Made by a program: the position numbers and the translations under genes. From positions 70,786 to 134,785 of the forward strand of contig DASYJF010000114.1 of the NCBI GenBank assembly GCA_035996815.1: 64,000 nucleotides of DNA, in the 5' to 3' direction. How positions within the stretch are numbered: position 1 is the stretch's first letter; each line of letters starts with the position of its first letter. Below, piece by piece: positions 1-64,000 of the stretch. The DNA comes from Thermoanaerobaculia bacterium. GTDB taxonomy: Bacteria; Acidobacteriota; Thermoanaerobaculia; Gp7-AA8. The notes beneath the pieces are model-generated. The model worked only from the letters and a program-made list of their open reading frames with translations. It did no database searches and was not told the DNA's origin.

Positions 1-1
1 C

Positions 2-127
2 GTCTGGGATACGCAGGCGAATTTCGACCGCTTCGGCCAGACGCTGATGCCCATACTCCAGGAGCTCGGTATCGATCCCGGCACTCCCGAGTTCATCGAG
101 GCCCACAACTTCATCCGGGGCGCCTGA
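2..127 (+). CDS. 3' end of an upstream gene that enters the window (C-terminal 41 codons); product not identifiable
   Basis: Open frame from the window edge to TGA at 125-127. No diagnostic motif. Confidence 0.3.
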   Translation, partial: VWDTQANFDRFGQTLMPILQELGIDPGTPEFIEAHNFIRGA

Positions 128-767
128 CGGCGAGAGACGGCTTGCGGATCTTTCCAGCGAAGATCTCTCCGGCTCCGTCGATCGAGACGGCGGATCGCCG
201 AAGCGCTGATCGACGAAACACGGTACGACGTGACTCCTGCAGACGAGCTCGGAGTGGACCTCACATCCGTTTCACGCCGCGCCTTGCGCTATCGCGCCGA
301 GCGCGAGGCCACATCGAACGCGCCACGCGTGCGTGAAGCAAAGGCGATCGAAACCACCTGGCTGTAGCGACGGCGCATGGACCTTCGACGGCACGACGCT
401 GTGATTCCTCCGCGAGATCGCGACCGCCCCGCCGGACCGGCCGATGCCGTTGGTGTTGCGGGTGAAGCGGGTAGCCAAACGGTCGAGAACGCTACCCGTC
501 TCGGCACGACGGTGACCGCACCCGTTCGCCGATCGCGTCGAAGATAAGTTTCCAAAGCGAGCTGATGCTTAGCTTGGAATCGGAACTTGAATCCGCTCCG
601 CGAGCCGGCGGCGCTTCAGCATGCGTGGAATGGATAGACGATCTCCGCCATTTCGAAGACGTTGTCGAAGTTGAACAAGGGGTACTATAACCCCTTAACA
701 ATCGATGAAACGCTCGCTCGCGGCCTATCGCTTGCACGGTAAGCCATTGCAATTTTGAAGGGGAACG

Positions 768-998
768 ATGGTACAGAATGAAACGGTGGACCGCCGTGCG
801 ATTATCCTTACGTTGATCCGAAAGGGAGGACGGGCGTGTGCTGCGGATATTGCGAATGACCTTCCGCAACCGATCGCGGCAAGCAAACTCGTGCCCGTCG
901 TGGAAGCTCTTGCGGACGAGGGCGTCATCGAGCGGGTTTCGGAGGACTCCGGCCGCAAGTATGACGAAACGCAGACGGTCTACGCCTTGAAGTCCTGA
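768..998 (+). CDS. small (76 aa) putative winged-helix DNA-binding protein
   Basis: ORF preceded by a GAAGGGGAA Shine-Dalgarno-like motif. Short helical basic protein. Function inferred only from composition. Confidence 0.4.
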   Translation: MVQNETVDRRAIILTLIRKGGRACAADIANDLPQPIAASKLVPVVEALADEGVIERVSEDSGRKYDETQTVYALKS

Positions 999-1063
999 AA
1001 TCGGACCTCGGCCGACGTTCTGCGTCCCTTCCTCCGACGAACCCGACATCAACGCGCAGATCT

Positions 1064-1909
1064 ATGAATGCCTTTACGTCTGCGCTCCAAACATTCGACG
1101 TCGCGGAGATCGCGACGGGACTTGCTGCCGTCGTTGTGGTTCTGGCAGGTCTGGTCCTGCGATCAACGAATAGCAGGCGAAGTGCAAGCGGTTTCGTCTG
1201 GCCTGCGTTGCTGTTATTCAAGGGTCGTATCAGTCTCTGGATCGTAATTAAGACAACATTGGCGTTTGCCCTTCTTCATGCGGCGCGGCTCCACGGATCC
1301 GCTCTGAGCGTCCAGTTTCTCCTTGCCCTATCTCTGACAGCCGCACCGGAAGTGATTGAAGCATTCATCCCGGAGATTCAGAACGAGAAGGTCGCTCAAT
1401 TCGTCTTTCTTGCAATGCAACGAACCAACTTCAGTGTCATTCAACTTCTGAATGCCGGCATCACTCGTATACGGGAGCATGCGAATTACGACTGGCAGAA
1501 CCGCCGCGGTCAATGGCAGTTTGGCGTGAGCTCCGAAGAAGTTGGAAGACGCATTCGCATTCTCTACGAACAAAACAAACGCGAAATCGCCAATTCGCTT
1601 CGAAAACCGGATCTGCTCGCGTTTGACGCCGGGGTCGTACCTGCGCAGAAGTTCTACTTACTCATCGATTTTCTCGGACCGAAATGGCTGAACGCCGCTT
1701 TGCGCGAGTTCTCTGCAGACCCGGCGACTCCGATAACCATTGCATGGGACGGGAGCGAGCGACGCAGAGCGCAGGTACGTCAAGGCCACCCGCGCAGACG
1801 CCCAATTGACGACGCGAAACTTTGCGGACTAGTCTCACGCGGTCAGGCGTTTCCAGCGTATAACGCGTCACCCGCTGCTTCGGGCAACAAACGGATGAAG
1901 AAGAGTTAG
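1064..1909 (+). CDS. hypothetical membrane protein (281 aa), lower GC than surroundings
   Basis: Long ORF with N-terminal hydrophobic helices and no recognisable domain. GC is visibly lower than the flanks. Confidence 0.5.
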   Translation: MNAFTSALQTFDVAEIATGLAAVVVVLAGLVLRSTNSRRSASGFVWPALLLFKGRISLWIVIKTTLAFALLHAARLHGSALSVQFLLALSLTAAPEVIEAFIPEIQNEKVAQFVFLAMQRTNFSVIQLLNAGITRIREHANYDWQNRRGQWQFGVSSEEVGRRIRILYEQNKREIANSLRKPDLLAFDAGVVPAQKFYLLIDFLGPKWLNAALREFSADPATPITIAWDGSERRRAQVRQGHPRRRPIDDAKLCGLVSRGQAFPAYNASPAASGNKRMKKS

Positions 1910-2057
1910 TACGCGCGCGAGCGACCGAGGCTGGCCTCGATCGCAAAACCGTTCGCCATCCGCCGTCCTGTCCGAAACTTGCATACACTCGCCGAAGCCC
2001 CGTTGATGGCGGATGACGATCTCCACGCGATGATCGAACACAAAGGAGTACACGAAC

Positions 2058-2534
2058 ATGACACCGAAAAACACGATTTGCCTCTGGTACGACAAAGACG
2101 CGGTTGACGCGGCACGCTTCTACGCCGCCACCTTCCCGGATAGTGAAGTGACCGCGGTTCATGAGGCGCCTGATGACTATCCCGGCGGGAAGAAGGGCGA
2201 TGTACTGACCGTGGAATTCACCGTTTTCGGCATTCCCTGCCTCGGTCTCAACGGTGGTCCGATGTTCAAGCACAGCGAGGCCTTTTCGTTCCAAATTGCG
2301 ACGAACGATCAGGAAGAGACGGACCGCTACTGGAATGCGATCGTCGGCAATGGAGGAGAGGAAAGCCAATGTGGTTGGTGCAAGGATCGCTGGGGCCTCT
2401 CCTGGCAGATCACTCCCCGCGTGCTGACCGACGCGCTCGCGGCTGGTGGCGATGAGGCAAAGCGTGCCTTCGAAGCGATGATGCCGATGAAGAAAATCGA
2501 CGTTGCCACCATCGAGGCCGCGCGCCGAGGCTGA
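2058..2534 (+). CDS. VOC/PhnB-like protein (3-demethylubiquinone-9 3-methyltransferase domain family, COG2764-type)
   Basis: N-terminal LWYDKDA...FY motif and length typical of PhnB-like glyoxalase-fold proteins. AAGGAG ribosome-binding site 8 nt upstream of the ATG. Confidence 0.8.
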   Translation: MTPKNTICLWYDKDAVDAARFYAATFPDSEVTAVHEAPDDYPGGKKGDVLTVEFTVFGIPCLGLNGGPMFKHSEAFSFQIATNDQEETDRYWNAIVGNGGEESQCGWCKDRWGLSWQITPRVLTDALAAGGDEAKRAFEAMMPMKKIDVATIEAARRG

Positions 2535-2538
2535 CGAT

Positions 2539-3486
2539 TCAGCGTCGGGCTGAGCCAGCCGCATTTCCCCGCGCGACTGCCCGAGGCGTTCCGAACACGA
2601 GGCCTGTCTCGATCTCGGATGGCTTGCCGTCGACTATGTACGGTTTGAGTCGCCACGCTCGAAGAGCAGAGATGATGGCTTCGGACTGATCGGGGAAGGC
2701 GCTGAGGAGATGGACGTGCTTCACCCGCCCTTCGCCGTCGATGGTCACGCGGACCGGGATCGTGTTGAAGCGGCGCGTCGCCAGGTAAGGTTCGGTCTTC
2801 TCGATGACGTTGTCGCCGTGCGCGTAACCCTTCACGCAAAGCGGCGCATCACTTTCCTTCGCCAGGGAGATGCCGCTCATCGCCCGCTCGGCCGCATCGA
2901 GCGCCGCCTTGTCGCGGCCGGTGAAAGTGAACGTCAAGGCGTGGCATCGCGCGTCGGTTGAAAGTACGCGCCAATGGAGTCCGACAATCGGCGCTCCGTA
3001 TGCGACACGATAAAACGTCCGGCTGGCGATCTTCACCTCTTCCGGTCCACGCTCGATTTCGTACTGCGGCACGACTCCTCGGCGAAGAGAGGCCATCAAC
3101 TCCCTGGCCGACTGGGCGGCATTCGCACTGAAGAAGAGGTCCTGCGCCGACACCAGCACGTGGGCTTTCACTCTCTGCGGCTCGCGGTCCCAGAAGGCGA
3201 ATTGCGTCAGGACGTAGCTGCCGCCGTCGGACGGTGGAGGCCCCGCCGGCTCTTCAGTCCAGCCGGCGGGGATTGGATACGACAGGTTGAAATACGCGTT
3301 GTTGTAGCGGTCACCGGCCACCTTCCCTTCCTCCGGCAGCGGCGTCACCGAGTCGCTCGTGCCCGGCGTCGCCCCTTTGACGAGGATCACGCCGTGCGGA
3401 ACCACCGGAACCGTTCCCGCATCGACCGGCAGGCCGATGCAGATCGCGAACAGCGAGGAGAGAGAGTGCCTGGTGAGTCGCCACAT
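2539..3486 (-). CDS. secreted protein with C-terminal TonB-C (energy transducer) domain
   Basis: Signal-peptide-like N-terminus. C-terminal RVTIDGEGRV...LRAWRLKPYIVDGKP...GLVFG resembles the TonB C-terminal domain. Confidence 0.7.
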   Translation of the reverse strand: MWRLTRHSLSSLFAICIGLPVDAGTVPVVPHGVILVKGATPGTSDSVTPLPEEGKVAGDRYNNAYFNLSYPIPAGWTEEPAGPPPSDGGSYVLTQFAFWDREPQRVKAHVLVSAQDLFFSANAAQSARELMASLRRGVVPQYEIERGPEEVKIASRTFYRVAYGAPIVGLHWRVLSTDARCHALTFTFTGRDKAALDAAERAMSGISLAKESDAPLCVKGYAHGDNVIEKTEPYLATRRFNTIPVRVTIDGEGRVKHVHLLSAFPDQSEAIISALRAWRLKPYIVDGKPSEIETGLVFGTPRAVARGNAAGSARR

Positions 3487-3499
3487 AGTTCTCCCTTAC

Positions 3500-4936
3500 T
3501 TACAGTGAGCGCAGGAAGTTCAAAAGGTCCTGCTTCTCCGTATTCGCCAGAGCATTGAAGTTGAGCACCGCGGTATTGGCCTCGGAGCCGGTCGAGGAAT
3601 GCTGATCGATGGCCTTGAGAAGGTCGGGGGTCCGGCCATCGTGCAGGAGGAAGATCCGCTTCCCAAGTCCCCACAGCGGCGCCGTGCGGAACTGGTCGCC
3701 CCCCGCCGTTCCTTGCGAGACGTTGTCTGCCAGCTTGGACCCCATGTGATGAATCTCCAGGTCGCTGAACAGGTTCATCTTCTGATTGTCAAGGCTGGGC
3801 GTGATCGACGACGAGAACGAAGGGAACACGTTGTGATGGCAGACCTCGCATCCGATCTTGTTGAAGAACTCCTCCCCTTTCTTGATCGAGTCTGTCCCGC
3901 CCGGCGTGTCCGGCGATCTCTCCGGCGGAGCCAGGAGACGCATGAACATTGCGAACTGCACGGAGTCGCTCAACGTATCGATGGAGCCGACGTTGAAGTT
4001 CGTATGGTCCTCGGGCGTCGCATTGAGCTTGCACGGATTGGGAAGTCCCAGGACCCTCTCCTCTTCGGGCGTGGGATGCTCCTGGGTGAACAGCTCGTTG
4101 CTCACGCCCTGCTCGACGTTGTAGGCCTCACCGGCAAAAAGCTCCAACGACTTGTTCTGGGCCTTCCAGCCGAAGCGGGCGATCGTGCCGTCGTTGCCGT
4201 TGTGGTTGAACGTTCCGGCGATGCCGAAAGAATTGCTGGCTACTGACGCCTGGTACGACAGAAGGTCGGTCTCCTCGATGTTCTCGACGAGACCCCCTCC
4301 GAATAACGGCGTCGGAATGCGGAAGATGACGTTGTTGTGTGCGACAGCCGAGGCAAAATCGGGCTGGGAAATCACGGACGTCGTGCAGGGACCGGCGTCA
4401 CTGCGCCCGGCGATGGTGAAGAGGTCCTCGACCCCGCCGTTCGGCTGGCTGGGGATGGGATTGCCGGCCGAATCGGTAAAAAAGATGAAGCGAGCCTCAC
4501 GCACAGGGCCGCTGAGGGTGACGAACGAAGGCGGCAAGTTGACCGCGCCGTCCGCACCCGCGTCGACGATCTGCGGATTGACCGCGGGGCTGGTGCCGCC
4601 GGTGGCGGGGAAAGCGTGGCAACGGGCGCAGCCCATTGCATTGAAACGGGGGCCGAGCCCCTTGCCTTTCTCGCCGCGGATCGTTCCGTTGACGGAGTCG
4701 ACCTCCTCGAAGCGGGTCTTTGCGTCGTTGAAGAAGTTCAGGATCGTGATGGGATTGTTCGCCGCCACCGAGGCGAGCGGCCCGCCCGCTCCGGGCGGAC
4801 CACCGCGAATGCCCGGATCGGACTGAGAGAACGCCTGGAGAGCAAACAACAAGACACCGAGGGTAAGGACCGCTGTAGTGCGCGATTTCACACAGACCTC
4901 CTTGAAGGGTTGACATCTACGACCAGCCTTGGACAC
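3500..4936 (-). CDS. DUF1111-family di-haem cytochrome c peroxidase-like protein (thiol oxidoreductase-like)
   Basis: Two CxxCH haem-binding motifs (CARCH, CEVCHH) about 230 aa apart, signal peptide, about 480 aa. This architecture is typical of DUF1111. Confidence 0.8.
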   Translation of the reverse strand: MSKAGRRCQPFKEVCVKSRTTAVLTLGVLLFALQAFSQSDPGIRGGPPGAGGPLASVAANNPITILNFFNDAKTRFEEVDSVNGTIRGEKGKGLGPRFNAMGCARCHAFPATGGTSPAVNPQIVDAGADGAVNLPPSFVTLSGPVREARFIFFTDSAGNPIPSQPNGGVEDLFTIAGRSDAGPCTTSVISQPDFASAVAHNNVIFRIPTPLFGGGLVENIEETDLLSYQASVASNSFGIAGTFNHNGNDGTIARFGWKAQNKSLELFAGEAYNVEQGVSNELFTQEHPTPEEERVLGLPNPCKLNATPEDHTNFNVGSIDTLSDSVQFAMFMRLLAPPERSPDTPGGTDSIKKGEEFFNKIGCEVCHHNVFPSFSSSITPSLDNQKMNLFSDLEIHHMGSKLADNVSQGTAGGDQFRTAPLWGLGKRIFLLHDGRTPDLLKAIDQHSSTGSEANTAVLNFNALANTEKQDLLNFLRSL

Positions 4937-5109
4937 GCGGAAACTTCACTGGACTGCCGATGACGGGGACACGAGCGCTCGATGAACCAAATGCGGATTC
5001 GGCGGTGTTCATATGGCGTGCCAGACGAATGGAGAGGCGGCCTTAAATATCGAGCTCGACCGGTAGCGTCGCGCGCTACCGGGAGGACGAATTCGAACTT
5101 CCGCTCTCG

Positions 5110-5514
5110 CTATTCGGCGGAGCGATCGAGGTAGGCTTTGATTCTGGACCAGTACTGATCGCGCCAGGCCTGTTCGGTCTCAGGGATCAGGTCCTTCGGA
5201 ACGCCGCGATGCACCAGCACGAGCTCGGTCCCGCCATCAGCCGTTGGCGTCAGCGTCACCGCGGCCATCGAGAAGACACCCTCGGGGAATCGGCGGTGGC
5301 GCCAGGCCTGAACGATGCGCCGTCCGGGGACGAGGTCGACGTTGATCCCGGTGACATCACTCTCACCGATGGAGAACGTCCCTCCAACCTTCCCGCTGAT
5401 GATCGCCCGCTTGCCAGTGAACGCGCTGTGCTTCCGCGAGTCAGCCAGCAGATCGTAAACGGTCGCCGGATCGGCTTTGAACTTCACGCGCTGCTTGATG
5501 GTCTTGCACATGGC
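5110..5514 (-). CDS. SRPBCC / AHSA1 (activator of Hsp90 ATPase homologue)-like domain protein
   Basis: Residues from MCKTIKQRVKFKADPATVYDLLADSRKHSAFTG resemble Aha1/SRPBCC. The longer ORF to 5685 is low-complexity and AT-rich, so the internal ATG was chosen. Confidence 0.65.
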   Translation of the reverse strand, partial: AMCKTIKQRVKFKADPATVYDLLADSRKHSAFTGKRAIISGKVGGTFSIGESDVTGINVDLVPGRRIVQAWRHRRFPEGVFSMAAVTLTPTADGGTELVLVHRGVPKDLIPETEQAWRDQYWSRIKAYLDRSAE

Positions 5515-6054
5515 GTGGAAAGGTACTCGTGACGATGACCTGCTCAGAATAAGGATACAAAACATTCGTCCTAATACCGCGCAGGTCGAGGCGGAACGGC
5601 TGCGACAGCGTATCTCGCGGCACCTCTTCAACAGCGCGCTCGCGTCAGGTCGCCATCGCTCACTACACCGGGCATCTTCAAGCACTCAGGCGTCGTGCTC
5701 TCGCTTGACTGCGTCTCGTGCGATGGCTCTCGCCAGATCACTGAAGATCACCGCGTGCAGGGGGTAAAGGAGATACCGTAGAGAGCGCCGGCGAGACCAC
5801 GCGGCGACGCTGTTCGATGAATGCCGCGCATCACTCCATCGCGTTTCTGCCTCATGGGCGTCATCGAGCGCTGCCGACACAGCGTCGCGATACTGGATCG
5901 GCACGATCTGCGGCATAGGGTGCGCGCCCGCACCGTGTCGGCAAGTACGGGCTCGACGATTCCTTCGTGAGCATCGCGGTCGGCATCCATCTGTCGAAAT
6001 CCTGCAACGGCCGGACGCGCCGTACGGGCGCGCCCGGCCTACTGCATGGTTACC

Positions 6055-6600
6055 TCAAAACTGGGTCGTGGGTACCGGCGACGGCGCCGGGACGTGCGGC
6101 GGATCCGCTACCGTCCGGTGCTTCCGTCCGAAGCGGTTTGCTTTCCGCATCACTGCGACATGCGGAAGCAGAGCCGCGTGAGCCGGTGAGCGCACCAGAC
6201 TCTTGCTCACAGCGTACGTGAGCAACGCCGCTTCGCCGAGACGGTTGCGCCGCGTCAGGTTCGCCGAGGTGACGCCGCGCAGCATGGACCGCAGCTCGTC
6301 TTCCACCTTCGACCACCGTGCGGTCGTCTCCGCCTCCTGCTGCAGCTCCTCGGGCGTTCTTCCGACCACGCTCAGCACCACCGGAGATGCGCCGATGGCG
6401 TTGATTGCGGCTTGCGCAAACTCCGGATGCACATTGGCGGCGGGTTGGATCGCCCTCGCATCCGCCGCCGGCAGCTGCACGAATTCCGGGATCTGCTGGC
6501 GCAGCACGCGGAGCTGCTCCACGATCGATTCCGGCGTCATTACCGGGTCCCCTGCCGCCGCGGCGGCGTTCGTTTCACTAACTGCATTTTCGTTAGACAT
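6055..6600 (-). CDS. hypothetical protein, paralogue A of a duplicated unknown family (see 9600..10076)
   Basis: Strong AGGAAAGGAG ribosome-binding site before MSNENAV. The protein aligns along its length with the 9600..10076 product (shared ...RWSxVEDELxSMLRGVxxANLxRR... block and basic C-terminus). Confidence 0.55.
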   Translation of the reverse strand: MSNENAVSETNAAAAAGDPVMTPESIVEQLRVLRQQIPEFVQLPAADARAIQPAANVHPEFAQAAINAIGASPVVLSVVGRTPEELQQEAETTARWSKVEDELRSMLRGVTSANLTRRNRLGEAALLTYAVSKSLVRSPAHAALLPHVAVMRKANRFGRKHRTVADPPHVPAPSPVPTTQF

Positions 6601-7014
6601 GATGAAACTCCTTTCCTGCCCCGAAGGGCAAATGGTTATGGGACGGCGCTCGGGCTGAGTGCGCAGCTCGGACGCCGTTCCGGGATGGAACGTCTGAGCG
6701 CAACGTCGCAAACCGTTCGCTCGCCTGCCCCCACAGGCCGCGGACCTCGGGGGTTGTTATGTGGGTATGAGGCTGGAGGAGCTAACGCTCAACTCCACTT
6801 GGATCGGGGTCCTTCGCGCCTTGACACAAGCTCGAAGGACTCAGTACCTCATTCGAGTAACGGCCATTTACCACCGCCGTCTCTGGCTCAGGATTCGAGA
6901 CCCCTTGACTCAAGGATCTGCCTTTGCCTAACACAACAATATAGCTTCGTGATCACGGGATGTCAAGGGGGGTAGACGCTTTGGTAGTGGGGCAGTTTGA
7001 TGTTACGGGTTAGA

Positions 7015-7209
7015 TCAATGGCGAAAGATGGCATTCGCTACGCCAACGAACGCCACAGCCGCAGCAAGAAGAGCTAAGCCCGCCGCCTCGGGATGCCCCG
7101 TCCAACTTGAGGAAGCCAAAGCAAGAGCGGCAATACCCGCAGCCAAGGCGCCAAGGACCGCGCCACCTCCAACAGTTCTCGCTCTCGATACGTTATCCGT
7201 CGAGCTCAT
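7015..7209 (-). CDS. possible small (64 aa) two-helix membrane protein
   Basis: MSSTDNV...GGGAVLGALAAGIAALALA...LALLAAAVAFVGVA is hydrophobic and Gly/Ala-rich. There is no homology support. Confidence 0.25.
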   Translation of the reverse strand: MSSTDNVSRARTVGGGAVLGALAAGIAALALASSSWTGHPEAAGLALLAAAVAFVGVANAIFRH

Positions 7210-7330
7210 GATGCTTCCGCCCCACGAACATCCTACGCCTGTTGAACCCGTGCCGCTTTGCACTCGTTATCTGGGCAAGTTTCGCCTCATTCCCGGCGCG
7301 CGTTGCCTCGCGAATGGCGACGCGTGGTCT

Positions 7331-7504
7331 CGATATCAGGAACGTTCGCCACGACATTGAAAAAAATCAGTTCGAGACTGAGAACGCGTGCCTCGATCAT
7401 GACGCCGTTGTCGCTTCGTATTGACGTGCGTTCATGATGGAACGGGCCGTTTTCACTGTCGAAGTGATTTTTTTTCAATGTCGTGGCGAACGTTCCTGAT
7501 ATCG
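7331..7504. repeat. MITE-like element: perfect 36-bp terminal inverted repeats (CGATATCAGGAACGTTCGCCACGACATTGAAAAAAA / reverse complement) flanking a 102-bp core
   Basis: 7331-7366 is the exact reverse complement of 7469-7504. The inner ends are A7 and T7 runs. Confidence 0.8.
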
Positions 7505-7595
7505 AGCTGCACGTTTCTGATAGGGAAGTGAACGTTTCTGATATCGAGCTGCACGCTTCTGATATGGAAGCGAACGTTCCCTATGTTGAAGCTCC
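7488..7595. repeat. about 2.5 tandem copies of a 42-bp unit (GAACGTTYCTGATATCGAGCTGCACGYTTCTGATAKGGAAGY) reusing the inverted-repeat-arm motif
   Basis: Direct repeats begin inside the right inverted repeat of the MITE-like element. Each unit contains an internal 21-bp sub-repeat and a GATATC palindrome. Confidence 0.75.
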
Positions 7596-7780
7596 ATGGC
7601 GCGTTCATGAAGCGAATTCCGAAGTGATCCCGTCGGCGCGTGAAAAGAGCGCTGCGAATCAGTCAAATCGACAGTCCGACGTCGCCCTCCAGAACGGATG
7701 CCTTCAGCTGCGGGCGGCCGACTTCGAGTCCCTGCCTCTGTCATACGCGTAAGTTAAAGATTAGACAGGGCCGAAACCCT

Positions 7781-7872
7781 TGGCTGGGGAGGATTGCACG
7801 TATTCGAACCGCAGCGCTCGCGGATGTGGCTTGGATCAAAAGTAGGTGGCCGAGGCTGGGCCAACCTGCGCT
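7781..7872 (-). other. degenerate tRNA 3'-end-like fragment (ends ...GGTTCGAATACGTGCAATCCTCCCCAGCCA)
   Basis: A T-loop-like GGTTCGA and a CCCAGCCA tail are similar to the adjacent tRNA-Gln 3' end. No complementary acceptor 5' strand is present, so it is not a functional tRNA. Confidence 0.4.
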
Positions 7873-7887
7873 GGCGGCCGTGCCGCC

Positions 7888-7961
7888 TGGCTGGGAGACA
7901 GGGAGTCGAACCCCGATTGAGCGGTTCAGAGCCGCTTGTCCTACCATTGAACGATCTCCCA
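7888..7961 (-). tRNA. tRNA-Gln (anticodon CUG), CCA encoded
   Basis: The reverse complement folds as a cloverleaf: acceptor TGGGAGA/TCTCCCA, discriminator G, anticodon loop CUCUGAA, T-arm CGGGG-TTCGACT-CCCTG, then CCA. Confidence 0.8.
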
Positions 7962-8052
7962 GTGATGGCGGGCGGTGGATGCTACACGGCGCTCAACGCC
8001 TCGGTCAATGTCCTCATTCCGTGCGGTCGCGGACGGAGCCGTCCGCCGTTTC

Positions 8053-8412
8053 ATGCGACAATCGCCGGGCGAGGATGAGTCTGTGTTACCCGAGGTTTTT
8101 GAGTGTCCGCAGTGCCAGCGGCAGTTTGTTTTTGAGCTCGTCGAGAGCGCCGACGACCGCTCCATCTACTGCCCGCAGTGCAAGCGCTACCTCGGCGAGA
8201 AGGACCTCAACTTCATCCTCATTTCCGAGATCGAGGAGCTGACCGAGCGCCTCCGCTTCGAGCGCGAACGCCTCGAAAAGGACGAAGCCCTCTACTCGAT
8301 GTCCGACTGCGATGCGGAGCTGAAACTGTATGGCACCGAGGTCCACACCGTCGTCAGCATTCTTCGCAAGGCCGTGGCGGAGCTGGAAGCGCTGAAAGAA
8401 CAGTATCGCTAG
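8053..8412 (+). CDS. zinc-ribbon protein (CPQC...CPQC) with C-terminal coiled coil
   Basis: Two CxxC pairs 24 residues apart followed by a charged helical tail. Start is uncertain (ATG 8053 or GTG 8083). Confidence 0.5.
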   Translation: MRQSPGEDESVLPEVFECPQCQRQFVFELVESADDRSIYCPQCKRYLGEKDLNFILISEIEELTERLRFERERLEKDEALYSMSDCDAELKLYGTEVHTVVSILRKAVAELEALKEQYR

Positions 8413-8427
8413 GCCGCGAGAGTCGTG

Positions 8428-9603
8428 TCACCACGCAAGCACCAAGTGCTTTGCCAGGTAGTACCAGAGGCTGGCGGACGTGATCAGGATGAACCACCTT
8501 GCGGGCGCGGATGACGGGATGATCAGCGCGGCGCTGACCAGGAACGCGTCGGCGAAGATGCGCAGGAAGCCGTAGTCCTCAATCCAGATCGTGTGCGGCA
8601 GGATGGAAAAGAGGGCCAGGTATCCGACCCAGGCCAGCCGCCACTCCAGCGGCGCGCGCGTCCGCCGCCACACCAGCACGATGGCGATGACGACGCCGGC
8701 CAGGAACAGACTCTCGAGGAAGTAGAGACGCTCTTGGTGATCGCGGCGCATGGACGCGGCGGCCAGGAACCGCGCGTACTCGACGAAGGGCAACGCGCGA
8801 TCGGGTGCTCCGGCCCGGAGCGGCGTGACGCCCCAACACGCGGCCAGGACGATTTGCCAGAGCGCGTAGGCCGCCATCGGAAGCGCGAACATGACGGCGT
8901 CGATGCGGCGCTCGCGGCGCAGAAGTCGGTCGGCCAGCCAGACGGCGGCCAGTGCTACGGCCAGCAGCAGCGTCGTTTCCCGCGTCAGCACCGCAGCCGT
9001 GAGCAGCAGCGCGGCCGTCACGTTGCGGCGCGAGGCGGCGGCCCAGATCGCGCCCATCGCGAACGCGGCGGCGGCGATCTCGGACAGATCGCGCGAAAAC
9101 GTCAGCACGAATCCGGGATAGAGCGGCACGATCACGCCCCACATCGCGTGCAATCCGAACTTCTTCGCGAATGCTCCGCCGAAAGCGGCCATCGCCGCGG
9201 CAGCGAGGATGTTGACGATCACGAGTAGCCACGGAATCCATTTCACGCGGCCCAGCGACAACATCCAGACGATGAACGGATAACCGATCCGTTGCTGCCG
9301 GTACGGAGGGTTATCAATCCGGATCCCGTGCGCCGCCTGCACGCGCGTGAACGGATTGATAGCCAGTCGGTAGAACCAGATTCCGTCGTAGCCGCCGATC
9401 TTCGGGATCACGGTCAGCCCGGGCGGCACTTTCGAGGCATCGACGTTTTGTCCGCCGGCGATGACGAAGAGGGAAACGTCGCCTCCTCGGGTTCTAAGCA
9501 GCAGAACGAAAAAGGCGATGTAGCAGATCGCGATCACGATCGCCGGGGTGAGCGGCGAACCGGGATTCGATCGATCTCGAAGAATCGGGCGCAGGCTCCT
9601 CAC
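8428..9603 (-). CDS. polytopic inner-membrane protein (about 10-12 TM), possibly a GT-C-like glycopolymer/cell-surface biogenesis protein
   Basis: 391-aa ORF with many hydrophobic helices. GTG start overlaps the upstream stop (GTGA). Function is inferred from topology only. Confidence 0.7.
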   Translation of the reverse strand: MRSLRPILRDRSNPGSPLTPAIVIAICYIAFFVLLLRTRGGDVSLFVIAGGQNVDASKVPPGLTVIPKIGGYDGIWFYRLAINPFTRVQAAHGIRIDNPPYRQQRIGYPFIVWMLSLGRVKWIPWLLVIVNILAAAAMAAFGGAFAKKFGLHAMWGVIVPLYPGFVLTFSRDLSEIAAAAFAMGAIWAAASRRNVTAALLLTAAVLTRETTLLLAVALAAVWLADRLLRRERRIDAVMFALPMAAYALWQIVLAACWGVTPLRAGAPDRALPFVEYARFLAAASMRRDHQERLYFLESLFLAGVVIAIVLVWRRTRAPLEWRLAWVGYLALFSILPHTIWIEDYGFLRIFADAFLVSAALIIPSSAPARWFILITSASLWYYLAKHLVLAW

Positions 9604-10076
9604 TTCGTCTTGCCGGCGGCCTTCCTGCCCTTGCCGCGGATGTGGTTTACCCGCTTCATCTCCGCGAGGTGCGGGAGCAGGTGTTGAAACTCCTTCTTCC
9701 GGACCAGTTGGCGAACGACGGCGTAGATCTGCAGAACGGCGGTGCCGACGGCGTGACGGCGCTTGAGGTTTGCAGCGCTCACGCCGCGAAGCATCGACAT
9801 TAGTTCATCTTCGACGGCGCTCCAACGCTGGGCATCGTCCCGTTGTTGCCAGAAGTCTTCGACCGGCGCGCCGATGACGCTCGGCATGCGCGGATCCGCG
9901 CCGCCGGTAATGAGAGCGGCTTCCACGAATTCGGAATTGAGATGTGCTACGCGCGTCATCGAACGCGTCTGGCGAATGGTCAACTGCTGGAACTTCGGGA
10001 TGCGCGCCCGCAGCCGGCGAAGCTCCTCCACCAGCTCCGCGGGTTCAATCGGAGTGACTTCGGGATCATCGCTCAT
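9600..10076 (-). CDS. hypothetical protein, paralogue B of the duplicated unknown family; translationally coupled to the downstream membrane protein
   Basis: Aligns with the 6055..6600 product. Its stop overlaps the start of the 8428..9603 gene by 4 bp. Confidence 0.6.
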   Translation of the reverse strand: MSDDPEVTPIEPAELVEELRRLRARIPKFQQLTIRQTRSMTRVAHLNSEFVEAALITGGADPRMPSVIGAPVEDFWQQRDDAQRWSAVEDELMSMLRGVSAANLKRRHAVGTAVLQIYAVVRQLVRKKEFQHLLPHLAEMKRVNHIRGKGRKAAGKTK

Positions 10077-10189
10077 GACTCATGGAAGCGCGGCCCGGCC
10101 ACGAAGTCAAGAAAGGCGTCCTCGAAATGAGCTTGCGAGCGTACAGCAATGACAAAAGACACCCCCGACAAGGCGATTCGCTCACGGTG

Positions 10190-10531
10190 TTGATGTCGCC
10201 GGCATCAACGCCATGTCCGCCGCTGCACATTTTGATGTTCTGGAACATCAATCGATAGAGCCAGACCTCCTCTGTTGATGCGGGCTACATCAACAGACCA
10301 GGACGCGGTTGACCATTTTGATGGATGCCTGCATCAACATAGGCAGGGGGTCTTCAGTACTTGATGTCGGCGACTATTCGTTTGCTGTCGAAGGCATCAA
10401 CGCAGGCCTCGCGTGATCACCAATTTGATGTCATGGACATCAACGGGCGCAGTCTTCACGTGTCTTTTGATGTCGCAAACATCAAATGGAGTGAAGTCTG
10501 CCAAAGTGCTGCGCACGAAGGATGTTTGATG
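10190..10531. promoter_or_regulatory. array of about 7.5 dyad-symmetric sites TTGATG-N7/8-CATCAA at about 43-bp periodicity in a divergent intergenic region
   Basis: Dyads at 10190-10208, 10232-10251, 10275-10293, 10318-10337, 10361-10400 (long spacer), 10425-10443 and 10467-10485, plus a half site at 10526. Centre-to-centre spacing is 42-43 bp, or 53 bp around the long-spacer site. Confidence 0.7.
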
Positions 10532-10720
10532 CCCGCCGGAACCGCGGCACCTTTCGCGAAGCTTTGGAGTGCGGTGGCGATCGAGCCACCGCTTTGGGAG
10601 GGAGGGGGAAGCGTTCCCGTCGCGCGTACGCAAGCATCACATGCTGCGTATCGTCACCATTCCACCGCCCTCCCAAAGCGGCAGCTATGCCGCGCGCACT
10701 CCAAAGTGCTGCGCACGAAA
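10499..10720. repeat. interspersed structured repeat family E (CCAAAGTGCTGCGCACGAA ... GCTTTGGAGTGCGGTGGCGATCGAGCCACCGCTTTGGGAGGG), about 1.5 copies
   Basis: Near-identical to the reverse complement of 59805-59945. Contains internal inverted repeats. Confidence 0.75.
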
Positions 10721-10824
10721 ATTGTCTCATTCGCAGCTTCGCTCCTGACACGCAGACATCCCAATCCTCCTCGATCGCAATCCGCCGTAACTTTTCTCCT
10801 CCTCGGCGGTTTAATGGGCGATTC

Positions 10825-11358
10825 ATGGATCGCGCAATCGAAGAACGTGAGCGGCTGCTGATCGAGGCCGCACAGCAGGACCCGAAGCGGTTCGCGGAGT
10901 TGTACGAGGAGAACTTCGGGCGGGTGTGGGCGTTCGTGATCAGGCGGGTAGGTGAACGCTCGGTTGCGCAGGACATTACGTCCGAGGTGTTTCATCAGGC
11001 GCTGGCGAACGTGGGGCGATTCGAATGGCGCGGGCTGCCGTTCGCGGCGTGGCTGTATCGGATTGCGGCGAATGCGATCGCCGATCACTTTGCGAAATCG
11101 GCGCGCGAGCAGAGTACCGAGGCCGAGGTAACCGTACCGCCGCATGAGATCGAAGACATTGAGCGCCGCGCGTCGCTGTATCGCTTCGTCGATCGACTTC
11201 CGGCCGAGCAACGGCGCGTGCTGGTCATGCGGTTCGCCGAGGAACGAAGCATCCGCGAAATCGCATCGGTCATCGGACGGAGCGAAGGCGCGGTCAAACA
11301 ACTTCAATGGAGAGGCCTGCAGACGTTGCGGGCCCGAATGGGTACGAATCATGGCTGA
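10825..11358 (+). CDS. ECF-family RNA polymerase sigma factor (sigma-70 regions 2 and 4)
   Basis: ERERLLIEAAQQDP..FAELYEENFGRVWAFV (region 2) and a C-terminal EQRRVLVMRF..ERSIREIASVIGRSEGAVKQL helix-turn-helix (region 4). Confidence 0.9.
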   Translation: MDRAIEERERLLIEAAQQDPKRFAELYEENFGRVWAFVIRRVGERSVAQDITSEVFHQALANVGRFEWRGLPFAAWLYRIAANAIADHFAKSAREQSTEAEVTVPPHEIEDIERRASLYRFVDRLPAEQRRVLVMRFAEERSIREIASVIGRSEGAVKQLQWRGLQTLRARMGTNHG

Positions 11359-12358
11359 GCGCGATCTGATCGAACGGCTCGACGATGCGATCGAGGCCAT
11401 CCTGGCCGGTCGCCGCGATGGCCTCGCGATGGCCGAGCCGGAGTTGGCCACGCTGTTGATGGCCGTGGACGATCTGCGCGCGCTGCCCGATCCCGCATTC
11501 AAATCGCAATTGTTGGCGGAGCTGGTTCCGCCGATGGAGGATGAGATGACGACAACTGAATTTCCGTCGATCCGGCCGTATCTGCTCGTTCCCGATGCCG
11601 ACGGGATGATCGCTTTTCTGCAAAAGACGCTCGGCGCCGAGTTGCTGGGGCGCTATGCGGCACCGGACGGGCGCGTGATGCATGCGGCGATGCGTGTGGG
11701 CGACTCGCTGATCGAGATGGGTGAGCCGGAGTCCGGACCGAAGACAATGGCGTTGCACATCTACCTCGATGACGTAGATGGCGCATACGACCGTGCGCTC
11801 GCCGCGGGCGCGACCTCGACGCTGTCGATCACCGACCAGGCGTATGGCGATCGCGAAGGAGGCGTGAAGGATCGGTGGGGCAACGCGTGGTACCTGGCCA
11901 CGCATCAGGAGGAGGTCACGGAGGAGGAGTTGATGCAGCGCTTCGGCGGCGGCGGAACCAAGCCGGCGAAGCAGCCGGGCGTCGGTCCGCGTCCCGAGGG
12001 GTATCACACGGTGACGCCGTTCCTGCATGTACGCGGCGCGCGAAAGATGATCGCCTTCCTCGCCGATGCATTCGGCGGGACGACGGCGCACGTCACCGAC
12101 ATGCCGGACCGCGAAGTGGCACACGCCGCGGTGCGCATCGGCGATTCGCTGATCGAGCTCGGCGAAGCGCATGGCGAGTCGCAGCCGATGCCTGCGGCGA
12201 TCCACCTCTTCGTCGCCGATGTCGACTCGGTCTACGAGCGCGCGCTCCGCGCCGGAGCGACGTCAGTTGAGCCGCCCGCGGACAAGCCGTACGGCGAGCG
12301 GGGAGCGTTCGTGATCGATCCGTTCGAGAACCAGTGGTTCATTGCAACGGCGAAGTAA
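11351..12358 (+). CDS. anti-sigma-like N-terminal segment fused to tandem VOC/glyoxalase-fold (PhnB-like) domains
   Basis: ATG overlaps the sigma stop (ATGGCTGA). A helical N-terminal segment of about 65 aa is followed by two repeats of a VOC-like module (..MIAFLQKTLGAEL...DRWGNAWYLATH; ..MIAFLADAFGG...DPFENQWFIATAK). Confidence 0.75.
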   Translation: MAERDLIERLDDAIEAILAGRRDGLAMAEPELATLLMAVDDLRALPDPAFKSQLLAELVPPMEDEMTTTEFPSIRPYLLVPDADGMIAFLQKTLGAELLGRYAAPDGRVMHAAMRVGDSLIEMGEPESGPKTMALHIYLDDVDGAYDRALAAGATSTLSITDQAYGDREGGVKDRWGNAWYLATHQEEVTEEELMQRFGGGGTKPAKQPGVGPRPEGYHTVTPFLHVRGARKMIAFLADAFGGTTAHVTDMPDREVAHAAVRIGDSLIELGEAHGESQPMPAAIHLFVADVDSVYERALRAGATSVEPPADKPYGERGAFVIDPFENQWFIATAK

Positions 12359-12439
12359 CGGTTTCCGCGGAGACGCGGAGGCGCGGAGAAACCCGAGGAC
12401 GAATCGTCCGTAGCACCACCGACAAATCACGATCGAGGT

Positions 12440-14326
12440 GTGTTCATGCGGATGGTGCGAGTGGTAGTGGCGGTAGTAGTCGTCGCGCTGGCGTCGACGG
12501 CGGGCTTTGCGCAGTCGAAAGAGCGGGCGGACATTCCGGAGCAGTCGAAGTGGCGGCTCGCGGATTTGTATGCGAGCGACGAGGCATGGCGCGCGGCGAA
12601 GGACAAGCTCGTGGCGCGTATCCCCGAGGTGCAGAAGTACAAGGGGACGCTGGCGCAGTCGCCGCAGCAACTCGCGTCCGCGCTAGTGCTGCTCAGCGAT
12701 TTGAACAAGGAGTTTTCGCGCGTCTACGTTTACACGGGACTCATCGCTGACCAGGACACGCGCGTCGCGAAGTACCGCGCCATGAAGCAGGAGATGGATC
12801 AGCTCGGGTCATCGTTCGGCGCCGACACAGCATTCGTCGAGCCGGAGATTCTGAAGATCGATCGCACCACGATCGACGCGTTCATCGCGAAGGAGCCGAA
12901 GCTCGCGCCGTATACGTTCTACTTGCACGACCTGCTGCGTCGTCAGGCGCACACGCTGTCGGAGCCGGAGGAGAAAATCATCGCCGATGCGGGTCTGATG
13001 TCGTCCGCGCCGGGCGATGTCTACGGCGTCTTCACCAATGCCGACTTCCCGTTCCCGACCATCACGCTCGCCGACGGCACCACGCGAAAGCTCGACCTGG
13101 CCACGTTTTCCGTTTCGCGTTCGCTGCCGAATCGCGAGGATCGCAAGAAAGTCTTCGACGCATTCTTCGGCGCGCTCGGCGACTACCGCGGCACGATCGG
13201 TACTGCACTGAACGCGGAAGTTCAGAAGGATCTGTTCTACATGCGGGCGCGGAAGTATCCGACCATGCTCGACGCCGCGCTCGAGCCCGACTCGATCCCG
13301 ACCTCGGTCTACACGAAGCTGATCGACGGCGTGAACGCGAACCTGCCGACGTTCCATCGCTATCTGAACCTTCGCAAGCGGATGCTCGGTCTGAGCGATC
13401 TGCACTACTACGATCTCTACGCGCCGCTCGTGGCCAATACGAAGCTGGAGTACTCGCTCGACGAAGCGAAGAAGAACATCCTCGGCGCGGTCGCACCGCT
13501 CGGCACCGGCTACACGAGCGTCATCGAGCGCGCATTCAACGATCGCTGGATCGATCTCTATCCGAATGCCGGCAAACGCACCGGCGCGTATTCGAACGGC
13601 GGCGCGTACGACGTCCATCCGTTCATGCTCATCAACTACAACGGCCGCTACGACGACATGAGCACGGTCGCGCACGAGCTTGGCCACACGATGCAGAGCT
13701 ACTTCTCGAACAAGACGCAGCCGTATCCGACGGCCGGCTATCCGATCTTTGTGGCCGAGGTAGCGTCGACGTTCAATGAAGCGCTGCTGAATGACTACAT
13801 GCTCAAGCAGATCAAGGATCCGGCCACGCGGCTGTCGCTGCTCGGCAATTACCTGGAAGGCATGAAGGGCACCGTCTTCCGCCAGACGCAGTTCGCGGAG
13901 TTCGAATTGCGCATCCACCAGGCGGCGGAGAAGGGTGAGCCGCTGACCGGCGACACGTTCGACACGATGTACCTCGACATCGTGAAGCGTTACTACGGCG
14001 ACGACAAAGGTGTGTGCAAGGTCGACGACGTGGTGAAGCACGAGTGGGCGTACATCCCGCACTTTTACCGGACGTTCTACGTCTATCAATACGCGACGTC
14101 AGCGACGGCGTCCGCGGCGTTGTCGGAGAAGGTGATGTCCGGCGATGCAAACGCGACGAAGCGTTACCTTGCGTTCCTCTCCGCGGGCGGATCGAAGTAT
14201 CCGATCGATCTGCTGAAGGACGCGGGCGTGGACATGACGACGTCCGAGCCGCTCGACCTGACGATGAAGAAGATGAATCGCGTGATGGACGAGATGGAAG
14301 CGATTTTGAAGCAGATGGGGAAGTAG
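12440..14326 (+). CDS. pepF: oligoendopeptidase F (M3B family), secreted
   Basis: HELGH zinc-binding motif, about 628 aa, signal peptide. Overall M3B-like sequence. Confidence 0.85.
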   Translation: MFMRMVRVVVAVVVVALASTAGFAQSKERADIPEQSKWRLADLYASDEAWRAAKDKLVARIPEVQKYKGTLAQSPQQLASALVLLSDLNKEFSRVYVYTGLIADQDTRVAKYRAMKQEMDQLGSSFGADTAFVEPEILKIDRTTIDAFIAKEPKLAPYTFYLHDLLRRQAHTLSEPEEKIIADAGLMSSAPGDVYGVFTNADFPFPTITLADGTTRKLDLATFSVSRSLPNREDRKKVFDAFFGALGDYRGTIGTALNAEVQKDLFYMRARKYPTMLDAALEPDSIPTSVYTKLIDGVNANLPTFHRYLNLRKRMLGLSDLHYYDLYAPLVANTKLEYSLDEAKKNILGAVAPLGTGYTSVIERAFNDRWIDLYPNAGKRTGAYSNGGAYDVHPFMLINYNGRYDDMSTVAHELGHTMQSYFSNKTQPYPTAGYPIFVAEVASTFNEALLNDYMLKQIKDPATRLSLLGNYLEGMKGTVFRQTQFAEFELRIHQAAEKGEPLTGDTFDTMYLDIVKRYYGDDKGVCKVDDVVKHEWAYIPHFYRTFYVYQYATSATASAALSEKVMSGDANATKRYLAFLSAGGSKYPIDLLKDAGVDMTTSEPLDLTMKKMNRVMDEMEAILKQMGK

Positions 14327-14329
14327 ATT

Positions 14330-14465
14330 CGTTTGTTACGCGCGCCTCCGCGCGCGATTTGTGGCGGCCGCCTCCGCGGCCGCGGTGTCCTGGCAGGTCC
14401 CTCGAACCCCGCGCTGAGCGCGGGGCTGGATTGTTACGCGCGCCTCCGCGCGCGACGGCGAACGC
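14330..14465. repeat. interspersed repeat family B (GCGCGCCTCCGCGCGC / GGCCGCCTCCGCGGCC / GAGCGCGGGGCTGGATTG motifs)
   Basis: Shares long blocks with 36900-37140 in inverted orientation. Confidence 0.7.
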
Positions 14466-14478
14466 GCGCTTGCGCCCG

Positions 14479-14629
14479 GAGCGCTGGCGTCTCGCCGGCT
14501 GGCTCGGCGGCGTCCCGCCGCCGAATATGAGGCTTGCGCGGGCTTCGTGTCACCAGCGAATGTTGAGGGTTTCGCGGTCCGGCGGCGAGACGCCGCCGGG
14601 CCAGCCGGCGAGGACGCCAGCCCTCCATC
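14479..14629. repeat. MITE-like repeat family A (about 145 bp; terminal inverted repeats GAGCGCTGGCGTCTCGCCGGCTGGCTCGGCGGCGTCC ... GGCGAGACGCCGCCGRGCCAGCCGGCGAGGACGCCAGC)
   Basis: Copies are also at 21737-21880 and 42861-43005. A half copy lies at 18931-18965. They produce recurring ERWRLAGWLGG pseudo-ORFs. Confidence 0.8.
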
Positions 14630-14639
14630 GCTGGAAGAG

Positions 14640-15215
14640 CTACCCCGGAAACCGTCCGCGCCCGCCCATGCCGCCCCGTCCGCCGCGGCCTCCGTAGCCG
14701 CGGTTGGGGCGGTCGGTGTCGCGCCGTGAGGCGGTGATCGCGTTCTGCAGCGCGGTCCACTGTTGCTGGGTGAGGAGGGTGCGTTCCGAGGCGAGGAGTT
14801 GGACGCGGCGATCGAAGAGCGCATCGCGGATGCCGCGCAGACGCCCGCCGGCTCCGGTGATGTCAGCCGCCGCAGGCTGATTCGCTTCGACGGTTTGGCG
14901 TAGGTCGCGCGCGGCCACCATGCTGTCGCGCTCGAGCTTCGCGATCTCTCCGCTTTGTTCGCTGCTGACGCGATCGAGCGACGCTGTCTGATCGGGCGTG
15001 ACATTGACGGCGACGCTGATCCTGGGATCGTGCCACCAGTCGGATGGCGGCATCAGCTCAAGTCCGTCGCCGGCACCTTCCGTTCGGACGCCCGCGAACC
15101 CACCGCGGTCGCCTCCGCCGGGAGAGCCCTGCGGCGAACGGCGATCGCGATCGTCCATGTCCGATGTGCAGGCAGCGAGAACAACGAGAGCGAGAAGCGA
15201 AAGTGTGCGTTTCAT
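14640..15215 (-). CDS. periplasmic LTXXQ-motif protein (Spy/CpxP/ZraP family), lipoprotein-type signal peptide, Gly-Arg-rich tail
   Basis: LLALVVLAAC lipobox-like signal peptide. LLTQQQW matches the LTXXQ motif. Confidence 0.65.
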   Translation of the reverse strand: MKRTLSLLALVVLAACTSDMDDRDRRSPQGSPGGGDRGGFAGVRTEGAGDGLELMPPSDWWHDPRISVAVNVTPDQTASLDRVSSEQSGEIAKLERDSMVAARDLRQTVEANQPAAADITGAGGRLRGIRDALFDRRVQLLASERTLLTQQQWTALQNAITASRRDTDRPNRGYGGRGGRGGMGGRGRFPG

Positions 15216-15316
15216 GCGAACGAGGCTACGACCTCGGTCAGACTCCGTTGAAGCGGATGTGTGACGTTTGCCGTAAAATCCCCGCGGTCCACCAATCCGG
15301 CAGAAACGAGGTATAT

Positions 15317-16396
15317 ATGCGATCGATGATCGGCGCTGTTCTCTCCCTCTTCATGGCCACGGCGGTATTGGCGCAGTGGGAGCCGCCGGATGAGGTGAAG
15401 CGTCCGCCTGATGACGGCGGCGCGCCGTATGTCTACTACGCGCATTCGTACTTCAAAGAGAACCCTAAAGTGGCGGGCCTCGACGACCGCATTTCCATTC
15501 ACGTGCAGAACTTCGAAACCCTCCTGAAGCAGGTCAACGGCAACTGCCAGGGCATCGTGCTCTTTCTCGACGGCATGCCGATCAAAGCGGACAAGGCGGA
15601 ATCGTGTGATCGGTTGGCAGGACACGTTCGCTATCGCCTGCTGCGCGACAAGGATGAAAAAGAAGACGAAACGGCCTGGCACTCGCTCCTCGGAAGACCC
15701 GAGGGCTGGACGCGTACGACCGACGTCAGCGTAGGCGCCGACCGGCAGTTCTCGGCCCGCAGCAGCGCCCGCATTGATCTGGAAGTCATCCCCAAACCGC
15801 AATTTCTCTTGTTTCTGGCGTTGCTGTTCCTGGCGTTGGCCATCTTCATCTATCTCTGCCGGACGACGAGCCTTGTGCGCAGCGGAACCCATCCCGTCCC
15901 GCATGAGCGGCCGTACTCGCTCTCTCTCTTTCAGATGTCGTTCTGGTTCTTCCTCGTGATCGCCGCCTATGTCTTCATGTGGCTGATCAACGATGAGCTG
16001 GACACCATCACCGAGTCCGTTCTCGGTCTCATCGGCATCGGCGCCGCGACGGCGCTCGGGGCGGCACTCATCGACAACAAGAAAACCGCTCCGGGGCCGG
16101 AAGAGCCGGGCGGAAAGTCGGAGGGCTTCCTCAATGACGTGATGAGCGATCCGACGGGAGTCAGTCTGCACCGTTTCCAGATGTTCGTCTGGACCCTGGT
16201 GCTCGGAGTGATCTTCTGCGTCTCGGTCTACAACAGCCTGGAGATGCCGCAGTTCAGCGCGACTCTTCTCGGCCTGATGGGCATCAGCTCCGGCACGTAC
16301 CTCGGCTTCAAAGTTCCGGAAAAACAAGGCAGCGACACACCGCCCGGCGCGACGAACCCATCTCCGGAGCCGGAGCCGAAGGCACCGCCGACGTAG
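15317..16396 (+). CDS. hypothetical membrane protein with a periplasmic N-domain and a C-terminal 4-TM region
   Basis: GAGG ribosome-binding site and signal peptide MRSMIGAVLSLFMATAVLA. Hydrophobic helices in the C-terminal half. No recognisable domain. Confidence 0.6.
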   Translation: MRSMIGAVLSLFMATAVLAQWEPPDEVKRPPDDGGAPYVYYAHSYFKENPKVAGLDDRISIHVQNFETLLKQVNGNCQGIVLFLDGMPIKADKAESCDRLAGHVRYRLLRDKDEKEDETAWHSLLGRPEGWTRTTDVSVGADRQFSARSSARIDLEVIPKPQFLLFLALLFLALAIFIYLCRTTSLVRSGTHPVPHERPYSLSLFQMSFWFFLVIAAYVFMWLINDELDTITESVLGLIGIGAATALGAALIDNKKTAPGPEEPGGKSEGFLNDVMSDPTGVSLHRFQMFVWTLVLGVIFCVSVYNSLEMPQFSATLLGLMGISSGTYLGFKVPEKQGSDTPPGATNPSPEPEPKAPPT

Positions 16397-16439
16397 GTCG
16401 ATTCCGCTTCAGAAAATAATGATCGCCAGGATGCGACGA

Positions 16440-16799
16440 CTACGAATCGAGCAATTCGAGAATCGCCGTCAGTTCCCGCTTCACATCGCCGAGCGCTTTT
16501 GATACATCCTTCGACGAAGACGCAACAGGCGCGGCGACCTCAGAGACCGGCGCGGACATCTCGATATCCAACTTCTTCTTGGCGCCGGCGATCGTGAAGC
16601 CCTCGGAGTAGAGGAGCTGCTTGATGCGCAGGATGATGTCGATCTCGCGACGGGTGTAGAGGCGCTGGCCGCCGCCGCTCTTGTTCGGCGCGAGCGGCGG
16701 AAACTCCGTCTCCCAGTAGCGGAGGACGTACGGCTGTACCTCGGCCATCTTGCAGACTTCGCCGATCTTGTACAGCCGCCCCTCGTCGTCGACAGGCAT
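16440..16799 (-). CDS. MerR-family transcriptional regulator
   Basis: YKIGEVCKMAEVQPYVLRYWETEF is the MerR helix-turn-helix signature. A coiled-coil tail follows. Confidence 0.8.
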   Translation of the reverse strand: MPVDDEGRLYKIGEVCKMAEVQPYVLRYWETEFPPLAPNKSGGGQRLYTRREIDIILRIKQLLYSEGFTIAGAKKKLDIEMSAPVSEVAAPVASSSKDVSKALGDVKRELTAILELLDS

Positions 16800-16819
16800 C
16801 GGCGCGATTATAGGCGGCG

Positions 16820-17866
16820 TTACTCCGTCCCGAATGCGACCGCGCCTGCGCCGTCCGTTTCGATCTTCCCTTCGATCTCGTTGAACAGTCCGACCGAGGC
16901 CGCGAAAACGTCGTCGACGGAGATCTCGTTCATGCAGCCGTGGTGTATGAGCGGGCACTCGCGTTTGTAGCAGGGCTGGCAGGCGAACGGTTTGCGGACC
17001 ACGCGCGAAGCGCCGGGAATGACCGTGCGATCGGGATCGGTCGGGCCGAAGATCGACACCGAGGGGATGGCGAGGGCGGTGGCGAGATGAAGAGGACCGC
17101 TGTCGTTCGTGACGACGACGGAGCAGTGCGAAATGGCGGCAGCGAGATGCAGCACGTCACCGTCATCGCCGATGATCGGCAGGCCGCTCGTCGACGCCGA
17201 AATTGCCTCGGCCTGATGCCGTTCGCCGGGACTGGTGAGCAGGACGACGGAGAAGCCGGCCGCGCGAAGGCGCTCTGCCAGCTCGCCGTAGCGCTGATCG
17301 CCCCAATGTTTGGCGCGGCCGTAAAGTCCGCCCGCGTGCAGACCGAAGAGCGGCTCGTCGAGTCGAACGCCGGCATCGCGCATCAGCCGTCCGGCGCGCT
17401 CGCGCACGTGCAGCGGAATGGTCATCGTCGGAATCTCATCGACGACGCGCGGCGCGTTCATCGCGGCGAGCAGCATCGAGTAATCGTCGAGCTGATGGCC
17501 GCGCGATGGGTCGGGACGGACGCCGTGCGTGAGCAGCATTCCGCGCGCGTCAGTCGAGTAGCCCCAACGTTCGCCAATGCCGGCCGCGAAGGCGACCATC
17601 GCCGCGCGGAACGAGTTCGGGAGGATTACGGCGCGGCGGAAACGTCCCGCTTTCAGCATGCGGATGCGCTCGCGCGTATCGCCGTTCCACGGAATGACGC
17701 TGCGGAAGATGCCGGCCGAGGCGAGGAGGGAGGCGATGTGTTCCGGCGCGGCCACGGTGATGCCACCTTCGCCGCGGAAGCGATGGTAGAGCGCGCGGTA
17801 GGTGGGAAGCGCGAGGACGTTGTCTCCGACCCAATTGAGGCCGACTACGACCGTCTCACTGGCCAT
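16820..17866 (-). CDS. lipopolysaccharide heptosyltransferase (GT9 family, WaaC/WaaF-like)
   Basis: GT9-like sequence over the full length (about 350 aa). Lies in an operon with lipid A/Kdo genes. Confidence 0.8.
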   Translation of the reverse strand: MASETVVVGLNWVGDNVLALPTYRALYHRFRGEGGITVAAPEHIASLLASAGIFRSVIPWNGDTRERIRMLKAGRFRRAVILPNSFRAAMVAFAAGIGERWGYSTDARGMLLTHGVRPDPSRGHQLDDYSMLLAAMNAPRVVDEIPTMTIPLHVRERAGRLMRDAGVRLDEPLFGLHAGGLYGRAKHWGDQRYGELAERLRAAGFSVVLLTSPGERHQAEAISASTSGLPIIGDDGDVLHLAAAISHCSVVVTNDSGPLHLATALAIPSVSIFGPTDPDRTVIPGASRVVRKPFACQPCYKRECPLIHHGCMNEISVDDVFAASVGLFNEIEGKIETDGAGAVAFGTE

Positions 17867-18788
17867 CTGATGTTTCGCTTTCGATTTCACCCGGCGCGTT
17901 CCCCTTCCAGCGGTCGTGCATCCACAACCATAACTCCGGGCGAGCTGCGATACGGCGGGAAATGACGTCGTTGATGCGCGCGGTGAGCGCCTCGGCGTTC
18001 TTCTCGTCGCTACTCAGTTGGTCGATCCGGATCGGTTCCTCGAACTCAAGACGGTGCCCGGTTGAGGCCGGAATGCAAAAACCGAACACAATCGCAGATT
18101 CCTGCCGCAACGCCATTTTTGCGGGAGCGTCAGTGGTCCACGCGGGACGGCCGAGAAAGGGCACGAGGATGCCCTCGCGCGGCTGCACGGCTTGATCCGG
18201 AAGAAGGATGACCACGCCCTTCTGCTGCAGTGCTTTGAGCAGCGGGCGAGCGGCACGCTGGCGGTCCACGACGTTCACACCCGTGCGCGCCCGAAGACGA
18301 ACGAGGTCGCGCTCGAGGAGGTCGTTGTCGAGCGGGCGCGCCACGGTGTGGACGTTCTTCACGTGCGCCATGACCGCCAGCCCGGCGATCTCCCAGCCCC
18401 CGTAATGCGCGCTGAGGAGGAGGACGCCGCGGCCGAGGGCGATCGCGTCCTGCAGGACTTCGGGGTTGGCGAAAAGACAGTAAGCGGGAATCTCTTCGAC
18501 CGGCACGTGCTGCATGCGAATCGTTTCCAGCGCCTCGCGGCCGAAGTGGCGCCAGCATTCATCGATGATGCGCCGCCGCTCGGCGTCACTCTTCTCCGGA
18601 AACGTCGCAGCGATGTTGCGCATGGCCAGCCGGTCGCGGCCGCGCAGGACGTGGCGCGCAAGTGCGCCGATGCGCGTTCCCCATCGGCGCAGCGCCGCTT
18701 CCGATCCGGCGCGGACCGCGCGCGCTGCGGCGCGATACAGAACGTATTCGACGCGCTGCAACAGCGCGTTCTTGCGGCGTCGGCTCAT
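17856..18788 (-). CDS. lysophospholipid/lipid A biosynthesis acyltransferase (LpxL/HtrB-like, LPLAT superfamily)
   Basis: LpxL-family length and sequence; HxxxxD-type acyltransferase block around LLSAHYGGWE (H, no D at +5). Confidence 0.8.
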   Translation of the reverse strand: MSRRRKNALLQRVEYVLYRAAARAVRAGSEAALRRWGTRIGALARHVLRGRDRLAMRNIAATFPEKSDAERRRIIDECWRHFGREALETIRMQHVPVEEIPAYCLFANPEVLQDAIALGRGVLLLSAHYGGWEIAGLAVMAHVKNVHTVARPLDNDLLERDLVRLRARTGVNVVDRQRAARPLLKALQQKGVVILLPDQAVQPREGILVPFLGRPAWTTDAPAKMALRQESAIVFGFCIPASTGHRLEFEEPIRIDQLSSDEKNAEALTARINDVISRRIAARPELWLWMHDRWKGNAPGEIESETSDGQ

Positions 18789-18796
18789 AGAAGTTC

Positions 18797-19038
18797 AGTG
18801 GACTAGTGGATCAGTAGATTAGTGGATTAGTAGGTCGGTGATCGGGCGATTGGTAGACGCTGAATCCGAGAAGAAGTCACGGGTAATACCCAATGGCCTT
18901 GCCTTAATTAGTTTTCGATGCTCGCGGCTGGAGCGCTGGCGTCTCGCCGGCTGGCTCGCCTGCGCAAACGCTTACGTTAAGGCCATTGCGGGTAATACCG
19001 AAGCTCCTGATCTACTAATCCACTAATCTACGAATCCA
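18797..19038. repeat. composite nested inverted-repeat structure: outer arms of repeat family D, inner 25-bp inverted repeats, central half copy of repeat A
   Basis: 18797-18840 is complementary to 19011-19038. 18881-18908 is approximately complementary to 18977-19000. 18931-18965 matches the repeat-A arm. Confidence 0.7.
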
Positions 19039-19865
19039 CTGAGTTTCTCGAGGATTTCGGGCTCGATGATCATCTCCGCGGCGATGGCGATGATGTCACG
19101 GTCATCAATCTTCACCGCGTCTTTTTCAGTCGTCACGATGGCCTCGGCGCCGGCGGTTGCGGCCGATGCTTTGATCGACGCGATGTCGGCGGCGGTGTAG
19201 CGATGATGGTCGCGAAAGCTTCTTGTTCCGATCACGTTCAGCCCGTTCGCGCGCAACGACGCGAAGAACTGTTCGTTGTCAGCGAGTCCGGCGAAGGCGA
19301 AGATGCGGCGTCCCGTCAATTCCTCCGGTACGACGAGTCGCAGGCGGCGTTGAATGACGAAATCGGCGTCCGCGAGCGCGGAGCGGCCTTCGCGCATGAT
19401 GCCGCCGCGCGTATCGATGACGACGTCGATGTCGCGGGCGAGCTGCAGGTGCTGGAAGCCGTCGTCGAGGATGAATACGTCGCACTCATTCACGTTTAAA
19501 AACTGAACAGCATTGTGATAACGCTTTGATCCGACAATTACGTCTATATTTTTCAGCTTGCTTTTCAACAGCACCGGTTCGTCGCCGAACTTCGCGGCAT
19601 CGAGCGACGTGACCAGGCCCGAAGCGTTGCCGGCGCGTCCGTAACCGCGCGTCAGCACGGCTACACGGAAGCCGCGCTTTTCGAGATAGCGGGCGATGGT
19701 GATGACCGCAGGCGTCTTCCCGGCGCCGCCGGCAGCGAGGTTGCCGACCGAGATCACCGGCCGCGGGAGGCGCTTGCTCTTCAAGATGCCGCGACGGTAC
19801 AGCGCGCGGCGCAGCCGGTTGACGCCGCGCCAGAGGAACTCGATCGGTTTGAGGAGGAGCGTCAC
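19023..19865 (-). CDS. lpxK: tetraacyldisaccharide 4'-kinase
   Basis: P-loop GNLAAGGAGKTP and LpxK-like sequence. GTG start overlaps the waaA stop (GTGA). Confidence 0.85.
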   Translation of the reverse strand: MTLLLKPIEFLWRGVNRLRRALYRRGILKSKRLPRPVISVGNLAAGGAGKTPAVITIARYLEKRGFRVAVLTRGYGRAGNASGLVTSLDAAKFGDEPVLLKSKLKNIDVIVGSKRYHNAVQFLNVNECDVFILDDGFQHLQLARDIDVVIDTRGGIMREGRSALADADFVIQRRLRLVVPEELTGRRIFAFAGLADNEQFFASLRANGLNVIGTRSFRDHHRYTAADIASIKASAATAGAEAIVTTEKDAVKIDDRDIIAIAAEMIIEPEILEKLSGFVD

Positions 19866-21109
19866 GCCAGCAACTCGAGGATGCGTGCCGCGGTCCGCGC
19901 CGATGCGCCGCGGTTCTGTTCCACGGTCGCCCGCGCGCGCCCACTCATGTCGCGTTGTGCGGCATCGTTCTCGAACATGCGCGATGCGAAGTCGAAGACC
20001 TCGGCAGCAGTCTTCGCCTCGACCGCGCCGCCGTCGCGCAGGAAGACGCCGGCGATCTCGCGGAAGTTGGACATGTGCGGTCCGAAGCAAACGGGCACGC
20101 CCGCAGCAGCCGGCTCGATCGGATTGTGCCCGCCGGTAGGTACCAAACTTCCGCCGACGAACGCCGCCGTAGCGAAGCGGTAGATTTTCGACAACTCGCC
20201 GAACGTGTCGAGGAGCAGGACGTCGGCGGTTCCGTCGCTCCAGTCGCTGCGGCGCGCGAAGCGAATCTTCGCAGCCGCGAGCAGCTCCGCTACGATCTGG
20301 AAGCGCTCCGGTTTGCGTGGCGCGATGACGACGAATGGGTTCTTCTCGCCGACGAATCGCTCCAACTCGCCGATCATCGCCTCATCTTCGCCCTGCATCG
20401 TCGAGCCGAGGACCAGGACTTTGCGTCCGGCGATGAGTGCTTCGAGCCGCGGCGCGATTTCCAGCGGCCGTTCGTCAGGAACGTAGTCGAACTTCACGTT
20501 GCCGCTGGTTTCGACGATCTCCGGCGGCGCGCCGATTTCGATGAAGCGTTCGCGGTCCGTTTCCTCGCGCGCAAGGATGCGGTCGTACTGCCGCAGCACC
20601 GGCGCGACGAACCGGCGCAGGAATCGGTAGCGCGGAAACGAGCGATCAGAGATCCGGCCGTTCGCCAGCAGCATTCGCACGCCGGCCGCGCGCGAAAGGC
20701 GCGTCGCATTCGGCCAGATCTCCGTTTCCAACGTCGCGAAAACGCGCGGGCGATGCTGTCGCAAGAAACGTTTCACGCTCGCCGAGAAGTCGAACGGGAA
20801 GTACGTAACCGTCGCCGACGGAAAGAGCCGGCGCGCCTGCGCCTGACCGGTGATCGTTGTGGTTGTAATCACGATCGTCGTCGACGGACGCTCGCGAAGA
20901 ATCTCGTCGGCCACCGGCCGCGCCGCCAGCGTTTCGCCAACCGACACCGCGTGAATCCACAGATCGTGCGCGGCCGCCGGCGTTTTGTATAACCCCATCC
21001 GCTCGGGAAAGTTGATCAGGTACTTTCCCCGCAGCATGCCGGCGACGATGACGTACGGCAACATCGCGATCGCCGCGAGGTAGAGCAGCACGTCGTAGAG
21101 GACGAACAC
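19862..21109 (-). CDS. waaA: 3-deoxy-D-manno-octulosonic acid (Kdo) transferase
   Basis: HAVSVGE motif and overall similarity to E. coli KdtA. GTG start chosen at VFVLYDVLLYL by alignment to the KdtA N-terminus. The longer ORF to 21670 was judged to be upstream overrun. Confidence 0.85.
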   Translation of the reverse strand: MFVLYDVLLYLAAIAMLPYVIVAGMLRGKYLINFPERMGLYKTPAAAHDLWIHAVSVGETLAARPVADEILRERPSTTIVITTTTITGQAQARRLFPSATVTYFPFDFSASVKRFLRQHRPRVFATLETEIWPNATRLSRAAGVRMLLANGRISDRSFPRYRFLRRFVAPVLRQYDRILAREETDRERFIEIGAPPEIVETSGNVKFDYVPDERPLEIAPRLEALIAGRKVLVLGSTMQGEDEAMIGELERFVGEKNPFVVIAPRKPERFQIVAELLAAAKIRFARRSDWSDGTADVLLLDTFGELSKIYRFATAAFVGGSLVPTGGHNPIEPAAAGVPVCFGPHMSNFREIAGVFLRDGGAVEAKTAAEVFDFASRMFENDAAQRDMSGRARATVEQNRGASARTAARILELLA

Positions 21110-21193
21110 GGCGCGAATGATAGTCGGGAGGACGGTTCGCGCGGAGCACGCGGAGAGGCGGGGAAAAGCCGAGACGGCGATATACTTCCCGCC

Positions 21194-21703
21194 ATGCCTA
21201 CAGAGAACAACATCGTCTTTGGTCCGAACGCGAAGTCGTCTGATGTGACGCCGTATTCGCTCGGCGTTCTGCGCGATGTCATGACCGCCGCCAACGTCGC
21301 GAAGCTGACCATCTCCAGCACGCAGCGGAGCCCGGCCGATCAGGCGCGAGTGATGTTCAACAACCTCGAGACGCAGGGCATCGCGGCGCAGCGCCGGCTC
21401 TACAAGGCGCCCGGGCAGGCGGTCATCGACGTCTACGAGGCCGGCAAAGCCGCGGGGAAAACGTCCGACGCGATCAAGGCGGAGATGACCGCGAAGATCA
21501 ACGAGCTCGGTCCGATGAACGTCTCCCATCACGCCGCCGATCCGAAACTGCTCAACGTCTTCGATGTTGCGCCGTCGTCGGTAGCGGACGTGAACGCGTT
21601 CCAAGCTGCGGCGAAAAAAGACCCGCGCGTTTCGAAGTTCCTGACGCCGCCGAACGATCCCGGACTTCACTTCGAGATCCCGCAGCCGGGCGACGGCGAG
21701 TAA
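21194..21703 (+). CDS. hypothetical protein (169 aa)
   Basis: Clean ORF of balanced composition, divergent from waaA. No recognised domain. Confidence 0.4.
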   Translation: MPTENNIVFGPNAKSSDVTPYSLGVLRDVMTAANVAKLTISSTQRSPADQARVMFNNLETQGIAAQRRLYKAPGQAVIDVYEAGKAAGKTSDAIKAEMTAKINELGPMNVSHHAADPKLLNVFDVAPSSVADVNAFQAAAKKDPRVSKFLTPPNDPGLHFEIPQPGDGE

Positions 21704-21736
21704 GACCTGTCTTAACTTAAACTTAAGCGCGCAACG

Positions 21737-21880
21737 GAGCGCTGGCGTCCTCGCCGGCTGGCGCGGCTGCGTCCTCGCTGCCGAACCGGCAAACCCTCAA
21801 ATTTCGCTGATAACACCACGTCTGCGCAAGCCTCCCATTCGGCAGCGGGACGCAGCCGAGCCAGCCGGCGAGACGCCAGC
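21737..21880. repeat. MITE-like repeat family A copy
   Basis: Terminal inverted repeats match those of 14479-14629 and 42861-43005. Confidence 0.8.
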
Positions 21881-21950
21881 GTTCCGGCCTCCAACGCGCG
21901 CGAAAGTTAGTTAGTGAGCCTCGGGCAACCAACGCTGCCGGCCGTGCCGG

Positions 21951-23012
21951 CTACGCGCGGTACAGCGCGGCGCCCCAGTGCAGGCCGGAGCCGAGGGCGG
22001 TGAAGCAGACCAGCATCCCGGGTTTGATGCGGCCGTCGGCGACGCACTCGTGGTAGAGGATCGGCAGCGTGCCGGCGGTCGTGTTGCCGTAGCGTTCGAT
22101 GTTGTGCGGCACGCGGTCGGGTCCGAGGCCAAGCTGTTTGGCGACGCCTTCGACGATGCGCAGGTTGGCTTGATGAATCAGGAGCACGTCGATGTCGGAC
22201 ACGCTGACAGCTGACGCCGCGCAGACCTCGCGCACCGACTCCGGCATCTTGGAAAGCGCCTGACGAAAGACCTCGCGGCCGTCCATGTCCGGGATGATGT
22301 CGCCGTCGTCGATCTGCTGGTGCGTCACGAACGGACGCAGGCGGAATCCGATGCCGCGCGTGTAGAGCGCTTCGATGTTCGAGCCGTTCGTGTAGAGCTT
22401 CGAGGCCAGAAATCCGCGGCCGTTATCGTCCATCGCCTCGATGACGACCGCGCCTGCGCCGTCGCCGAAGAGCACGACGCGGTCGCGGATCTTCGTGTTG
22501 TCCTCGCGCTCCTTGGCAGTGACCTCGCGATCCTCAAGACCGATGGTCGTATCCCAGCCGTTCTGCCACGGCATGAACGGCGTGTGGACATCGCCGCCGA
22601 TCAGCAGGATGCGCGCGTACTTGCCGCTGCGGATCAGCGAGTCGGCGAGGTCGAGGCCGTAGAGAAAACCGGAGCACTGCTGGCGGATGTCGAACGCCGG
22701 CATCGACTCGCGAAAGCCCATCTTCGCCTGCACGACCGGACCGTTGCCTGGAAAGAAATGGTCGGGCGTCATCGTGGCGAAGATCAGCGCGTCGATGTCA
22801 TCCTGCGTCCGGCCCGCCGCCTTCATCGCCGCCTCGGCTGCGATCATGCCGAGGTCCGAGGATGACTGGCCGGGATCGGCATAGTGGCGTTGCTTGATGC
22901 CGCTACGCGTTTGAATCCACTCGTCACTCGTATCCATGATGCGGGCGAGTTTCTCGTTCGGAACGACGTTCTTCGGGATGCCGATCCCGCTGCCGGTGAT
23001 CACGCTTTTCAT
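21951..23012 (-). CDS. 3-oxoacyl-ACP synthase III family protein (KAS III/FabH-like) with an internal insertion
   Basis: Thiolase-fold KAS III sequence including the active-site Cys region (QQCSGF). An extra charged segment of about 20 aa (DREVTAKEREDNTKIRDR) sits in the middle. Confidence 0.8.
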   Translation of the reverse strand: MKSVITGSGIGIPKNVVPNEKLARIMDTSDEWIQTRSGIKQRHYADPGQSSSDLGMIAAEAAMKAAGRTQDDIDALIFATMTPDHFFPGNGPVVQAKMGFRESMPAFDIRQQCSGFLYGLDLADSLIRSGKYARILLIGGDVHTPFMPWQNGWDTTIGLEDREVTAKEREDNTKIRDRVVLFGDGAGAVVIEAMDDNGRGFLASKLYTNGSNIEALYTRGIGFRLRPFVTHQQIDDGDIIPDMDGREVFRQALSKMPESVREVCAASAVSVSDIDVLLIHQANLRIVEGVAKQLGLGPDRVPHNIERYGNTTAGTLPILYHECVADGRIKPGMLVCFTALGSGLHWGAALYRA

Positions 23013-23071
23013 GGATGAGAGAGCATACACGGCTCGCTGCTTGCTTCTCCGAGCCGTAATCGGAGGTTCAC

Positions 23072-23407
23072 ATGAAACGACTCACCACATTCGCGATCGC
23101 TCTTCTGGCGTTCGCGTGCATGCAGAAGCAGCCGGACGGAACGTATCGCGTTACCAACGACACGTCGGACGCCGCGAAGAAGGCGCATGACAACGCCGTC
23201 AAATCGGGCGATCAGATCAACAAAGCGACCGAGGACCTGGGCAAGTCCGACGCCGTGCAGAAGATGAAGAACGGATCAGTCGAATTGGGCCGCGGCGTCA
23301 AAGAAGGACTCGGCCAGGTCGCGCAGAAGGCGGGCGCCGGTCTGCAGAAAGCAGGCAAGAAGGCGGAGGATGATGTGAAGAACAAGGACGCGAAGACCAA
23401 TCATTGA
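23072..23407 (+). CDS. small secreted lysine-rich lipoprotein
   Basis: GGAGG ribosome-binding site, signal peptide with LAFAC lipobox, low-complexity K/A/G-rich body. Confidence 0.5.
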   Translation: MKRLTTFAIALLAFACMQKQPDGTYRVTNDTSDAAKKAHDNAVKSGDQINKATEDLGKSDAVQKMKNGSVELGRGVKEGLGQVAQKAGAGLQKAGKKAEDDVKNKDAKTNH

Positions 23408-23431
23408 TAAAGAATTGGTAGTCTCCGCGTC

Positions 23432-24763
23432 ATGACGCGGCGCTTCATCTCTCTTTTTCTTGTGCTGCTGACCCTTCCGGCCTCGCTCGCCCTTGCGCAG
23501 AAGGCGCAACCGGAGCCACCTCCGCCTACCGCGGAGGTGCGATCGGCGATGGTCGACAGCGTGCGAAGCGCCCTGCTCACGTACTACGTTTTCCCCGACG
23601 CCGGAAAGTCGATGGCAGCGCACCTGGAGCGGCAATTGCGCGCTGGGGCATACGACACCGTCGTCACCGGTAACGCGCTTGCAGCCGCGATCACGCGCGA
23701 CCTTTCGACGGTCCAAAAAGATGCGCACCTGCGGATCGCCTACGATCCAGAAGAAGCGCGGCGCATTGCCGACACCTCGGTGCACGAGTCGCACGACAAC
23801 CTGCCGAGGGACCGGAAGAACAACTTCAACTTCCGGACGGCGCGGATCCTGCCGGGCAACATCGGTTACCTGGAGTTCACCCAGTTCGCCGAGCCCAATG
23901 CGGAGTCGCGCCGGGTCGTGCGCGCGGCGATGCAGTTCGTCGCCAATACCGACGCGCTCATCCTGGACTTGCGCGAGAACCGGGGCGGCAGCGCCGAGAT
24001 GGGAAATGAGATCGCCAGCTACTTCGTCAACAGCCGGGCTCATTGGAGCGATTCGTACAACCGGCTGACCGACAAGTGGACCGAGGGCTGGATCGAGAAT
24101 CGGCCGGAGATCACCGGAGGCATCCAACTGGCGATGCCGGTCACGGTGCTCACCAGCAACTGGACGTTCTCCGCCGCAGAAGGACTGGCGTACGGACTCA
24201 AATACGGCCGCCAGGCGCGGATCGTAGGTCAGTCATCCGCGGGCGGAGCGCATGTGTTGCGGCGCGTTGACCTGGGCAACGGTTTCGTTGGCTTCATTCC
24301 GTACATCCGATCGGCGAACACGGTGACAAAGACGGATTGGGAAGGAACAGGAGTCACTCCCGACGTTCCGGCGGACAAGCCAAACGCATTGCTCAAGGCG
24401 CAGGAGGCGATCTTCGCCGGCCGGCTCGCGGCCACCAAGGACAGTGCGCAGATCGGCGCGATCAACTGGGCGATCAACGAAGCGCGCGCTGTTTCGCTCG
24501 ATGTCGACGTGCCAGTCAACCTGCTCGATCAGTACGCCGGCCGGTTCGAAGAGTATGCCTTCTCGGTGAAGGGCAACCGGCTGTACAGCGTCAACAAGTC
24601 ACGGAATGACAAGACGGATAAGTTGACTGCAATCACGCAGATGCTGTTCCAGATCGACCAGGAATCGCAAGTCGAATTCGTCCGCGGTGCAGGAGGTGCC
24701 GTCAACAGCATCCGGCTGCTCTGGAACGACGGCTTTGTAGACACCATCGCGCGAGCGAAGTGA
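23432..24763 (+). CDS. S41-family peptidase (C-terminal processing / tail-specific protease-like)
   Basis: LDLRENRGG S41 signature, signal peptide, about 440 aa. Confidence 0.85.
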   Translation: MTRRFISLFLVLLTLPASLALAQKAQPEPPPPTAEVRSAMVDSVRSALLTYYVFPDAGKSMAAHLERQLRAGAYDTVVTGNALAAAITRDLSTVQKDAHLRIAYDPEEARRIADTSVHESHDNLPRDRKNNFNFRTARILPGNIGYLEFTQFAEPNAESRRVVRAAMQFVANTDALILDLRENRGGSAEMGNEIASYFVNSRAHWSDSYNRLTDKWTEGWIENRPEITGGIQLAMPVTVLTSNWTFSAAEGLAYGLKYGRQARIVGQSSAGGAHVLRRVDLGNGFVGFIPYIRSANTVTKTDWEGTGVTPDVPADKPNALLKAQEAIFAGRLAATKDSAQIGAINWAINEARAVSLDVDVPVNLLDQYAGRFEEYAFSVKGNRLYSVNKSRNDKTDKLTAITQMLFQIDQESQVEFVRGAGGAVNSIRLLWNDGFVDTIARAK

Positions 24764-24816
24764 GCGAACAGAAAAGCGCAATACCGCGCGCGTTACGATG
24801 TTCTATCCTCCGCACG

Positions 24817-34522: not shown

Positions 34523-35281
34523 TCAGCGCGGAATGAAGAGGAGCAGGTCGAGGCTGAACGTGACGCGCATCGGCTCCACGCGTTCGATTTCGCGCGGCCG
34601 GTAGATCGAAAGCAGAACGTCGTGGACGGCGTCGCGATCGAGGTCGTCGGTCGTCGTCGCACGGTGCTGATCGATGAAGGCGAAGTCGTTCGCGAATGTT
34701 TCGATGGTGCGCTGCACACGATCGCGTCCCGCGCCGCGCAGCTCGACGAGATCGTCCGGCGCAGGGATGGCGACGAGAAGTTTTCCATCGTCGCGAAGCA
34801 CGCGCCGGAACTCGCTGCTGTTCATGCGCGCCGTGATGGTTAGCACGCGCGTGAACGTGGCGTCGCCGTACGGAATGAAGCGATCGGCGTTCGCCACGAT
34901 CCATTCGCAATCGGGATAACGCTTCGCAGCGGCTTCGATCGCGAGGAGAGAGATATCGACGCCGTGCGCATCGCAGTCGAGCGAGCCGAGGTAGAAGCCG
35001 TCGCCGCAGCCGGCGTCGAGGACGACATCGTCCGATTTGACGTTCGCCATCGTCTTGATCGCATCCAGCAAAGGCGAAGTCACGCCGCGATCGTGCAGAC
35101 GACGCCGTGCCGTCACCGCATCCGCCGTATCGCCGGGCTGTTTCGATCGCCGGTCCTGCGGCTGCAGCAGGTTGATGTAACCGCTGCGCGCGACGTCGAA
35201 TGAATGGCCGCGCGCGCAGATCACGCGTCGCTCCTCGCGCACGAGCGGCTGGTGACACGTGCGGACGGTGCAGAGCAACAT
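34523..35281 (-). CDS. rlmA: 23S rRNA (guanine745-N1)-methyltransferase RlmA-like (zinc-finger plus class I SAM methyltransferase)
   Basis: CxxC..C..H N-terminal zinc finger (LLCTVRTCHQPL...ICARGHSFD..GYINLL) and SAM-binding LDAGCGDGFY. Aligns with E. coli RlmA. Confidence 0.85.
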   Translation of the reverse strand: MLLCTVRTCHQPLVREERRVICARGHSFDVARSGYINLLQPQDRRSKQPGDTADAVTARRRLHDRGVTSPLLDAIKTMANVKSDDVVLDAGCGDGFYLGSLDCDAHGVDISLLAIEAAAKRYPDCEWIVANADRFIPYGDATFTRVLTITARMNSSEFRRVLRDDGKLLVAIPAPDDLVELRGAGRDRVQRTIETFANDFAFIDQHRATTTDDLDRDAVHDVLLSIYRPREIERVEPMRVTFSLDLLLFIPR

Positions 35282-35299
35282 GGCAACTACAATTGAATC

Positions 35300-36898
35300 A
35301 TGCACCGTTCCACGCGGCGCCTCCTCTGGCTCGTCGCGGGTCTGCTCCTGTTTCTGATTGCCTCGGCGTTGCTCTATCAGGCGGGCATGGCGCGGCTGGA
35401 AGGAAAGCCGCGCACGTTCTGGGACAGTTTCGAGTGGTCGGCCGAAACGCTGAGCACAACCGGCTACGGCGCCGACAGCCATTGGCGGCATCCGGCCATG
35501 GTGGTGCTGGTGGTCGTCGTGCAGTTCGCCGGCGTCTTTCTCGTCTTCCTGATCGTGCCGATTTTTCTGGTGCCGTTTCTCGAAGAACGATTCGAGCGCC
35601 GCGTGCCGCGCATCGCGCCCAAGATGGCCGATCACGTGATCGTCTATCGCTACGGACCAACGGTGGAGACGCTGCTGCAAAATCTGGCCGCGCACGACGT
35701 TGCCTCGATCGTCGTCGAGACCGACGAAAGCGCGGCGCGTGCCGTGCTCGAGCGAGGACTGCCGGCCGTTTTCAGCCGCGCCGAGGAGGACGCGCTCGAT
35801 GTGTGCCGGCTGCCGTTTGCGCGCGCGCTCGTTGCGAACGGACGCGACGAAGAAAACGCCGCGCTGATTCTGCGCGCCCGGCAGATGGGGTTTCGCGGCG
35901 AGATCTTCGCTTTCGTCGAAGAGCCGGCGCATCGGAAGCCGATGGAGCTGGCCGGCGCGACGGCCGCGTACACGCCGCGGCATATCGTCGCGGCAGCGCT
36001 GGCAGCGCACGCGAGCGATCGAATCAGTCCGCGGTTGCCAGGCGCCGAGGATCTTCCACTCGAACGGCGCGAAATCCGCGTCGCCGCAACGAGTCCGCTG
36101 GCCGGTCTCACGCTCGCTGCATCGAACCTCGGCGCGGCCAGCGGCGCGATCGTGGTCGGCCAATGGATTCGCAACCGGCTCCACGCGCGCTGCGATGCGG
36201 CGATGGTGATCGAGCCGGGCTCGATTCTGGAGATCGTCGGTGACACCGCCTCGCTCGATCGCGCCGCGGCGATGATCGGCAGCAACTTCCTTCGACGCAG
36301 CGGTCCATATCTGATCGCCGGATTCGGCGAAGTCGGCCGGAAGGTCCATGAGCTGCTCACCGATGCCGGCGAGGAAGTGCGCGTCGTCGAACGGCGGTCC
36401 GCGCCCGGCGTCGACATCGTCGGCAACGTACTCGATTCCTCGGTGCTGCAACGCGCGTCGCTGCACGAATGTCGCGCCGTCGTTCTGGCGCTGGACAGCG
36501 ACGACGCGACATTGTTTGCAACCGTCATCGCGCGAGACGCCGCGCCGGACGTACCGGTGATCGCACGCGTCAATCACTCGCGCAACATCGACAACATCTA
36601 CCGCGCCGGCGCCGACTTCGCCCTCTCCATCAGCGACATCTCCGGCGAGATGCTCTCCTCGCGCCTTCTCGGTCACGTCGCGCGCTCGCGCGACGAGCAC
36701 CGCCGCGTGGAACGTTTCGCCGCGCGTTCGACCCGCGCGCTGCGTGATGTCGGCTTGCGTAAGCAGGGCTGTTCGTTGCTCGCGATCGAGCGCGACGGCG
36801 CGTTCGTGTCTGCGACGGCGGACATGGTTCTGCAAATCGGAGATCAACTCTACGTTTGCGGAGCTGCCGACGCGGTGCGGGAAGTGGATTTGTCCTGA
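35300..36898 (+). CDS. 2-TM potassium channel with tandem RCK (TrkA-N/TrkA-C) domains (MthK-like)
   Basis: K+ selectivity filter TLSTTGYGAD. Two transmembrane helices. Two Rossmann-like RCK segments (AGFGEVGRKV...). Confidence 0.9.
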   Translation: MHRSTRRLLWLVAGLLLFLIASALLYQAGMARLEGKPRTFWDSFEWSAETLSTTGYGADSHWRHPAMVVLVVVVQFAGVFLVFLIVPIFLVPFLEERFERRVPRIAPKMADHVIVYRYGPTVETLLQNLAAHDVASIVVETDESAARAVLERGLPAVFSRAEEDALDVCRLPFARALVANGRDEENAALILRARQMGFRGEIFAFVEEPAHRKPMELAGATAAYTPRHIVAAALAAHASDRISPRLPGAEDLPLERREIRVAATSPLAGLTLAASNLGAASGAIVVGQWIRNRLHARCDAAMVIEPGSILEIVGDTASLDRAAAMIGSNFLRRSGPYLIAGFGEVGRKVHELLTDAGEEVRVVERRSAPGVDIVGNVLDSSVLQRASLHECRAVVLALDSDDATLFATVIARDAAPDVPVIARVNHSRNIDNIYRAGADFALSISDISGEMLSSRLLGHVARSRDEHRRVERFAARSTRALRDVGLRKQGCSLLAIERDGAFVSATADMVLQIGDQLYVCGAADAVREVDLS

Positions 36899-36899
36899 G

Positions 36900-37140
36900 G
36901 CCGCTGCAAGCGGGCGTGGTCGCGCGCGGAGGCGCGCTTAAGAATGCAGCCCCGCGCTCTGCGCGGGGTTTGGTAAGCCGCCCGAATGCGGCGGCCGCGG
37001 AGGCGGCCGCCACACGGTTCGCGCGGCACGAGCATTTTGTAGTGGCCGCCTCCGCGGCCACGAACTTTCTTCACACCGGTTTCCCCCGCGCAGAGCGCGG
37101 GGCTGGATTGCGGAGCGCGCCTCCGCGCGCGACCGATTTG
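36900..37140. repeat. interspersed repeat family B copy (inverted relative to 14330-14465)
   Basis: Shared GCGCGCGGAGGCGCGC / GGCCGCGGAGGCGGCC / CAGAGCGCGGGGCTGGATTG blocks. Confidence 0.7.
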
Positions 37141-37200
37141 GGGCGAGGTTGAGATACGCAACCGGCCCGGACCTTGCTCTGAACGCCGCAGGAGGACGTG

Positions 37201-37467
37201 ATGAACGTCAAATCGCCGACTCACCAGACGCTGAAGCGATTGATTCCGCCGCTAACGGTGTGGGCCATCGGCAAGATTCTCGAGACGCCTCGCGTCAAGG
37301 GCAGCGTGATGCAGTTGGACGGCGTCGCGTACAAACAGCGGCATAACGCGGCGCGGTCGATCAAGCGCAGCGTGAAGAACGCGAAATCGAATTCCTCCTG
37401 GCTCGCCGCCGGCGCCGCAGCGATCGTCATCGGCCTCGGGTTGATGACGAAGGCGACGCGGAAGTGA
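37201..37467 (+). CDS. small protein with C-terminal TM helix (DUF4235-like, commonly found next to yihY)
   Basis: AGGAGG ribosome-binding site 6 nt upstream. C-terminal WLAAGAAAIVIGLGL helix. Family assignment is from memory of genomic context, not a motif. Confidence 0.5.
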   Translation: MNVKSPTHQTLKRLIPPLTVWAIGKILETPRVKGSVMQLDGVAYKQRHNAARSIKRSVKNAKSNSSWLAAGAAAIVIGLGLMTKATRK

Positions 37468-37473
37468 CATCCG

Positions 37474-38541
37474 CTACGGCGTGAATAGCTTCTTCATCGA
37501 TTTCACCAACACGATCGTCGCGCTGATGCCGCCGACCAGTGCGCCGATCAACAGTCCGGCCACGCCTCCCGCGGCCATCTTCGCAATCCCTGCTCCGCCG
37601 CCGCCTTTCGACGGCGCGGTCTTGTAGACGACCACCGGCTTGGCGACAGGCGCCGGCGTCTGTTCCTCTTTCTCCTTCGCGGTCCGCTTCGCGTCGGCTT
37701 CCGCTTTCAGGCTGCCGTGCGAGCGCGCGTAGACCTGCGTGAATTCAGCGCCGAAGAGGAGGATCTGTGCGGAGTAGTAGACCCAGAGCAGGACCAGGAC
37801 TAGCGAGCCGGCCGCGCCGAAGCTCGATCCGACCGCGCTCTTCGCGAAGTAGATGCCGAGCGCAAACTTGCCGAGTACGAAGAGGATCGACGTCAGCGCC
37901 GCGCCGAGCCAGACGTCGCGCCATTCGATTTTCAAATCGGGAAGAAGCCGGAAGATCCCGGCCATCAGCACCGTGATCACGCAAAACGAGAACGCCATCT
38001 CAACGATGTGCCAGAGCGCTTCGCCGCCGGGAAGGTGGCTGCCGGCGTACTTGCCCATCGCGGCAATGGCGGTGTCGATCACAAGCGAAACCAGGAGCAG
38101 GAAGCCGAGGCCGAAGACCATGGCGAAGGAAAGGAAACGGTCCTTGACCATTCCCATGATTCCGCGCCCTTCTTTCGGCTTCACATCCCAGATCGTGTTG
38201 AGCGCGTCCTTGAGCTGACCGAAAACGCCAGACGCACCGAAGAGCAGGGTCACGATGCCGAGGATCGTGGCGATCATGCCGCTCTTCGGCTTGGCGGCGT
38301 TCTTCACCATGTCCTGCACGCCCGCGGCAGTGTTGGCTCCGAGCACGCCGTGGAGCTGCTCGAAAATCTTGTTCTGCGCGGCGTCGTGTCCGAAAACCAG
38401 GCCGGCGATGGCGATGACGATCAACAGCAGCGGCGCCAGCGAAAAGATCGTGTAGTAGGCCAGCGCCGCGCCGAGGCGCGGCACTTTGTCCCCGCTGAAT
38501 TCGTTGATGGTTTGTTTGAAAAGTCCCAGGTATTTCTTCAT
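37474..38541 (-). CDS. YihY/BrkB-family inner membrane protein
   Basis: GAALAYYTIFSLAPLL N-terminal signature and 6-TM topology of the YihY (formerly ribonuclease BN-annotated) family. Confidence 0.85.
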   Translation of the reverse strand: MKKYLGLFKQTINEFSGDKVPRLGAALAYYTIFSLAPLLLIVIAIAGLVFGHDAAQNKIFEQLHGVLGANTAAGVQDMVKNAAKPKSGMIATILGIVTLLFGASGVFGQLKDALNTIWDVKPKEGRGIMGMVKDRFLSFAMVFGLGFLLLVSLVIDTAIAAMGKYAGSHLPGGEALWHIVEMAFSFCVITVLMAGIFRLLPDLKIEWRDVWLGAALTSILFVLGKFALGIYFAKSAVGSSFGAAGSLVLVLLWVYYSAQILLFGAEFTQVYARSHGSLKAEADAKRTAKEKEEQTPAPVAKPVVVYKTAPSKGGGGAGIAKMAAGGVAGLLIGALVGGISATIVLVKSMKKLFTP

Positions 38542-38586
38542 CTCTCGCTCCGAAAACAGATGTGCGGAGCAATGGATGTACCCGGT

Positions 38587-39060
38587 CTACTTCGGCATGT
38601 CGGAGTTGAAGATGTCGTCGACTGCCCACCACCGTCCATTCGATTTCTTCCAGAGCACCATGTACTTGCCGGCGTCTTTGATGGCTTGGCCGCTGGCGGG
38701 ACGAAGCGACAAATCGTAGCGGCCCGTCTCGACGGCGACGTCGCTGGAAGGCTGCGTCACGGTCTCGCTGGTCAGCGCGAGATCGACCGAACCGGTCGCG
38801 AGAAAGCCGGTCCAGAACTGCTGGATGGCGTCTCGTCCGCGCAACGCAGGCATATTCGGAGCCATGACTACGGCGTCGGGCGCGTAGAAGTTGTTGATCA
38901 ACGTTTGGGCATTTCCAGCGCGTGCGTTCGCCGCGAAATCGGCGTTGGCGCGGCGGATGGCGTTCTCGGCGTCACCGGCCGAATACTCCAAGGAGATGCG
39001 TGGGGATGAAGAACAAGCGGTGAGAATTGCGGCAGTGGTTGCCAAAATGAATCGCTTCAT
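38587..39060 (-). CDS. lipoprotein with SnoaL-like/DUF4440 (NTF2-fold) domain
   Basis: LTAC lipobox. FYAPDAVVMAPN...W..F...G is the NTF2-like pattern. A paralogue lies at 56416..56844. Confidence 0.6.
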   Translation of the reverse strand: MKRFILATTAAILTACSSSPRISLEYSAGDAENAIRRANADFAANARAGNAQTLINNFYAPDAVVMAPNMPALRGRDAIQQFWTGFLATGSVDLALTSETVTQPSSDVAVETGRYDLSLRPASGQAIKDAGKYMVLWKKSNGRWWAVDDIFNSDMPK

Positions 39061-39118
39061 GGCTCCTCCTTCGATGGATTACGGCGCCCAATGACGCGTG
39101 GATGACTACAATAGCGCC

Positions 39119-39547
39119 ATGCGCTCCCAACGTTCTGCTCTTGCGGCCGCTCTTCTCGCCGTCGTCATCGCTTGCCACAGTCCGACGTCGCCGACGGATG
39201 GCAAGGCGGGATCGGCAGGATCGGGAGAACACGGCCGGCTTTCGGGCGTCGTCACGATCGGTCCGAATTGTCCCGGCCCGCAGAACGACAGCAATCCATG
39301 TCCGACGCAGCCGTCCGCATACGCGGCGCGGAAGATCCAGGTGTGGGACGCGGCCAAGAAGAATTTGCTCTTCACGGTCGATATCGATTCGCAGGGGAGC
39401 TACCTGATCGATCTGACGCCTGCGACCTACATGATCGACGTGAAGGCGGCCGCAATGGACCACACGCTCGATCTGCCGAAGGTGGTCGACATTCACGCGA
39501 ACACGGTTACCCAGGTGGACGTGAACATCGACACCGGGCTGCGATAG
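39119..39547 (+). CDS. lipoprotein with carboxypeptidase-regulatory-like beta-sandwich domain
   Basis: Signal peptide with VIAC lipobox. GVVTIGPNCPGP...VWDAAKKNLLFTVDIDSQGSY resembles a CarbopepD_reg/Big-like fold. Confidence 0.5.
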   Translation: MRSQRSALAAALLAVVIACHSPTSPTDGKAGSAGSGEHGRLSGVVTIGPNCPGPQNDSNPCPTQPSAYAARKIQVWDAAKKNLLFTVDIDSQGSYLIDLTPATYMIDVKAAAMDHTLDLPKVVDIHANTVTQVDVNIDTGLR

Positions 39548-39615
39548 AAGCCTCGCAGGAAGCACAAAAAGGCCGGCATTACGCCGGCCTTTGTTGTCGC
39601 CGCGATCCGTGCCGC

Positions 39616-39891
39616 CTAAGCCTTCAGGTGCTTGCTGACCAGAGCAGTCATCTCGAACATCGAGACCTGCTTCTTGCCGTTGAAGATCTTCAGCAGCTTG
39701 TCGTCTGCGTTGATCATCCGCTTGTTGGTCTGGTCCTGAAGGCCGTTCGCCTTGATGTAGTCCCAAACCTTCTTGGTGATCTCGCTGCGCGGCATCGGGT
39801 TGCTGCCGACGATTGCCGCCAGATCGCTGCTCGGAGTTACTAACGCGGACAGCCCGCTGCCGCCGCTCTTCTTCTTGCTTGATGTCGCCAT
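39616..39891 (-). CDS. SWIB/MDM2-domain protein
   Basis: LSALVTPSSDLAAIVG...MPRSEITKKVWDYIKANGLQD matches the SWIB domain consensus. Confidence 0.8.
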   Translation of the reverse strand: MATSSKKKSGGSGLSALVTPSSDLAAIVGSNPMPRSEITKKVWDYIKANGLQDQTNKRMINADDKLLKIFNGKKQVSMFEMTALVSKHLKA

Positions 39892-40060
39892 TCGTTTGTT
39901 CCTCTCCTACTACGTTTTCGCGCGATTGTGCTCTACCGCACTCTCCGCGTCAAACGTCGATTTTCGGTGTGTATGCCGAAAGTCATGATGCGGACCCCGT
40001 TCTTCCTGCACATGCGGTGCCTCTCTCGCACGCCTAGATTGGGCGCCGAAGGAGATACCG

Positions 40061-40768
40061 ATGCACCAACAACCTCTCGTACGACTGCTCGACGTGACGC
40101 GAACCTATCCGCTGGGCCGCGTGAACGTGCGCGCGCTGACCGGCGTCTCGCTCGACATTGACCGCGGCGATTTTCTGGCGCTGGCGGGCCCGTCCGGCAG
40201 CGGCAAGACCACGCTGCTCAACCTCATCGGCTGTATCGACAAGCCGGACTCCGGACGGATTCTGATCGATGGAGTCGACGTCACGCCCGTTCCGCTCCAC
40301 CGTCTGGCAGCCACGCGACGCGACACACTCGGCTTCATTTTTCAGACCTTCAATCTGATTCCGGTGCTGACGGCGTACGAGAACGTCGAGTACCCGCTGC
40401 TGCTCCAGCATGTGCCGGCAGTGCAACGCCGCAAGCGCGTGCTCGATTGGCTGGAGCAGGTCGGACTGAGCGATCAGGCGCGCCAGCGTCCGGATCAGCT
40501 TTCCGGCGGACAGCGGCAGCGCGTGGCCATCGCGCGGGCGATGGCCGGCCAGCCGAAACTCGTCCTGGCCGACGAGCCGACCGCGAATCTCGACTCCGTC
40601 ACCGCCGCGAAGATTCTGGATTTGTTGGAAACGCTCAACGCCCGAACCCGCTGCACCTTCATCTTTGCCACGCACGATCCGGCGTTGATGTCGCGCGCCC
40701 AACGCTGCGTGCGCATGCACGATGGAGCGCTCGTAGACGAACCGCTGCTCGAAGCGCGCGCTTCCTAA
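40061..40768 (+). CDS. ABC transporter ATP-binding protein (LolD/MacB-like)
   Basis: Walker A GPSGSGKTT, signature LSGGQRQR, Walker B LVLADEPT. Confidence 0.9.
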   Translation: MHQQPLVRLLDVTRTYPLGRVNVRALTGVSLDIDRGDFLALAGPSGSGKTTLLNLIGCIDKPDSGRILIDGVDVTPVPLHRLAATRRDTLGFIFQTFNLIPVLTAYENVEYPLLLQHVPAVQRRKRVLDWLEQVGLSDQARQRPDQLSGGQRQRVAIARAMAGQPKLVLADEPTANLDSVTAAKILDLLETLNARTRCTFIFATHDPALMSRAQRCVRMHDGALVDEPLLEARAS

Positions 40769-40778
40769 AGGAACCGAC

Positions 40779-41993
40779 ATGCTCACCAAACTTGCCCTTC
40801 GCAACGTCTTCCGCAACCGCCGCCGCTCGGCCATCACGCTGCTCGTCATCGTCTTCGGCGCGGTCGGTCTGATCCTCTTCGGCGGCTACAAAGCCATCAC
40901 CTTCCACGGCCTGCGCGAGAGCACTATCCGCAACCGGCTGGGACATCTGCAGATCTACAAAGCCGGGTTTGAGCGCGCCGAGGCCAAGAAGCCGCTCGAA
41001 TACGGATTGGAGGATGTCGCGCAACTCCGGCGCGCCATCCAGTCGGATAAGCGAGTGCGCATGACCACCGCCCAGATCACGCTCATGGGTCTGGTCAGCA
41101 ACGGCGACAAGTCCGAAACGTTCATGGCTACCGGCGTCGAGCCGAAAGAGGACAAGGCCATGAATGCGCAGCGCCTCGTCTCCGGCACCGATCTCCCCGC
41201 CAACGAATCTGACGCCGTCATCCTCGGGCGCGGTCTTGCCGCATCGATGCACGCGAAGCCCGGCGATTACCTGACGCTGATGTCGACGACGACTTCAGGC
41301 TCGCTCAACGCGATCGACGTGCGCGTGGCCGGCATTTTCATGAGCGGCGTGAAGGAGTATGACGACCGCGCCATCAAGATGCCGCTGGCCGGCGCGCAGC
41401 AACTGCTCCAGACAACGAAGGTCGAGCGGCTGCTGGTCATGCTCAATGACACCGACGACACCGCCTCCGTCCGCGCGGACCTCACCACGCTCTTCGCGAA
41501 GAATCATTGGGCCCTGGAGATGAAGGATTGGTCGCAGCTCGCGACCTTCTACCACCAGGTCGTGGCGCTCTATAACGGCATCTTCGGCTTCATCGGGATG
41601 GTCGTCTTCGCGATCGTGATTTTCAGCGTCGCCAACACGATCGTGATGTCCATTTTCGAGCGGACGCGCGAGATCGGCACGATGATGGCCATCGGCACGA
41701 CGCGAGCGCGCATTTTGAGACTCTTCCTGGCCGAGGGGCTGATGATTGGCGTGATCGGCGGCGTGGCCGGGCTGCTGTTTGGCTTCGGCATCTCCAACCT
41801 CATCAACCGCGTGCACATCATGCTTCCGCCGCCGCCCGGCTACACGCAGGGCTACCCGCTGCGCGTGATGCTGCAGCCCGGCATCCTCATCACCGCCTTC
41901 CTCATCGCCGTCATCACCTCGACGCTGTCGTCGATCCTCCCCGCGCTCAAAGCGTCGCGGCTGAAGATCGTTGATGCGCTGGGACATATCTGA
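40779..41993 (+). CDS. ABC transporter permease, FtsX/LolC/LolE-like
   Basis: N-terminal TM, large periplasmic loop, C-terminal FtsX-like 3-TM bundle. Confidence 0.85.
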   Translation: MLTKLALRNVFRNRRRSAITLLVIVFGAVGLILFGGYKAITFHGLRESTIRNRLGHLQIYKAGFERAEAKKPLEYGLEDVAQLRRAIQSDKRVRMTTAQITLMGLVSNGDKSETFMATGVEPKEDKAMNAQRLVSGTDLPANESDAVILGRGLAASMHAKPGDYLTLMSTTTSGSLNAIDVRVAGIFMSGVKEYDDRAIKMPLAGAQQLLQTTKVERLLVMLNDTDDTASVRADLTTLFAKNHWALEMKDWSQLATFYHQVVALYNGIFGFIGMVVFAIVIFSVANTIVMSIFERTREIGTMMAIGTTRARILRLFLAEGLMIGVIGGVAGLLFGFGISNLINRVHIMLPPPPGYTQGYPLRVMLQPGILITAFLIAVITSTLSSILPALKASRLKIVDALGHI

Positions 41994-41995
41994 AT

Positions 41996-42106
41996 TGGGA
42001 GTGGGGAGTTGGGGGTGGGGAGTGGGAGCAGACCCCGGCGTGAGGCGCGTGCGCTGTTGATTTTGCCTCTGCTGCCACACCCCACACCCAACTCCCCATA
42101 CCCCGG
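41996..42106. repeat. G-tract/C-tract hairpin repeat family C (GGGAGTGGGGAGTTGGGGGTGGGGAGTGGGAG ... CCACACCCCACACCCAACTCCCCATACCCC)
   Basis: Imperfect inverted repeat with at least 6 consecutive G3-5 tracts. A second copy is at 48714-48800. Confidence 0.8.
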
Positions 42107-42114
42107 AGAAAAAA

Positions 42115-42825
42115 ATGAAACGACTCATTGCCCTCGCATTTCTCTTCGCCCTGCCGTTGATCGCTGACGAGAAAGCCGCATCCGTCCTGGCGCGCGCCGA
42201 CGTCTTCCGCAATCCGATCGAGAGCTTCTCCGTCGACGTCGAGCTGACCTCATTCGCAACCGGCGGGAAAACTGACACGTCGCGCTTTCGGGTCTTCGGA
42301 AGAGGGAGTGACCGAAGCGTCGTCGAGTTCACCTTTCCGCAGACGGAGAAGGGCAAGTACCTGCTGATGCTGCGCGACGCGATGTGGATCTACATCCCGA
42401 CCGCCAGCCGGCCGATCCGCATCTCGCCGTTGCAACGGCTCATGGGACAGGCCTCGAACGGCGATGTGGCGCGCACGAGTTTCACCGTCGATTACAACGC
42501 GACAGCGGTGGCCGAGGATGGCGACGCATTCGTCATCGACCTCGTGGCCAAGGATCCATCCGTCGCCTACAACCGCGTGCGGCTGTGGATCGACAAGCAG
42601 TCGTACGAGCCGCGCCGTGCGGACTTTTACGTCGTCTCCGGAAAATTGATCAAGCGCGCAACCTACAAGGCGTACGGAACGATGGCAGGCCGGCGCGTGG
42701 TGACGGAGATCGAGATCGACGATCTGCTGCGCCCGGGCAACCGCACTGTGATGCGCTACGCGAACCTGACGCCAAAAGAAAACGCCGAGAAGATGTTCAC
42801 GAAGGACGCGCTGGGCAAATGGTAA
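42115..42825 (+). CDS. outer-membrane lipoprotein-sorting (LolA-fold-like) protein
   Basis: Signal peptide and size and context typical of the family. Follows the LolD/LolC-like ABC pair. Confidence 0.7.
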   Translation: MKRLIALAFLFALPLIADEKAASVLARADVFRNPIESFSVDVELTSFATGGKTDTSRFRVFGRGSDRSVVEFTFPQTEKGKYLLMLRDAMWIYIPTASRPIRISPLQRLMGQASNGDVARTSFTVDYNATAVAEDGDAFVIDLVAKDPSVAYNRVRLWIDKQSYEPRRADFYVVSGKLIKRATYKAYGTMAGRRVVTEIEIDDLLRPGNRTVMRYANLTPKENAEKMFTKDALGKW

Positions 42826-42860
42826 AGCGATCGCCGATCGTGGCGCGCCGTTGGCGGCTG

Positions 42861-43005
42861 GAACGCTGGCGTCTCGCCGGCTGGCTCGGCGGCGTCCTCG
42901 CCGCCGAAGGGGAGGCTTGCGCAGGCGTTGCGGTATCAGCGAATGTCGAGGGTTCGGCGGTTCGGCGGCGAGACGCCGCCGAGCCAGCCGGCGAGGACGC
43001 CAGCG
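42861..43005. repeat. MITE-like repeat family A copy
   Basis: Terminal inverted repeats match those of 14479-14629 and 21737-21880. Confidence 0.8.
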
Positions 43006-43010
43006 CTCCG

Positions 43011-44090
43011 TTGCGCAAAATCGCCGTTGGCGCGTTCATCTTCATGGTCGCCACGACATCGTTGCGTGCCGAAACCTTCAAATTCTTCGGCTCCGCCGGC
43101 GCGGAATGGCAACTCACGCCCGCCAACGCCGCGTCGACATTGAACCCGCGCAACATTGCCGGCCTGCCGTACAGCAGCGGCTCCGGCGATGCCGTCGCCT
43201 CCCTCGACGCCGCGCCCGACAGCCGCGCGTGGAAGTTCCACCTCAAGCTGCGCGGCGATGCCGCCGAGGGTGGAGCGGAGCGGGCGGATGTCGGCGAAGC
43301 ATTCGTACAGCTCAATCCGAAACCGTGGCTCGACGTCACCATCGGACGCGTCATCGAAACGTGGGGCACCGGCTACGCCTGGAATCCGACCGCGTTCGTC
43401 AGTCCGAAAAAGAATCCTGCCGATCCGTCGGACCGCCGCTCCGCGAATGTCGGTGTGGACATGATCCGCACCGATCTTTTCATCCGCGGCACGAACGTTT
43501 CGCTCTACGCGCTGAATGACGGAGCCGTGGCAGGACGCGTCTACCGCCTCATTGCCGGCACCGACGTTTCGCTGCACTTTCGCCGCGACAGCGACGGCAC
43601 GCAGCAAGGCATCAGCGCCGCGCGCGTTTTCGGAGATGCCCTCGAACTGCACGGCGAGATCGCGCGGCGTCATGGACTGATCGGCGGCCAGTACACGTTC
43701 CGCGGAAACATCAACGTCGTCGCGGAGCTGTACCACGGCGGCGATGGACTCGACGAAAACGCGTTCCGTGCCTTTCGATCGGCCGCCGATTTCGCACACG
43801 ACGCCCAGACCTTTCGCGCGATCAACGCCGCCTATTCGCCGCTGCGCATGGCGCGCAACTACGGCTTCATCCGCGTCGACGTCCCGCACGACAAACTCGA
43901 CGTCGAGCTGATCGCCATCACGAATCTTCGCGACGGATCGCTGCTCGCGCGCGCTACGCTGTCGCTTCGCGTGCGTCCCAACGTCAGCATCTACGCCATC
44001 GACACCGAATTCGCCGGCGCGCGCGGCAGCGAGCTGTCGTACATGCAGGTGCGCCGCGTGACCACCGCCGGCGCGCGGGTGTATTTCTGA
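43011..44090 (+). CDS. putative outer-membrane beta-barrel protein
   Basis: Signal peptide (FIFMVATTSLRA). Alternating amphipathic beta-strand-like segments. C-terminal aromatic residue (..ARVYF). TTG/ATG start uncertain. The ORF part upstream (42384-43010) lies in the repeat and was rejected. Confidence 0.55.
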   Translation: MRKIAVGAFIFMVATTSLRAETFKFFGSAGAEWQLTPANAASTLNPRNIAGLPYSSGSGDAVASLDAAPDSRAWKFHLKLRGDAAEGGAERADVGEAFVQLNPKPWLDVTIGRVIETWGTGYAWNPTAFVSPKKNPADPSDRRSANVGVDMIRTDLFIRGTNVSLYALNDGAVAGRVYRLIAGTDVSLHFRRDSDGTQQGISAARVFGDALELHGEIARRHGLIGGQYTFRGNINVVAELYHGGDGLDENAFRAFRSAADFAHDAQTFRAINAAYSPLRMARNYGFIRVDVPHDKLDVELIAITNLRDGSLLARATLSLRVRPNVSIYAIDTEFAGARGSELSYMQVRRVTTAGARVYF

Positions 44091-44095
44091 ACGCG

Positions 44096-45211
44096 ATGAA
44101 CGTGAACGAACAGAAGATGAAGTGGGTCGGGGTTCTGACTTGGATCATCGTCGCGATCCCGAGCGTGCTCTGGCAGGCGCAGTACCGCTCGCTGGTCGGG
44201 CCGCGCGCGGCGCTGTTGTTCACCGCCTTCATCGTTTTCATCATCGCCTTCATTTTTGGTACGCGGCCGGGTTGCGGCACCCCGACGAAGATTTCGATGC
44301 TCGTCGTCGAAACGCTTGCGGCGTACGTCTGCATCTCGATGCAGCCCACCGGCTTTCAACCCGTACTGCTCGTCATCATCGCCGCGCAGCTCGGCGCCTA
44401 CCGGCCGCGCGTCGCCATCATCGCCATCGCGATCAACTGCATCTCCCTCGGCATCATCGTTTCGGCCACCGACGGTTCGCCGGTCATCTACGCGCTCGTC
44501 TACTTTGCGTTTTCACTCTTCTCGCTTTTCTCGATGCACGTCGCGCATTCGGAGATGGAGGCGCGGAAGTCGCTGGCCGAGGCCAATGCGGAGCTGCGCA
44601 TGACCACTGAGCTGCTCGAGATCAGCAGCCGTACCTCGGAACGCCTCCGCATCGCCCGCGATCTCCACGATCTCCTCGGACATCACCTCACGGCGCTGAG
44701 CCTCAATCTCGAAGTGGCCGGCCATCTCGCCTCGGGCGACGCGAAGGAGTCGATCGAGAAGAGCAAGTCGATTGCGAAGCACCTCCTCGCCGACGTTCGC
44801 GACGTCGTCAGCCGTCTTCGCAATGACGAACCGGTCGATCTGACGTCGTCGCTCGAATCATTGCGCGATGTGATCGTCGCGCCGTCGCTCCATCTCGACT
44901 TTCCGGGCGAGCTCGCCGTCGCCGATGCGAACATCGCGGAAGTGGCGCTGCGAACGGTGCAGGAAATCGTGACGAACGCGGTCCGCCACTCCGGGGCCCG
45001 CAATCTCTGGCTGAACCTCGGCACGGCCGATCACACTCTGTCGATCGATGCCCGCGACGACGGCGTCGGCGCCGACAACATCAGCTTCGGCAACGGCCTC
45101 CTCGGCCTTCGCGAGCGCGTGCAGCAGGCGCGCGGAACGTTCGAGGTGACGTCGATGCGCGGCCGCGGCTTCTCGCTCCACGTGACGCTTCCGCTCGGAG
45201 CCGCCGCGTGA
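44096..45211 (+). CDS. sensor histidine kinase, NarL-type (HisKA_3 + HATPase_c), polytopic N-terminal sensor
   Basis: H-box RIARDLHDLLGHHLTAL and ATPase N/G boxes (NAVRHSGA...GNGLLGLRERV). Confidence 0.85.
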   Translation: MNVNEQKMKWVGVLTWIIVAIPSVLWQAQYRSLVGPRAALLFTAFIVFIIAFIFGTRPGCGTPTKISMLVVETLAAYVCISMQPTGFQPVLLVIIAAQLGAYRPRVAIIAIAINCISLGIIVSATDGSPVIYALVYFAFSLFSLFSMHVAHSEMEARKSLAEANAELRMTTELLEISSRTSERLRIARDLHDLLGHHLTALSLNLEVAGHLASGDAKESIEKSKSIAKHLLADVRDVVSRLRNDEPVDLTSSLESLRDVIVAPSLHLDFPGELAVADANIAEVALRTVQEIVTNAVRHSGARNLWLNLGTADHTLSIDARDDGVGADNISFGNGLLGLRERVQQARGTFEVTSMRGRGFSLHVTLPLGAAA

Positions 45212-45849
45212 TCCGCATCTGCATCGTCGAAGATCAGACCATCGTCCGCCAGGGTCTGCGCAGCCTGCTCGCGCTCGTGCCCGACATCGAAGTCGTCGCC
45301 GAGGCCAGTGACGGCGAGGAAGCGGTCGAGGTGATCGAGCGCGAGAAGCCGGACGTCGTCCTGCTCGACCTGCGCATGCCGAAACTCGACGGCGTCGGCG
45401 TCCTGCGCACGCTGCGCGAACGCAACGCCGCGCGCCCGACGCTGATCCTGACGACGTTCGACGACGACGCGATTTTGTTCGAAGCCGTCCGCGCTGGCGC
45501 GAAAGGCTGGTTGCTGAAGGACGTTTCGCTCGAACGCCTCGCCGGCGCAATCCGCACGCTCGCCGACGGAGGCACCTGCATCGAACCGGTCATCACCGAA
45601 CGGATCATGCGCGCGCTGGAAAAGAGCGATTCGTCATTCGAATCCGCCGACCTCCCCGAGCCGCTCACCGACCGCGAACGAACCATCCTCCGCCTCCTCG
45701 CCGGCGGTTACAGCAATCACGAAATAGGAGAGTTGCTGAACATCACCGAGGGAACGGTTAAGAATCACATCTCGAATCTGCTGTCGAAGCTGGGCGTGCG
45801 CGATCGAACGCGCGCGGTGTTGCGGGCGATTGATCTAGGTGTGATTTAG
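45208..45849 (+). CDS. response regulator, NarL/LuxR family
   Basis: Receiver D54 context (VVLLDLRMP). C-terminal LuxR helix-turn-helix (LTDRERTILRLLAGGYSNHEIGELLNITEGTVKNHI). Confidence 0.9.
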   Translation: MIRICIVEDQTIVRQGLRSLLALVPDIEVVAEASDGEEAVEVIEREKPDVVLLDLRMPKLDGVGVLRTLRERNAARPTLILTTFDDDAILFEAVRAGAKGWLLKDVSLERLAGAIRTLADGGTCIEPVITERIMRALEKSDSSFESADLPEPLTDRERTILRLLAGGYSNHEIGELLNITEGTVKNHISNLLSKLGVRDRTRAVLRAIDLGVI

Positions 45850-46052
45850 CCAGGCATCAATGAGCACGAACACTCTTGCCGGGGTCGATCGGTACTTTTC
45901 CCGTCTAACCCTGCTCGCACATCTGTGGCCTTGGCACTTGAGTGCAATGCACGCAGATTCGCGGTGCGGACGCTCAGTCACGCGTTCGTGACCGTCGGTA
46001 CATAGCGTGGACCGGTCGTAACGGACTGCAAGACAATGGGTTACACGACGAG

Positions 46053-46575
46053 GGACGTCACGTCCCACGGTGTGTGACGTCGCGCCCCGCGGTGCGGGCG
46101 TCGCGTCACACAGTGTGTTACGTCGCGCCCCGCGGTGCGGGCGTCGCGTCACACAGTGTGTTACGTCGCGCCCCGCGGTGCGGGCGTCGCGTCACACAGT
46201 GTGTTACGTCGCGTCCCGCGGTGCGGGCGTCGAGTCACACAGTGTGTTACGTCGCGTCCCGCGGTGCGGGCGTCGCGTCCCACGGTGTGTTACGTCGCGT
46301 CCCGCGGTGCGGGCGTCGAGTCACACAGTGTGTTACGTCGCGTCCGGCGGTGCGGGCGTCGCGTCCCACGGTGTGTTACGTCGCGTCCCGCGGTGCGGGC
46401 GTCGAGTCACACAGTGTGTTACGTCGCGTCCCGCGGTGCGGGCGTCGAGTCACACAGTGTGTTACGTCGCGTCCCGCGGTGCGGACGTCGGGTCCCCACG
46501 GTGTGTGACGTCGCTTCCCGCGGTGCGGAGGTCGCGTCCCACGGTGTGTGACGTCGCGTCCCGCGGTGCGGGCGC
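46053..46575. repeat. 43-bp minisatellite, about 12 tandem units (GTGTGTTACGTCGCGCCCCGCGGTGCGGGCGTCGCGTCACACA and variants), each unit hairpin-capable
   Basis: Exact 43-nt period counted. Unit variants differ at 2-4 positions. No unique spacers. Confidence 0.9.
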
Positions 46576-46694
46576 CCTGGCTGCGCGACAAGCACGTCAT
46601 CTTGCTCGAACTGAATCGACCGTCGATTCACGTTCGATGGTGCGCCGCGCGGCCTGATCAAAGACTTCCGGCCCGAACTGCCGCTGTTGATCCG

Positions 46695-47690
46695 CTACTG
46701 AAGCCGGAAATTCACGGTCACCGTGTAGTACACATCGATCGGCTCGCCCCGGACCGTGGCGGGGCGGAAGTGCCACTGGCTGACGGCATCGCGAGCGGCG
46801 TCGCCGAGGCCGTAGGGGAGATCGCGGATGACTTCGACGTTGTCGATGGTCCCATCGCGGCGGACGATCCCGCGGACGACGACAGGCCCCTGGATCCCGG
46901 CGCGGCGCGCCATCATCGGATAGCGCGGTACGACGCGATCGGTCTCCTCCGGCTGCGTTCCGCCAGCCGGCACCGCGGAGTAAACGCCGCCGTTATCCGT
47001 CGCTACATGCACCGGGGCTGGCGCGGTTTCGGTGGGCGGCTGCGGCTCGCTTTCCGGCGGCGAGGCGGCGGATGTCGTCGCAGCGGTGTCGGTCGCAGTC
47101 GTATCGGTATGGACTTCGACCTGACGCGTTCCGGCGGAACTGACATCGATCGCATCAACATCGGCGTAGGCGATCTGGTTGTCGTGAGCGAGCGCGTAGA
47201 AATCGTGGTCGCGCGTGTAGACCTTCACCTGCGTCTCCGCGGACAGCTCGCCGATGATCGGATAGAAGATGCCCGGGCCGGCGTAGAGCGGCGTGCGCGC
47301 GCTGACGATGGCGTTGAGCGCCGGCAGCTTGCGGATCGTTTCGTAGCGCGCCAGGCGGCGCTCGCGCTCGGATGTCCGCTCCAGCGAGTTGCGCTCCGCC
47401 CAGCCGGTCATGCCGTCGTCGTCCTGCACGCGAACCCATGCGCCGCGGTCTTCGAGCACGATGAGCTTCTCGCCGTTGGTCGCGGTTGCGACGACGGGCG
47501 AATTCGCCGTCGGCTGCGTGCGGAGCCGGAGACGTAGCGCAAGCACCGACAGGTTTTCCGATGTGGGCGGCGGCGCGTCGTCGTGTTTTCCGCTGCGCAG
47601 AATCAGCAGCGCCAGCAGCGCGAAAAAAATCACGCCGAGGATGATGACGACGGTCAGGCCGCGCGTGTGCCGGGTTTGTGCGTCAGGCAT
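46695..47690 (-). CDS. TonB-family protein (N-terminal TM, SH3-like middle domain, Pro-rich linker, TonB-C domain)
   Basis: N-terminal transmembrane helix. C-terminal VVPRYP..ARRAGIQGPVVVRGIVRRDGTIDNVEVI..P.GL is the TonB-C signature. Confidence 0.8.
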   Translation of the reverse strand: MPDAQTRHTRGLTVVIILGVIFFALLALLILRSGKHDDAPPPTSENLSVLALRLRLRTQPTANSPVVATATNGEKLIVLEDRGAWVRVQDDDGMTGWAERNSLERTSERERRLARYETIRKLPALNAIVSARTPLYAGPGIFYPIIGELSAETQVKVYTRDHDFYALAHDNQIAYADVDAIDVSSAGTRQVEVHTDTTATDTAATTSAASPPESEPQPPTETAPAPVHVATDNGGVYSAVPAGGTQPEETDRVVPRYPMMARRAGIQGPVVVRGIVRRDGTIDNVEVIRDLPYGLGDAARDAVSQWHFRPATVRGEPIDVYYTVTVNFRLQ

Positions 47691-47781
47691 GTGGTAGTGG
47701 ATTACTGGACGAGTAGATTAGTGGATTAGGAAATCGCTTCGTGCCTCTTCTAATCTACTAATCCACTGATCACGAATCTAC
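47691..47781. repeat. repeat family D hairpin (GTGGTAGTGGATTACTGGACGAGTAGATTAGTGGATTAGG ... CTAATCTACTAATCCACTGATCACGAATCTAC)
   Basis: Inverted repeat between the argF stop and the TonB start. Same family as 18797-19038 and 60915-60995. Confidence 0.75.
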
Positions 47782-48698
47782 TTCTTCATCAACACGTACA
47801 TGATCGCCTTCTGCACGTGCAGCCGGTTTTCGGCTTCGTCGTAGATGACTGATTGCGGCGAGTCGATGACCTCGCCCGCCACTTCCTCGCCGCGATGTGC
47901 GGGGAGGCAGTGCATGAAGATGGCGTCCTTCTTCGCGAGCGACATCACCCGCGAATCGACCATCCATCCTTCGAAGTCTTTCTGTCGTTTCTGCGCTTCC
48001 GCTTCCTGACCCATCGACGCCCAGACGTCCGTCTCGACGACGTCGGCGTCGCGCACCGCTTCTTCGATGGACGTGGTGATGGTGACTTTCGTGCCGGCGT
48101 AGTCGGCGTCGCCCTGCGATTGCGCGATGATCATCGGATCGGGCGCGTAACTCGGCGGTGTGGCGATGGAGATGTGCATCCCCACTTTCGACGCACCGAA
48201 CATCAGCGAGTGGGCCATGTTGTTGCCGTCGCCGATGTAGGCGAGCTTGCGGCCTTTGAGATCGCCGAGGCGCTCCCAGGCGGTGAAGTAATCGGTCATG
48301 GCCTGCATCGGATGCGAGAGATCGGTCAGTCCGTTGATGACCGGCACGCTCGAATACTCAGCCAGCTCCGTGACCGTCTTGTGCGCGAAGGTGCGGGCCA
48401 TGATGCCGTCGACGTAGCGGGATAGGACTTTCGCACTGTCGTAAATCGGCTCGCCGCGTCCGATCTGAATGTCGCGCGACGAAAGAAAAAGCGCGTGGCC
48501 GCCCATCTGGAACATCCCTACTTCGAAGGAGACGCGCGTGCGGGTCGACGATTTCTCGAAGATCATCGCCAGCGTCTTTCCCTTCAGCGCGTCGCGGTAC
48601 TTCTCGCGATTCGCCTTCATGTCGCGCGCGATCTCGAAGATCTCGCGAACCTCGTCAGCGGAGTAGTCGTGAATTTCGATGAAGTCTTTATGCCTCAT
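47778..48698 (-). CDS. argF: ornithine carbamoyltransferase
   Basis: STRTR carbamoyl-phosphate motif and HCLP motif. OTCase length. Confidence 0.85.
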   Translation of the reverse strand: MRHKDFIEIHDYSADEVREIFEIARDMKANREKYRDALKGKTLAMIFEKSSTRTRVSFEVGMFQMGGHALFLSSRDIQIGRGEPIYDSAKVLSRYVDGIMARTFAHKTVTELAEYSSVPVINGLTDLSHPMQAMTDYFTAWERLGDLKGRKLAYIGDGNNMAHSLMFGASKVGMHISIATPPSYAPDPMIIAQSQGDADYAGTKVTITTSIEEAVRDADVVETDVWASMGQEAEAQKRQKDFEGWMVDSRVMSLAKKDAIFMHCLPAHRGEEVAGEVIDSPQSVIYDEAENRLHVQKAIMYVLMKK

Positions 48699-48713
48699 TG
48701 CGGTGCGGATTGT

Positions 48714-48800
48714 ATGGGAGTGGGAGTAGGGAGTGGGAGACCCGAGGTGGTTTGCTGTTGTTGCCTATCTCCCACTCCCCATCCCCCACGCCCCACTCCC
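48714..48800. repeat. G-tract/C-tract hairpin repeat family C copy
   Basis: GGGAGTGGGAGTAGGGAGTGGGAGA ... TCTCCCACTCCCCATCCCCCACGCCCCACTCCC. Confidence 0.8.
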
Positions 48801-49538
48801 GGTTTCGTGGACGCGTCCATCCTCGACGAGCTTGATGAGATGTGCCGCGATCTGAATCTCCGCCGCTCCGTGAAGCCGCGGATCGAGAACGGGATAAATG
48901 CGCTGCCGCATCGATGCCGCCGATGTCGCGCCGTTCGCGACCGCGTCGAGCAGTTGGTTTTCTCGTTCGAGACGGTGGGCAAGATATTGCTCAATCAAGG
49001 TGACGGCATCATCGCGCGTCGGTCCGTGCGCGGGGAAAATTCGTTTCGGATTGTGCGTGAGCAGCAGCCGCAGAGAGTCCATGTAATCGCGCATCGATCC
49101 GTCCGGCGGAAAGATCGCGGTCGTCCCCTCGCCGAGGACGGTGTCGCCGGTGAAGAGATCGCCGGCTGAGGTCAGAAAGCAAACGTGTTCGGCAGTGTGT
49201 CCCGGCGTCGCGATCACTTCGAGGGTTTCATCCTCGATCGCAATCGTGTCGCCGCCGGCGATGCGATGATCGACGAGCGTGTCATCGAGTACGCCGCGCG
49301 GCGCAAGGATTCGTGCGCCGGTTATTCTCTTCAGCGGCACCGCCGCCGGCGCGTGATCGGCATGCCGATGCGTGATCAGAATCGTCGTCAGTCTCGGCAT
49401 TGCCATTCGAATCGCTTCGATGTGCGAATCGATCGCAGGACCGGGATCGATGATCGCTGACTCGCCGAGCAGATACGTCCGCGTTCCACTCAACGTGAAC
49501 GGGCCCGGATTCGGAGCGGTGATGTCGCGAATGATCAC
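48765..49538 (-). CDS. MBL-fold metallo-hydrolase
   Basis: THRHADH motif. Its C-terminal about 12 codons run into the G-tract hairpin repeat. Confidence 0.8.
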   Translation of the reverse strand: MIIRDITAPNPGPFTLSGTRTYLLGESAIIDPGPAIDSHIEAIRMAMPRLTTILITHRHADHAPAAVPLKRITGARILAPRGVLDDTLVDHRIAGGDTIAIEDETLEVIATPGHTAEHVCFLTSAGDLFTGDTVLGEGTTAIFPPDGSMRDYMDSLRLLLTHNPKRIFPAHGPTRDDAVTLIEQYLAHRLERENQLLDAVANGATSAASMRQRIYPVLDPRLHGAAEIQIAAHLIKLVEDGRVHETGSGAWGMGSGR

Positions 49539-50236
49539 GGCAGGATAATTTTCTTCTTTCCGTCTTCGACCACGAGCACCGGACGCGTCGCCGGCACATC
49601 CACTCCTCGGCGCGACGCCAGCAACTCCTCGGCTGCGCTGAATCCGGCAAGCGCTTCGAGGTTCTTCTGCGTCGGAAAAACGATCTGCAGTTTCTCGATT
49701 GCCTCGGCCGGCGGAATCCAGATTACTTCGACCGCTTCGACGTTTTCCGCCGAGGCGATGGCGCTGCGGTCGACGGCAGCGAGGAAAAAGTACGTGTCGA
49801 ATCGCTTCGGAACGCCGACCGGCGTAATCCAGCGCGAGGTCCAGACGAGTTTGTCGAGATCGAGCGGCGATTCGTCGATGAGCGACGCGAACGTGATCTC
49901 GCCGGCCAACAGCGCGCGGCGTTTTTCATCGGCGCCGACGAGCGGAGCGCCGAGCCAGATGCCGCTCTCTTCGAACAACTCGCGTGCTGCAGCGACGCGC
50001 ATCGTCGCGAGCTCCGTTCCATCGCCAAGATTGTGATCGGAATGTTCGACGACGCCGCCGGGAAAGACCCACGCGTCCGGCACGAATGACGACTTCGAAT
50101 GACGCCGAATCATCAGCACTTCCAGCGGCGAATCGCGCAACACGATCACGCTCGCGGCGGGAATCGGCGGCACCTCGGCTGCATCGCCGGCTCCGCGCGG
50201 GAGCTGGCGGTCGGAGACGTTGTGTGAAGTCGTCAT
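49535..50236 (-). CDS. NUDIX hydrolase
   Basis: Nudix box G..E....AAARELFEESG. Confidence 0.8.
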   Translation of the reverse strand: MTTSHNVSDRQLPRGAGDAAEVPPIPAASVIVLRDSPLEVLMIRRHSKSSFVPDAWVFPGGVVEHSDHNLGDGTELATMRVAAARELFEESGIWLGAPLVGADEKRRALLAGEITFASLIDESPLDLDKLVWTSRWITPVGVPKRFDTYFFLAAVDRSAIASAENVEAVEVIWIPPAEAIEKLQIVFPTQKNLEALAGFSAAEELLASRRGVDVPATRPVLVVEDGKKKIILP

Positions 50237-50248
50237 GGCAGTACGACT

Positions 50249-50662
50249 CTACTTCGAGACCAGCGCCGCAGGGCGGAAGGCAATCTCCGGAAACGCTTTC
50301 AACAGCGCAGCGTCGAAGGTAGCAAGCGGGAGGTGCTCACGAGCTGCCAGCTCGACAAACAGCGTGTCGTAAACGGCGACCTTGGAGAGATGCGCGCGAA
50401 CCAGCGCACCCTGCCACAGGGTGTGGATCGGGACGACGTGAATGCCCAGGCCCCACGCCAACGTCAGCCGGTTCACAGCGTCATCGACACTGAGAATCTG
50501 GTGACGAGTTGCCATCCAGATAGCATTGGCAAATTCCGCCTCCCAGAGCGCAGGAGCCCAGGCTTCATCCAGCAGAGCCATAAACTCCCGAGTTTCTTGA
50601 ATGAACGGCTCTGTGCCGAGGACGAAATAGGCGATGACGTTCGTATCGACGACGGCGTTCAC
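50249..50662 (-). CDS. vapC: PIN-domain ribonuclease toxin of a type II toxin-antitoxin pair
   Basis: N-terminal VVDTNV (PIN Asp) followed by conserved acidic residues. 4-bp overlap with the upstream antitoxin. Confidence 0.8.
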   Translation of the reverse strand: MNAVVDTNVIAYFVLGTEPFIQETREFMALLDEAWAPALWEAEFANAIWMATRHQILSVDDAVNRLTLAWGLGIHVVPIHTLWQGALVRAHLSKVAVYDTLFVELAAREHLPLATFDAALLKAFPEIAFRPAALVSK

Positions 50663-50886
50663 GAACGACCGAATCCGATCCAGGCGTCAACCTCTTTGAC
50701 AGTGGGTCGCCGTGTCTGCCGCGCCCATCCTGCTTCGATCTGCGCCAGCACAGACCGCCGTTCCGCGAGATGTGCTTCCAGCACCTCGCGCAGCTCCTGC
50801 TCCATGGAATGGCGCCGGCTCCGCGCCAGAGCCTTGAGAGACTTGACGACTTGATTCGGGACGTTGCGAATGGTGAGTGTCGGCAT
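50659..50886 (-). CDS. vapB: ribbon-helix-helix/FitA-like VapB antitoxin
   Basis: MPTLTIRNVPNQVVKSLKALA is a typical FitA/VapB N-terminus. Overlaps vapC. Confidence 0.7.
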   Translation of the reverse strand: MPTLTIRNVPNQVVKSLKALARSRRHSMEQELREVLEAHLAERRSVLAQIEAGWARQTRRPTVKEVDAWIGFGRS

Positions 50887-50937
50887 CGCTGCTCCGTGCA
50901 GGCACTATGCTAGCAAATTCAGCCGATATTCAGTTCG

Positions 50938-51312
50938 TCAGCACTTCCCCTGCCAGCCCACCCACTCCTCGCCGCCGGGTCCGCGTTCCTTCTTCCAGAT
51001 CGGGACGGTCTCTTTGATGCGATCGATCATCATCCGGCACGCCTCAAACGCCTCGGCGCGATGCGGCGACGCGGTCACGATCGCGATCGATGAATCGCCG
51101 ACGATGAGTTGCCCGAGGCGATGCATAACGGCAACCGCAACGTCGGCGTACGCACTCCGCACCTCATCGACGATCTTCGCAATCTCCTTCTCTGCCATCG
51201 GCCGGTAGGCGTCGTAGAAAATCGACTCGACCGCCTTACCCTCGTGGTGATTGCGTACGACGCCTTCGAACAGCACGTACGCACCGTCGGACGGACGCAT
51301 CACGCGCTTCAC
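50938..51312 (-). CDS. moaE: molybdopterin synthase catalytic subunit
   Basis: Aligns with E. coli MoaE (FEGVVRNHH...HRLG.L..GD..V.V..S.HR..AFEA). No in-frame ATG/GTG/TTG was found upstream of GTG 51312 and the conserved N-terminus continues to the preceding stop, so the true start may use a rare codon (CTG/ATT). Confidence 0.75.
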   Translation of the reverse strand: MKRVMRPSDGAYVLFEGVVRNHHEGKAVESIFYDAYRPMAEKEIAKIVDEVRSAYADVAVAVMHRLGQLIVGDSSIAIVTASPHRAEAFEACRMMIDRIKETVPIWKKERGPGGEEWVGWQGKC

Positions 51313-51357
51313 GAGCGCGGCGGCATCGATCGGATCGTCAGTCAGATAAGAAATGCG

Positions 51358-52047
51358 TCACCTCTTCAGCGGTCGATCGTGCGCCGGCCGCGGCGTCGAA
51401 GAGACGATCTCGACGCCTGCTTCGCCGCGACGTCCCGCGCCGCCGCGCCGCGCTTTTTCCAGCGTCATCAGAAATCCGAACGCGGGATCTTTGAACTGGA
51501 GATGCCGCAGCATGCTCCAGTGTTTGCGCACGTAGCGCTGCAGAAAATCGAGCACGTGCCCGAGGCTGATGATGCGGCAGGGTGGCACAGGAGCGCCGGG
51601 CGGAAAAGAGCCGAAGGCGATCAGGCGAATCGCGAAACCGGACGGCAGTGTGGCCGATCCATGTTCGAGGAGATCCGCGACGACGGGATCGCTGTCGATG
51701 GTCGAATCGCCGAGGCGGCTGATCACGGTCTTCAGGATTTCGGGATTGCGCGCGCCGCTGTTGATGCCGACGCGTCCTTCCTTCACCTCACCGATCACCA
51801 TGTCAATTCCATCGGGCGGCACGCCGAGGCCAGGATCGATGTCGCTCATGTCGAGAGCGCGCGGTGCACGCTTCGGCGAGCTCGCCGGCGACGGCAACCC
51901 GGACGGAAACCGGAAGGCGAGGACGTCGATGTCGGTCAGCGTGCGGAAGCCGTTGCGTCCCGCGGCCGCGATGATCGGATACTCGGCGGAAGTGAAATAC
52001 CCATTGAGCTGCAGATACGCCTGAACGAGGGCGACGGCGTGGTCCAT
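51358..52047 (-). CDS. hypothetical protein with possible PD-(D/E)xK nuclease-fold motifs
   Basis: TDIDVLAF ... DMVIGEVKEG pattern (D ... ExK about 40 aa apart). Confidence 0.45.
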   Translation of the reverse strand: MDHAVALVQAYLQLNGYFTSAEYPIIAAAGRNGFRTLTDIDVLAFRFPSGLPSPASSPKRAPRALDMSDIDPGLGVPPDGIDMVIGEVKEGRVGINSGARNPEILKTVISRLGDSTIDSDPVVADLLEHGSATLPSGFAIRLIAFGSFPPGAPVPPCRIISLGHVLDFLQRYVRKHWSMLRHLQFKDPAFGFLMTLEKARRGGAGRRGEAGVEIVSSTPRPAHDRPLKR

Positions 52048-52058
52048 GGCGCAATGAT

Positions 52059-52270
52059 AGTGGTTAGTGGCCAGTGGTTAGTGGCCAGTGGTCAGGAAGG
52101 CAATGAGTGGTCAACTGGCGACGGTGAGGTAGGAATGAGCGGTTAGTCGCCGGTGAAGGGCGCGATCATCATCACTGACCACTGACCACTGACCACTGAC
52201 CACTGACCACTGACCACTGACCACTGACCACTGGCCACTGACCACTGGCCACTAACCACTGGCCACTAAC
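52059..52270. repeat. long imperfect inverted repeat whose right arm is an octamer microsatellite (CCACTGAC) of about 8 units plus GGCCACTAACCACT variants
   Basis: Left arm 52059-52097 (GTGGTTAGTGGCCAGTGG...) is complementary to the right arm 52173-52270. It lies in the divergent region between the 51358..52047 gene and ykgJ. Confidence 0.85.
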
Positions 52271-52294
52271 AACTACTTCCCGTACACTCTCGCC

Positions 52295-52654
52295 ATGGGC
52301 TCCTACGACTGCACGAAGTGCCCCGCGTACTGCTGCAGCTACACGCGGATCATCGTCAACAAACGCGATCTGACTCGCCTGGCGAAGCACTTCGACGTCG
52401 ATGTCGAAGTCGCGAAAAAGCGCTTCACGAAAGTCGTCGAAGGCGAGCAGGTTCTTCGTCATCAGAAGGACAAGATTTACGGCAGCGTCTGCATGTTTCT
52501 CGACATCAAAGAGCGGCGCTGCACGATCTACAACGCGCGGCCCGGCGTCTGCCACGAGTATCCCGACTTCAAGCGCTGCGGGTACTATGACTTCCTGAAA
52601 TGGGAGCGGACGCAACAGGACGATGAGAAGTTCATCCCGCTGACGTGGAAGTAG
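52295..52654 (+). CDS. YkgJ-family cysteine-cluster protein
   Basis: [10 protein letters not shown]-terminal cluster plus downstream Cys/His residues (C..C.EY....C). About 120 aa. Confidence 0.8.
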
Positions 52655-52683
52655 GCGCAACTAGTTATTTGTTCATTGTCCGC

Positions 52684-53649
52684 ATGAGCCGGGTACTCGC
52701 CTGCGCCGTGTTGTTCATCGCACTGCCTGTGCTTGCGCAGAGTGTGGTCGCGCCGATGTCGGAGTCAGTCTCCGTCGGCTACGTGATGATTCCCTTCACG
52801 GTCCTCGGCGATCACGGACGTCCCATCACGGACCTGCGCAACGCTGAGGTCAACCTGACGGTCGATGGCGCGCCGGTGCGCAGCGACATGTTCGAGAAGT
52901 CGCAGAACGCGCCGGTCTCCTTCACGATCCTGCTCGACGGCTCCGGCTCGATGGCGCTGGCGGGAAAGATGGATTCGGCGTTCGCGGCGATCGGAGCGCT
53001 CATCGGTCATCGCCGTCCTGGCGATGACTTCGCGCTGTACGTTTTTGCGGAGTCGCAAGCAGTCGAAGTCGCGCCGTTCTCCGAGAATCCGAACGACATC
53101 ACGCGCGCTCTCGGTCACGTCAAGCCGTACGGCAAGACCGCGTTCTTCGACGCACTGGCGACAATGCCGGAGCGCAGCAAACTGGGACGCAATCCGTCGC
53201 GCGCGATCATTCTGCTCAGCGACGGCATCGATAACGCCTCGTCGCTCACGCGCGGCGCGCTGGCGCAGCAGCTTCAGGGCATCTCCGTTCCGATCTACTC
53301 ACTCGGACTGCGTGAGCCGGAGCAGCCGATCGACAGTAAGAAGCGTCCGCGCGAGGACCTGTCCGATATCGGACTGCTCAACGAAGTAGCCACACTTACG
53401 GGCGGAAAGCTCTACCTCGGAAACACGCCGCAGCAGATCGCGGAAGCCGTCTCGCACATCGAAGACGACCTCCGCGCGCAGTACCTGATCGGGTTCGCCC
53501 CCACGGGAAAAGGTGCAGTAAAGTACCGCACGATCTCGCTGAAACTCGCGGGACGCGCGCGCGCCGTCCGGGTCCGCGCGGGGTACCTCGGCACCGAACC
53601 TCCCATGGTCGCCTCCCGAAATAAACAGACGGAAAGGAAGGGAAGTTAA
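52684..53649 (+). CDS. secreted von Willebrand factor A (VWA) domain protein
   Basis: Signal peptide and MIDAS motif LLDGSGSM. Confidence 0.8.
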   Translation: MSRVLACAVLFIALPVLAQSVVAPMSESVSVGYVMIPFTVLGDHGRPITDLRNAEVNLTVDGAPVRSDMFEKSQNAPVSFTILLDGSGSMALAGKMDSAFAAIGALIGHRRPGDDFALYVFAESQAVEVAPFSENPNDITRALGHVKPYGKTAFFDALATMPERSKLGRNPSRAIILLSDGIDNASSLTRGALAQQLQGISVPIYSLGLREPEQPIDSKKRPREDLSDIGLLNEVATLTGGKLYLGNTPQQIAEAVSHIEDDLRAQYLIGFAPTGKGAVKYRTISLKLAGRARAVRVRAGYLGTEPPMVASRNKQTERKGS

Positions 53650-54291
53650 ATGAAGCAGACGATTGCAATCCGCATCCTCACGGCCACGGCGTTGGCCGCC
53701 ACCCTCGGCGCATGCGCGACGTCGAAATCGGTCGATCAGAAGATCGCCGACGCGCAGGCCCAGACCAGCAAGAAGGTCGAGTCGGTCGAAGGGCAGGTCG
53801 AAGATCTGCAGAACAAGCAGAAGGCCACCGACACGCACCTCCAGCAGAACGACGCTGCCATCGCCCAGCTGAGCACCGAGGCGAAGGACGCTCTCAAACG
53901 CGCCCAGGACGCCGGTGTGCTGGCGAAGGGGAAAGTCGTTTTCCAGCAGACGTTCAAGGAAGACCGCATCAAGTTCAAGGTCGGTTCCTACGAGTTGAAC
54001 AAAGACGGCCAGGCCGCGCTCGATGACTTCGCCGGCAAGGTGAAGGCGCTCAACGAGCAGTACTACATCGAGATTCAGGGCCACACGGACGACACCGGCC
54101 GCCGCAAACTGAACGACGAGCTCGGCGAACGCCGCGCCGACGAAGTCCGTCGCTACCTCTCCCGCGGCGCCCAGCTCCCACTCAACCGCATGTCGACGAT
54201 CTCCTACGGCGACACGCTGCCAGTAGGGACGAACAAGACGCGCAAAGGCCGCGCGGAAAATCGGCGGGTTGTGATCGTAGTTCTCGAGTAA
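53650..54291 (+). CDS. OmpA-family lipoprotein with N-terminal coiled coil (Pal/OmpA-like peptidoglycan-binding)
   Basis: LGAC lipobox. C-terminal OmpA-like motif (..ELGERRADEVRRYL.. ..GDT.P...N.TR.GRAENRRVVIVV). Starts 1 nt after the VWA stop. Confidence 0.85.
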   Translation: MKQTIAIRILTATALAATLGACATSKSVDQKIADAQAQTSKKVESVEGQVEDLQNKQKATDTHLQQNDAAIAQLSTEAKDALKRAQDAGVLAKGKVVFQQTFKEDRIKFKVGSYELNKDGQAALDDFAGKVKALNEQYYIEIQGHTDDTGRRKLNDELGERRADEVRRYLSRGAQLPLNRMSTISYGDTLPVGTNKTRKGRAENRRVVIVVLE

Positions 54292-54363
54292 ACCTTTTTC
54301 ACGCGGAGACGCGGGGACGCGGAGAAAACCTCCGCGAGCTCCGCGGCTCCGCGTGAAACGTTT

Positions 54364-54921
54364 TCAGGCCAGTTCGACGCCTTCGTAGATGTTCGCCAAC
54401 TGCACATCAATATCGACGTCGGAGAGGCGGACGATGCCTGCCCGCGAATCCACGATCTCCTGCGACCACGATCCGCTACTCCCCAAACGGCGGTGCTCAA
54501 CGCTGATGGACGTCTGCTCGATCAACAGGTAGTGACGAAGCGTCGGGATCGATCGATAGAGATCGAACTTTTCTCCGCGGTCATAGTTGCGAGTCGAATC
54601 GGACACCTCAACGATCACGATCGGCGTGCTGATCGTCTCAGCTTCGTTGCCGACCTTCGGTCCGCAGATGATCGAGGCATCCGGATAGGTGTAGAGGCCG
54701 GACGGCGTGCTCACGCGCATGTCGCTACCGAACGCTTCGCAGGATGAGCCGGTGAGGGCGGCGTCGAAGAGTTTGAGGACATTGCGGCTGATGCGATTGT
54801 GGCCTGCGGAGCCGCCTGCCATGACGTAGATCTCGCCATTGAAGTACTCCAGTTTGACTTCGATGCCTCGCTGCAACGACAAGTAGTCATCGAGCGTGTA
54901 CTGCCTGCGCGTTTGCTGCAC
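54364..54921 (-). CDS. Uma2-family (DUF820) PD-(D/E)xK-fold endonuclease
   Basis: Size (185 aa) and conserved E/D/ExK-like pattern (LEYFNGEIYVMAG ... IVIVEVSD) typical of Uma2. Confidence 0.75.
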   Translation of the reverse strand: MQQTRRQYTLDDYLSLQRGIEVKLEYFNGEIYVMAGGSAGHNRISRNVLKLFDAALTGSSCEAFGSDMRVSTPSGLYTYPDASIICGPKVGNEAETISTPIVIVEVSDSTRNYDRGEKFDLYRSIPTLRHYLLIEQTSISVEHRRLGSSGSWSQEIVDSRAGIVRLSDVDIDVQLANIYEGVELA

Positions 54922-54992
54922 CGCGTCATTCTACGCTCGGGGGCCTAGAGCTTTCGCGTGATTGTGTACACGGTGGTGTACAATCTCTCATC

Positions 54993-55259
54993 GTGAAAAC
55001 CACAACCATCCGCGAATTCCGCAGCAACGTCGCAAAGCTGATCGACAGCGACGAGTCCGTACTTGTCACGAAGCACGGCAAGCCAGCTGCCGTCCTCTAT
55101 CCGCTTCGCGATCCCTCAAAGATCCCGTTGGAGGTTCGGCGGAAGCTGTATCTCGCGCTCACAGAAGATATCGCGAAGCAACTTGACGCCAAGGGCATCA
55201 CCGAGGAAGACATCGAGCGTGACTTTGCCGAATATAAGAAGCGTCGCCGCCGACAGTAA
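54993..55259 (+). CDS. Phd/YefM-family antitoxin
   Basis: MKTTTIREFRSNVAKLIDSDESVLVTKHGKPAAVL is the Phd/YefM N-terminal signature. Confidence 0.75.
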   Translation: MKTTTIREFRSNVAKLIDSDESVLVTKHGKPAAVLYPLRDPSKIPLEVRRKLYLALTEDIAKQLDAKGITEEDIERDFAEYKKRRRRQ

Positions 55260-55638
55260 CGTTTTGCTTTCCGCCGTCGAAGGAAGGGCCGCCCGACGCG
55301 TCCTGCACAAGACCGGACTCGTTGTCGTAACGACGGAGGAGAACGTCGCCGAAGTGCTCACCTATCTACCGGAGTTCGTAGGCCGTACGGGATTCTCCGA
55401 AGAGAGGCTGCATCAAATCTTCGCGGCGCTGCCAATCGAGATTTTCCCCAAGGCTGCGTATGCAAGTCACCTATTTCAGGCGCGATCACTGCTTGCTGCC
55501 CGCGATCCCGATGACGTTCCGCTCGCGGCGCTGGCGTTGAAGCTCGACATCCCGGTTTGGTCGAACGACCGTGACTTCGATGGCTTCCCGACCGGGGTAT
55601 ATCCCACAGCAAAACTCATCAAAGTCCTCGGCGTCTAG
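55225..55638 (+). CDS. PIN-domain toxin partner of the Phd/YefM antitoxin
   Basis: VAADSNVLLSAV (PIN Asp), ..WSNDRDF (distal acidic residues). Overlaps the antitoxin 3' end. A TTG start is assumed. Confidence 0.65.
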   Translation: MPNIRSVAADSNVLLSAVEGRAARRVLHKTGLVVVTTEENVAEVLTYLPEFVGRTGFSEERLHQIFAALPIEIFPKAAYASHLFQARSLLAARDPDDVPLAALALKLDIPVWSNDRDFDGFPTGVYPTAKLIKVLGV

Positions 55639-55642
55639 CGAA

Positions 55643-56389
55643 TTACTCGAACGTCGCCACGACCGGCGCGTGGTCGCTCGTTCCGATTTCGCGGAATGAC
55701 GGGCACGACACCGCGCGCTTCGCGAGTGACTCGCTGGCCAGCACGTAATCCAATCGCCAGCCAATGTTGCGTTGGCGGAGATTGCGCCAGGGCGCCCACC
55801 AGGTGAAGTAGTCGTCTGCGTCGGGGTAGAGCTTGCGGCCGACGTCGACCAGGCCTTCGGCGATCATCACTTCGAGGAGGTCGCGCTCCTCGGGGCGCTG
55901 ACCGATGATGTTCGGTTTGCGCTCTTTCGGATGCACATCCATGTCCGTCCGCGCAACGTTGTAGTCGCCGCAGATGACGAGATTCAGTCCCTGCTCGCGA
56001 TGCATGCGCGCGTAGGCGATGAGCGAATTCATGAACGCGATTTTGGCCGCGTAATCTTTGCCGCCGTTCGGGACGTAGACCGATGCGAAGACCGTATCGC
56101 CGGCGCGCGCTTCGACGATGCGCGTCTCGTGATCGAAATCCGGATGCGTGAACTTCGGCTCCTCGGGAAACGTTTCGCGGCGCATGTGCAGCGCGACGCC
56201 GGAGTACGCGGCGGCGCCGTGCCAGTAGCACCAGTAATCGCCGAGGTTGCAGATCGACTCGGGGACCTGCGCGATGGAGGCTTTGATCTCCTGGAGACAG
56301 ATCACGTCCGGCTGCGTGGTGGCAACCCACTCCTGAAACTGCGTCTCACGAGCGCGGATCCCATTGACATTCCAAGTAGCGATTTTCAT
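55643..56389 (-). CDS. xthA: exodeoxyribonuclease III
   Basis: IATWNVNG, LQEIK, GDYNV, SDHAPV motifs of the EEP/Xth family. Confidence 0.9.
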   Translation of the reverse strand: MKIATWNVNGIRARETQFQEWVATTQPDVICLQEIKASIAQVPESICNLGDYWCYWHGAAAYSGVALHMRRETFPEEPKFTHPDFDHETRIVEARAGDTVFASVYVPNGGKDYAAKIAFMNSLIAYARMHREQGLNLVICGDYNVARTDMDVHPKERKPNIIGQRPEERDLLEVMIAEGLVDVGRKLYPDADDYFTWWAPWRNLRQRNIGWRLDYVLASESLAKRAVSCPSFREIGTSDHAPVVATFE

Positions 56390-56415
56390 GCGGCGCAGAT
56401 TCTACGCAGTTGTGC

Positions 56416-56844
56416 TCAATCCGGATCGCCGGTATCGAAGAGCACCTTCCACGTGCCGTCCGGCTGTTTTTCCCAGACGGTCATGTACGTGCCTTCGCGC
56501 GTTTTGCCGCCGACGACAGCGCTGTACCGGCCCCACGTGTAGCCGAGTTTTCCGCCACGGGAGATTTCGGCGCGCGCCGGTTCCCACGACAGCGTGAAGC
56601 CGCTCGCGAATGCCGCCAGCATGTTGTCGCCGATCTCCTGCGGTCCGTTGAGCATCCGGCCGCCGTTGGCCGGCTTCACGGCGTTCGGAGCCATGAACTC
56701 CTGCCACGCGAGATGGCCGCGCGCCGCCGATTGCTTCGCAAATTCACGGTCGCGCTGCATGAGCACATCGGCATTCGGTGCGCTTTGCGTCGTCGTTGCG
56801 CAAGCGGCGAGGAAGAGGAGGGCGATTGCGATAAGTCGTTTCAT
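56416..56844 (-). CDS. lipoprotein with SnoaL-like/DUF4440 (NTF2-fold) domain, paralogue of 38587..39060
   Basis: LAAC lipobox. ATGA overlap with the upstream permease stop. Confidence 0.6.
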   Translation of the reverse strand: MKRLIAIALLFLAACATTTQSAPNADVLMQRDREFAKQSAARGHLAWQEFMAPNAVKPANGGRMLNGPQEIGDNMLAAFASGFTLSWEPARAEISRGGKLGYTWGRYSAVVGGKTREGTYMTVWEKQPDGTWKVLFDTGDPD

Positions 56845-57887
56845 TGCCAGCGGAACACTTTCAATCCGATCATGAATGTCACCAGGCCCCACGCGGCCAG
56901 TAGTGCCAGCTTTCCGGCAATCTGAGGAAGGGTGGCGGCATCATTGATGACTGCACGCAACGCGTCGTTGAGCAACGTCAGCGGCAGCAAACGGATGAAC
57001 GGCTTCACCGAATCGGGGAAGCGTTCGTACGAGAAGAAGACGCCGGAGCAGAGCCACATCGGCATCATGATGAAGTTCATCAAGCCGCTCACGGCTTCGA
57101 TCGTACGAGCGCGCGATGCAGTCAGGAGGCCGATCCCGGAGAAGCTGAAGCCGCCGATGATGCAGAGCATCGCGAGCAGAAGGATCGATCCGTTCACGCG
57201 CACGCCGAAAACGAGCCAGCCGAAGACGACCAGCACCGTCACCTCGATCAGGAGCCAGATCAACCGCGACAGAAACTGCGCGAGCAGGAAGTCGGTCTTG
57301 CGCATCGGCGTGGCCACGAGGCGCTTGAGCAGCTTCTTCATGCGCGCGTTGGCGATGGTGAAGCCCATGCTCCACATCCCGGTGCCCATCAGGTTCATGC
57401 CGAGGAGGCCTGGGATGAGGAAGTCGATGTAGCGCGCGCCCTGCTCGTGAACGCGCTCCTCGCGCGTGACGATGATGTCGCGGCGTCCGGCGGCGATCTG
57501 CAGCGCATCGTCCGCTTCGCGGCGCGCGCTCTGCGCATCGGGGCGCGTGGCGTCGAAGCGAAAGAGGACGGCGTCGGCTCCTTCGATCAGCAGCGATACT
57601 TTGCCGCGGCGCAATGCGTCGCGCGCATCCGGCTCACTCATGATGCTCGGCAGGAGCACCGGCGATTTCTGAAGCGCAGCGAGGCGTTGCGCGGCGTTGG
57701 GTCCGGCCACGACGGCGACCGGCACCCGATCGGGCGGCTTCTCGCGGAATGCGAAGCCGAGGGCGAGCGCGAGGATCAGCGGAAATCCGAAGACCCAGAA
57801 GAGCGCTTCGCTTTCGCGGACGAACTCCTTCGTTCGCGTCACGGCCAACTCGATGATCGCCGGCCGGATGCGCGTTTTCTCAGGCAT
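56841..57887 (-). CDS. ABC-2 type transporter permease
   Basis: Six hydrophobic helices, ABC-2 membrane domain pattern. Confidence 0.85.
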   Translation of the reverse strand: MPEKTRIRPAIIELAVTRTKEFVRESEALFWVFGFPLILALALGFAFREKPPDRVPVAVVAGPNAAQRLAALQKSPVLLPSIMSEPDARDALRRGKVSLLIEGADAVLFRFDATRPDAQSARREADDALQIAAGRRDIIVTREERVHEQGARYIDFLIPGLLGMNLMGTGMWSMGFTIANARMKKLLKRLVATPMRKTDFLLAQFLSRLIWLLIEVTVLVVFGWLVFGVRVNGSILLLAMLCIIGGFSFSGIGLLTASRARTIEAVSGLMNFIMMPMWLCSGVFFSYERFPDSVKPFIRLLPLTLLNDALRAVINDAATLPQIAGKLALLAAWGLVTFMIGLKVFRWQ

Positions 57888-58800
57888 CGCGAAGCTCCCT
57901 TCCTGTGAGCGACACGAAGAGATCCTCGAGCGACGCCTCGTGCGTCGATAGCGACACCAGTTTCGCGCCTTCCTTCTCCACAGCCGCGATCAACTGCGGC
58001 ACGGCCTCAGCTAGCGAATGGACGCGCAGCAGCCACCCGCCTTTGTGCGCGCTCGCACCGGCGCACGCATCGATCGCCGTGACAACATTCTCCGGAAGCG
58101 GCGGCTCGCTGGTGAACTCGATCACGTTGCGCGCTTCCAACTTCGCGATCAGATCGGACGGCGTGCCGAGGGCGATGAGATGGCCGTGATCGACGATCGC
58201 CACGCGGTCGCAGAGGCGTTGCGCCTCCTCCATGTAGTGCGTGGTCAGCAGCACCGTCCCGCCCTTGACCCGAAAGCGCTGCACGATGTCCCACAACTGC
58301 AGCCGGCTTTGCGGATCGAGGCCGGTAGTCGGCTCGTCGAGAAAGAGCACGTCCGGATTGCCGACCAGCGCGCACGCGACACCGAGCCGCTGCCGTTGAC
58401 CGCCGGAAAGTTTGCCGACGCGCGCATCACGCTTCTCATCGAGCGAGAGATCGCGCAGTAAATCCTCGGGGTCGTAGCCGTCGCGATAAAACGACCGGAA
58501 GAGCCGCACGGTCTCGAACACGGTGAGCTTCTCGGTGAGCTGTGTTTCCTGCAGTGAGATTCCGATCCGCTCGCGGAGCTCGCGTTCATGCGAGCGCCAG
58601 TCGAGCCCGAGGATTTCCACGTCGCCGGAGTCCGGCTTGGTCAAGCCTTCCAGGATTTCGATCGTTGTCGTTTTGCCCGCGCCGTTCGGCCCGAGGAGGC
58701 CGAAACATTCGCCGCTGGCAACGGAGAGATCGAGCCCGTCCACCGCTTTCACGCCGGCGAAGTACTTGCGCAGATTGCGGCAGGCGATAACGTCGGCCAT
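57880..58800 (-). CDS. ABC transporter ATP-binding protein (ABC-2/DrrA-like)
   Basis: Walker A GPNGAGKTT, LSGGQRQR, Walker B LFLDEPTTGLD. Start set at MADVIACRNL. Confidence 0.9.
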   Translation of the reverse strand: MADVIACRNLRKYFAGVKAVDGLDLSVASGECFGLLGPNGAGKTTTIEILEGLTKPDSGDVEILGLDWRSHERELRERIGISLQETQLTEKLTVFETVRLFRSFYRDGYDPEDLLRDLSLDEKRDARVGKLSGGQRQRLGVACALVGNPDVLFLDEPTTGLDPQSRLQLWDIVQRFRVKGGTVLLTTHYMEEAQRLCDRVAIVDHGHLIALGTPSDLIAKLEARNVIEFTSEPPLPENVVTAIDACAGASAHKGGWLLRVHSLAEAVPQLIAAVEKEGAKLVSLSTHEASLEDLFVSLTGRELRDA

Positions 58801-58829
58801 GGACGGGAGACGATACACTTTCCGCCGAC

Positions 58830-59777
58830 ATGCGCGCCATCGTGTTCGATGAATCGACGATGTCCATCGGCGAGGTGCCATCGCCGCCGATGGCCTCCGA
58901 CGAACTGCGTATCCGCGTTCGCGCAACGGCGGTGAATCGCGCCGATGTGCTGCAGCGTGAAGGGGGCTATCCGCCTCCTCCCGGCGCCTCGCCAATCCTC
59001 GGACTCGAATGCGGGGGCGAGGTCATTGAAATCGGAGCGGATGTTCGCGGCTGGAACCTTGGCGATCGCGCGCTGGCGCTGCTCGCCGGCGGCGGATATG
59101 CCGAGGAGGTCGTCGTTCATCACGGTTCGGCGATGCATGTCCCGGACGCGCTCACCGACGTTGAAGCCGGCGCGATGCCGGAAGTGTTTCTTACCGCGTA
59201 TCTGAATGTATTCGAACTCGCGCGTGCGCGTGCAGGCGAAACGCTGCTCATTCACGGCGGCGGCAGCGGCGTCGGCACCGCGGCGACGACACTTGCCAAG
59301 CTGGCCGGTCTGCGCGTCGTCGTCACCGCCGGTTCGCGTGAGAAATGCGAGCGCTGCCTCGCGCACGGCGCGGATGTGGCCATCAATTACAACGAGGAGG
59401 AGTACGTCGAACGCGCACGCGGCGCGAACGTGATCCTCGATCACATCGGCGCCAAGTACCTGCCGCGCGATCTGGAATGCCTCGCTCTCGGAGGCCGCGT
59501 GGTGATCATCGGCTCGATGGGCGGCCCGGGCTCGATCGACTTGAACGTGAACGCACTGCTCTCGAATCGGCAGCAGATCATCGGATCGACGTTGCGGGCA
59601 CGGTCAGTCGGGGAGAAAGCATCGATCGTCGCATCCTTCGTCGCTCGCTTCGGTGACGACCTACGCGGAGGCCGCATCCGTCCGGTCATCGATCGGATCT
59701 TCGACCTCGCCGACGCTGACGAGGCGCATCGCGCGATGAAAGAGGATCACTTCGGCAAGATCGCGCTGCGGGTGTGA
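58830..59777 (+). CDS. NAD(P)H:quinone oxidoreductase / zinc-independent MDR-superfamily dehydrogenase (Qor-like)
   Basis: GGGSGVG nucleotide-binding motif. MDR fold over the full length. Confidence 0.85.
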   Translation: MRAIVFDESTMSIGEVPSPPMASDELRIRVRATAVNRADVLQREGGYPPPPGASPILGLECGGEVIEIGADVRGWNLGDRALALLAGGGYAEEVVVHHGSAMHVPDALTDVEAGAMPEVFLTAYLNVFELARARAGETLLIHGGGSGVGTAATTLAKLAGLRVVVTAGSREKCERCLAHGADVAINYNEEEYVERARGANVILDHIGAKYLPRDLECLALGGRVVIIGSMGGPGSIDLNVNALLSNRQQIIGSTLRARSVGEKASIVASFVARFGDDLRGGRIRPVIDRIFDLADADEAHRAMKEDHFGKIALRV

Positions 59778-59804
59778 AAGGCGCGGATCGCCGCGTTTGC
59801 CCCC

Positions 59805-59945
59805 CTCCCAAAGCGGTGGCTCGATCGCCACCGCACTCCAAAGCTTCGCGAAATGTGCCTCGGGCGGCGCTCAGATCGAAGCTTTCGTGCGCAGCACTTT
59901 GGAGTGCGCGCGGCGACGAGCCGCCGCTTTGGGAGGGCGGGTGGA
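59805..59945. repeat. repeat family E copy (inverted relative to 10499-10720)
   Basis: Reverse complement matches 10499-10607 and 10660-10720 almost base for base. Confidence 0.75.
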
Positions 59946-59985
59946 ATCAGTGATGCTCCGCAGGAGGTGATACGTGCGCCGAAAC

Positions 59986-60630
59986 CTAAGCGCCACACCG
60001 CTTCGTGCGCATCAGCATGCGCGCGATGCCTGGCAGTTTGTCGGTGTGATCGGGAAGCTTCGGATCGGCGGCAAGCAGCGCGTTCACGGTGTCCTGCTGG
60101 CAATGGAAGACCGTGAAACGATCGATGTCCGGCACGCCGGAGCGAGCCAGGTCGAGGGCGGTGATGCCGTCGCTGGCGGCGAGGCGCGGGTTGGCTTTGT
60201 GCGCGAGGAGAATCTTCACGATATCGGTGTAGCCGTAGCCGGCAGCCAACATTAATGGTGTGGTTCCGTGCGGATCGGCGTTGTTTGGATTCGCGCCGGC
60301 GTTGAGCAGCGCCGTGACGGAAGCCGGCTGCGACTTGTGGACGGCGTGCAGCAACGGCGTCCAGGAGTTCACCGCCGTGTCGGCCACATTCGGATTCGCG
60401 CCGCGGCTGGTGAGGAAGCGGATCATCTCCACGCTGCCTGCTCGCGCGGCGGCGATCAGCGGCGTGTAGCCGGCCGAATCGTGTCCGTTCGGATCGAGGC
60501 CGGCGTCGAGCATGCGCTTCATGCCGGCGATGTCGCCGGCGGACGCGGCCGCCGCGGCGGGAGAGTGCGGACCGTAGTGACAGGCGATGGTGACGGTGAC
60601 GTAGAGGATGAGCACGGCGAGGCGTCGCAT
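59986..60630 (-). CDS. secreted ankyrin-repeat protein (about 5 ANK repeats)
   Basis: Repeated G.TPL..AA..G......LL..GA.PN units. N-terminal signal peptide. Confidence 0.8.
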   Translation of the reverse strand: MRRLAVLILYVTVTIACHYGPHSPAAAAASAGDIAGMKRMLDAGLDPNGHDSAGYTPLIAAARAGSVEMIRFLTSRGANPNVADTAVNSWTPLLHAVHKSQPASVTALLNAGANPNNADPHGTTPLMLAAGYGYTDIVKILLAHKANPRLAASDGITALDLARSGVPDIDRFTVFHCQQDTVNALLAADPKLPDHTDKLPGIARMLMRTKRCGA

Positions 60631-60747
60631 GCCATCAAGATGCATCCGTCGCCGAACAATGTCGAGTACTTTATGAAACTAAGCGAAATAGTTCGCGGAC
60701 CGCTGCGTTTAACCGTGCTCCAACGCAGTCTTCAACACGGGAGAACT

Positions 60748-60906
60748 ATGCCTGACCAGAAAGCACATGAGGTACTTCGGAAGCACAACATCTCGCTCGA
60801 AGACGTGAGGGAACGCCGCACCACACTGCATCACCTTCGTCATATCGTCCACGCCGAGGAGCTCCCTTTCGACGTGTTCAAAGCAATCGTCAAACTGCGG
60901 CGGTAG
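60748..60906 (+). CDS. possible small (52 aa) protein
   Basis: GGGAGA ribosome-binding site 6 nt upstream of the ATG. Lower GC. Followed by the repeat-D hairpin. Competes with an antisense 91-aa ORF (60709..60984). Confidence 0.3.
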   Translation: MPDQKAHEVLRKHNISLEDVRERRTTLHHLRHIVHAEELPFDVFKAIVKLRR

Positions 60907-60914
60907 AAGCCAGT

Positions 60915-60995
60915 CGGTTAGTGGATTAGTAGATTCGTGGATCAGGAACGCGTGGTTTTCCGGATCGACGAATCTACTGATCACTAATCCACTGC
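60915..60995. repeat. repeat family D hairpin copy
   Basis: CGGTTAGTGGATTAGTAGATTCGTGGATCAG ... CGAATCTACTGATCACTAATCCACTG. Confidence 0.75.
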
Positions 60996-61043
60996 TTCTC
61001 CCGCTACAATGTCCCGCTCATTCCGCCCGGGGGGACCTCGACT

Positions 61044-63119
61044 TTGCCGTTTCGCGACGATGCTCAGCGCCTGATCGACCAAAAGAAATTCGACGAGCTC
61101 GAGTCCCTCTGGATGTCGCAGCTCGACCGCGACCCGAGCGACGTCGACTCGTTCATCACCACTGCCCGCGTGCTCCGCAAGTCGGAGCAGCGCACGCAGT
61201 CCGACACGCTTCTCGGCCTCCTCTCCGACACGCTGCTGGAGAAGAAGTTGTGGCCGCTGCGGCTGCAGGTGCTGAAGGAGCTCGGCCGCCTCTCGAAACA
61301 TCCCGCCACGCTGCGGCCGCAGATCGAGCAGGCGCTTCGCGGCGCGCACGGGACGCATAAGAACTTCCAGCGCGTCTACGAGTTCGCCGGCTTCGCCGAG
61401 CCGACCAGCAATCCGGTCGAGAAGGCGGAGAAGATCGAGACCTGGCTGAAGTACGACGAAGGGGAGATGTACTTCATGGCCGGCCGTGGTGCCGGCATCG
61501 TCACGGAGCTGAATCCCGACCTCGGCATCGCGCGTCTCGATTTCGAAAAAGACAAGCGTGTGCCGGTTCCGATCGGCGCGGCAGCCAAGTACCTCACTCC
61601 GCTTCCGGCTGGGCATGTGCTTCGCGAAAAGTTCAGCGACGGCGAAGCGCTGCGCGCCGAGGCGAAGAAATCGCCCGCGGCGGTGTTCGCGCGCATCCTG
61701 CAGAGTTTCGGACGTCCGATGCAGATGGGCGAAGTGCGCGACGCCGTCATCGGCATTGTCCCCGAGGAGAAGTGGAGCTCGTGGTGGACGGCGGCGCGGA
61801 AGAATCCGCAGATCGTAATCAGCGGCAGCGGCGCCAAGGCTACGTATGCCTGGAGCGCGTCGACCGGCGCGGCTGACGAAGCGATCAAGCGCGCCTTCGA
61901 TCGGGCCGATCCGAAAGGGAAGCTCGACCTCGCGCGGAAGCACAGCGCGCGCAGCAAAGATCTGGCGGATTACATCTCCGAAAAGCTGGCGTCCGAGGCC
62001 GCGAGGCTTGCGCCGCGCGATCCGGCGACGGCGTGGCAGATTGCTGCGACACTCGAGTCACTGCCCGGCGCGTACACGGCGTTGCTCGACCCGAAGTCGC
62101 TTATCACCGGGCCGCTCGCGTCGCGCGTCATCGTCGCCGTCACCGACAAAACGCTGCGCGAGCGCGCGCTCGGGCAAGTCCGTGATCTGAATCCCGACTG
62201 GCCGAAGGTCTACAGCGAAGTCTTCTTCCTCGACGAAGACCCGCGCATCCTCTCGGTCATCATCAACTCGCTGGAAGAGTCGGGGAACAAAGAGCTGCGC
62301 GACCGGCTCATCGACGAAACGCTGCGCTACCCGCGCCGCCATCCGCGCGCGTTCTACTGGTTCGCCAAGCAGCTCAACGAGCAGGAGACGCTGTCAGAGA
62401 AAGCGAACTACACCCTGTTGTTCCAGATCGTCGACGCCATCAGCTCCGATGAATTCTCAGCAGTTCGCGCGAAGCTGAAAGAGATGTTCGATCACGGCGG
62501 TCTCGCGCTGCGCATCATCATGGGCGTCGCCAACGAAGAAGGCGCGCGCAAGCTCGTCGAAACGATCGACCGCTACGGCGCGATCGAGGAGTACCGTCGC
62601 GAGACCGCGAAGGGCGCGGCGCTGATGAAGTTCCCGCAGCTTCGCGAGCCTGAGGCCGAGCCGGTGTACGCGACTGCGCAGTCGCTCGATCAGAAGCGCG
62701 CCGAGCTGACGAACCTCAAGACGGTCGAGATTCCGGCGAACTCGCGCGCGTTGCAGGCAGCGCGCGAGATGGGCGATCTTCGCGAAAACTTCGAATACAA
62801 AGCCGCTCGTGCTCGCGCCGAATATCTTTCGGCGCGCGTCGGTGAGCTGGCCTCGGAGATTTCGCGCGTTCAGGTTCTGAATCCCGATCAGGTCGACACG
62901 TCGATCGTTCGCGTCGGAACGAAAGTCGCGCTCGCGAACGGCGACGAACGCCGCGAAGTGACGATCCTCGGGCCGTGGGAATCCGCGCCGGAGCACGGCG
63001 TCTACTCGAATCAATCCGACGTCGCCAAAGCGCTCCTCGGCCACGCGACTGGCGATCTGGTGACGTTCATGGGCAACGATTACCAGATCGAATCGATCCG
63101 CATGTGGGCGGACGCGTAG
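61044..63119 (+). CDS. large (691 aa) protein with C-terminal GreA/GreB-like module (coiled-coil finger plus FKBP-like domain)
   Basis: C-terminal about 150 aa: ..AAREMGDLRENFEYKAARARAEYLSARVGEL... VQVLNPDQ...VRVGTKVAL....VTILGPWESAP is GreA-like. The N-terminal 530 aa are unassigned. Confidence 0.8.
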   Translation: MPFRDDAQRLIDQKKFDELESLWMSQLDRDPSDVDSFITTARVLRKSEQRTQSDTLLGLLSDTLLEKKLWPLRLQVLKELGRLSKHPATLRPQIEQALRGAHGTHKNFQRVYEFAGFAEPTSNPVEKAEKIETWLKYDEGEMYFMAGRGAGIVTELNPDLGIARLDFEKDKRVPVPIGAAAKYLTPLPAGHVLREKFSDGEALRAEAKKSPAAVFARILQSFGRPMQMGEVRDAVIGIVPEEKWSSWWTAARKNPQIVISGSGAKATYAWSASTGAADEAIKRAFDRADPKGKLDLARKHSARSKDLADYISEKLASEAARLAPRDPATAWQIAATLESLPGAYTALLDPKSLITGPLASRVIVAVTDKTLRERALGQVRDLNPDWPKVYSEVFFLDEDPRILSVIINSLEESGNKELRDRLIDETLRYPRRHPRAFYWFAKQLNEQETLSEKANYTLLFQIVDAISSDEFSAVRAKLKEMFDHGGLALRIIMGVANEEGARKLVETIDRYGAIEEYRRETAKGAALMKFPQLREPEAEPVYATAQSLDQKRAELTNLKTVEIPANSRALQAAREMGDLRENFEYKAARARAEYLSARVGELASEISRVQVLNPDQVDTSIVRVGTKVALANGDERREVTILGPWESAPEHGVYSNQSDVAKALLGHATGDLVTFMGNDYQIESIRMWADA

Positions 63120-63142
63120 CGCGGCTACAATCGCCGCTCCCG

Positions 63143-63787
63143 ATGGATCGTCGTCCTCTCAAGACGCGCGAGCGCGGCTGGGCGAAAGCGCTGGCGGCGA
63201 TGCTGGTCCGTGCGAGGATCAGTCCGAACGCGATTTCCGTCTTCAGCGTCGTCTTCGCCCTCGGCGCGGCGGCCGCGTTCATCGCCAGTCGCAACGCCGA
63301 GGGCGTGCAGCGGGTCGTGCTGCTGATCGCTGCGGCGATCTGCATTCAGCTCCGGCTCCTCTGCAACATGCTCGACGGGATGGTCGCGGTGGAGGGGAAG
63401 ATGGCGTCGAAGACCGGCGACATCTTCAACGAGCTGCCTGACCGCATCGCCGATCCGCTGATCATCGTTGCCGCCGGCTACGCGATCATCCGCTTCTACA
63501 CACTCGGTCCCACGTTCGGATGGCTGGCGGGATTGCTGGCGGTGATGACCGCGTACGTCCGCGTGCTGGCCGGCTCCGTCCGCGCGAAGCAGGATTTCGT
63601 CGGACCGATGGCCAAACCGCACCGCATGGCCACGCTGACGTTCGCGGCGATCGTCGACGCCATCGCCGGCTATCTCCGCTTCCGCGATTACGCGCTCATG
63701 CTCGCTCTGATCGTGATCATCCTCGGCACGATCGTCACGATGATCCGCCGCACGCGACGGATGGCCGCGGAGTTGGAGTCGCGTTGA
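63143..63787 (+). CDS. CDP-alcohol phosphatidyltransferase family protein
   Basis: Conserved D(x2)DG(x2)AR...G(x3)D(x3)D-like block (NMLDGMVAVEGKMASKTGDIFNELPDRIADP). Polytopic membrane protein. Confidence 0.8.
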   Translation: MDRRPLKTRERGWAKALAAMLVRARISPNAISVFSVVFALGAAAAFIASRNAEGVQRVVLLIAAAICIQLRLLCNMLDGMVAVEGKMASKTGDIFNELPDRIADPLIIVAAGYAIIRFYTLGPTFGWLAGLLAVMTAYVRVLAGSVRAKQDFVGPMAKPHRMATLTFAAIVDAIAGYLRFRDYALMLALIVIILGTIVTMIRRTRRMAAELESR

Positions 63788-64000
63788 GAAAATTCGTCGC
63801 GAAGGGCGTGGCCGGCATTGCGCGCCTTCTCGCCGGCGGCAACGTGCGCCGCGTCGGTTTCACGCCCGACGAGCGGCAGCGCATCTACTTCGCGAATCAC
63901 ACCAGTCATCTCGACTTCGTCCTGGTCTGGGCCGCGCTTCCGCCGCGGCTGCGCGCGATGACGCGCCCGGTCGCGGCGAAGGATTACTGGGATCGCGCAG
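63784..64000 (+). CDS. 1-acyl-sn-glycerol-3-phosphate acyltransferase-like (PlsC family), 5' part; continues beyond the window
   Basis: HxxxxD motif FANHTSHLDFVL. TTG start overlaps the previous stop (TTGA). Confidence 0.6.
   Translation, partial: MRKFVAKGVAGIARLLAGGNVRRVGFTPDERQRIYFANHTSHLDFVLVWAALPPRLRAMTRPVAAKDYWDRA

Follow-up and report, generated by a model that had tools for sequence, protein, structure and literature searches.

The window analyzed here, a stretch of 64,000 nucleotides from a Thermoanaerobaculia contig, raises the question of what a long tandem array of palindromic repeats is doing among chromosomal genes, and whether it is an element with a function of its own, a displaced copy of something that belongs elsewhere, or an artefact of assembly. 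The genes of the window are of the chromosomal housekeeping kind (lipid A and Kdo genes, FabH, arginine decarboxylase, OTCase, GreA), and the closer surroundings of the array include a two-component system, an ABC/FtsX transporter, TonB, OTCase and similar genes; a scan of 46 window ORFs revealed none for partition or replication and no transposase or integrase. The first-pass annotation had placed the array between the two-component system and a convergent TonB gene, and this placement is borne out, with a gap of 845 bp separating the response regulator gene from the TonB gene (Table 1).

Table 1 Coordinates of the array, its neighbors and the other features of the window discussed in the text
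Feature	Coordinates	Strand	Remarks	Evidence
Second p191 paralogue	6055..6711	-	36% identical	tblastn
p191 paralogue	9600..10076	-	34% identical	tblastn, alignment
Histidine kinase, HisKA_3	44096-45211	+	in an operon with the response regulator	
NarL/LuxR-type response regulator (Response_reg + GerE)	45208..45849	+	reads towards the array	
Left spacer	45850..46055		lineage-specific	
Tandem array	46056..46574	+	12 x 43 bp = 24 alternating half-units	TRF, register print-outs, shuffle controls
Representative 43-bp superunit	46212..46254	+	21-nt CCCGC-stem half-unit, then 22-nt CACAC-stem half-unit	
Right spacer	46575..46694		lineage-specific	
14-nt exact match, CCGGCCCGAACTGC	46668..46681	+	to a segment just 3' of the p191-locus arrays; E ~0.003 in a very small search space	
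TonB_C + SH3 protein gene	46695..47690	-	convergent on the array	

TRF describes the array as a repeat of period 43 in 12.0 copies (93% matches, 0% indels, score 840), and a print-out of the sequence in register, together with shuffled controls, confirms the head-to-tail unit of 43 nt in about 12 copies that had been reported for this locus. Read in the 43-nt register, the array begins with three identical units, continues with alternating near-identical variants and ends with three more-diverged ones; the edge units are diverged and interior units are mutually identical, and the one departure in length is among the last three units, the one starting at 46470 having 44 nt. Each half of the 43-bp unit finds 11–12 matches inside the array and none elsewhere in the 64-kb window (at most three mismatches), compared with expectations of 0.03 and 0.00 matches from dinucleotide shuffles.

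The 43-nt period thus stands, but the 43-mer is not the basic unit of the array. The building block is 21/22 bp long and consists of alternating inverted 8-nt arms; each 43-mer combines one CACAC-stem unit of 22 nt with one CCCGC-stem unit of 21 nt. When the array is split at its CGTCG anchors, the two types read CGTCG[C/A]G-TCACAC-AGT-GTGTTA (22 nt) and CGTCGCG-[T/C]CCCGC-GGT-GCGGG (21 nt), with 15 of the 22 positions identical between them, and the ancestral 22-bp consensus obtained from the related arrays described below is CGTCGCG-TCACAC-GGT-GTGTGA. The 21-nt type carries a compensated stem, in which CACAC/GTGTG is replaced by CCCGC/GCGGG, along with a 1-nt deletion in the right arm, and it is this deletion that results in the 43-bp period. 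At the finest scale, the 8-nt arm CGTCACAC alternates with its complement GTGTGACG, with the 3-nt spacers GGT and TCG between them. There is, accordingly, a dyad center every 11 bp and a 19-bp palindrome every 21–22 bp, that is, about every two helical turns; palindromes of the same type are spaced 43 bp apart in the window array, which amounts to spacing by whole helical turns. Both dyads named previously, CCCGC-GGT-GCGGG and GTCACAC-A-GTGTKAC, are readily found. All 24 half-units have the same orientation, as is the case in every related array, and the units abut directly, without the unique spacers of similar length that characterize CRISPR.

The palindromes are capable of forming stable hairpins. 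As single-stranded DNA, the 43-mer folds with -13.3 kcal/mol (z = -2.9 vs shuffles), and the gain in stability over shuffles is comparable on the two strands (z = -2.9 to -3.6). In a set of 92 half-units taken from five arrays, the 8-bp stems are 86% Watson-Crick, and the variable positions in the left arm are associated with those in the right (odds ratio ~12; p = 5e-7 over all units and 0.005 to 0.0009 when only distinct unit types are counted). Combinations of mismatched, "recombinant" arms are common among the same 92 half-units, and the excess of G.T over A.C pairs, taken as a test for RNA structure, is not significant (27 vs 17, p = 0.17).

The source annotation calls no gene in the array. 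The long phantom ORFs noticed earlier (45942-46508 and 46070-46657) are present, as is a further one (46135-46551); these frames are open because the substitution of GTGTTAC for GTGTGAC in the central units removes TGA, the only stop codon on the plus strand. A coding reading of the array was considered and rejected: the phantom-ORF translation matches only two database "proteins," and both are other arrays. The segment 45850-46700 contains no promoter-like or terminator-like site, and in particular no GC-rich hairpin followed by a T/U tract as expected of an intrinsic terminator; the wider interval 45500-47000 is likewise free of such sites and of any homologue of the p191 protein introduced below; no gene start or promoter that could be switched by a change in array length adjoins the window copy; and searches against Rfam at gathering thresholds yielded nothing relevant in the window and four related loci. 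With its non-coding, head-to-tail unit in the range of 10–100 bp, the array fits the minisatellite (VNTR) class, and its initial description as a non-coding, hairpin-capable minisatellite between convergent genes is supported.

The array is real and not an assembly artefact, although its exact copy number is polymorphic or slightly uncertain. A TonB protein identical to that of the window is encoded on the JGI contig Ga0372940_0000050 (122.9 kb, sample 3300035671; L008), which matches the window letter for letter across the 11.4 kb that were compared, array included. A 5.8-kb contig from another sample (3300041409; L009) encodes the same TonB protein and ends inside the array; its unit variants, among them the rare CCGGCGG unit, follow in the same order, with one 43-bp unit fewer between the same markers; this difference fits the copy-number variation predicted for the locus, an assembly error being possible as well. 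No exact repeat within the array exceeds 94 nt, and the array is therefore resolvable with k ≥ 95. Given its presence in two samples and the limited length of its exact repeats, the collapse or expansion of the repeat during assembly, which the first-pass annotation had named as the finding that would overturn its description, is not borne out.

Homologous arrays are present in other Thermoanaerobaculia metagenome contigs, in at least eight independent assemblies altogether; the TonB and p191 homologues are labeled as Thermoanaerobaculia or Acidobacteriota MAGs by their sources. A metagenome scan with exact unit patterns revealed related arrays in L016/L017 and L018, a protein search with the phantom ORF added those in L019 and L020, and the look-up of p191 orthologues led to L029, L030, and L031. 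The array in L019, from the same sample as the window but on another contig (190 kb), has a 22-bp period and 20.4 copies. In L029 (p191 90% identical), at least six 43-bp units lie at the contig end, and the TRF consensus is the same as that of the window (43/43 after rotation); L030 (p191 84% identical) contains a 22/43-bp array. Loops and linker are conserved within the main array family. In L031 (p191 76% identical; 22 bp, 12.9 units), the arms and the 22-bp period are kept, and the linker CTCTCGG and the loop ACC replace those of the main family.

The repeats appear to be confined to such arrays. All matches in the metagenome scan were to arrays, with no dispersed units, and the palindrome was not found outside arrays, at up to three mismatches in 17 positions, in the 64-kb window and the fetched loci. 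A scan of 185,579 species genomes with exact unit patterns, in a collection from which the source species is absent, produced only seven single matches to the hairpin core, attributable to chance. The two matches from Gemmatimonadota MAGs fall within coding sequence, and the three matches that were checked all lie outside homologous arrays. No array match was detected in viral contigs, plasmid records, or phage records, and no paper joining Thermoanaerobaculia with tandem repeats was found in the literature. Together with its relatives, the array forms a hitherto undescribed family of repeats in uncultured Acidobacteria from soil.

This family has a home. In all six close loci, defined by p191 identity of at least 76% or by a right flank that is 91–94% identical (L016/L017, L019, L020, L029, L030, and L031), the order is the same: array, promoter, leader, p191. 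The arrays, with copy numbers of ~6 to 20 units in short-read metagenome assemblies, lie 70–250 nt upstream of a near-consensus sigma-70 promoter, their ends being 78–122 nt away from its -35 hexamer, and the promoter is followed by a conserved leader of ~310 nt and a 191-aa gene (p191). In L016/17, L019, and L020, the promoter reads TTGACA-N17-AGAATA or TACAAT and comes ~70 nt past the last good unit; behind it lie a leader of ~300 nt, an AAGGAGG ribosome-binding site, and the 191-aa ORF with a terminator of its own. The p191 protein has no Pfam, NCBIfam, or useful PHROG match, and its structure model is all-helical, without a significant structural match; the same class contains more than 770 homologues, and its genomes encode several paralogues. 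Comparison of the leader with Rfam, at E-values up to 1, gave nothing relevant.

The array is a clade-specific feature located just upstream of the p191 promoter. At this one locus, it persists across 76–90% p191 protein identity, and it is dispensable for the promoter because the more distant orthologues in L033 (p191 70%) and L032 (64%) keep promoter and leader without a palindromic array. The 21-bp repeats upstream of p191 in L032 were examined as a possible array and rejected: they lie within or adjoin a called 175-aa minus-strand gene (3012-3539) and probably encode heptads. The right flank of the home locus is conserved (91–94% identity among L016/17, L019, and L020) while the left flanks vary: L017 has a truncated NarL-type regulator there, L019 a split AhpC, and L020/L030 and L031 have other genes. 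The surroundings of p191 differ among genomes on either side, with toxin-antitoxin, TIR, methylase, and Cas genes, so that the different left flanks need not be caused by the array.

Among the copies whose right flank can be read, the window array alone lacks p191; the right flank of L018 is cut by the contig end. Six readable contigs encode a regulator protein 100% identical to that of the window (90–93% identity at the DNA level), and none of them carries the array: similarity is lost directly past the stop codon, where toxin-antitoxin or other genes follow. On the other side, the TonB orthologues (86–92% identity) are directly adjoined by AP_endonuc_2 and Iso_dh, again with no array, and the resemblance to the window ends with the TonB stop codon. 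Because synteny is lost at both flanking stop codons, the entire 845-bp spacer is lineage-specific and joins two blocks that are not neighbors in the relatives. The rearrangement partner expected from the relatives, AP_endonuc_2/Iso_dh, is not in the window. The spacer flanks bear no resemblance to the flanks of other arrays, with the exception of the 14-nt match in the right spacer (Table 1), which may be a remnant of the p191 locus or may have arisen by chance. The family, its promoter-upstream home, and the lineage-specific synteny break were all missing from the first-pass annotation.

Taken together, these observations make it, in our assessment, somewhat more likely than not that the window array is an ectopic copy of a palindromic minisatellite specific to this clade, one that is renewed by slippage and whose position here marks the junction of a rearrangement. 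Under this scenario, the hairpin-prone alternating arms would promote replication slippage and unequal exchange, keeping the arrays homogeneous and variable in length. Turnover by gain and loss of units and by homogenization appears to be partly borne out because interior units are identical, edges are diverged, and the second sample has one unit fewer. The arrays might further act as substrates or hot spots of rearrangement, which would explain why the window copy joins two blocks at a synteny break; the variability of the p191 surroundings on either side and the absence of the partner from the window are caveats here. Most likely, the window array has no dedicated regulatory target, and its effect would probably be passive, that of stable hairpins or protein-binding palindromes lying between convergent transcription units.

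Some of the evidence for the main alternative, a phased operator array, comes from a different part of the window. The first-pass annotation had pointed to a similar, 42-43-bp periodicity at 10190-10531 and 7488-7595 and left open whether this was a coincidence. Both periodicities are real, and the suspicion that the resemblance is no accident is now considerably better supported: the region 10190-10490, directly upstream of the 34% identical p191 paralogue, contains eight non-tandem palindromes of the form TTGATG-N7-CATCAA, which recur every 42-43 bp and are separated by unique spacers. The second set is more loosely linked. The region upstream of the second paralogue (7329-7592) contains a perfect 38-nt inverted repeat along with 21-bp repeats (21/42-bp period at 7486-7592), and these repeats do lie upstream of a p191 paralogue, but ~520 nt away from its near-consensus promoter (TTGACA-17-TATATT at 6966-6938). 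Another segment of the window, 59986-63119, was considered as an orthologue of L017, both containing a 691-aa ORF, and was discarded: the window genes encode ankyrin and GreA-domain proteins.

It is possible, although we regard it as unlikely, that the arrays are phased operators, in which 19-bp palindromes bind a dimeric protein, a candidate being a NarL/LuxR-type regulator or a p191-linked factor. Sites recurring every 21.5 or 43 bp would nucleate a cooperative complex upstream of the p191 promoter, and the window copy would be a second binding locus, serving as a sink or decoy, or else a remnant. Several observations point in this direction. The retention of arms and 22-bp period in L031, with linker and loop replaced, looks like selection on the palindromes and speaks against neutral drift; the home position is upstream of the promoter, where the array is not transcribed from it; and the palindromes of the paralogue at 9600-10076, with their unique spacers, are typical of protein sites and match the 43-bp phasing. 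Palindromes of 17–19 bp suit dimers of GerE-type helix-turn-helix proteins, and a NarL-type response-regulator gene reads into the array in two of the ~6 distinct left-hand contexts (the window and L016/L017). The regulator in L017 is 33% identical to that of the window; by our own estimate, which assumes that such genes make up ~0.6% of the genome, two such contexts would occur by chance with a probability of ~5e-4. This recurrence hints at a protein-DNA relationship and counts against the ectopic-minisatellite explanation favored above, as does the persistence of the array at the p191 locus. However, the analysis yielded no binding protein for the palindromes; p191 itself is all-helical in its structure model and has no family or structural match. 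The distant p191 orthologues manage with promoter and leader alone; the palindrome is absent elsewhere in the window, including the region upstream of the regulator's own operon (at most three mismatches); contigs encoding the identical regulator protein lack the array; and many units contain arm mismatches.

A stronger version of the operator reading, which we consider doubtful, is that the arrays constitute the DNA part of an undescribed regulatory or architectural system of the p191 family and that the window array is a functional second binding locus rather than junk. In such a system, each paralogue would have 19-bp (6-7-6) palindromes of its own, phased at 21.5 or 43 bp and placed upstream of a strong promoter and a long structured leader, and a dedicated dimeric protein, possibly of the NarL type, would bind them cooperatively.

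Improbable, in our judgment, is a role at the RNA level, whereby the array is reached by read-through transcription and its stem-loops, similar to those of REP/BIME elements, terminate or insulate the transcript and protect the 3' end of the mRNA. The largely Watson-Crick stems with two compensated variants, the association between the arms, and the folding in excess of shuffles are all compatible with such a role, as is the location: wherever the left neighbor can be identified (the window, L017, L019, and L031; L018, L020, L029, and L030 are uninformative), it is co-directional with the array, which begins just past its 3' end, and REPs favor convergent or unidirectional intergenic sites (PMC3733652). 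The array, nevertheless, includes no U-tract or terminator-like site, folds equally well on both strands, exhibits no significant excess of G.T over A.C pairs, commonly combines mismatched recombinant arms, and matches no Rfam family; furthermore, the conserved loops and linker of the main family would not be needed by an element of pure structure.

It is highly improbable that the array is a partition centromere like sopC of the F plasmid, to which a ParB-like protein binds: the format of 12 direct 43-bp repeats, each with an inverted repeat, is numerically identical (PMC3177203), but the true period is 21/22 bp, neither the 46 window ORFs scanned nor the Pfam lists for the related loci include ParA, ParB, or Rep, and the context is chromosomal housekeeping, with no similarity to plasmid or phage records. 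That a metagenome contig with a collapsed or expanded repeat accounts for the array is scarcely credible: contigs do often end in arrays (L009, L017, L018, and L029) and the one-unit difference in L009 leaves some uncertainty in copy number, but the ordered variants, rare unit included, recur in a second sample, the longest exact repeat is just 94 nt, and the homologous arrays come from independent assemblies.

The repeat families of uncultured soil Acidobacteria are essentially uncharted, and the family described here is unusual in its head-to-tail unit of alternating arms, its heterodimeric 43-bp superunit with compensated stems, and its conserved home upstream of a single gene family. If the arrays are only slippage-driven selfish DNA, they would be useful as hypervariable strain markers and would help explain the points at which contigs of this lineage break off in metagenomes. 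Should they instead bind a protein, they would represent a new phased-operator architecture, would point to a function for the widespread but unannotated p191 family, and would draw attention to its unannotated, riboswitch-like leader.

Among the known systems, plasmid centromeres and iterons, such as the parC/ParR centromeres and the 22-bp iterons of R6K, invite comparison. With sopC the array shares the format of 12 x 43 bp direct repeats, each with an inverted repeat (in the array, two dyads per unit); phasing in whole helical turns is a further shared feature, and the home-locus array lies directly upstream of a promoter, as do centromeres of the parC type. Unlike these elements, the array is chromosomal, is not accompanied by partition or replication genes, and has no sequence similarity to them.

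The mycobacterial MIRUs are head-to-tail repeats of tens of base pairs in intergenic regions, with several loci per unit family, copy numbers that vary among strains, and concerted evolution. The array resembles these and other VNTRs in that it consists of head-to-tail intergenic repeats, its unit family occupies multiple loci, and the units evolve in concert within arrays. It differs from the MIRUs in that its unit is made of alternating inverted arms, with a palindrome every 11+11 bp, the family has a home upstream of the promoter of one gene, and the arrays are not embedded in operons and contain no small coupling ORFs.

The likeness to REP/BIME elements (PMC3333891, Ton-Hoang et al. 2012) lies in short (~20–40 bp), GC-rich, imperfect palindromes that are extragenic, clustered, and located at convergent or co-directional sites; each 21/22-bp unit of the array contains a 19-bp palindrome and is intergenic. 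The CGTC-tagged REPs have an unpaired terminal CGTC tag, a loop of 4–5 nt, a CCA tail, and, in CGTC-1/2, an 8-bp stem (PMC3733652), and the array likewise presents CGTC at the 5' edge of the palindrome and an 8-bp stem. In the array, however, the CGTC is base-paired, forming the outer 4 bp of the 8-bp arm, the loops are 3 nt long (GGT/AGT), and a CCA tail is lacking. Clusters of REPs consist for the most part of dimers in head-to-head arrangement, head-to-tail dimers being "negligible" (Di Nocera et al. 2013, PMC3733652), whereas the array is strictly head-to-tail. REPs are dispersed over a genome in tens to thousands of copies, often as singletons or dimers; the array has no dispersed single copies in the window, the fetched loci, and the scanned collections. 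The phyla reported to carry CGTC REPs do not include Acidobacteria (PMC3733652), and the Y1_Tnp family (RAYT), which accompanies only REPs of the GTAG type, is represented neither among the 46 window ORFs nor in the Pfam lists for the neighbors at related loci.

The closest described classes are, then, REP/BIME elements, especially the CGTC-tagged ones (PMC3733652), and intergenic VNTRs. The array lacks the defining features of the former and fits the latter, to which it adds a unit of alternating arms and a home upstream of a promoter.

The two p191 paralogues in the window, a family in which palindromic repeat arrays lie upstream of the promoter at its home loci, are each preceded by repeats. 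Upstream of the first (9600-10076, minus strand), between this gene and a divergent gene for an ECF-like sigma factor (10522-11358), eight TTGATG-N7-CATCAA palindromes (10190-10490) recur 42-43 bp apart with non-repetitive spacers, an arrangement resembling a phased operator array. This paralogue shares an operon with the gene at 8428-9603, whose product is an AZOBR_p60025-like cell-surface glycopolymer protein. The second paralogue has its repeats at 7329-7592, some 400-600 nt upstream of its promoter: a perfect 38-nt inverted repeat (7329-7366/7469-7506) and, after it, four direct repeats of 21 bp (7488-7592).

Features of the p191 loci
Feature	Sequence	Position	Strand	Remark
Palindrome starts, TTGATG-N7-CATCAA	window	10190, 10233, 10275, 10318, 10382, 10425, 10467		half-site, 10361
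Promoter, TTGACA-17-TATATT	window	6966-6938		second p191 paralogue (6055-6711, -)
tRNA gene	window	7891-7961	-	near 7329-7592 repeats
p191 5' leader, ~310 nt	L019	6286-6590		home-locus array
p191 5' leader, ~310 nt	L029	341-644		home-locus array
p191 5' leader, ~310 nt	L030	4697-5003		home-locus array
p191 5' leader, ~310 nt	L031	4700-5003		home-locus array
p191 5' leader	L032	3690-4000		distant orthologue, no palindromic array
p191 5' leader	L033	3700-4000		distant orthologue, no palindromic array

Elsewhere in the window, a heptamer microsatellite (CACTGAC × 13.6, 92% match; 52173-52267) adjoins 14-bp and 33-bp repeats (52059-52155). These repeats are intergenic, with a conserved 231-aa gene on one side and a CxxCxxCC gene on the other, and 52059-52267 might be a length-variable promoter region. 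In this lineage, a FitA-like RHH/PIN toxin-antitoxin pair (about 50250-50900; 1243-1880 in the source contig L008) separates MoaE from NUDIX; the pair is missing from two otherwise syntenic relatives (L021 and L028). The response regulator encoded at 45208-45849 is 100% identical at the protein level across seven contigs from different samples, whereas the gene itself is only 90-93% identical in the six contigs with readable DNA (L010-L015), so that all differences are synonymous; this pattern indicates unusually strong purifying selection. The genes downstream of it differ in content in each lineage.

The genes directly to the left of two home-locus arrays appear damaged: in L019, AhpC (5074-5682) is split into two ORFs, and in L017, a NarL-type regulator (510-1150) lacks the initial ~45 receiver-domain residues, with stop codons upstream. 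Either true decay beside the arrays or sequencing frameshifts could account for this damage. In one relative, a type I-C CRISPR-Cas operon (Cas3, Cas5d, Csd1; L033:5198-8615) adjoins the p191 orthologue, and further p191 neighborhoods contain TIR, PIN, methylase, and RHS genes; thus, p191 tends to be located in variable, defense-island-like regions.

The p191 5' leader is more highly conserved than the p191 protein, with long invariant stretches even between loci that share 76% protein identity. It folds into several hairpins, the last of which pairs with the AAGGAGG ribosome-binding site. A comparison with Rfam produced no match at E-values up to 1, and the leader is a candidate for a new, riboswitch-like cis-regulatory RNA.

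What the first reader, a model, noticed from the sequence alone, without database searches (positions are those of the whole stretch)
61044..63119. 691-aa protein whose last 150 residues are a complete GreA-like module
Seen directly. The C-terminus (about 62700-63119) has the GreA coiled-coil finger segment (LQAAREMGDLRENFEYKAARARAEYLSARVGELASEI) followed by the FKBP-like RNA-polymerase-binding domain (VQVLNPDQ..IVRVGTKVAL...VTILGPWESAP...GDLV). The preceding 530 residues (starting MPFRDDAQRLIDQKKFDELESLWMSQLDRDP) are helical and unassigned. Inference: the protein may tether an unknown activity to the RNA polymerase secondary channel. Alternatively it may be a Gfh/Rnk-like competitor with a regulatory N-domain.
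Basis: partly seen in the sequence, partly recalled or inferred. Interest (0 to 1): 0.55.

Follow-up and report, generated by a model that had tools for sequence, protein, structure and literature searches.

The report
Long-form GreA with conserved N-terminal module
This is an intact gene for a "long" version of the bacterial transcript-cleavage factor GreA. Its extra 540-residue N-terminal module belongs to a widespread, already catalogued but functionally untested family, and looks like a docking scaffold rather than an enzyme.

Summary
Window 61044-63119 (+) encodes a 691-aa protein. Residues 541-691 are a complete GreA: both Pfam domains score well above cutoff, the predicted fold matches E. 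coli GreA at TM 0.81, and the catalytic D41/E44 equivalents (D578/E581) are invariant in the family.

The N-terminal 540 residues are neither all-helical nor unassigned. A confident AlphaFold model (pLDDT 94) shows four parts:
- a TPR-like repeat (1-135)
- a small Tudor-like beta-barrel (136-186)
- a winged helix-turn-helix (187-272)
- a helical solenoid (273-530)

This module alone matches the NCBIfam models for long GreA fusion proteins (E 1e-23 to 1e-26). Newer Pfam lists it as HTH_GRAD and GRAD_C. The architecture recurs in at least 535 reference genomes across many phyla, so it is not a fusion artefact.

The barrel shows moderate profile and fold similarity to the CarD/Mfd RNA-polymerase-interacting domain. 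This suggests, but does not prove, a second anchor on RNA polymerase. There is no sign of an enzyme, a Gfh1-like inhibitor or a defence system.

Verdict: an ordinary new member (Thermoanaerobaculia, Acidobacteriota) of a known, experimentally uncharacterised family.

The parts
61044..63119 (+). Complete gene for long-form GreA (691 aa plus stop), TTG start
   Evidence: ORF list and translation. Homologues of 690 aa share the same start. L014 in a Thermoanaerobaculia MAG is 97% identical.
61005..61010 (+). TACAAT box, a likely -10 promoter element of the gene (inferred)
   Evidence: A TACAAT/TAGAAT box lies about 30-40 nt before the start codon in the window and in all 10 related loci examined, although the rest of the intergenic sequence differs. 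The generic sigma-70 scan found no full promoter.
61029..61035 (+). GGGGGGA Shine-Dalgarno-like run, 9-15 nt before the TTG start
   Evidence: Read directly from the sequence.
61044..61448 (+). Residues 1-135: TPR-like helical repeat. This is the least conserved part and is apparently missing or diverged in verrucomicrobial members.
   Evidence: AF2 model helices H2-135, pLDDT above 90. Only generic TPR/HAT fold hits. Mean 24% identity across the family. Verrucomicrobial matches start at residue 140-149.
61449..61601 (+). Residues 136-186: small Tudor-like beta-barrel with the G140/G149/G151 'G.G.GRV.E.N' signature. A candidate distant relative of the CarD/TRCF RNA-polymerase-interacting domain.
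   Evidence: Strands 142-176. Fold hits to the UvrD C-terminal domain (TM 0.82), PHF1 Tudor, CarD 4kbm_B, CdnL 2lqk and Mfd, all with E>=0.02. hhalign against 28 genuine PF02559 proteins gives Prob 70.6%, P 3.9e-5. The real score is 30.4, against 11.0+/-2.3 for shuffled controls (max 22.6, n=200). G149 is invariant.
61602..61859 (+). Residues 187-272: winged helix-turn-helix with the conserved W244, W247/W248 and A251 'W..WW..ARK.P' helix. It probably corresponds to Pfam HTH_GRAD (the mapping is inferred).
   Evidence: Helices 192-252 plus a beta-hairpin at 257-270. Weak ArsR/SmtB-type wHTH fold hits, TM about 0.45. W248 is invariant. Homologues carry PF27167 HTH_GRAD. Conservation equals that of the GreA C-domain.
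61860..62633 (+). Residues 273-530: all-helical solenoid (about 17 helices). Part of it probably corresponds to Pfam GRAD_C (the mapping is inferred).
   Evidence: AF2 helices H274-529, pLDDT mostly above 90. Only generic repeat-protein fold hits. PF27371 GRAD_C is listed on homologues. W386 and W439 are nearly invariant.
62634..62663 (+). Residues 531-540: short linker (PQLREPEAEP) with lower model confidence
   Evidence: The pLDDT block for 531-540 is 75, against above 90 on either side.
62664..62876 (+). Residues 541-611: GreA N-terminal coiled-coil finger
   Evidence: Pfam PF03449, E 9.9e-18. Helices 545-575 and 583-607. Fold match to 1grj.
62772..62798 (+). Finger-tip motif GDLRENFEY (residues 577-585). 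D578 and E581 are equivalent to the E. coli GreA catalytic residues D41 and E44.
   Evidence: Gap-free alignment to 1grj. G577, D578 and E581 are invariant, and L579, N582, E584 and Y585 are at least 90% conserved, in 56 members collected through the N-module only.
62877..63116 (+). Residues 612-691: GreA C-terminal FKBP-like globular domain. In canonical Gre factors this domain binds the beta-prime rim helices.
   Evidence: Pfam PF01272, E 3.8e-13. Strands 626-687. Fold match.

Best explanation
The gene encodes a genuine long-form GreA.

Shown: the C-terminal 150 residues are a complete Gre factor, with the coiled-coil finger, the FKBP-like domain and both catalytic acidic tip residues intact.

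Shown: this factor is fused through a short linker, at its natural N-terminus, to a conserved module of about 540 residues. The module consists of a TPR-like repeat, a Tudor-like barrel, a winged HTH and a helical solenoid. It is homologous to the N-terminal regions of the long GreA proteins modelled by NCBIfam PRK06330 and PRK14720, and to the Pfam HTH_GRAD/GRAD_C families.

Inferred from established Gre-factor biology: the GreA part enters the RNA polymerase secondary channel and stimulates cleavage of backtracked RNA. Because the fusion is at the N-terminus, at the base of the finger, the N-module must sit outside the channel mouth.

Inferred, less certain: the N-module is a non-catalytic docking scaffold. 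Its best conserved core, the barrel plus the wHTH, would provide a second contact. The CarD/Mfd-RID-like barrel could contact RNA polymerase itself, and/or the wHTH could contact nucleic acid. Either would raise or control the factor's occupancy on stalled polymerase.
For: GreA identity:
- Both Pfam domains are above cutoff.
- NCBIfam greA-type models match.
- The PDB sequence match to E. coli GreA has E 2.3e-12.
- The AF2 model has pLDDT 94, and its GreA part matches 1grj at TM 0.81 / 2.7 A.
- D578/E581 are invariant in 56 diverse members.

The fusion is real and old:
- 696 representative clusters match the N-module alone, and most are 680-720 aa with end-to-end matches.
- At least 535 loci occur in GTDB species genomes, including Acidobacteriota, Gemmatimonadales, Fibrobacterota, Myxococcota, Verrucomicrobiota, Lentisphaerae, WOR-3 and TA06.

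N-module homology to known long GreAs: the N-module alone hits NF011309 (E 1.7e-26) and NF004969 (E 1.5e-23). Homologues carry HTH_GRAD and GRAD_C.

Scaffold nature: the domain anatomy, no enzyme family in Pfam and only repeat-protein fold hits.

The core of the N-module is the barrel plus the wHTH. It is as conserved as the GreA C-domain (36% against 39% mean identity), while the repeat regions reach only 24-27%.

RID-like barrel: CarD, CdnL, Mfd and the UvrD C-terminal domain are among the top fold hits. hhalign against genuine PF02559 members gives Prob 70.6%, P 3.9e-5, far above the shuffled controls.

The module is autonomous: complete GreA-less paralogues exist, for example P0150 (557 aa) in L001 with no greA nearby.

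In Chlamydia trachomatis the 715-aa GreA is the only Gre factor listed (PMC10995303). This is consistent with the long form doing the housekeeping job there.
Against: - No experiment or complex model supports any contact of the N-module with RNA polymerase or nucleic acid.
- The RID link is only moderate. There is no Pfam PF02559 hit even at E<=10 and no PDB sequence hit. All Foldseek E-values are >=0.02. Single-sequence hhalign gives only 3-6% probability.
- The aligned stretch covers only the first three strands.
- The CarD residues I recall as RNAP-contacting (R25, R47; from memory) are not visibly conserved.
- The protein scores below the curated cutoffs of TIGR01462 (122.8 against 139), NF004969 (191 against 697) and NF011309 (219.6 against 714).
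- I could not determine whether the same genome also has a short canonical GreA. If it does, the long form might be an accessory factor rather than the housekeeping one.
Confidence: 0.6

Rival explanations
1. Recruitment hub. The N-module does not touch RNA polymerase or nucleic acid. Instead it uses its TPR-like and solenoid repeats, and its Tudor-like barrel, to bind other proteins such as repair, termination or translation factors. This would bring them to backtracked polymerase, or bring GreA to particular complexes, much as the N-terminal domain of eukaryotic TFIIS serves as an interaction platform.
For: TPR-like and helical-solenoid repeats are typical protein-protein interaction scaffolds. 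The best small-domain fold match is the UvrD C-terminal Tudor domain in complex with UvrB (7egt_B, TM 0.82). GreA-less stand-alone copies of the module exist, so it has a function of its own.
Against: No conserved gene neighbour suggests a partner. The window's neighbours are unrelated and synteny differs between clades. The repeat regions are the least conserved parts, while the barrel and wHTH are the conserved core. The profile similarity is to the RNAP-binding RID family specifically.
Confidence: 0.22
2. Regulatory or autoinhibitory N-domain, or a Gfh1/Rnk-like competitor. The N-module would gate access of the finger to the secondary channel in response to a signal. Alternatively the protein would occupy the channel without cleaving, to block other factors.
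For: The AF2 model is compact (pTM 0.70 for a 691-aa multidomain chain), so intramolecular contacts between the N-module and GreA are possible. Weak NCBIfam hits to Rnk-type 'nucleoside diphosphate kinase regulator' models exist (E 3e-5).
Against: The catalytic D578/E581 and the tip motif are invariant across the family, unlike Gfh1. The coiled coil is full length, unlike Rnk. No ligand-binding or sensor domain was detected. The GreA models score far better than the Rnk models.
Confidence: 0.1
3. Conflict or defence protein of the TPR + GreA/B-C + PIN type described by Kaur et al. 2021. Such proteins use a Gre C-domain to dock on hijacked polymerase and then fire an effector.
For: There is a superficial resemblance: TPR-like repeats sit on the same polypeptide as a GreA/B C-domain (PMC8195603).
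Against: There is no PIN domain and no variable effector domain; the protein ends with the GreA C-domain. It has the complete coiled-coil finger with catalytic residues. There is no PADLOC hit. It is a slowly evolving orthologue with a fixed architecture across phyla, found among ordinary cellular genes (MurC-type ligase, ferredoxin, LepA nearby in relatives), not a rapidly evolving, effector-swapping system.
Confidence: 0.02
4. Fusion artefact. Two separate genes would have been joined by a sequencing or assembly error or a frameshift.
For: None found.
Against: The same uninterrupted architecture and length (about 690 aa) occurs in hundreds of independent assemblies from many phyla. The junction sequence (LE.YRR...FP.L...YAT) is conserved in the family consensus. 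Curated NCBIfam models exist for the full-length fusion.
Confidence: 0.01

Closest known systems
Long GreA of Chlamydia: NCBIfam NF004969 / PRK06330 'transcript cleavage factor/unknown domain fusion protein' (C. trachomatis CTL0004, 715 aa)
   Same: Same overall architecture and size: an N-module of about 540-560 aa followed by a C-terminal GreA. One continuous match covers residues 97-687 against profile positions 98-714 of 718. The N-module alone still matches (E 1.5e-23). A 2024 review describes the N-terminal part as unusually large and of unknown significance (PMC10995303).
   Different: The score is far below the equivalog cutoff (191 against 697 bits), so this is a distant orthologue or paralogue from another phylum (Acidobacteriota). 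The first 96 or so residues do not align.
NCBIfam NF011309 / PRK14720 long GreA (906-position model). From memory this is the spirochaete type, e.g. the roughly 900-aa Borrelia GreA; the attribution was not verified here.
   Same: It is the best-scoring full-length model (E 7.3e-65). The N-module alone matches profile positions 173-478 (E 1.7e-26). All 56 diverse family members hit it.
   Different: That model has about 170 extra N-terminal positions and is about 215 positions longer. The score (219.6) is far below the cutoff (714).
Canonical GreA/GreB (E. coli GreA, PDB 1grj; about 158 aa)
   Same: Residues 541-691 have the same two domains, the same fold (TM 0.81) and the same catalytic D/E tip residues.
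   Different: There are 540 extra residues at the N-terminus. The tip motif has a family-specific Phe (GDLRENFEY against E. coli GDLKENAEY). The protein is below the TIGR01462 cutoff.
CarD / CdnL / Mfd (TRCF) RNA-polymerase-interacting domain (Pfam PF02559)
   Same: Residues of about 136-186 form a similar small Tudor-like barrel with a comparable 'G(D).VV...hG.G.V..I' strand signature. Profile-profile probability is 70.6% and well above shuffled controls. CarD, CdnL and Mfd structures appear among the top fold hits.
   Different: There is no direct Pfam or PDB sequence hit. Only three strands align. Binding to the RNAP beta lobe is untested. The context is different: a wHTH and solenoid follow, rather than the CarD C-terminal helical domain or the Mfd translocase.
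TPR + GreA/B-C + PIN conflict systems (Kaur, Iyer, Burroughs, Aravind 2021, PMC8195603)
   Same: Repeat region and a Gre C-terminal domain on one polypeptide. Both are proposed to dock on the RNAP secondary-channel rim.
   Different: Those proteins lack the coiled-coil finger, carry a C-terminal PIN nuclease and swap N-terminal effector domains. None of these features is present here.
Eukaryotic TFIIS (functional analogy only, from general knowledge)
   Same: A transcript-cleavage factor that inserts an acidic hairpin into the polymerase pore and also carries an N-terminal helical interaction domain that is not needed for cleavage.
   Different: No homology. The folds and the way of reaching the active site differ.

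Membership tests
GreA/GreB transcript cleavage factors | N-terminal antiparallel coiled-coil finger (Pfam PF03449) above the gathering score | tested here: met
   Residues 542-611, 64.6 bits against 24.5. Helices 545-575 and 583-607.
GreA/GreB transcript cleavage factors | C-terminal FKBP-like globular domain (Pfam PF01272) above the gathering score | tested here: met
   Residues 620-679, 49.6 bits against 26.9.
GreA/GreB transcript cleavage factors | Acidic finger-tip residues equivalent to E. coli D41 and E44 | tested here: met
   D578 and E581 by gap-free alignment to 1grj. Both are invariant in 56 family members.
GreA/GreB transcript cleavage factors | Three-dimensional fold of GreA | tested here: met
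   The predicted model matches 1grj at TM 0.81 and rmsd 2.7 A over 152 columns. This is a prediction, not a solved structure.
GreA/GreB transcript cleavage factors | Score above the NCBIfam TIGR01462 greA cutoff | tested here: not met
   122.8 bits against a cutoff of 139. It is a divergent GreA module, not a standard equivalog.
GreA/GreB transcript cleavage factors | Binds the RNAP secondary channel and stimulates cleavage of backtracked RNA | not testable with these tools
   Needs biochemistry.
Long GreA, chlamydial type (NCBIfam NF004969) | Whole-protein score at or above the curated cutoff (697 bits) | tested here: not met
   191 bits.
Long GreA, chlamydial type (NCBIfam NF004969) | Homologous N-terminal 'unknown domain' followed by a C-terminal GreA in one protein of about 700 aa | tested here: met
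   A single match covers residues 97-687 against profile positions 98-714. The N-module alone gives E 1.5e-23.
Long GreA, PRK14720 type (NCBIfam NF011309) | Whole-protein score at or above the curated cutoff (714 bits) | tested here: not met
   219.6 bits.
Long GreA, PRK14720 type (NCBIfam NF011309) | Homology of the N-module | tested here: met
   The N-module alone gives E 1.7e-26, residues 4-305 against profile positions 173-478.
Pfam HTH_GRAD (PF27167) / GRAD_C (PF27371) | Match to the Pfam HMMs | not testable with these tools
   The local Pfam copy lacks these models. By proxy, the 90%-identical P0001 and most of the 120 closest homologues carry PF27167, and many carry PF27371, in precomputed annotation.
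CarD_TRCF_RID (Pfam PF02559) | Match to the Pfam HMM | tested here: not met
   No hit for residues 125-285 even at E<=10. No PDB sequence-profile hit to CarD or Mfd.
CarD_TRCF_RID (Pfam PF02559) | Remote profile-profile similarity in the correct register | tested here: inconclusive
   hhalign gives Prob 70.6%, P 3.9e-5 over 41 columns. The score of 30.4 compares with 11.0+/-2.3 for shuffled controls, max 22.6. Single-sequence comparisons give only 3-6%.
CarD_TRCF_RID (Pfam PF02559) | Tudor-like five-stranded barrel fold | tested here: met
   Strands at 142-176. Fold hits to CarD 4kbm_B, CdnL 2lqk (TM 0.50), Mfd and the UvrD C-terminal domain (TM 0.82), but all with E>=0.02.
CarD_TRCF_RID (Pfam PF02559) | Binds the RNAP beta-subunit lobe | not testable with these tools
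   Needs a complex prediction or binding experiments.
Gfh1 / Rnk-type non-cleaving secondary-channel competitors | Catalytic tip altered (Gfh1) or coiled coil shortened (Rnk) | tested here: not met
   The tip motif GDLRENFEY is conserved with an invariant D and E. The coiled coil is full length.
TPR + GreA/B-C + PIN conflict systems | C-terminal PIN nuclease and a variable N-terminal effector, with no coiled-coil finger | tested here: not met
   The protein ends with the GreA C-domain and has the finger. No PADLOC hit. The system is described in PMC8195603.

The most novel reading that the evidence does not exclude
The long GreA would be a two-point-anchored, quasi-subunit of RNA polymerase. 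The conserved Tudor-like barrel would be a true CarD/Mfd-type RID that grips the beta lobe. The wHTH would read DNA or extruded backtracked RNA. The solenoid would span the polymerase surface, so that the Gre finger stays permanently poised at the secondary channel. One polypeptide would then combine CarD/Mfd-like and Gre-like functions in the many phyla that have it, including Chlamydia and spirochaetes. The GreA-less paralogues would act as stand-alone RNAP-binding regulators.
Probability: 0.25. Interest if true: 0.6.

Novelty: new member of a known kind. Interest (0 to 1): 0.33.

Why it matters
Gre factors are central to transcription fidelity and to rescuing stalled polymerase. The long form is the only Gre factor listed for Chlamydia trachomatis (PMC10995303). 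By NCBIfam it also occurs in a second long-GreA group, which from memory is the spirochaete type. Here it is shown to be widespread in Acidobacteriota, Verrucomicrobiota, Fibrobacterota and other phyla.

Its 540-residue extra module has no tested function in the literature I could search. The domain dissection given here turns 'unknown domain' into specific, cheap experiments: binding to the beta lobe, nucleic-acid binding, and cleavage assays with the N-module deleted. The parts are a TPR-like repeat, a RID-like Tudor barrel, a wHTH and a solenoid, with the barrel and wHTH as the conserved core.

For this particular window the result is modest. It is a routine orthologue of a catalogued family, not a new system.

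Tried and rejected
- **Local Pfam scans** of the three N-terminal sub-regions at E<=10 gave no hits. The relevant models (PF27167, PF27371) are newer than the local copy.
- **PDB sequence-profile search** with the central unit gave only chance-level hits.
- **Whole-model Foldseek** gave only GreA plus generic TPR/HAT repeat proteins at TM<0.2 for the N-module.
- **Literature searches** for PF27167/PF27371, HTH_GRAD/GRAD_C, 'GRAD'+GreA, 'GreA-associated domain', CT636, BB0132 and CTL0004 found no description of the module. Early searches were polluted because 'grea' matched 'great'.
The scan with A1 used the tip motif DL[RS]EN[FY]EY, so motif conservation in those loci is by construction and is not used as evidence.
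It was replaced by a profile of database sequences.
- **No CarD or Mfd** is encoded in the window or the fetched loci. **No second Gre-like gene** is in the window.
- **Odd-length family members** were checked for alternative partner domains. They look like fragments or run-on gene calls, for example a histone-deacetylase 'fusion' in P0151 with a frameshift-like junction and a DinB_2 region in P0139. They were not pursued.
- **PADLOC**: no defence-family hit. **Rfam**: nothing in 60500-63400.
- **The conserved 52-aa upstream ORF** was considered as a possible partner. This was rejected because it accompanies the gene only in the close clade (>=67% identity) and is absent from distant relatives.
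Full report
**1. The observation**

Window 61044-63119 (+) is an uninterrupted ORF of 691 codons plus a stop. It begins at TTG. A G-rich Shine-Dalgarno-like run (GGGGGGA, 61029-61035) lies 9-15 nt upstream. The closest database homologues (71-90% identical, nearly all 690 aa) start at the same MPFRD/MGFRE residues.

The C-terminal similarity to GreA is not spurious:
- Pfam GreA_GreB_N covers residues 542-611 (E 9.9e-18). GreA_GreB covers 620-679 (E 3.8e-13). Both are well above their gathering scores.
- E. coli GreA (1grj) aligns without gaps through the finger (E 2.3e-12).
- Several NCBIfam greA/greB models match residues of about 540-680.

In that alignment E. coli D41 and E44, the acidic residues at the finger tip, correspond to D578 and E581 in the motif GDLRENFEY.

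**2. The fusion is real, old and widespread**

I searched 1.84 billion cluster representatives with the N-terminal 540 residues only, so that GreA could not drive the result. This found 696 representatives at E<=1e-3 and 105 at E<=1e-30. Most are 680-720 aa and match end to end, down to 21-35% identity.

In an alignment of 56 such full-length members (A1), the invariant columns are G149, W248, P564, G577, D578, E581 and G643. The catalytic tip is therefore conserved in a set that was not selected for it.

A scan of GTDB species genomes returned at least 535 confirmed loci. The organisms include Thermoanaerobaculia, Holophagae and other Acidobacteriota, Gemmatimonadales, Fibrobacterota, Chondromyces, Candidatus Multivorans, TA06, WOR-3, Verrucomicrobiota and Lentisphaerae. 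L014 is 97% identical and comes from a Thermoanaerobaculia MAG, which places the window in that class. An assembly or frameshift artefact is excluded.

**3. The N-terminal region is already catalogued**

Two full-length NCBIfam models match the whole protein:
- NF011309 (PRK14720, 906 positions): E 7.3e-65.
- NF004969 (PRK06330, 'transcript cleavage factor/unknown domain fusion protein', 718 positions): E 4.3e-56, in one stretch covering residues 97-687.

Both scores are far below the curated equivalog cutoffs. The N-module alone still hits both models (E 1.7e-26 and 1.5e-23), and all 56 members of A1 hit both.

Precomputed annotation of the homologues lists Pfam PF27167 (HTH_GRAD) and PF27371 (GRAD_C). 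My local Pfam copy lacks these models, which explains the empty local scans.

[quoted passage not shown] I found no paper that describes the N-module or the GRAD name.

**4. Anatomy from structure prediction**

With A1 as the input alignment, AlphaFold2 gave a very confident model (mean pLDDT 94, pTM 0.70):

| Residues | Element |
|---|---|
| 1-135 | helical repeat |
| 142-176 | four-stranded core of a small barrel |
| 192-270 | helices plus a beta-hairpin |
| 274-529 | about 17 helices |
| 531-540 | lower-confidence linker |
| 541-691 | GreA |

Against the PDB, the GreA part matches 1grj at TM 0.81 / 2.7 A. The rest finds only generic TPR/HAT/ARM repeat proteins at poor TM.

A separate model of residues 125-285 (pLDDT 92.7) has no significant PDB neighbour; the best E-value is 0.02. 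The weak hits are nevertheless coherent:
- The barrel aligns with Tudor-like domains: PHF1, the UvrD C-terminal domain at TM 0.82, CarD 4kbm_B at rank 2, CdnL 2lqk, and Mfd 2eyq and 6ac6.
- The second half aligns with ArsR/SmtB-type winged HTH domains. This agrees with the Pfam name HTH_GRAD.

Across A1, the barrel and the wHTH are as conserved as the GreA C-domain (36% and 36% against 39% mean identity to the query). The TPR-like and solenoid parts are much less conserved (24% and 27%). The barrel-wHTH unit is therefore the likely functional core of the N-module.

**5. Is the barrel a CarD/Mfd-type RNA-polymerase-interacting domain?**

The family signature 'fD.G..V.M.G.G.GRV.E.N...R.DFE' resembles the RID signature 'f.vGD.VV...hGvG.v.gI'.
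- Direct sequence methods see nothing.
- I then retrieved genuine PF02559 proteins (my Mtb CarD seed matched a database entry at 100%) and aligned 28 diverse ones (A4).
- Profile-profile comparison with the central unit gave Prob 70.6%, P 3.9e-5 over 41 columns, covering strands 1-3 in the expected register.
- Locally, the real score (30.4) exceeded all 200 column-shuffled RID profiles (mean 11.0, sd 2.3, max 22.6) and the reversed profile (8.4).

I read this as moderate evidence for distant homology, roughly 60%. It is not evidence that the barrel binds the RNAP beta lobe. The residues I recall as contacting RNAP in CarD are not visibly conserved.

**6. Context**

The window's neighbours are unrelated to transcription:
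- an ankyrin-repeat protein on the opposite strand
- a Zn-dependent dehydrogenase
- an ABC transporter pair
- a CDP-alcohol phosphatidyltransferase downstream

In two relatives the neighbours are a MurC-type ligase, a ferredoxin and LepA. There is no second Gre-like gene in the window and no CarD or Mfd.

The intergenic leader carries a conserved TACAAT/TAGAAT box about 35 nt before the start codon in the window and in ten relatives. The gene therefore probably has its own promoter.

Complete GreA-less versions of the N-module exist. P0150 (557 aa) in L001 has no greA nearby, and P0185 and P0198 end at the same point. The module can therefore function on its own.

**7. Most likely mechanism**

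Shown: the protein has an intact Gre factor with catalytic residues, fused at its natural N-terminus to a conserved non-enzymatic module.

From established knowledge of Gre factors (structures of GreB and Gfh1 on RNAP are among the hits):
- The C-domain binds the beta-prime rim helices.
- The finger reaches the active site through the secondary channel.
- The factor's N-terminus lies at the base of the finger, outside the channel.

An N-terminal fusion is therefore sterically compatible, and it places the module at the channel mouth.

Inferred: the module is a docking scaffold that supplies a second contact, to RNAP via the RID-like barrel and/or to nucleic acid via the wHTH. This would tune the factor's residence on stalled polymerase.

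I put about 0.95 on 'genuine long-form GreA, cleavage-competent by sequence'. I put about 0.35-0.4 on the specific second-anchor role. Taken together that gives 0.6 for the explanation as worded.

Rival explanations:
- a hub that recruits other proteins (0.22)
- a regulatory, autoinhibitory or competitor role (0.10; argued against by the invariant D/E)
- a TPR-GreA/B-C-PIN-type conflict system (0.02; the defining PIN and effector domains are absent and there is no PADLOC hit)
- a fusion artefact (0.01)

**8. Novelty and score**

The family is known to curators (NCBIfam, Pfam), and homologues are annotated as GreA/GreB family factors in public MAGs. This is a new member of a known kind.

What remains open is the function of the N-module. 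The RID-like barrel is a concrete lead that I could not find stated in the literature available here. For the scan as a whole, this finding is correct but ordinary. Interest: 0.33.

Noticed in passing
window 60748-60906 (+): A small ORF of 52 aa (MPDQKAHEVLRKHNISLEDVRERRTTLHHLRHIVHAEELPFDVFKAIVKLRR) with a GGAGA Shine-Dalgarno at 60740, 137 nt upstream of the long-GreA gene. A 72-98% identical ORF sits upstream of the gene in 12 related loci of the close clade (>=67% GreA identity). In one locus it is on the opposite strand and in another about 2 kb away. It is absent from distant relatives. No Pfam or PADLOC hit. Function unknown.
   Followed up: partly
window 60900-61004 (+); related arms at 18808-18828 (+) and 19017-19037 (-): A near-perfect hairpin of about 105 nt (dG -72.8 kcal/mol, z -7.3 against shuffles) spans the stop codon of the small ORF. 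It has no U-tract and no Rfam match. Its arm sequence recurs as another inverted pair about 42 kb away in the window (0 matches expected by chance), which suggests a dispersed REP/MITE-like hairpin family. Relatives carry unrelated hairpins or canonical terminators in the same slot.
   Followed up: partly
window 61005-61010 and 63127-63132 (+); L002-L016 intergenic regions: A conserved TACAAT/TAGAAT box lies shortly upstream of the long-GreA start in all ten related loci examined. GCTACAAT also occurs just before the downstream CDP-alcohol phosphatidyltransferase gene (ATG at 63144). This may be the typical -10 element of this lineage. The generic sigma-70 scan did not call it.
   Followed up: no
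L001 6001-7674 (protein P0150); also P0185, P0198, P0135: Stand-alone versions of the N-terminal module (about 545-558 aa) end exactly where the GreA module would begin. P0150 is a complete gene with no greA in the roughly 1.1 kb of contig that follows it. It is annotated HTH_GRAD only.
   Followed up: partly
L059-L078, L083 (Verrucomicrobiota loci): Verrucomicrobial members are shorter (about 615-660 aa). They align with the window protein only from residue 140-165 onwards, at the start of the barrel. They seem to lack the TPR-like N-terminal repeat or to have diverged strongly there.
   Followed up: no
window 62772-62798 (residues 577-585): The long-GreA family has a characteristic tip motif GDL[RS]EN[FY]EY, with Phe/Tyr where E. 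coli GreA has Ala46 (GDLKENAEY). F583 is at least 80% conserved in the family. The significance for catalysis or RNA contact is unknown.
   Followed up: no
protein P0151 (1032 aa) and P0139 (611 aa): Apparent extra N-terminal fusions to the long GreA (a histone-deacetylase domain in P0151, DinB_2 in P0139). The P0151 junction looks like a frameshifted run-on of two genes, with an internal MKLPSTLKEAL start. These are probably gene-calling artefacts rather than real architectures.
   Followed up: partly
L003 1238-3326 (-): Two adjacent TIR-domain proteins (451 and 243 aa) lie about 5 kb upstream of the long-GreA gene in one relative. This may be a defence island. It is not conserved in the window or in L002.
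   Followed up: no
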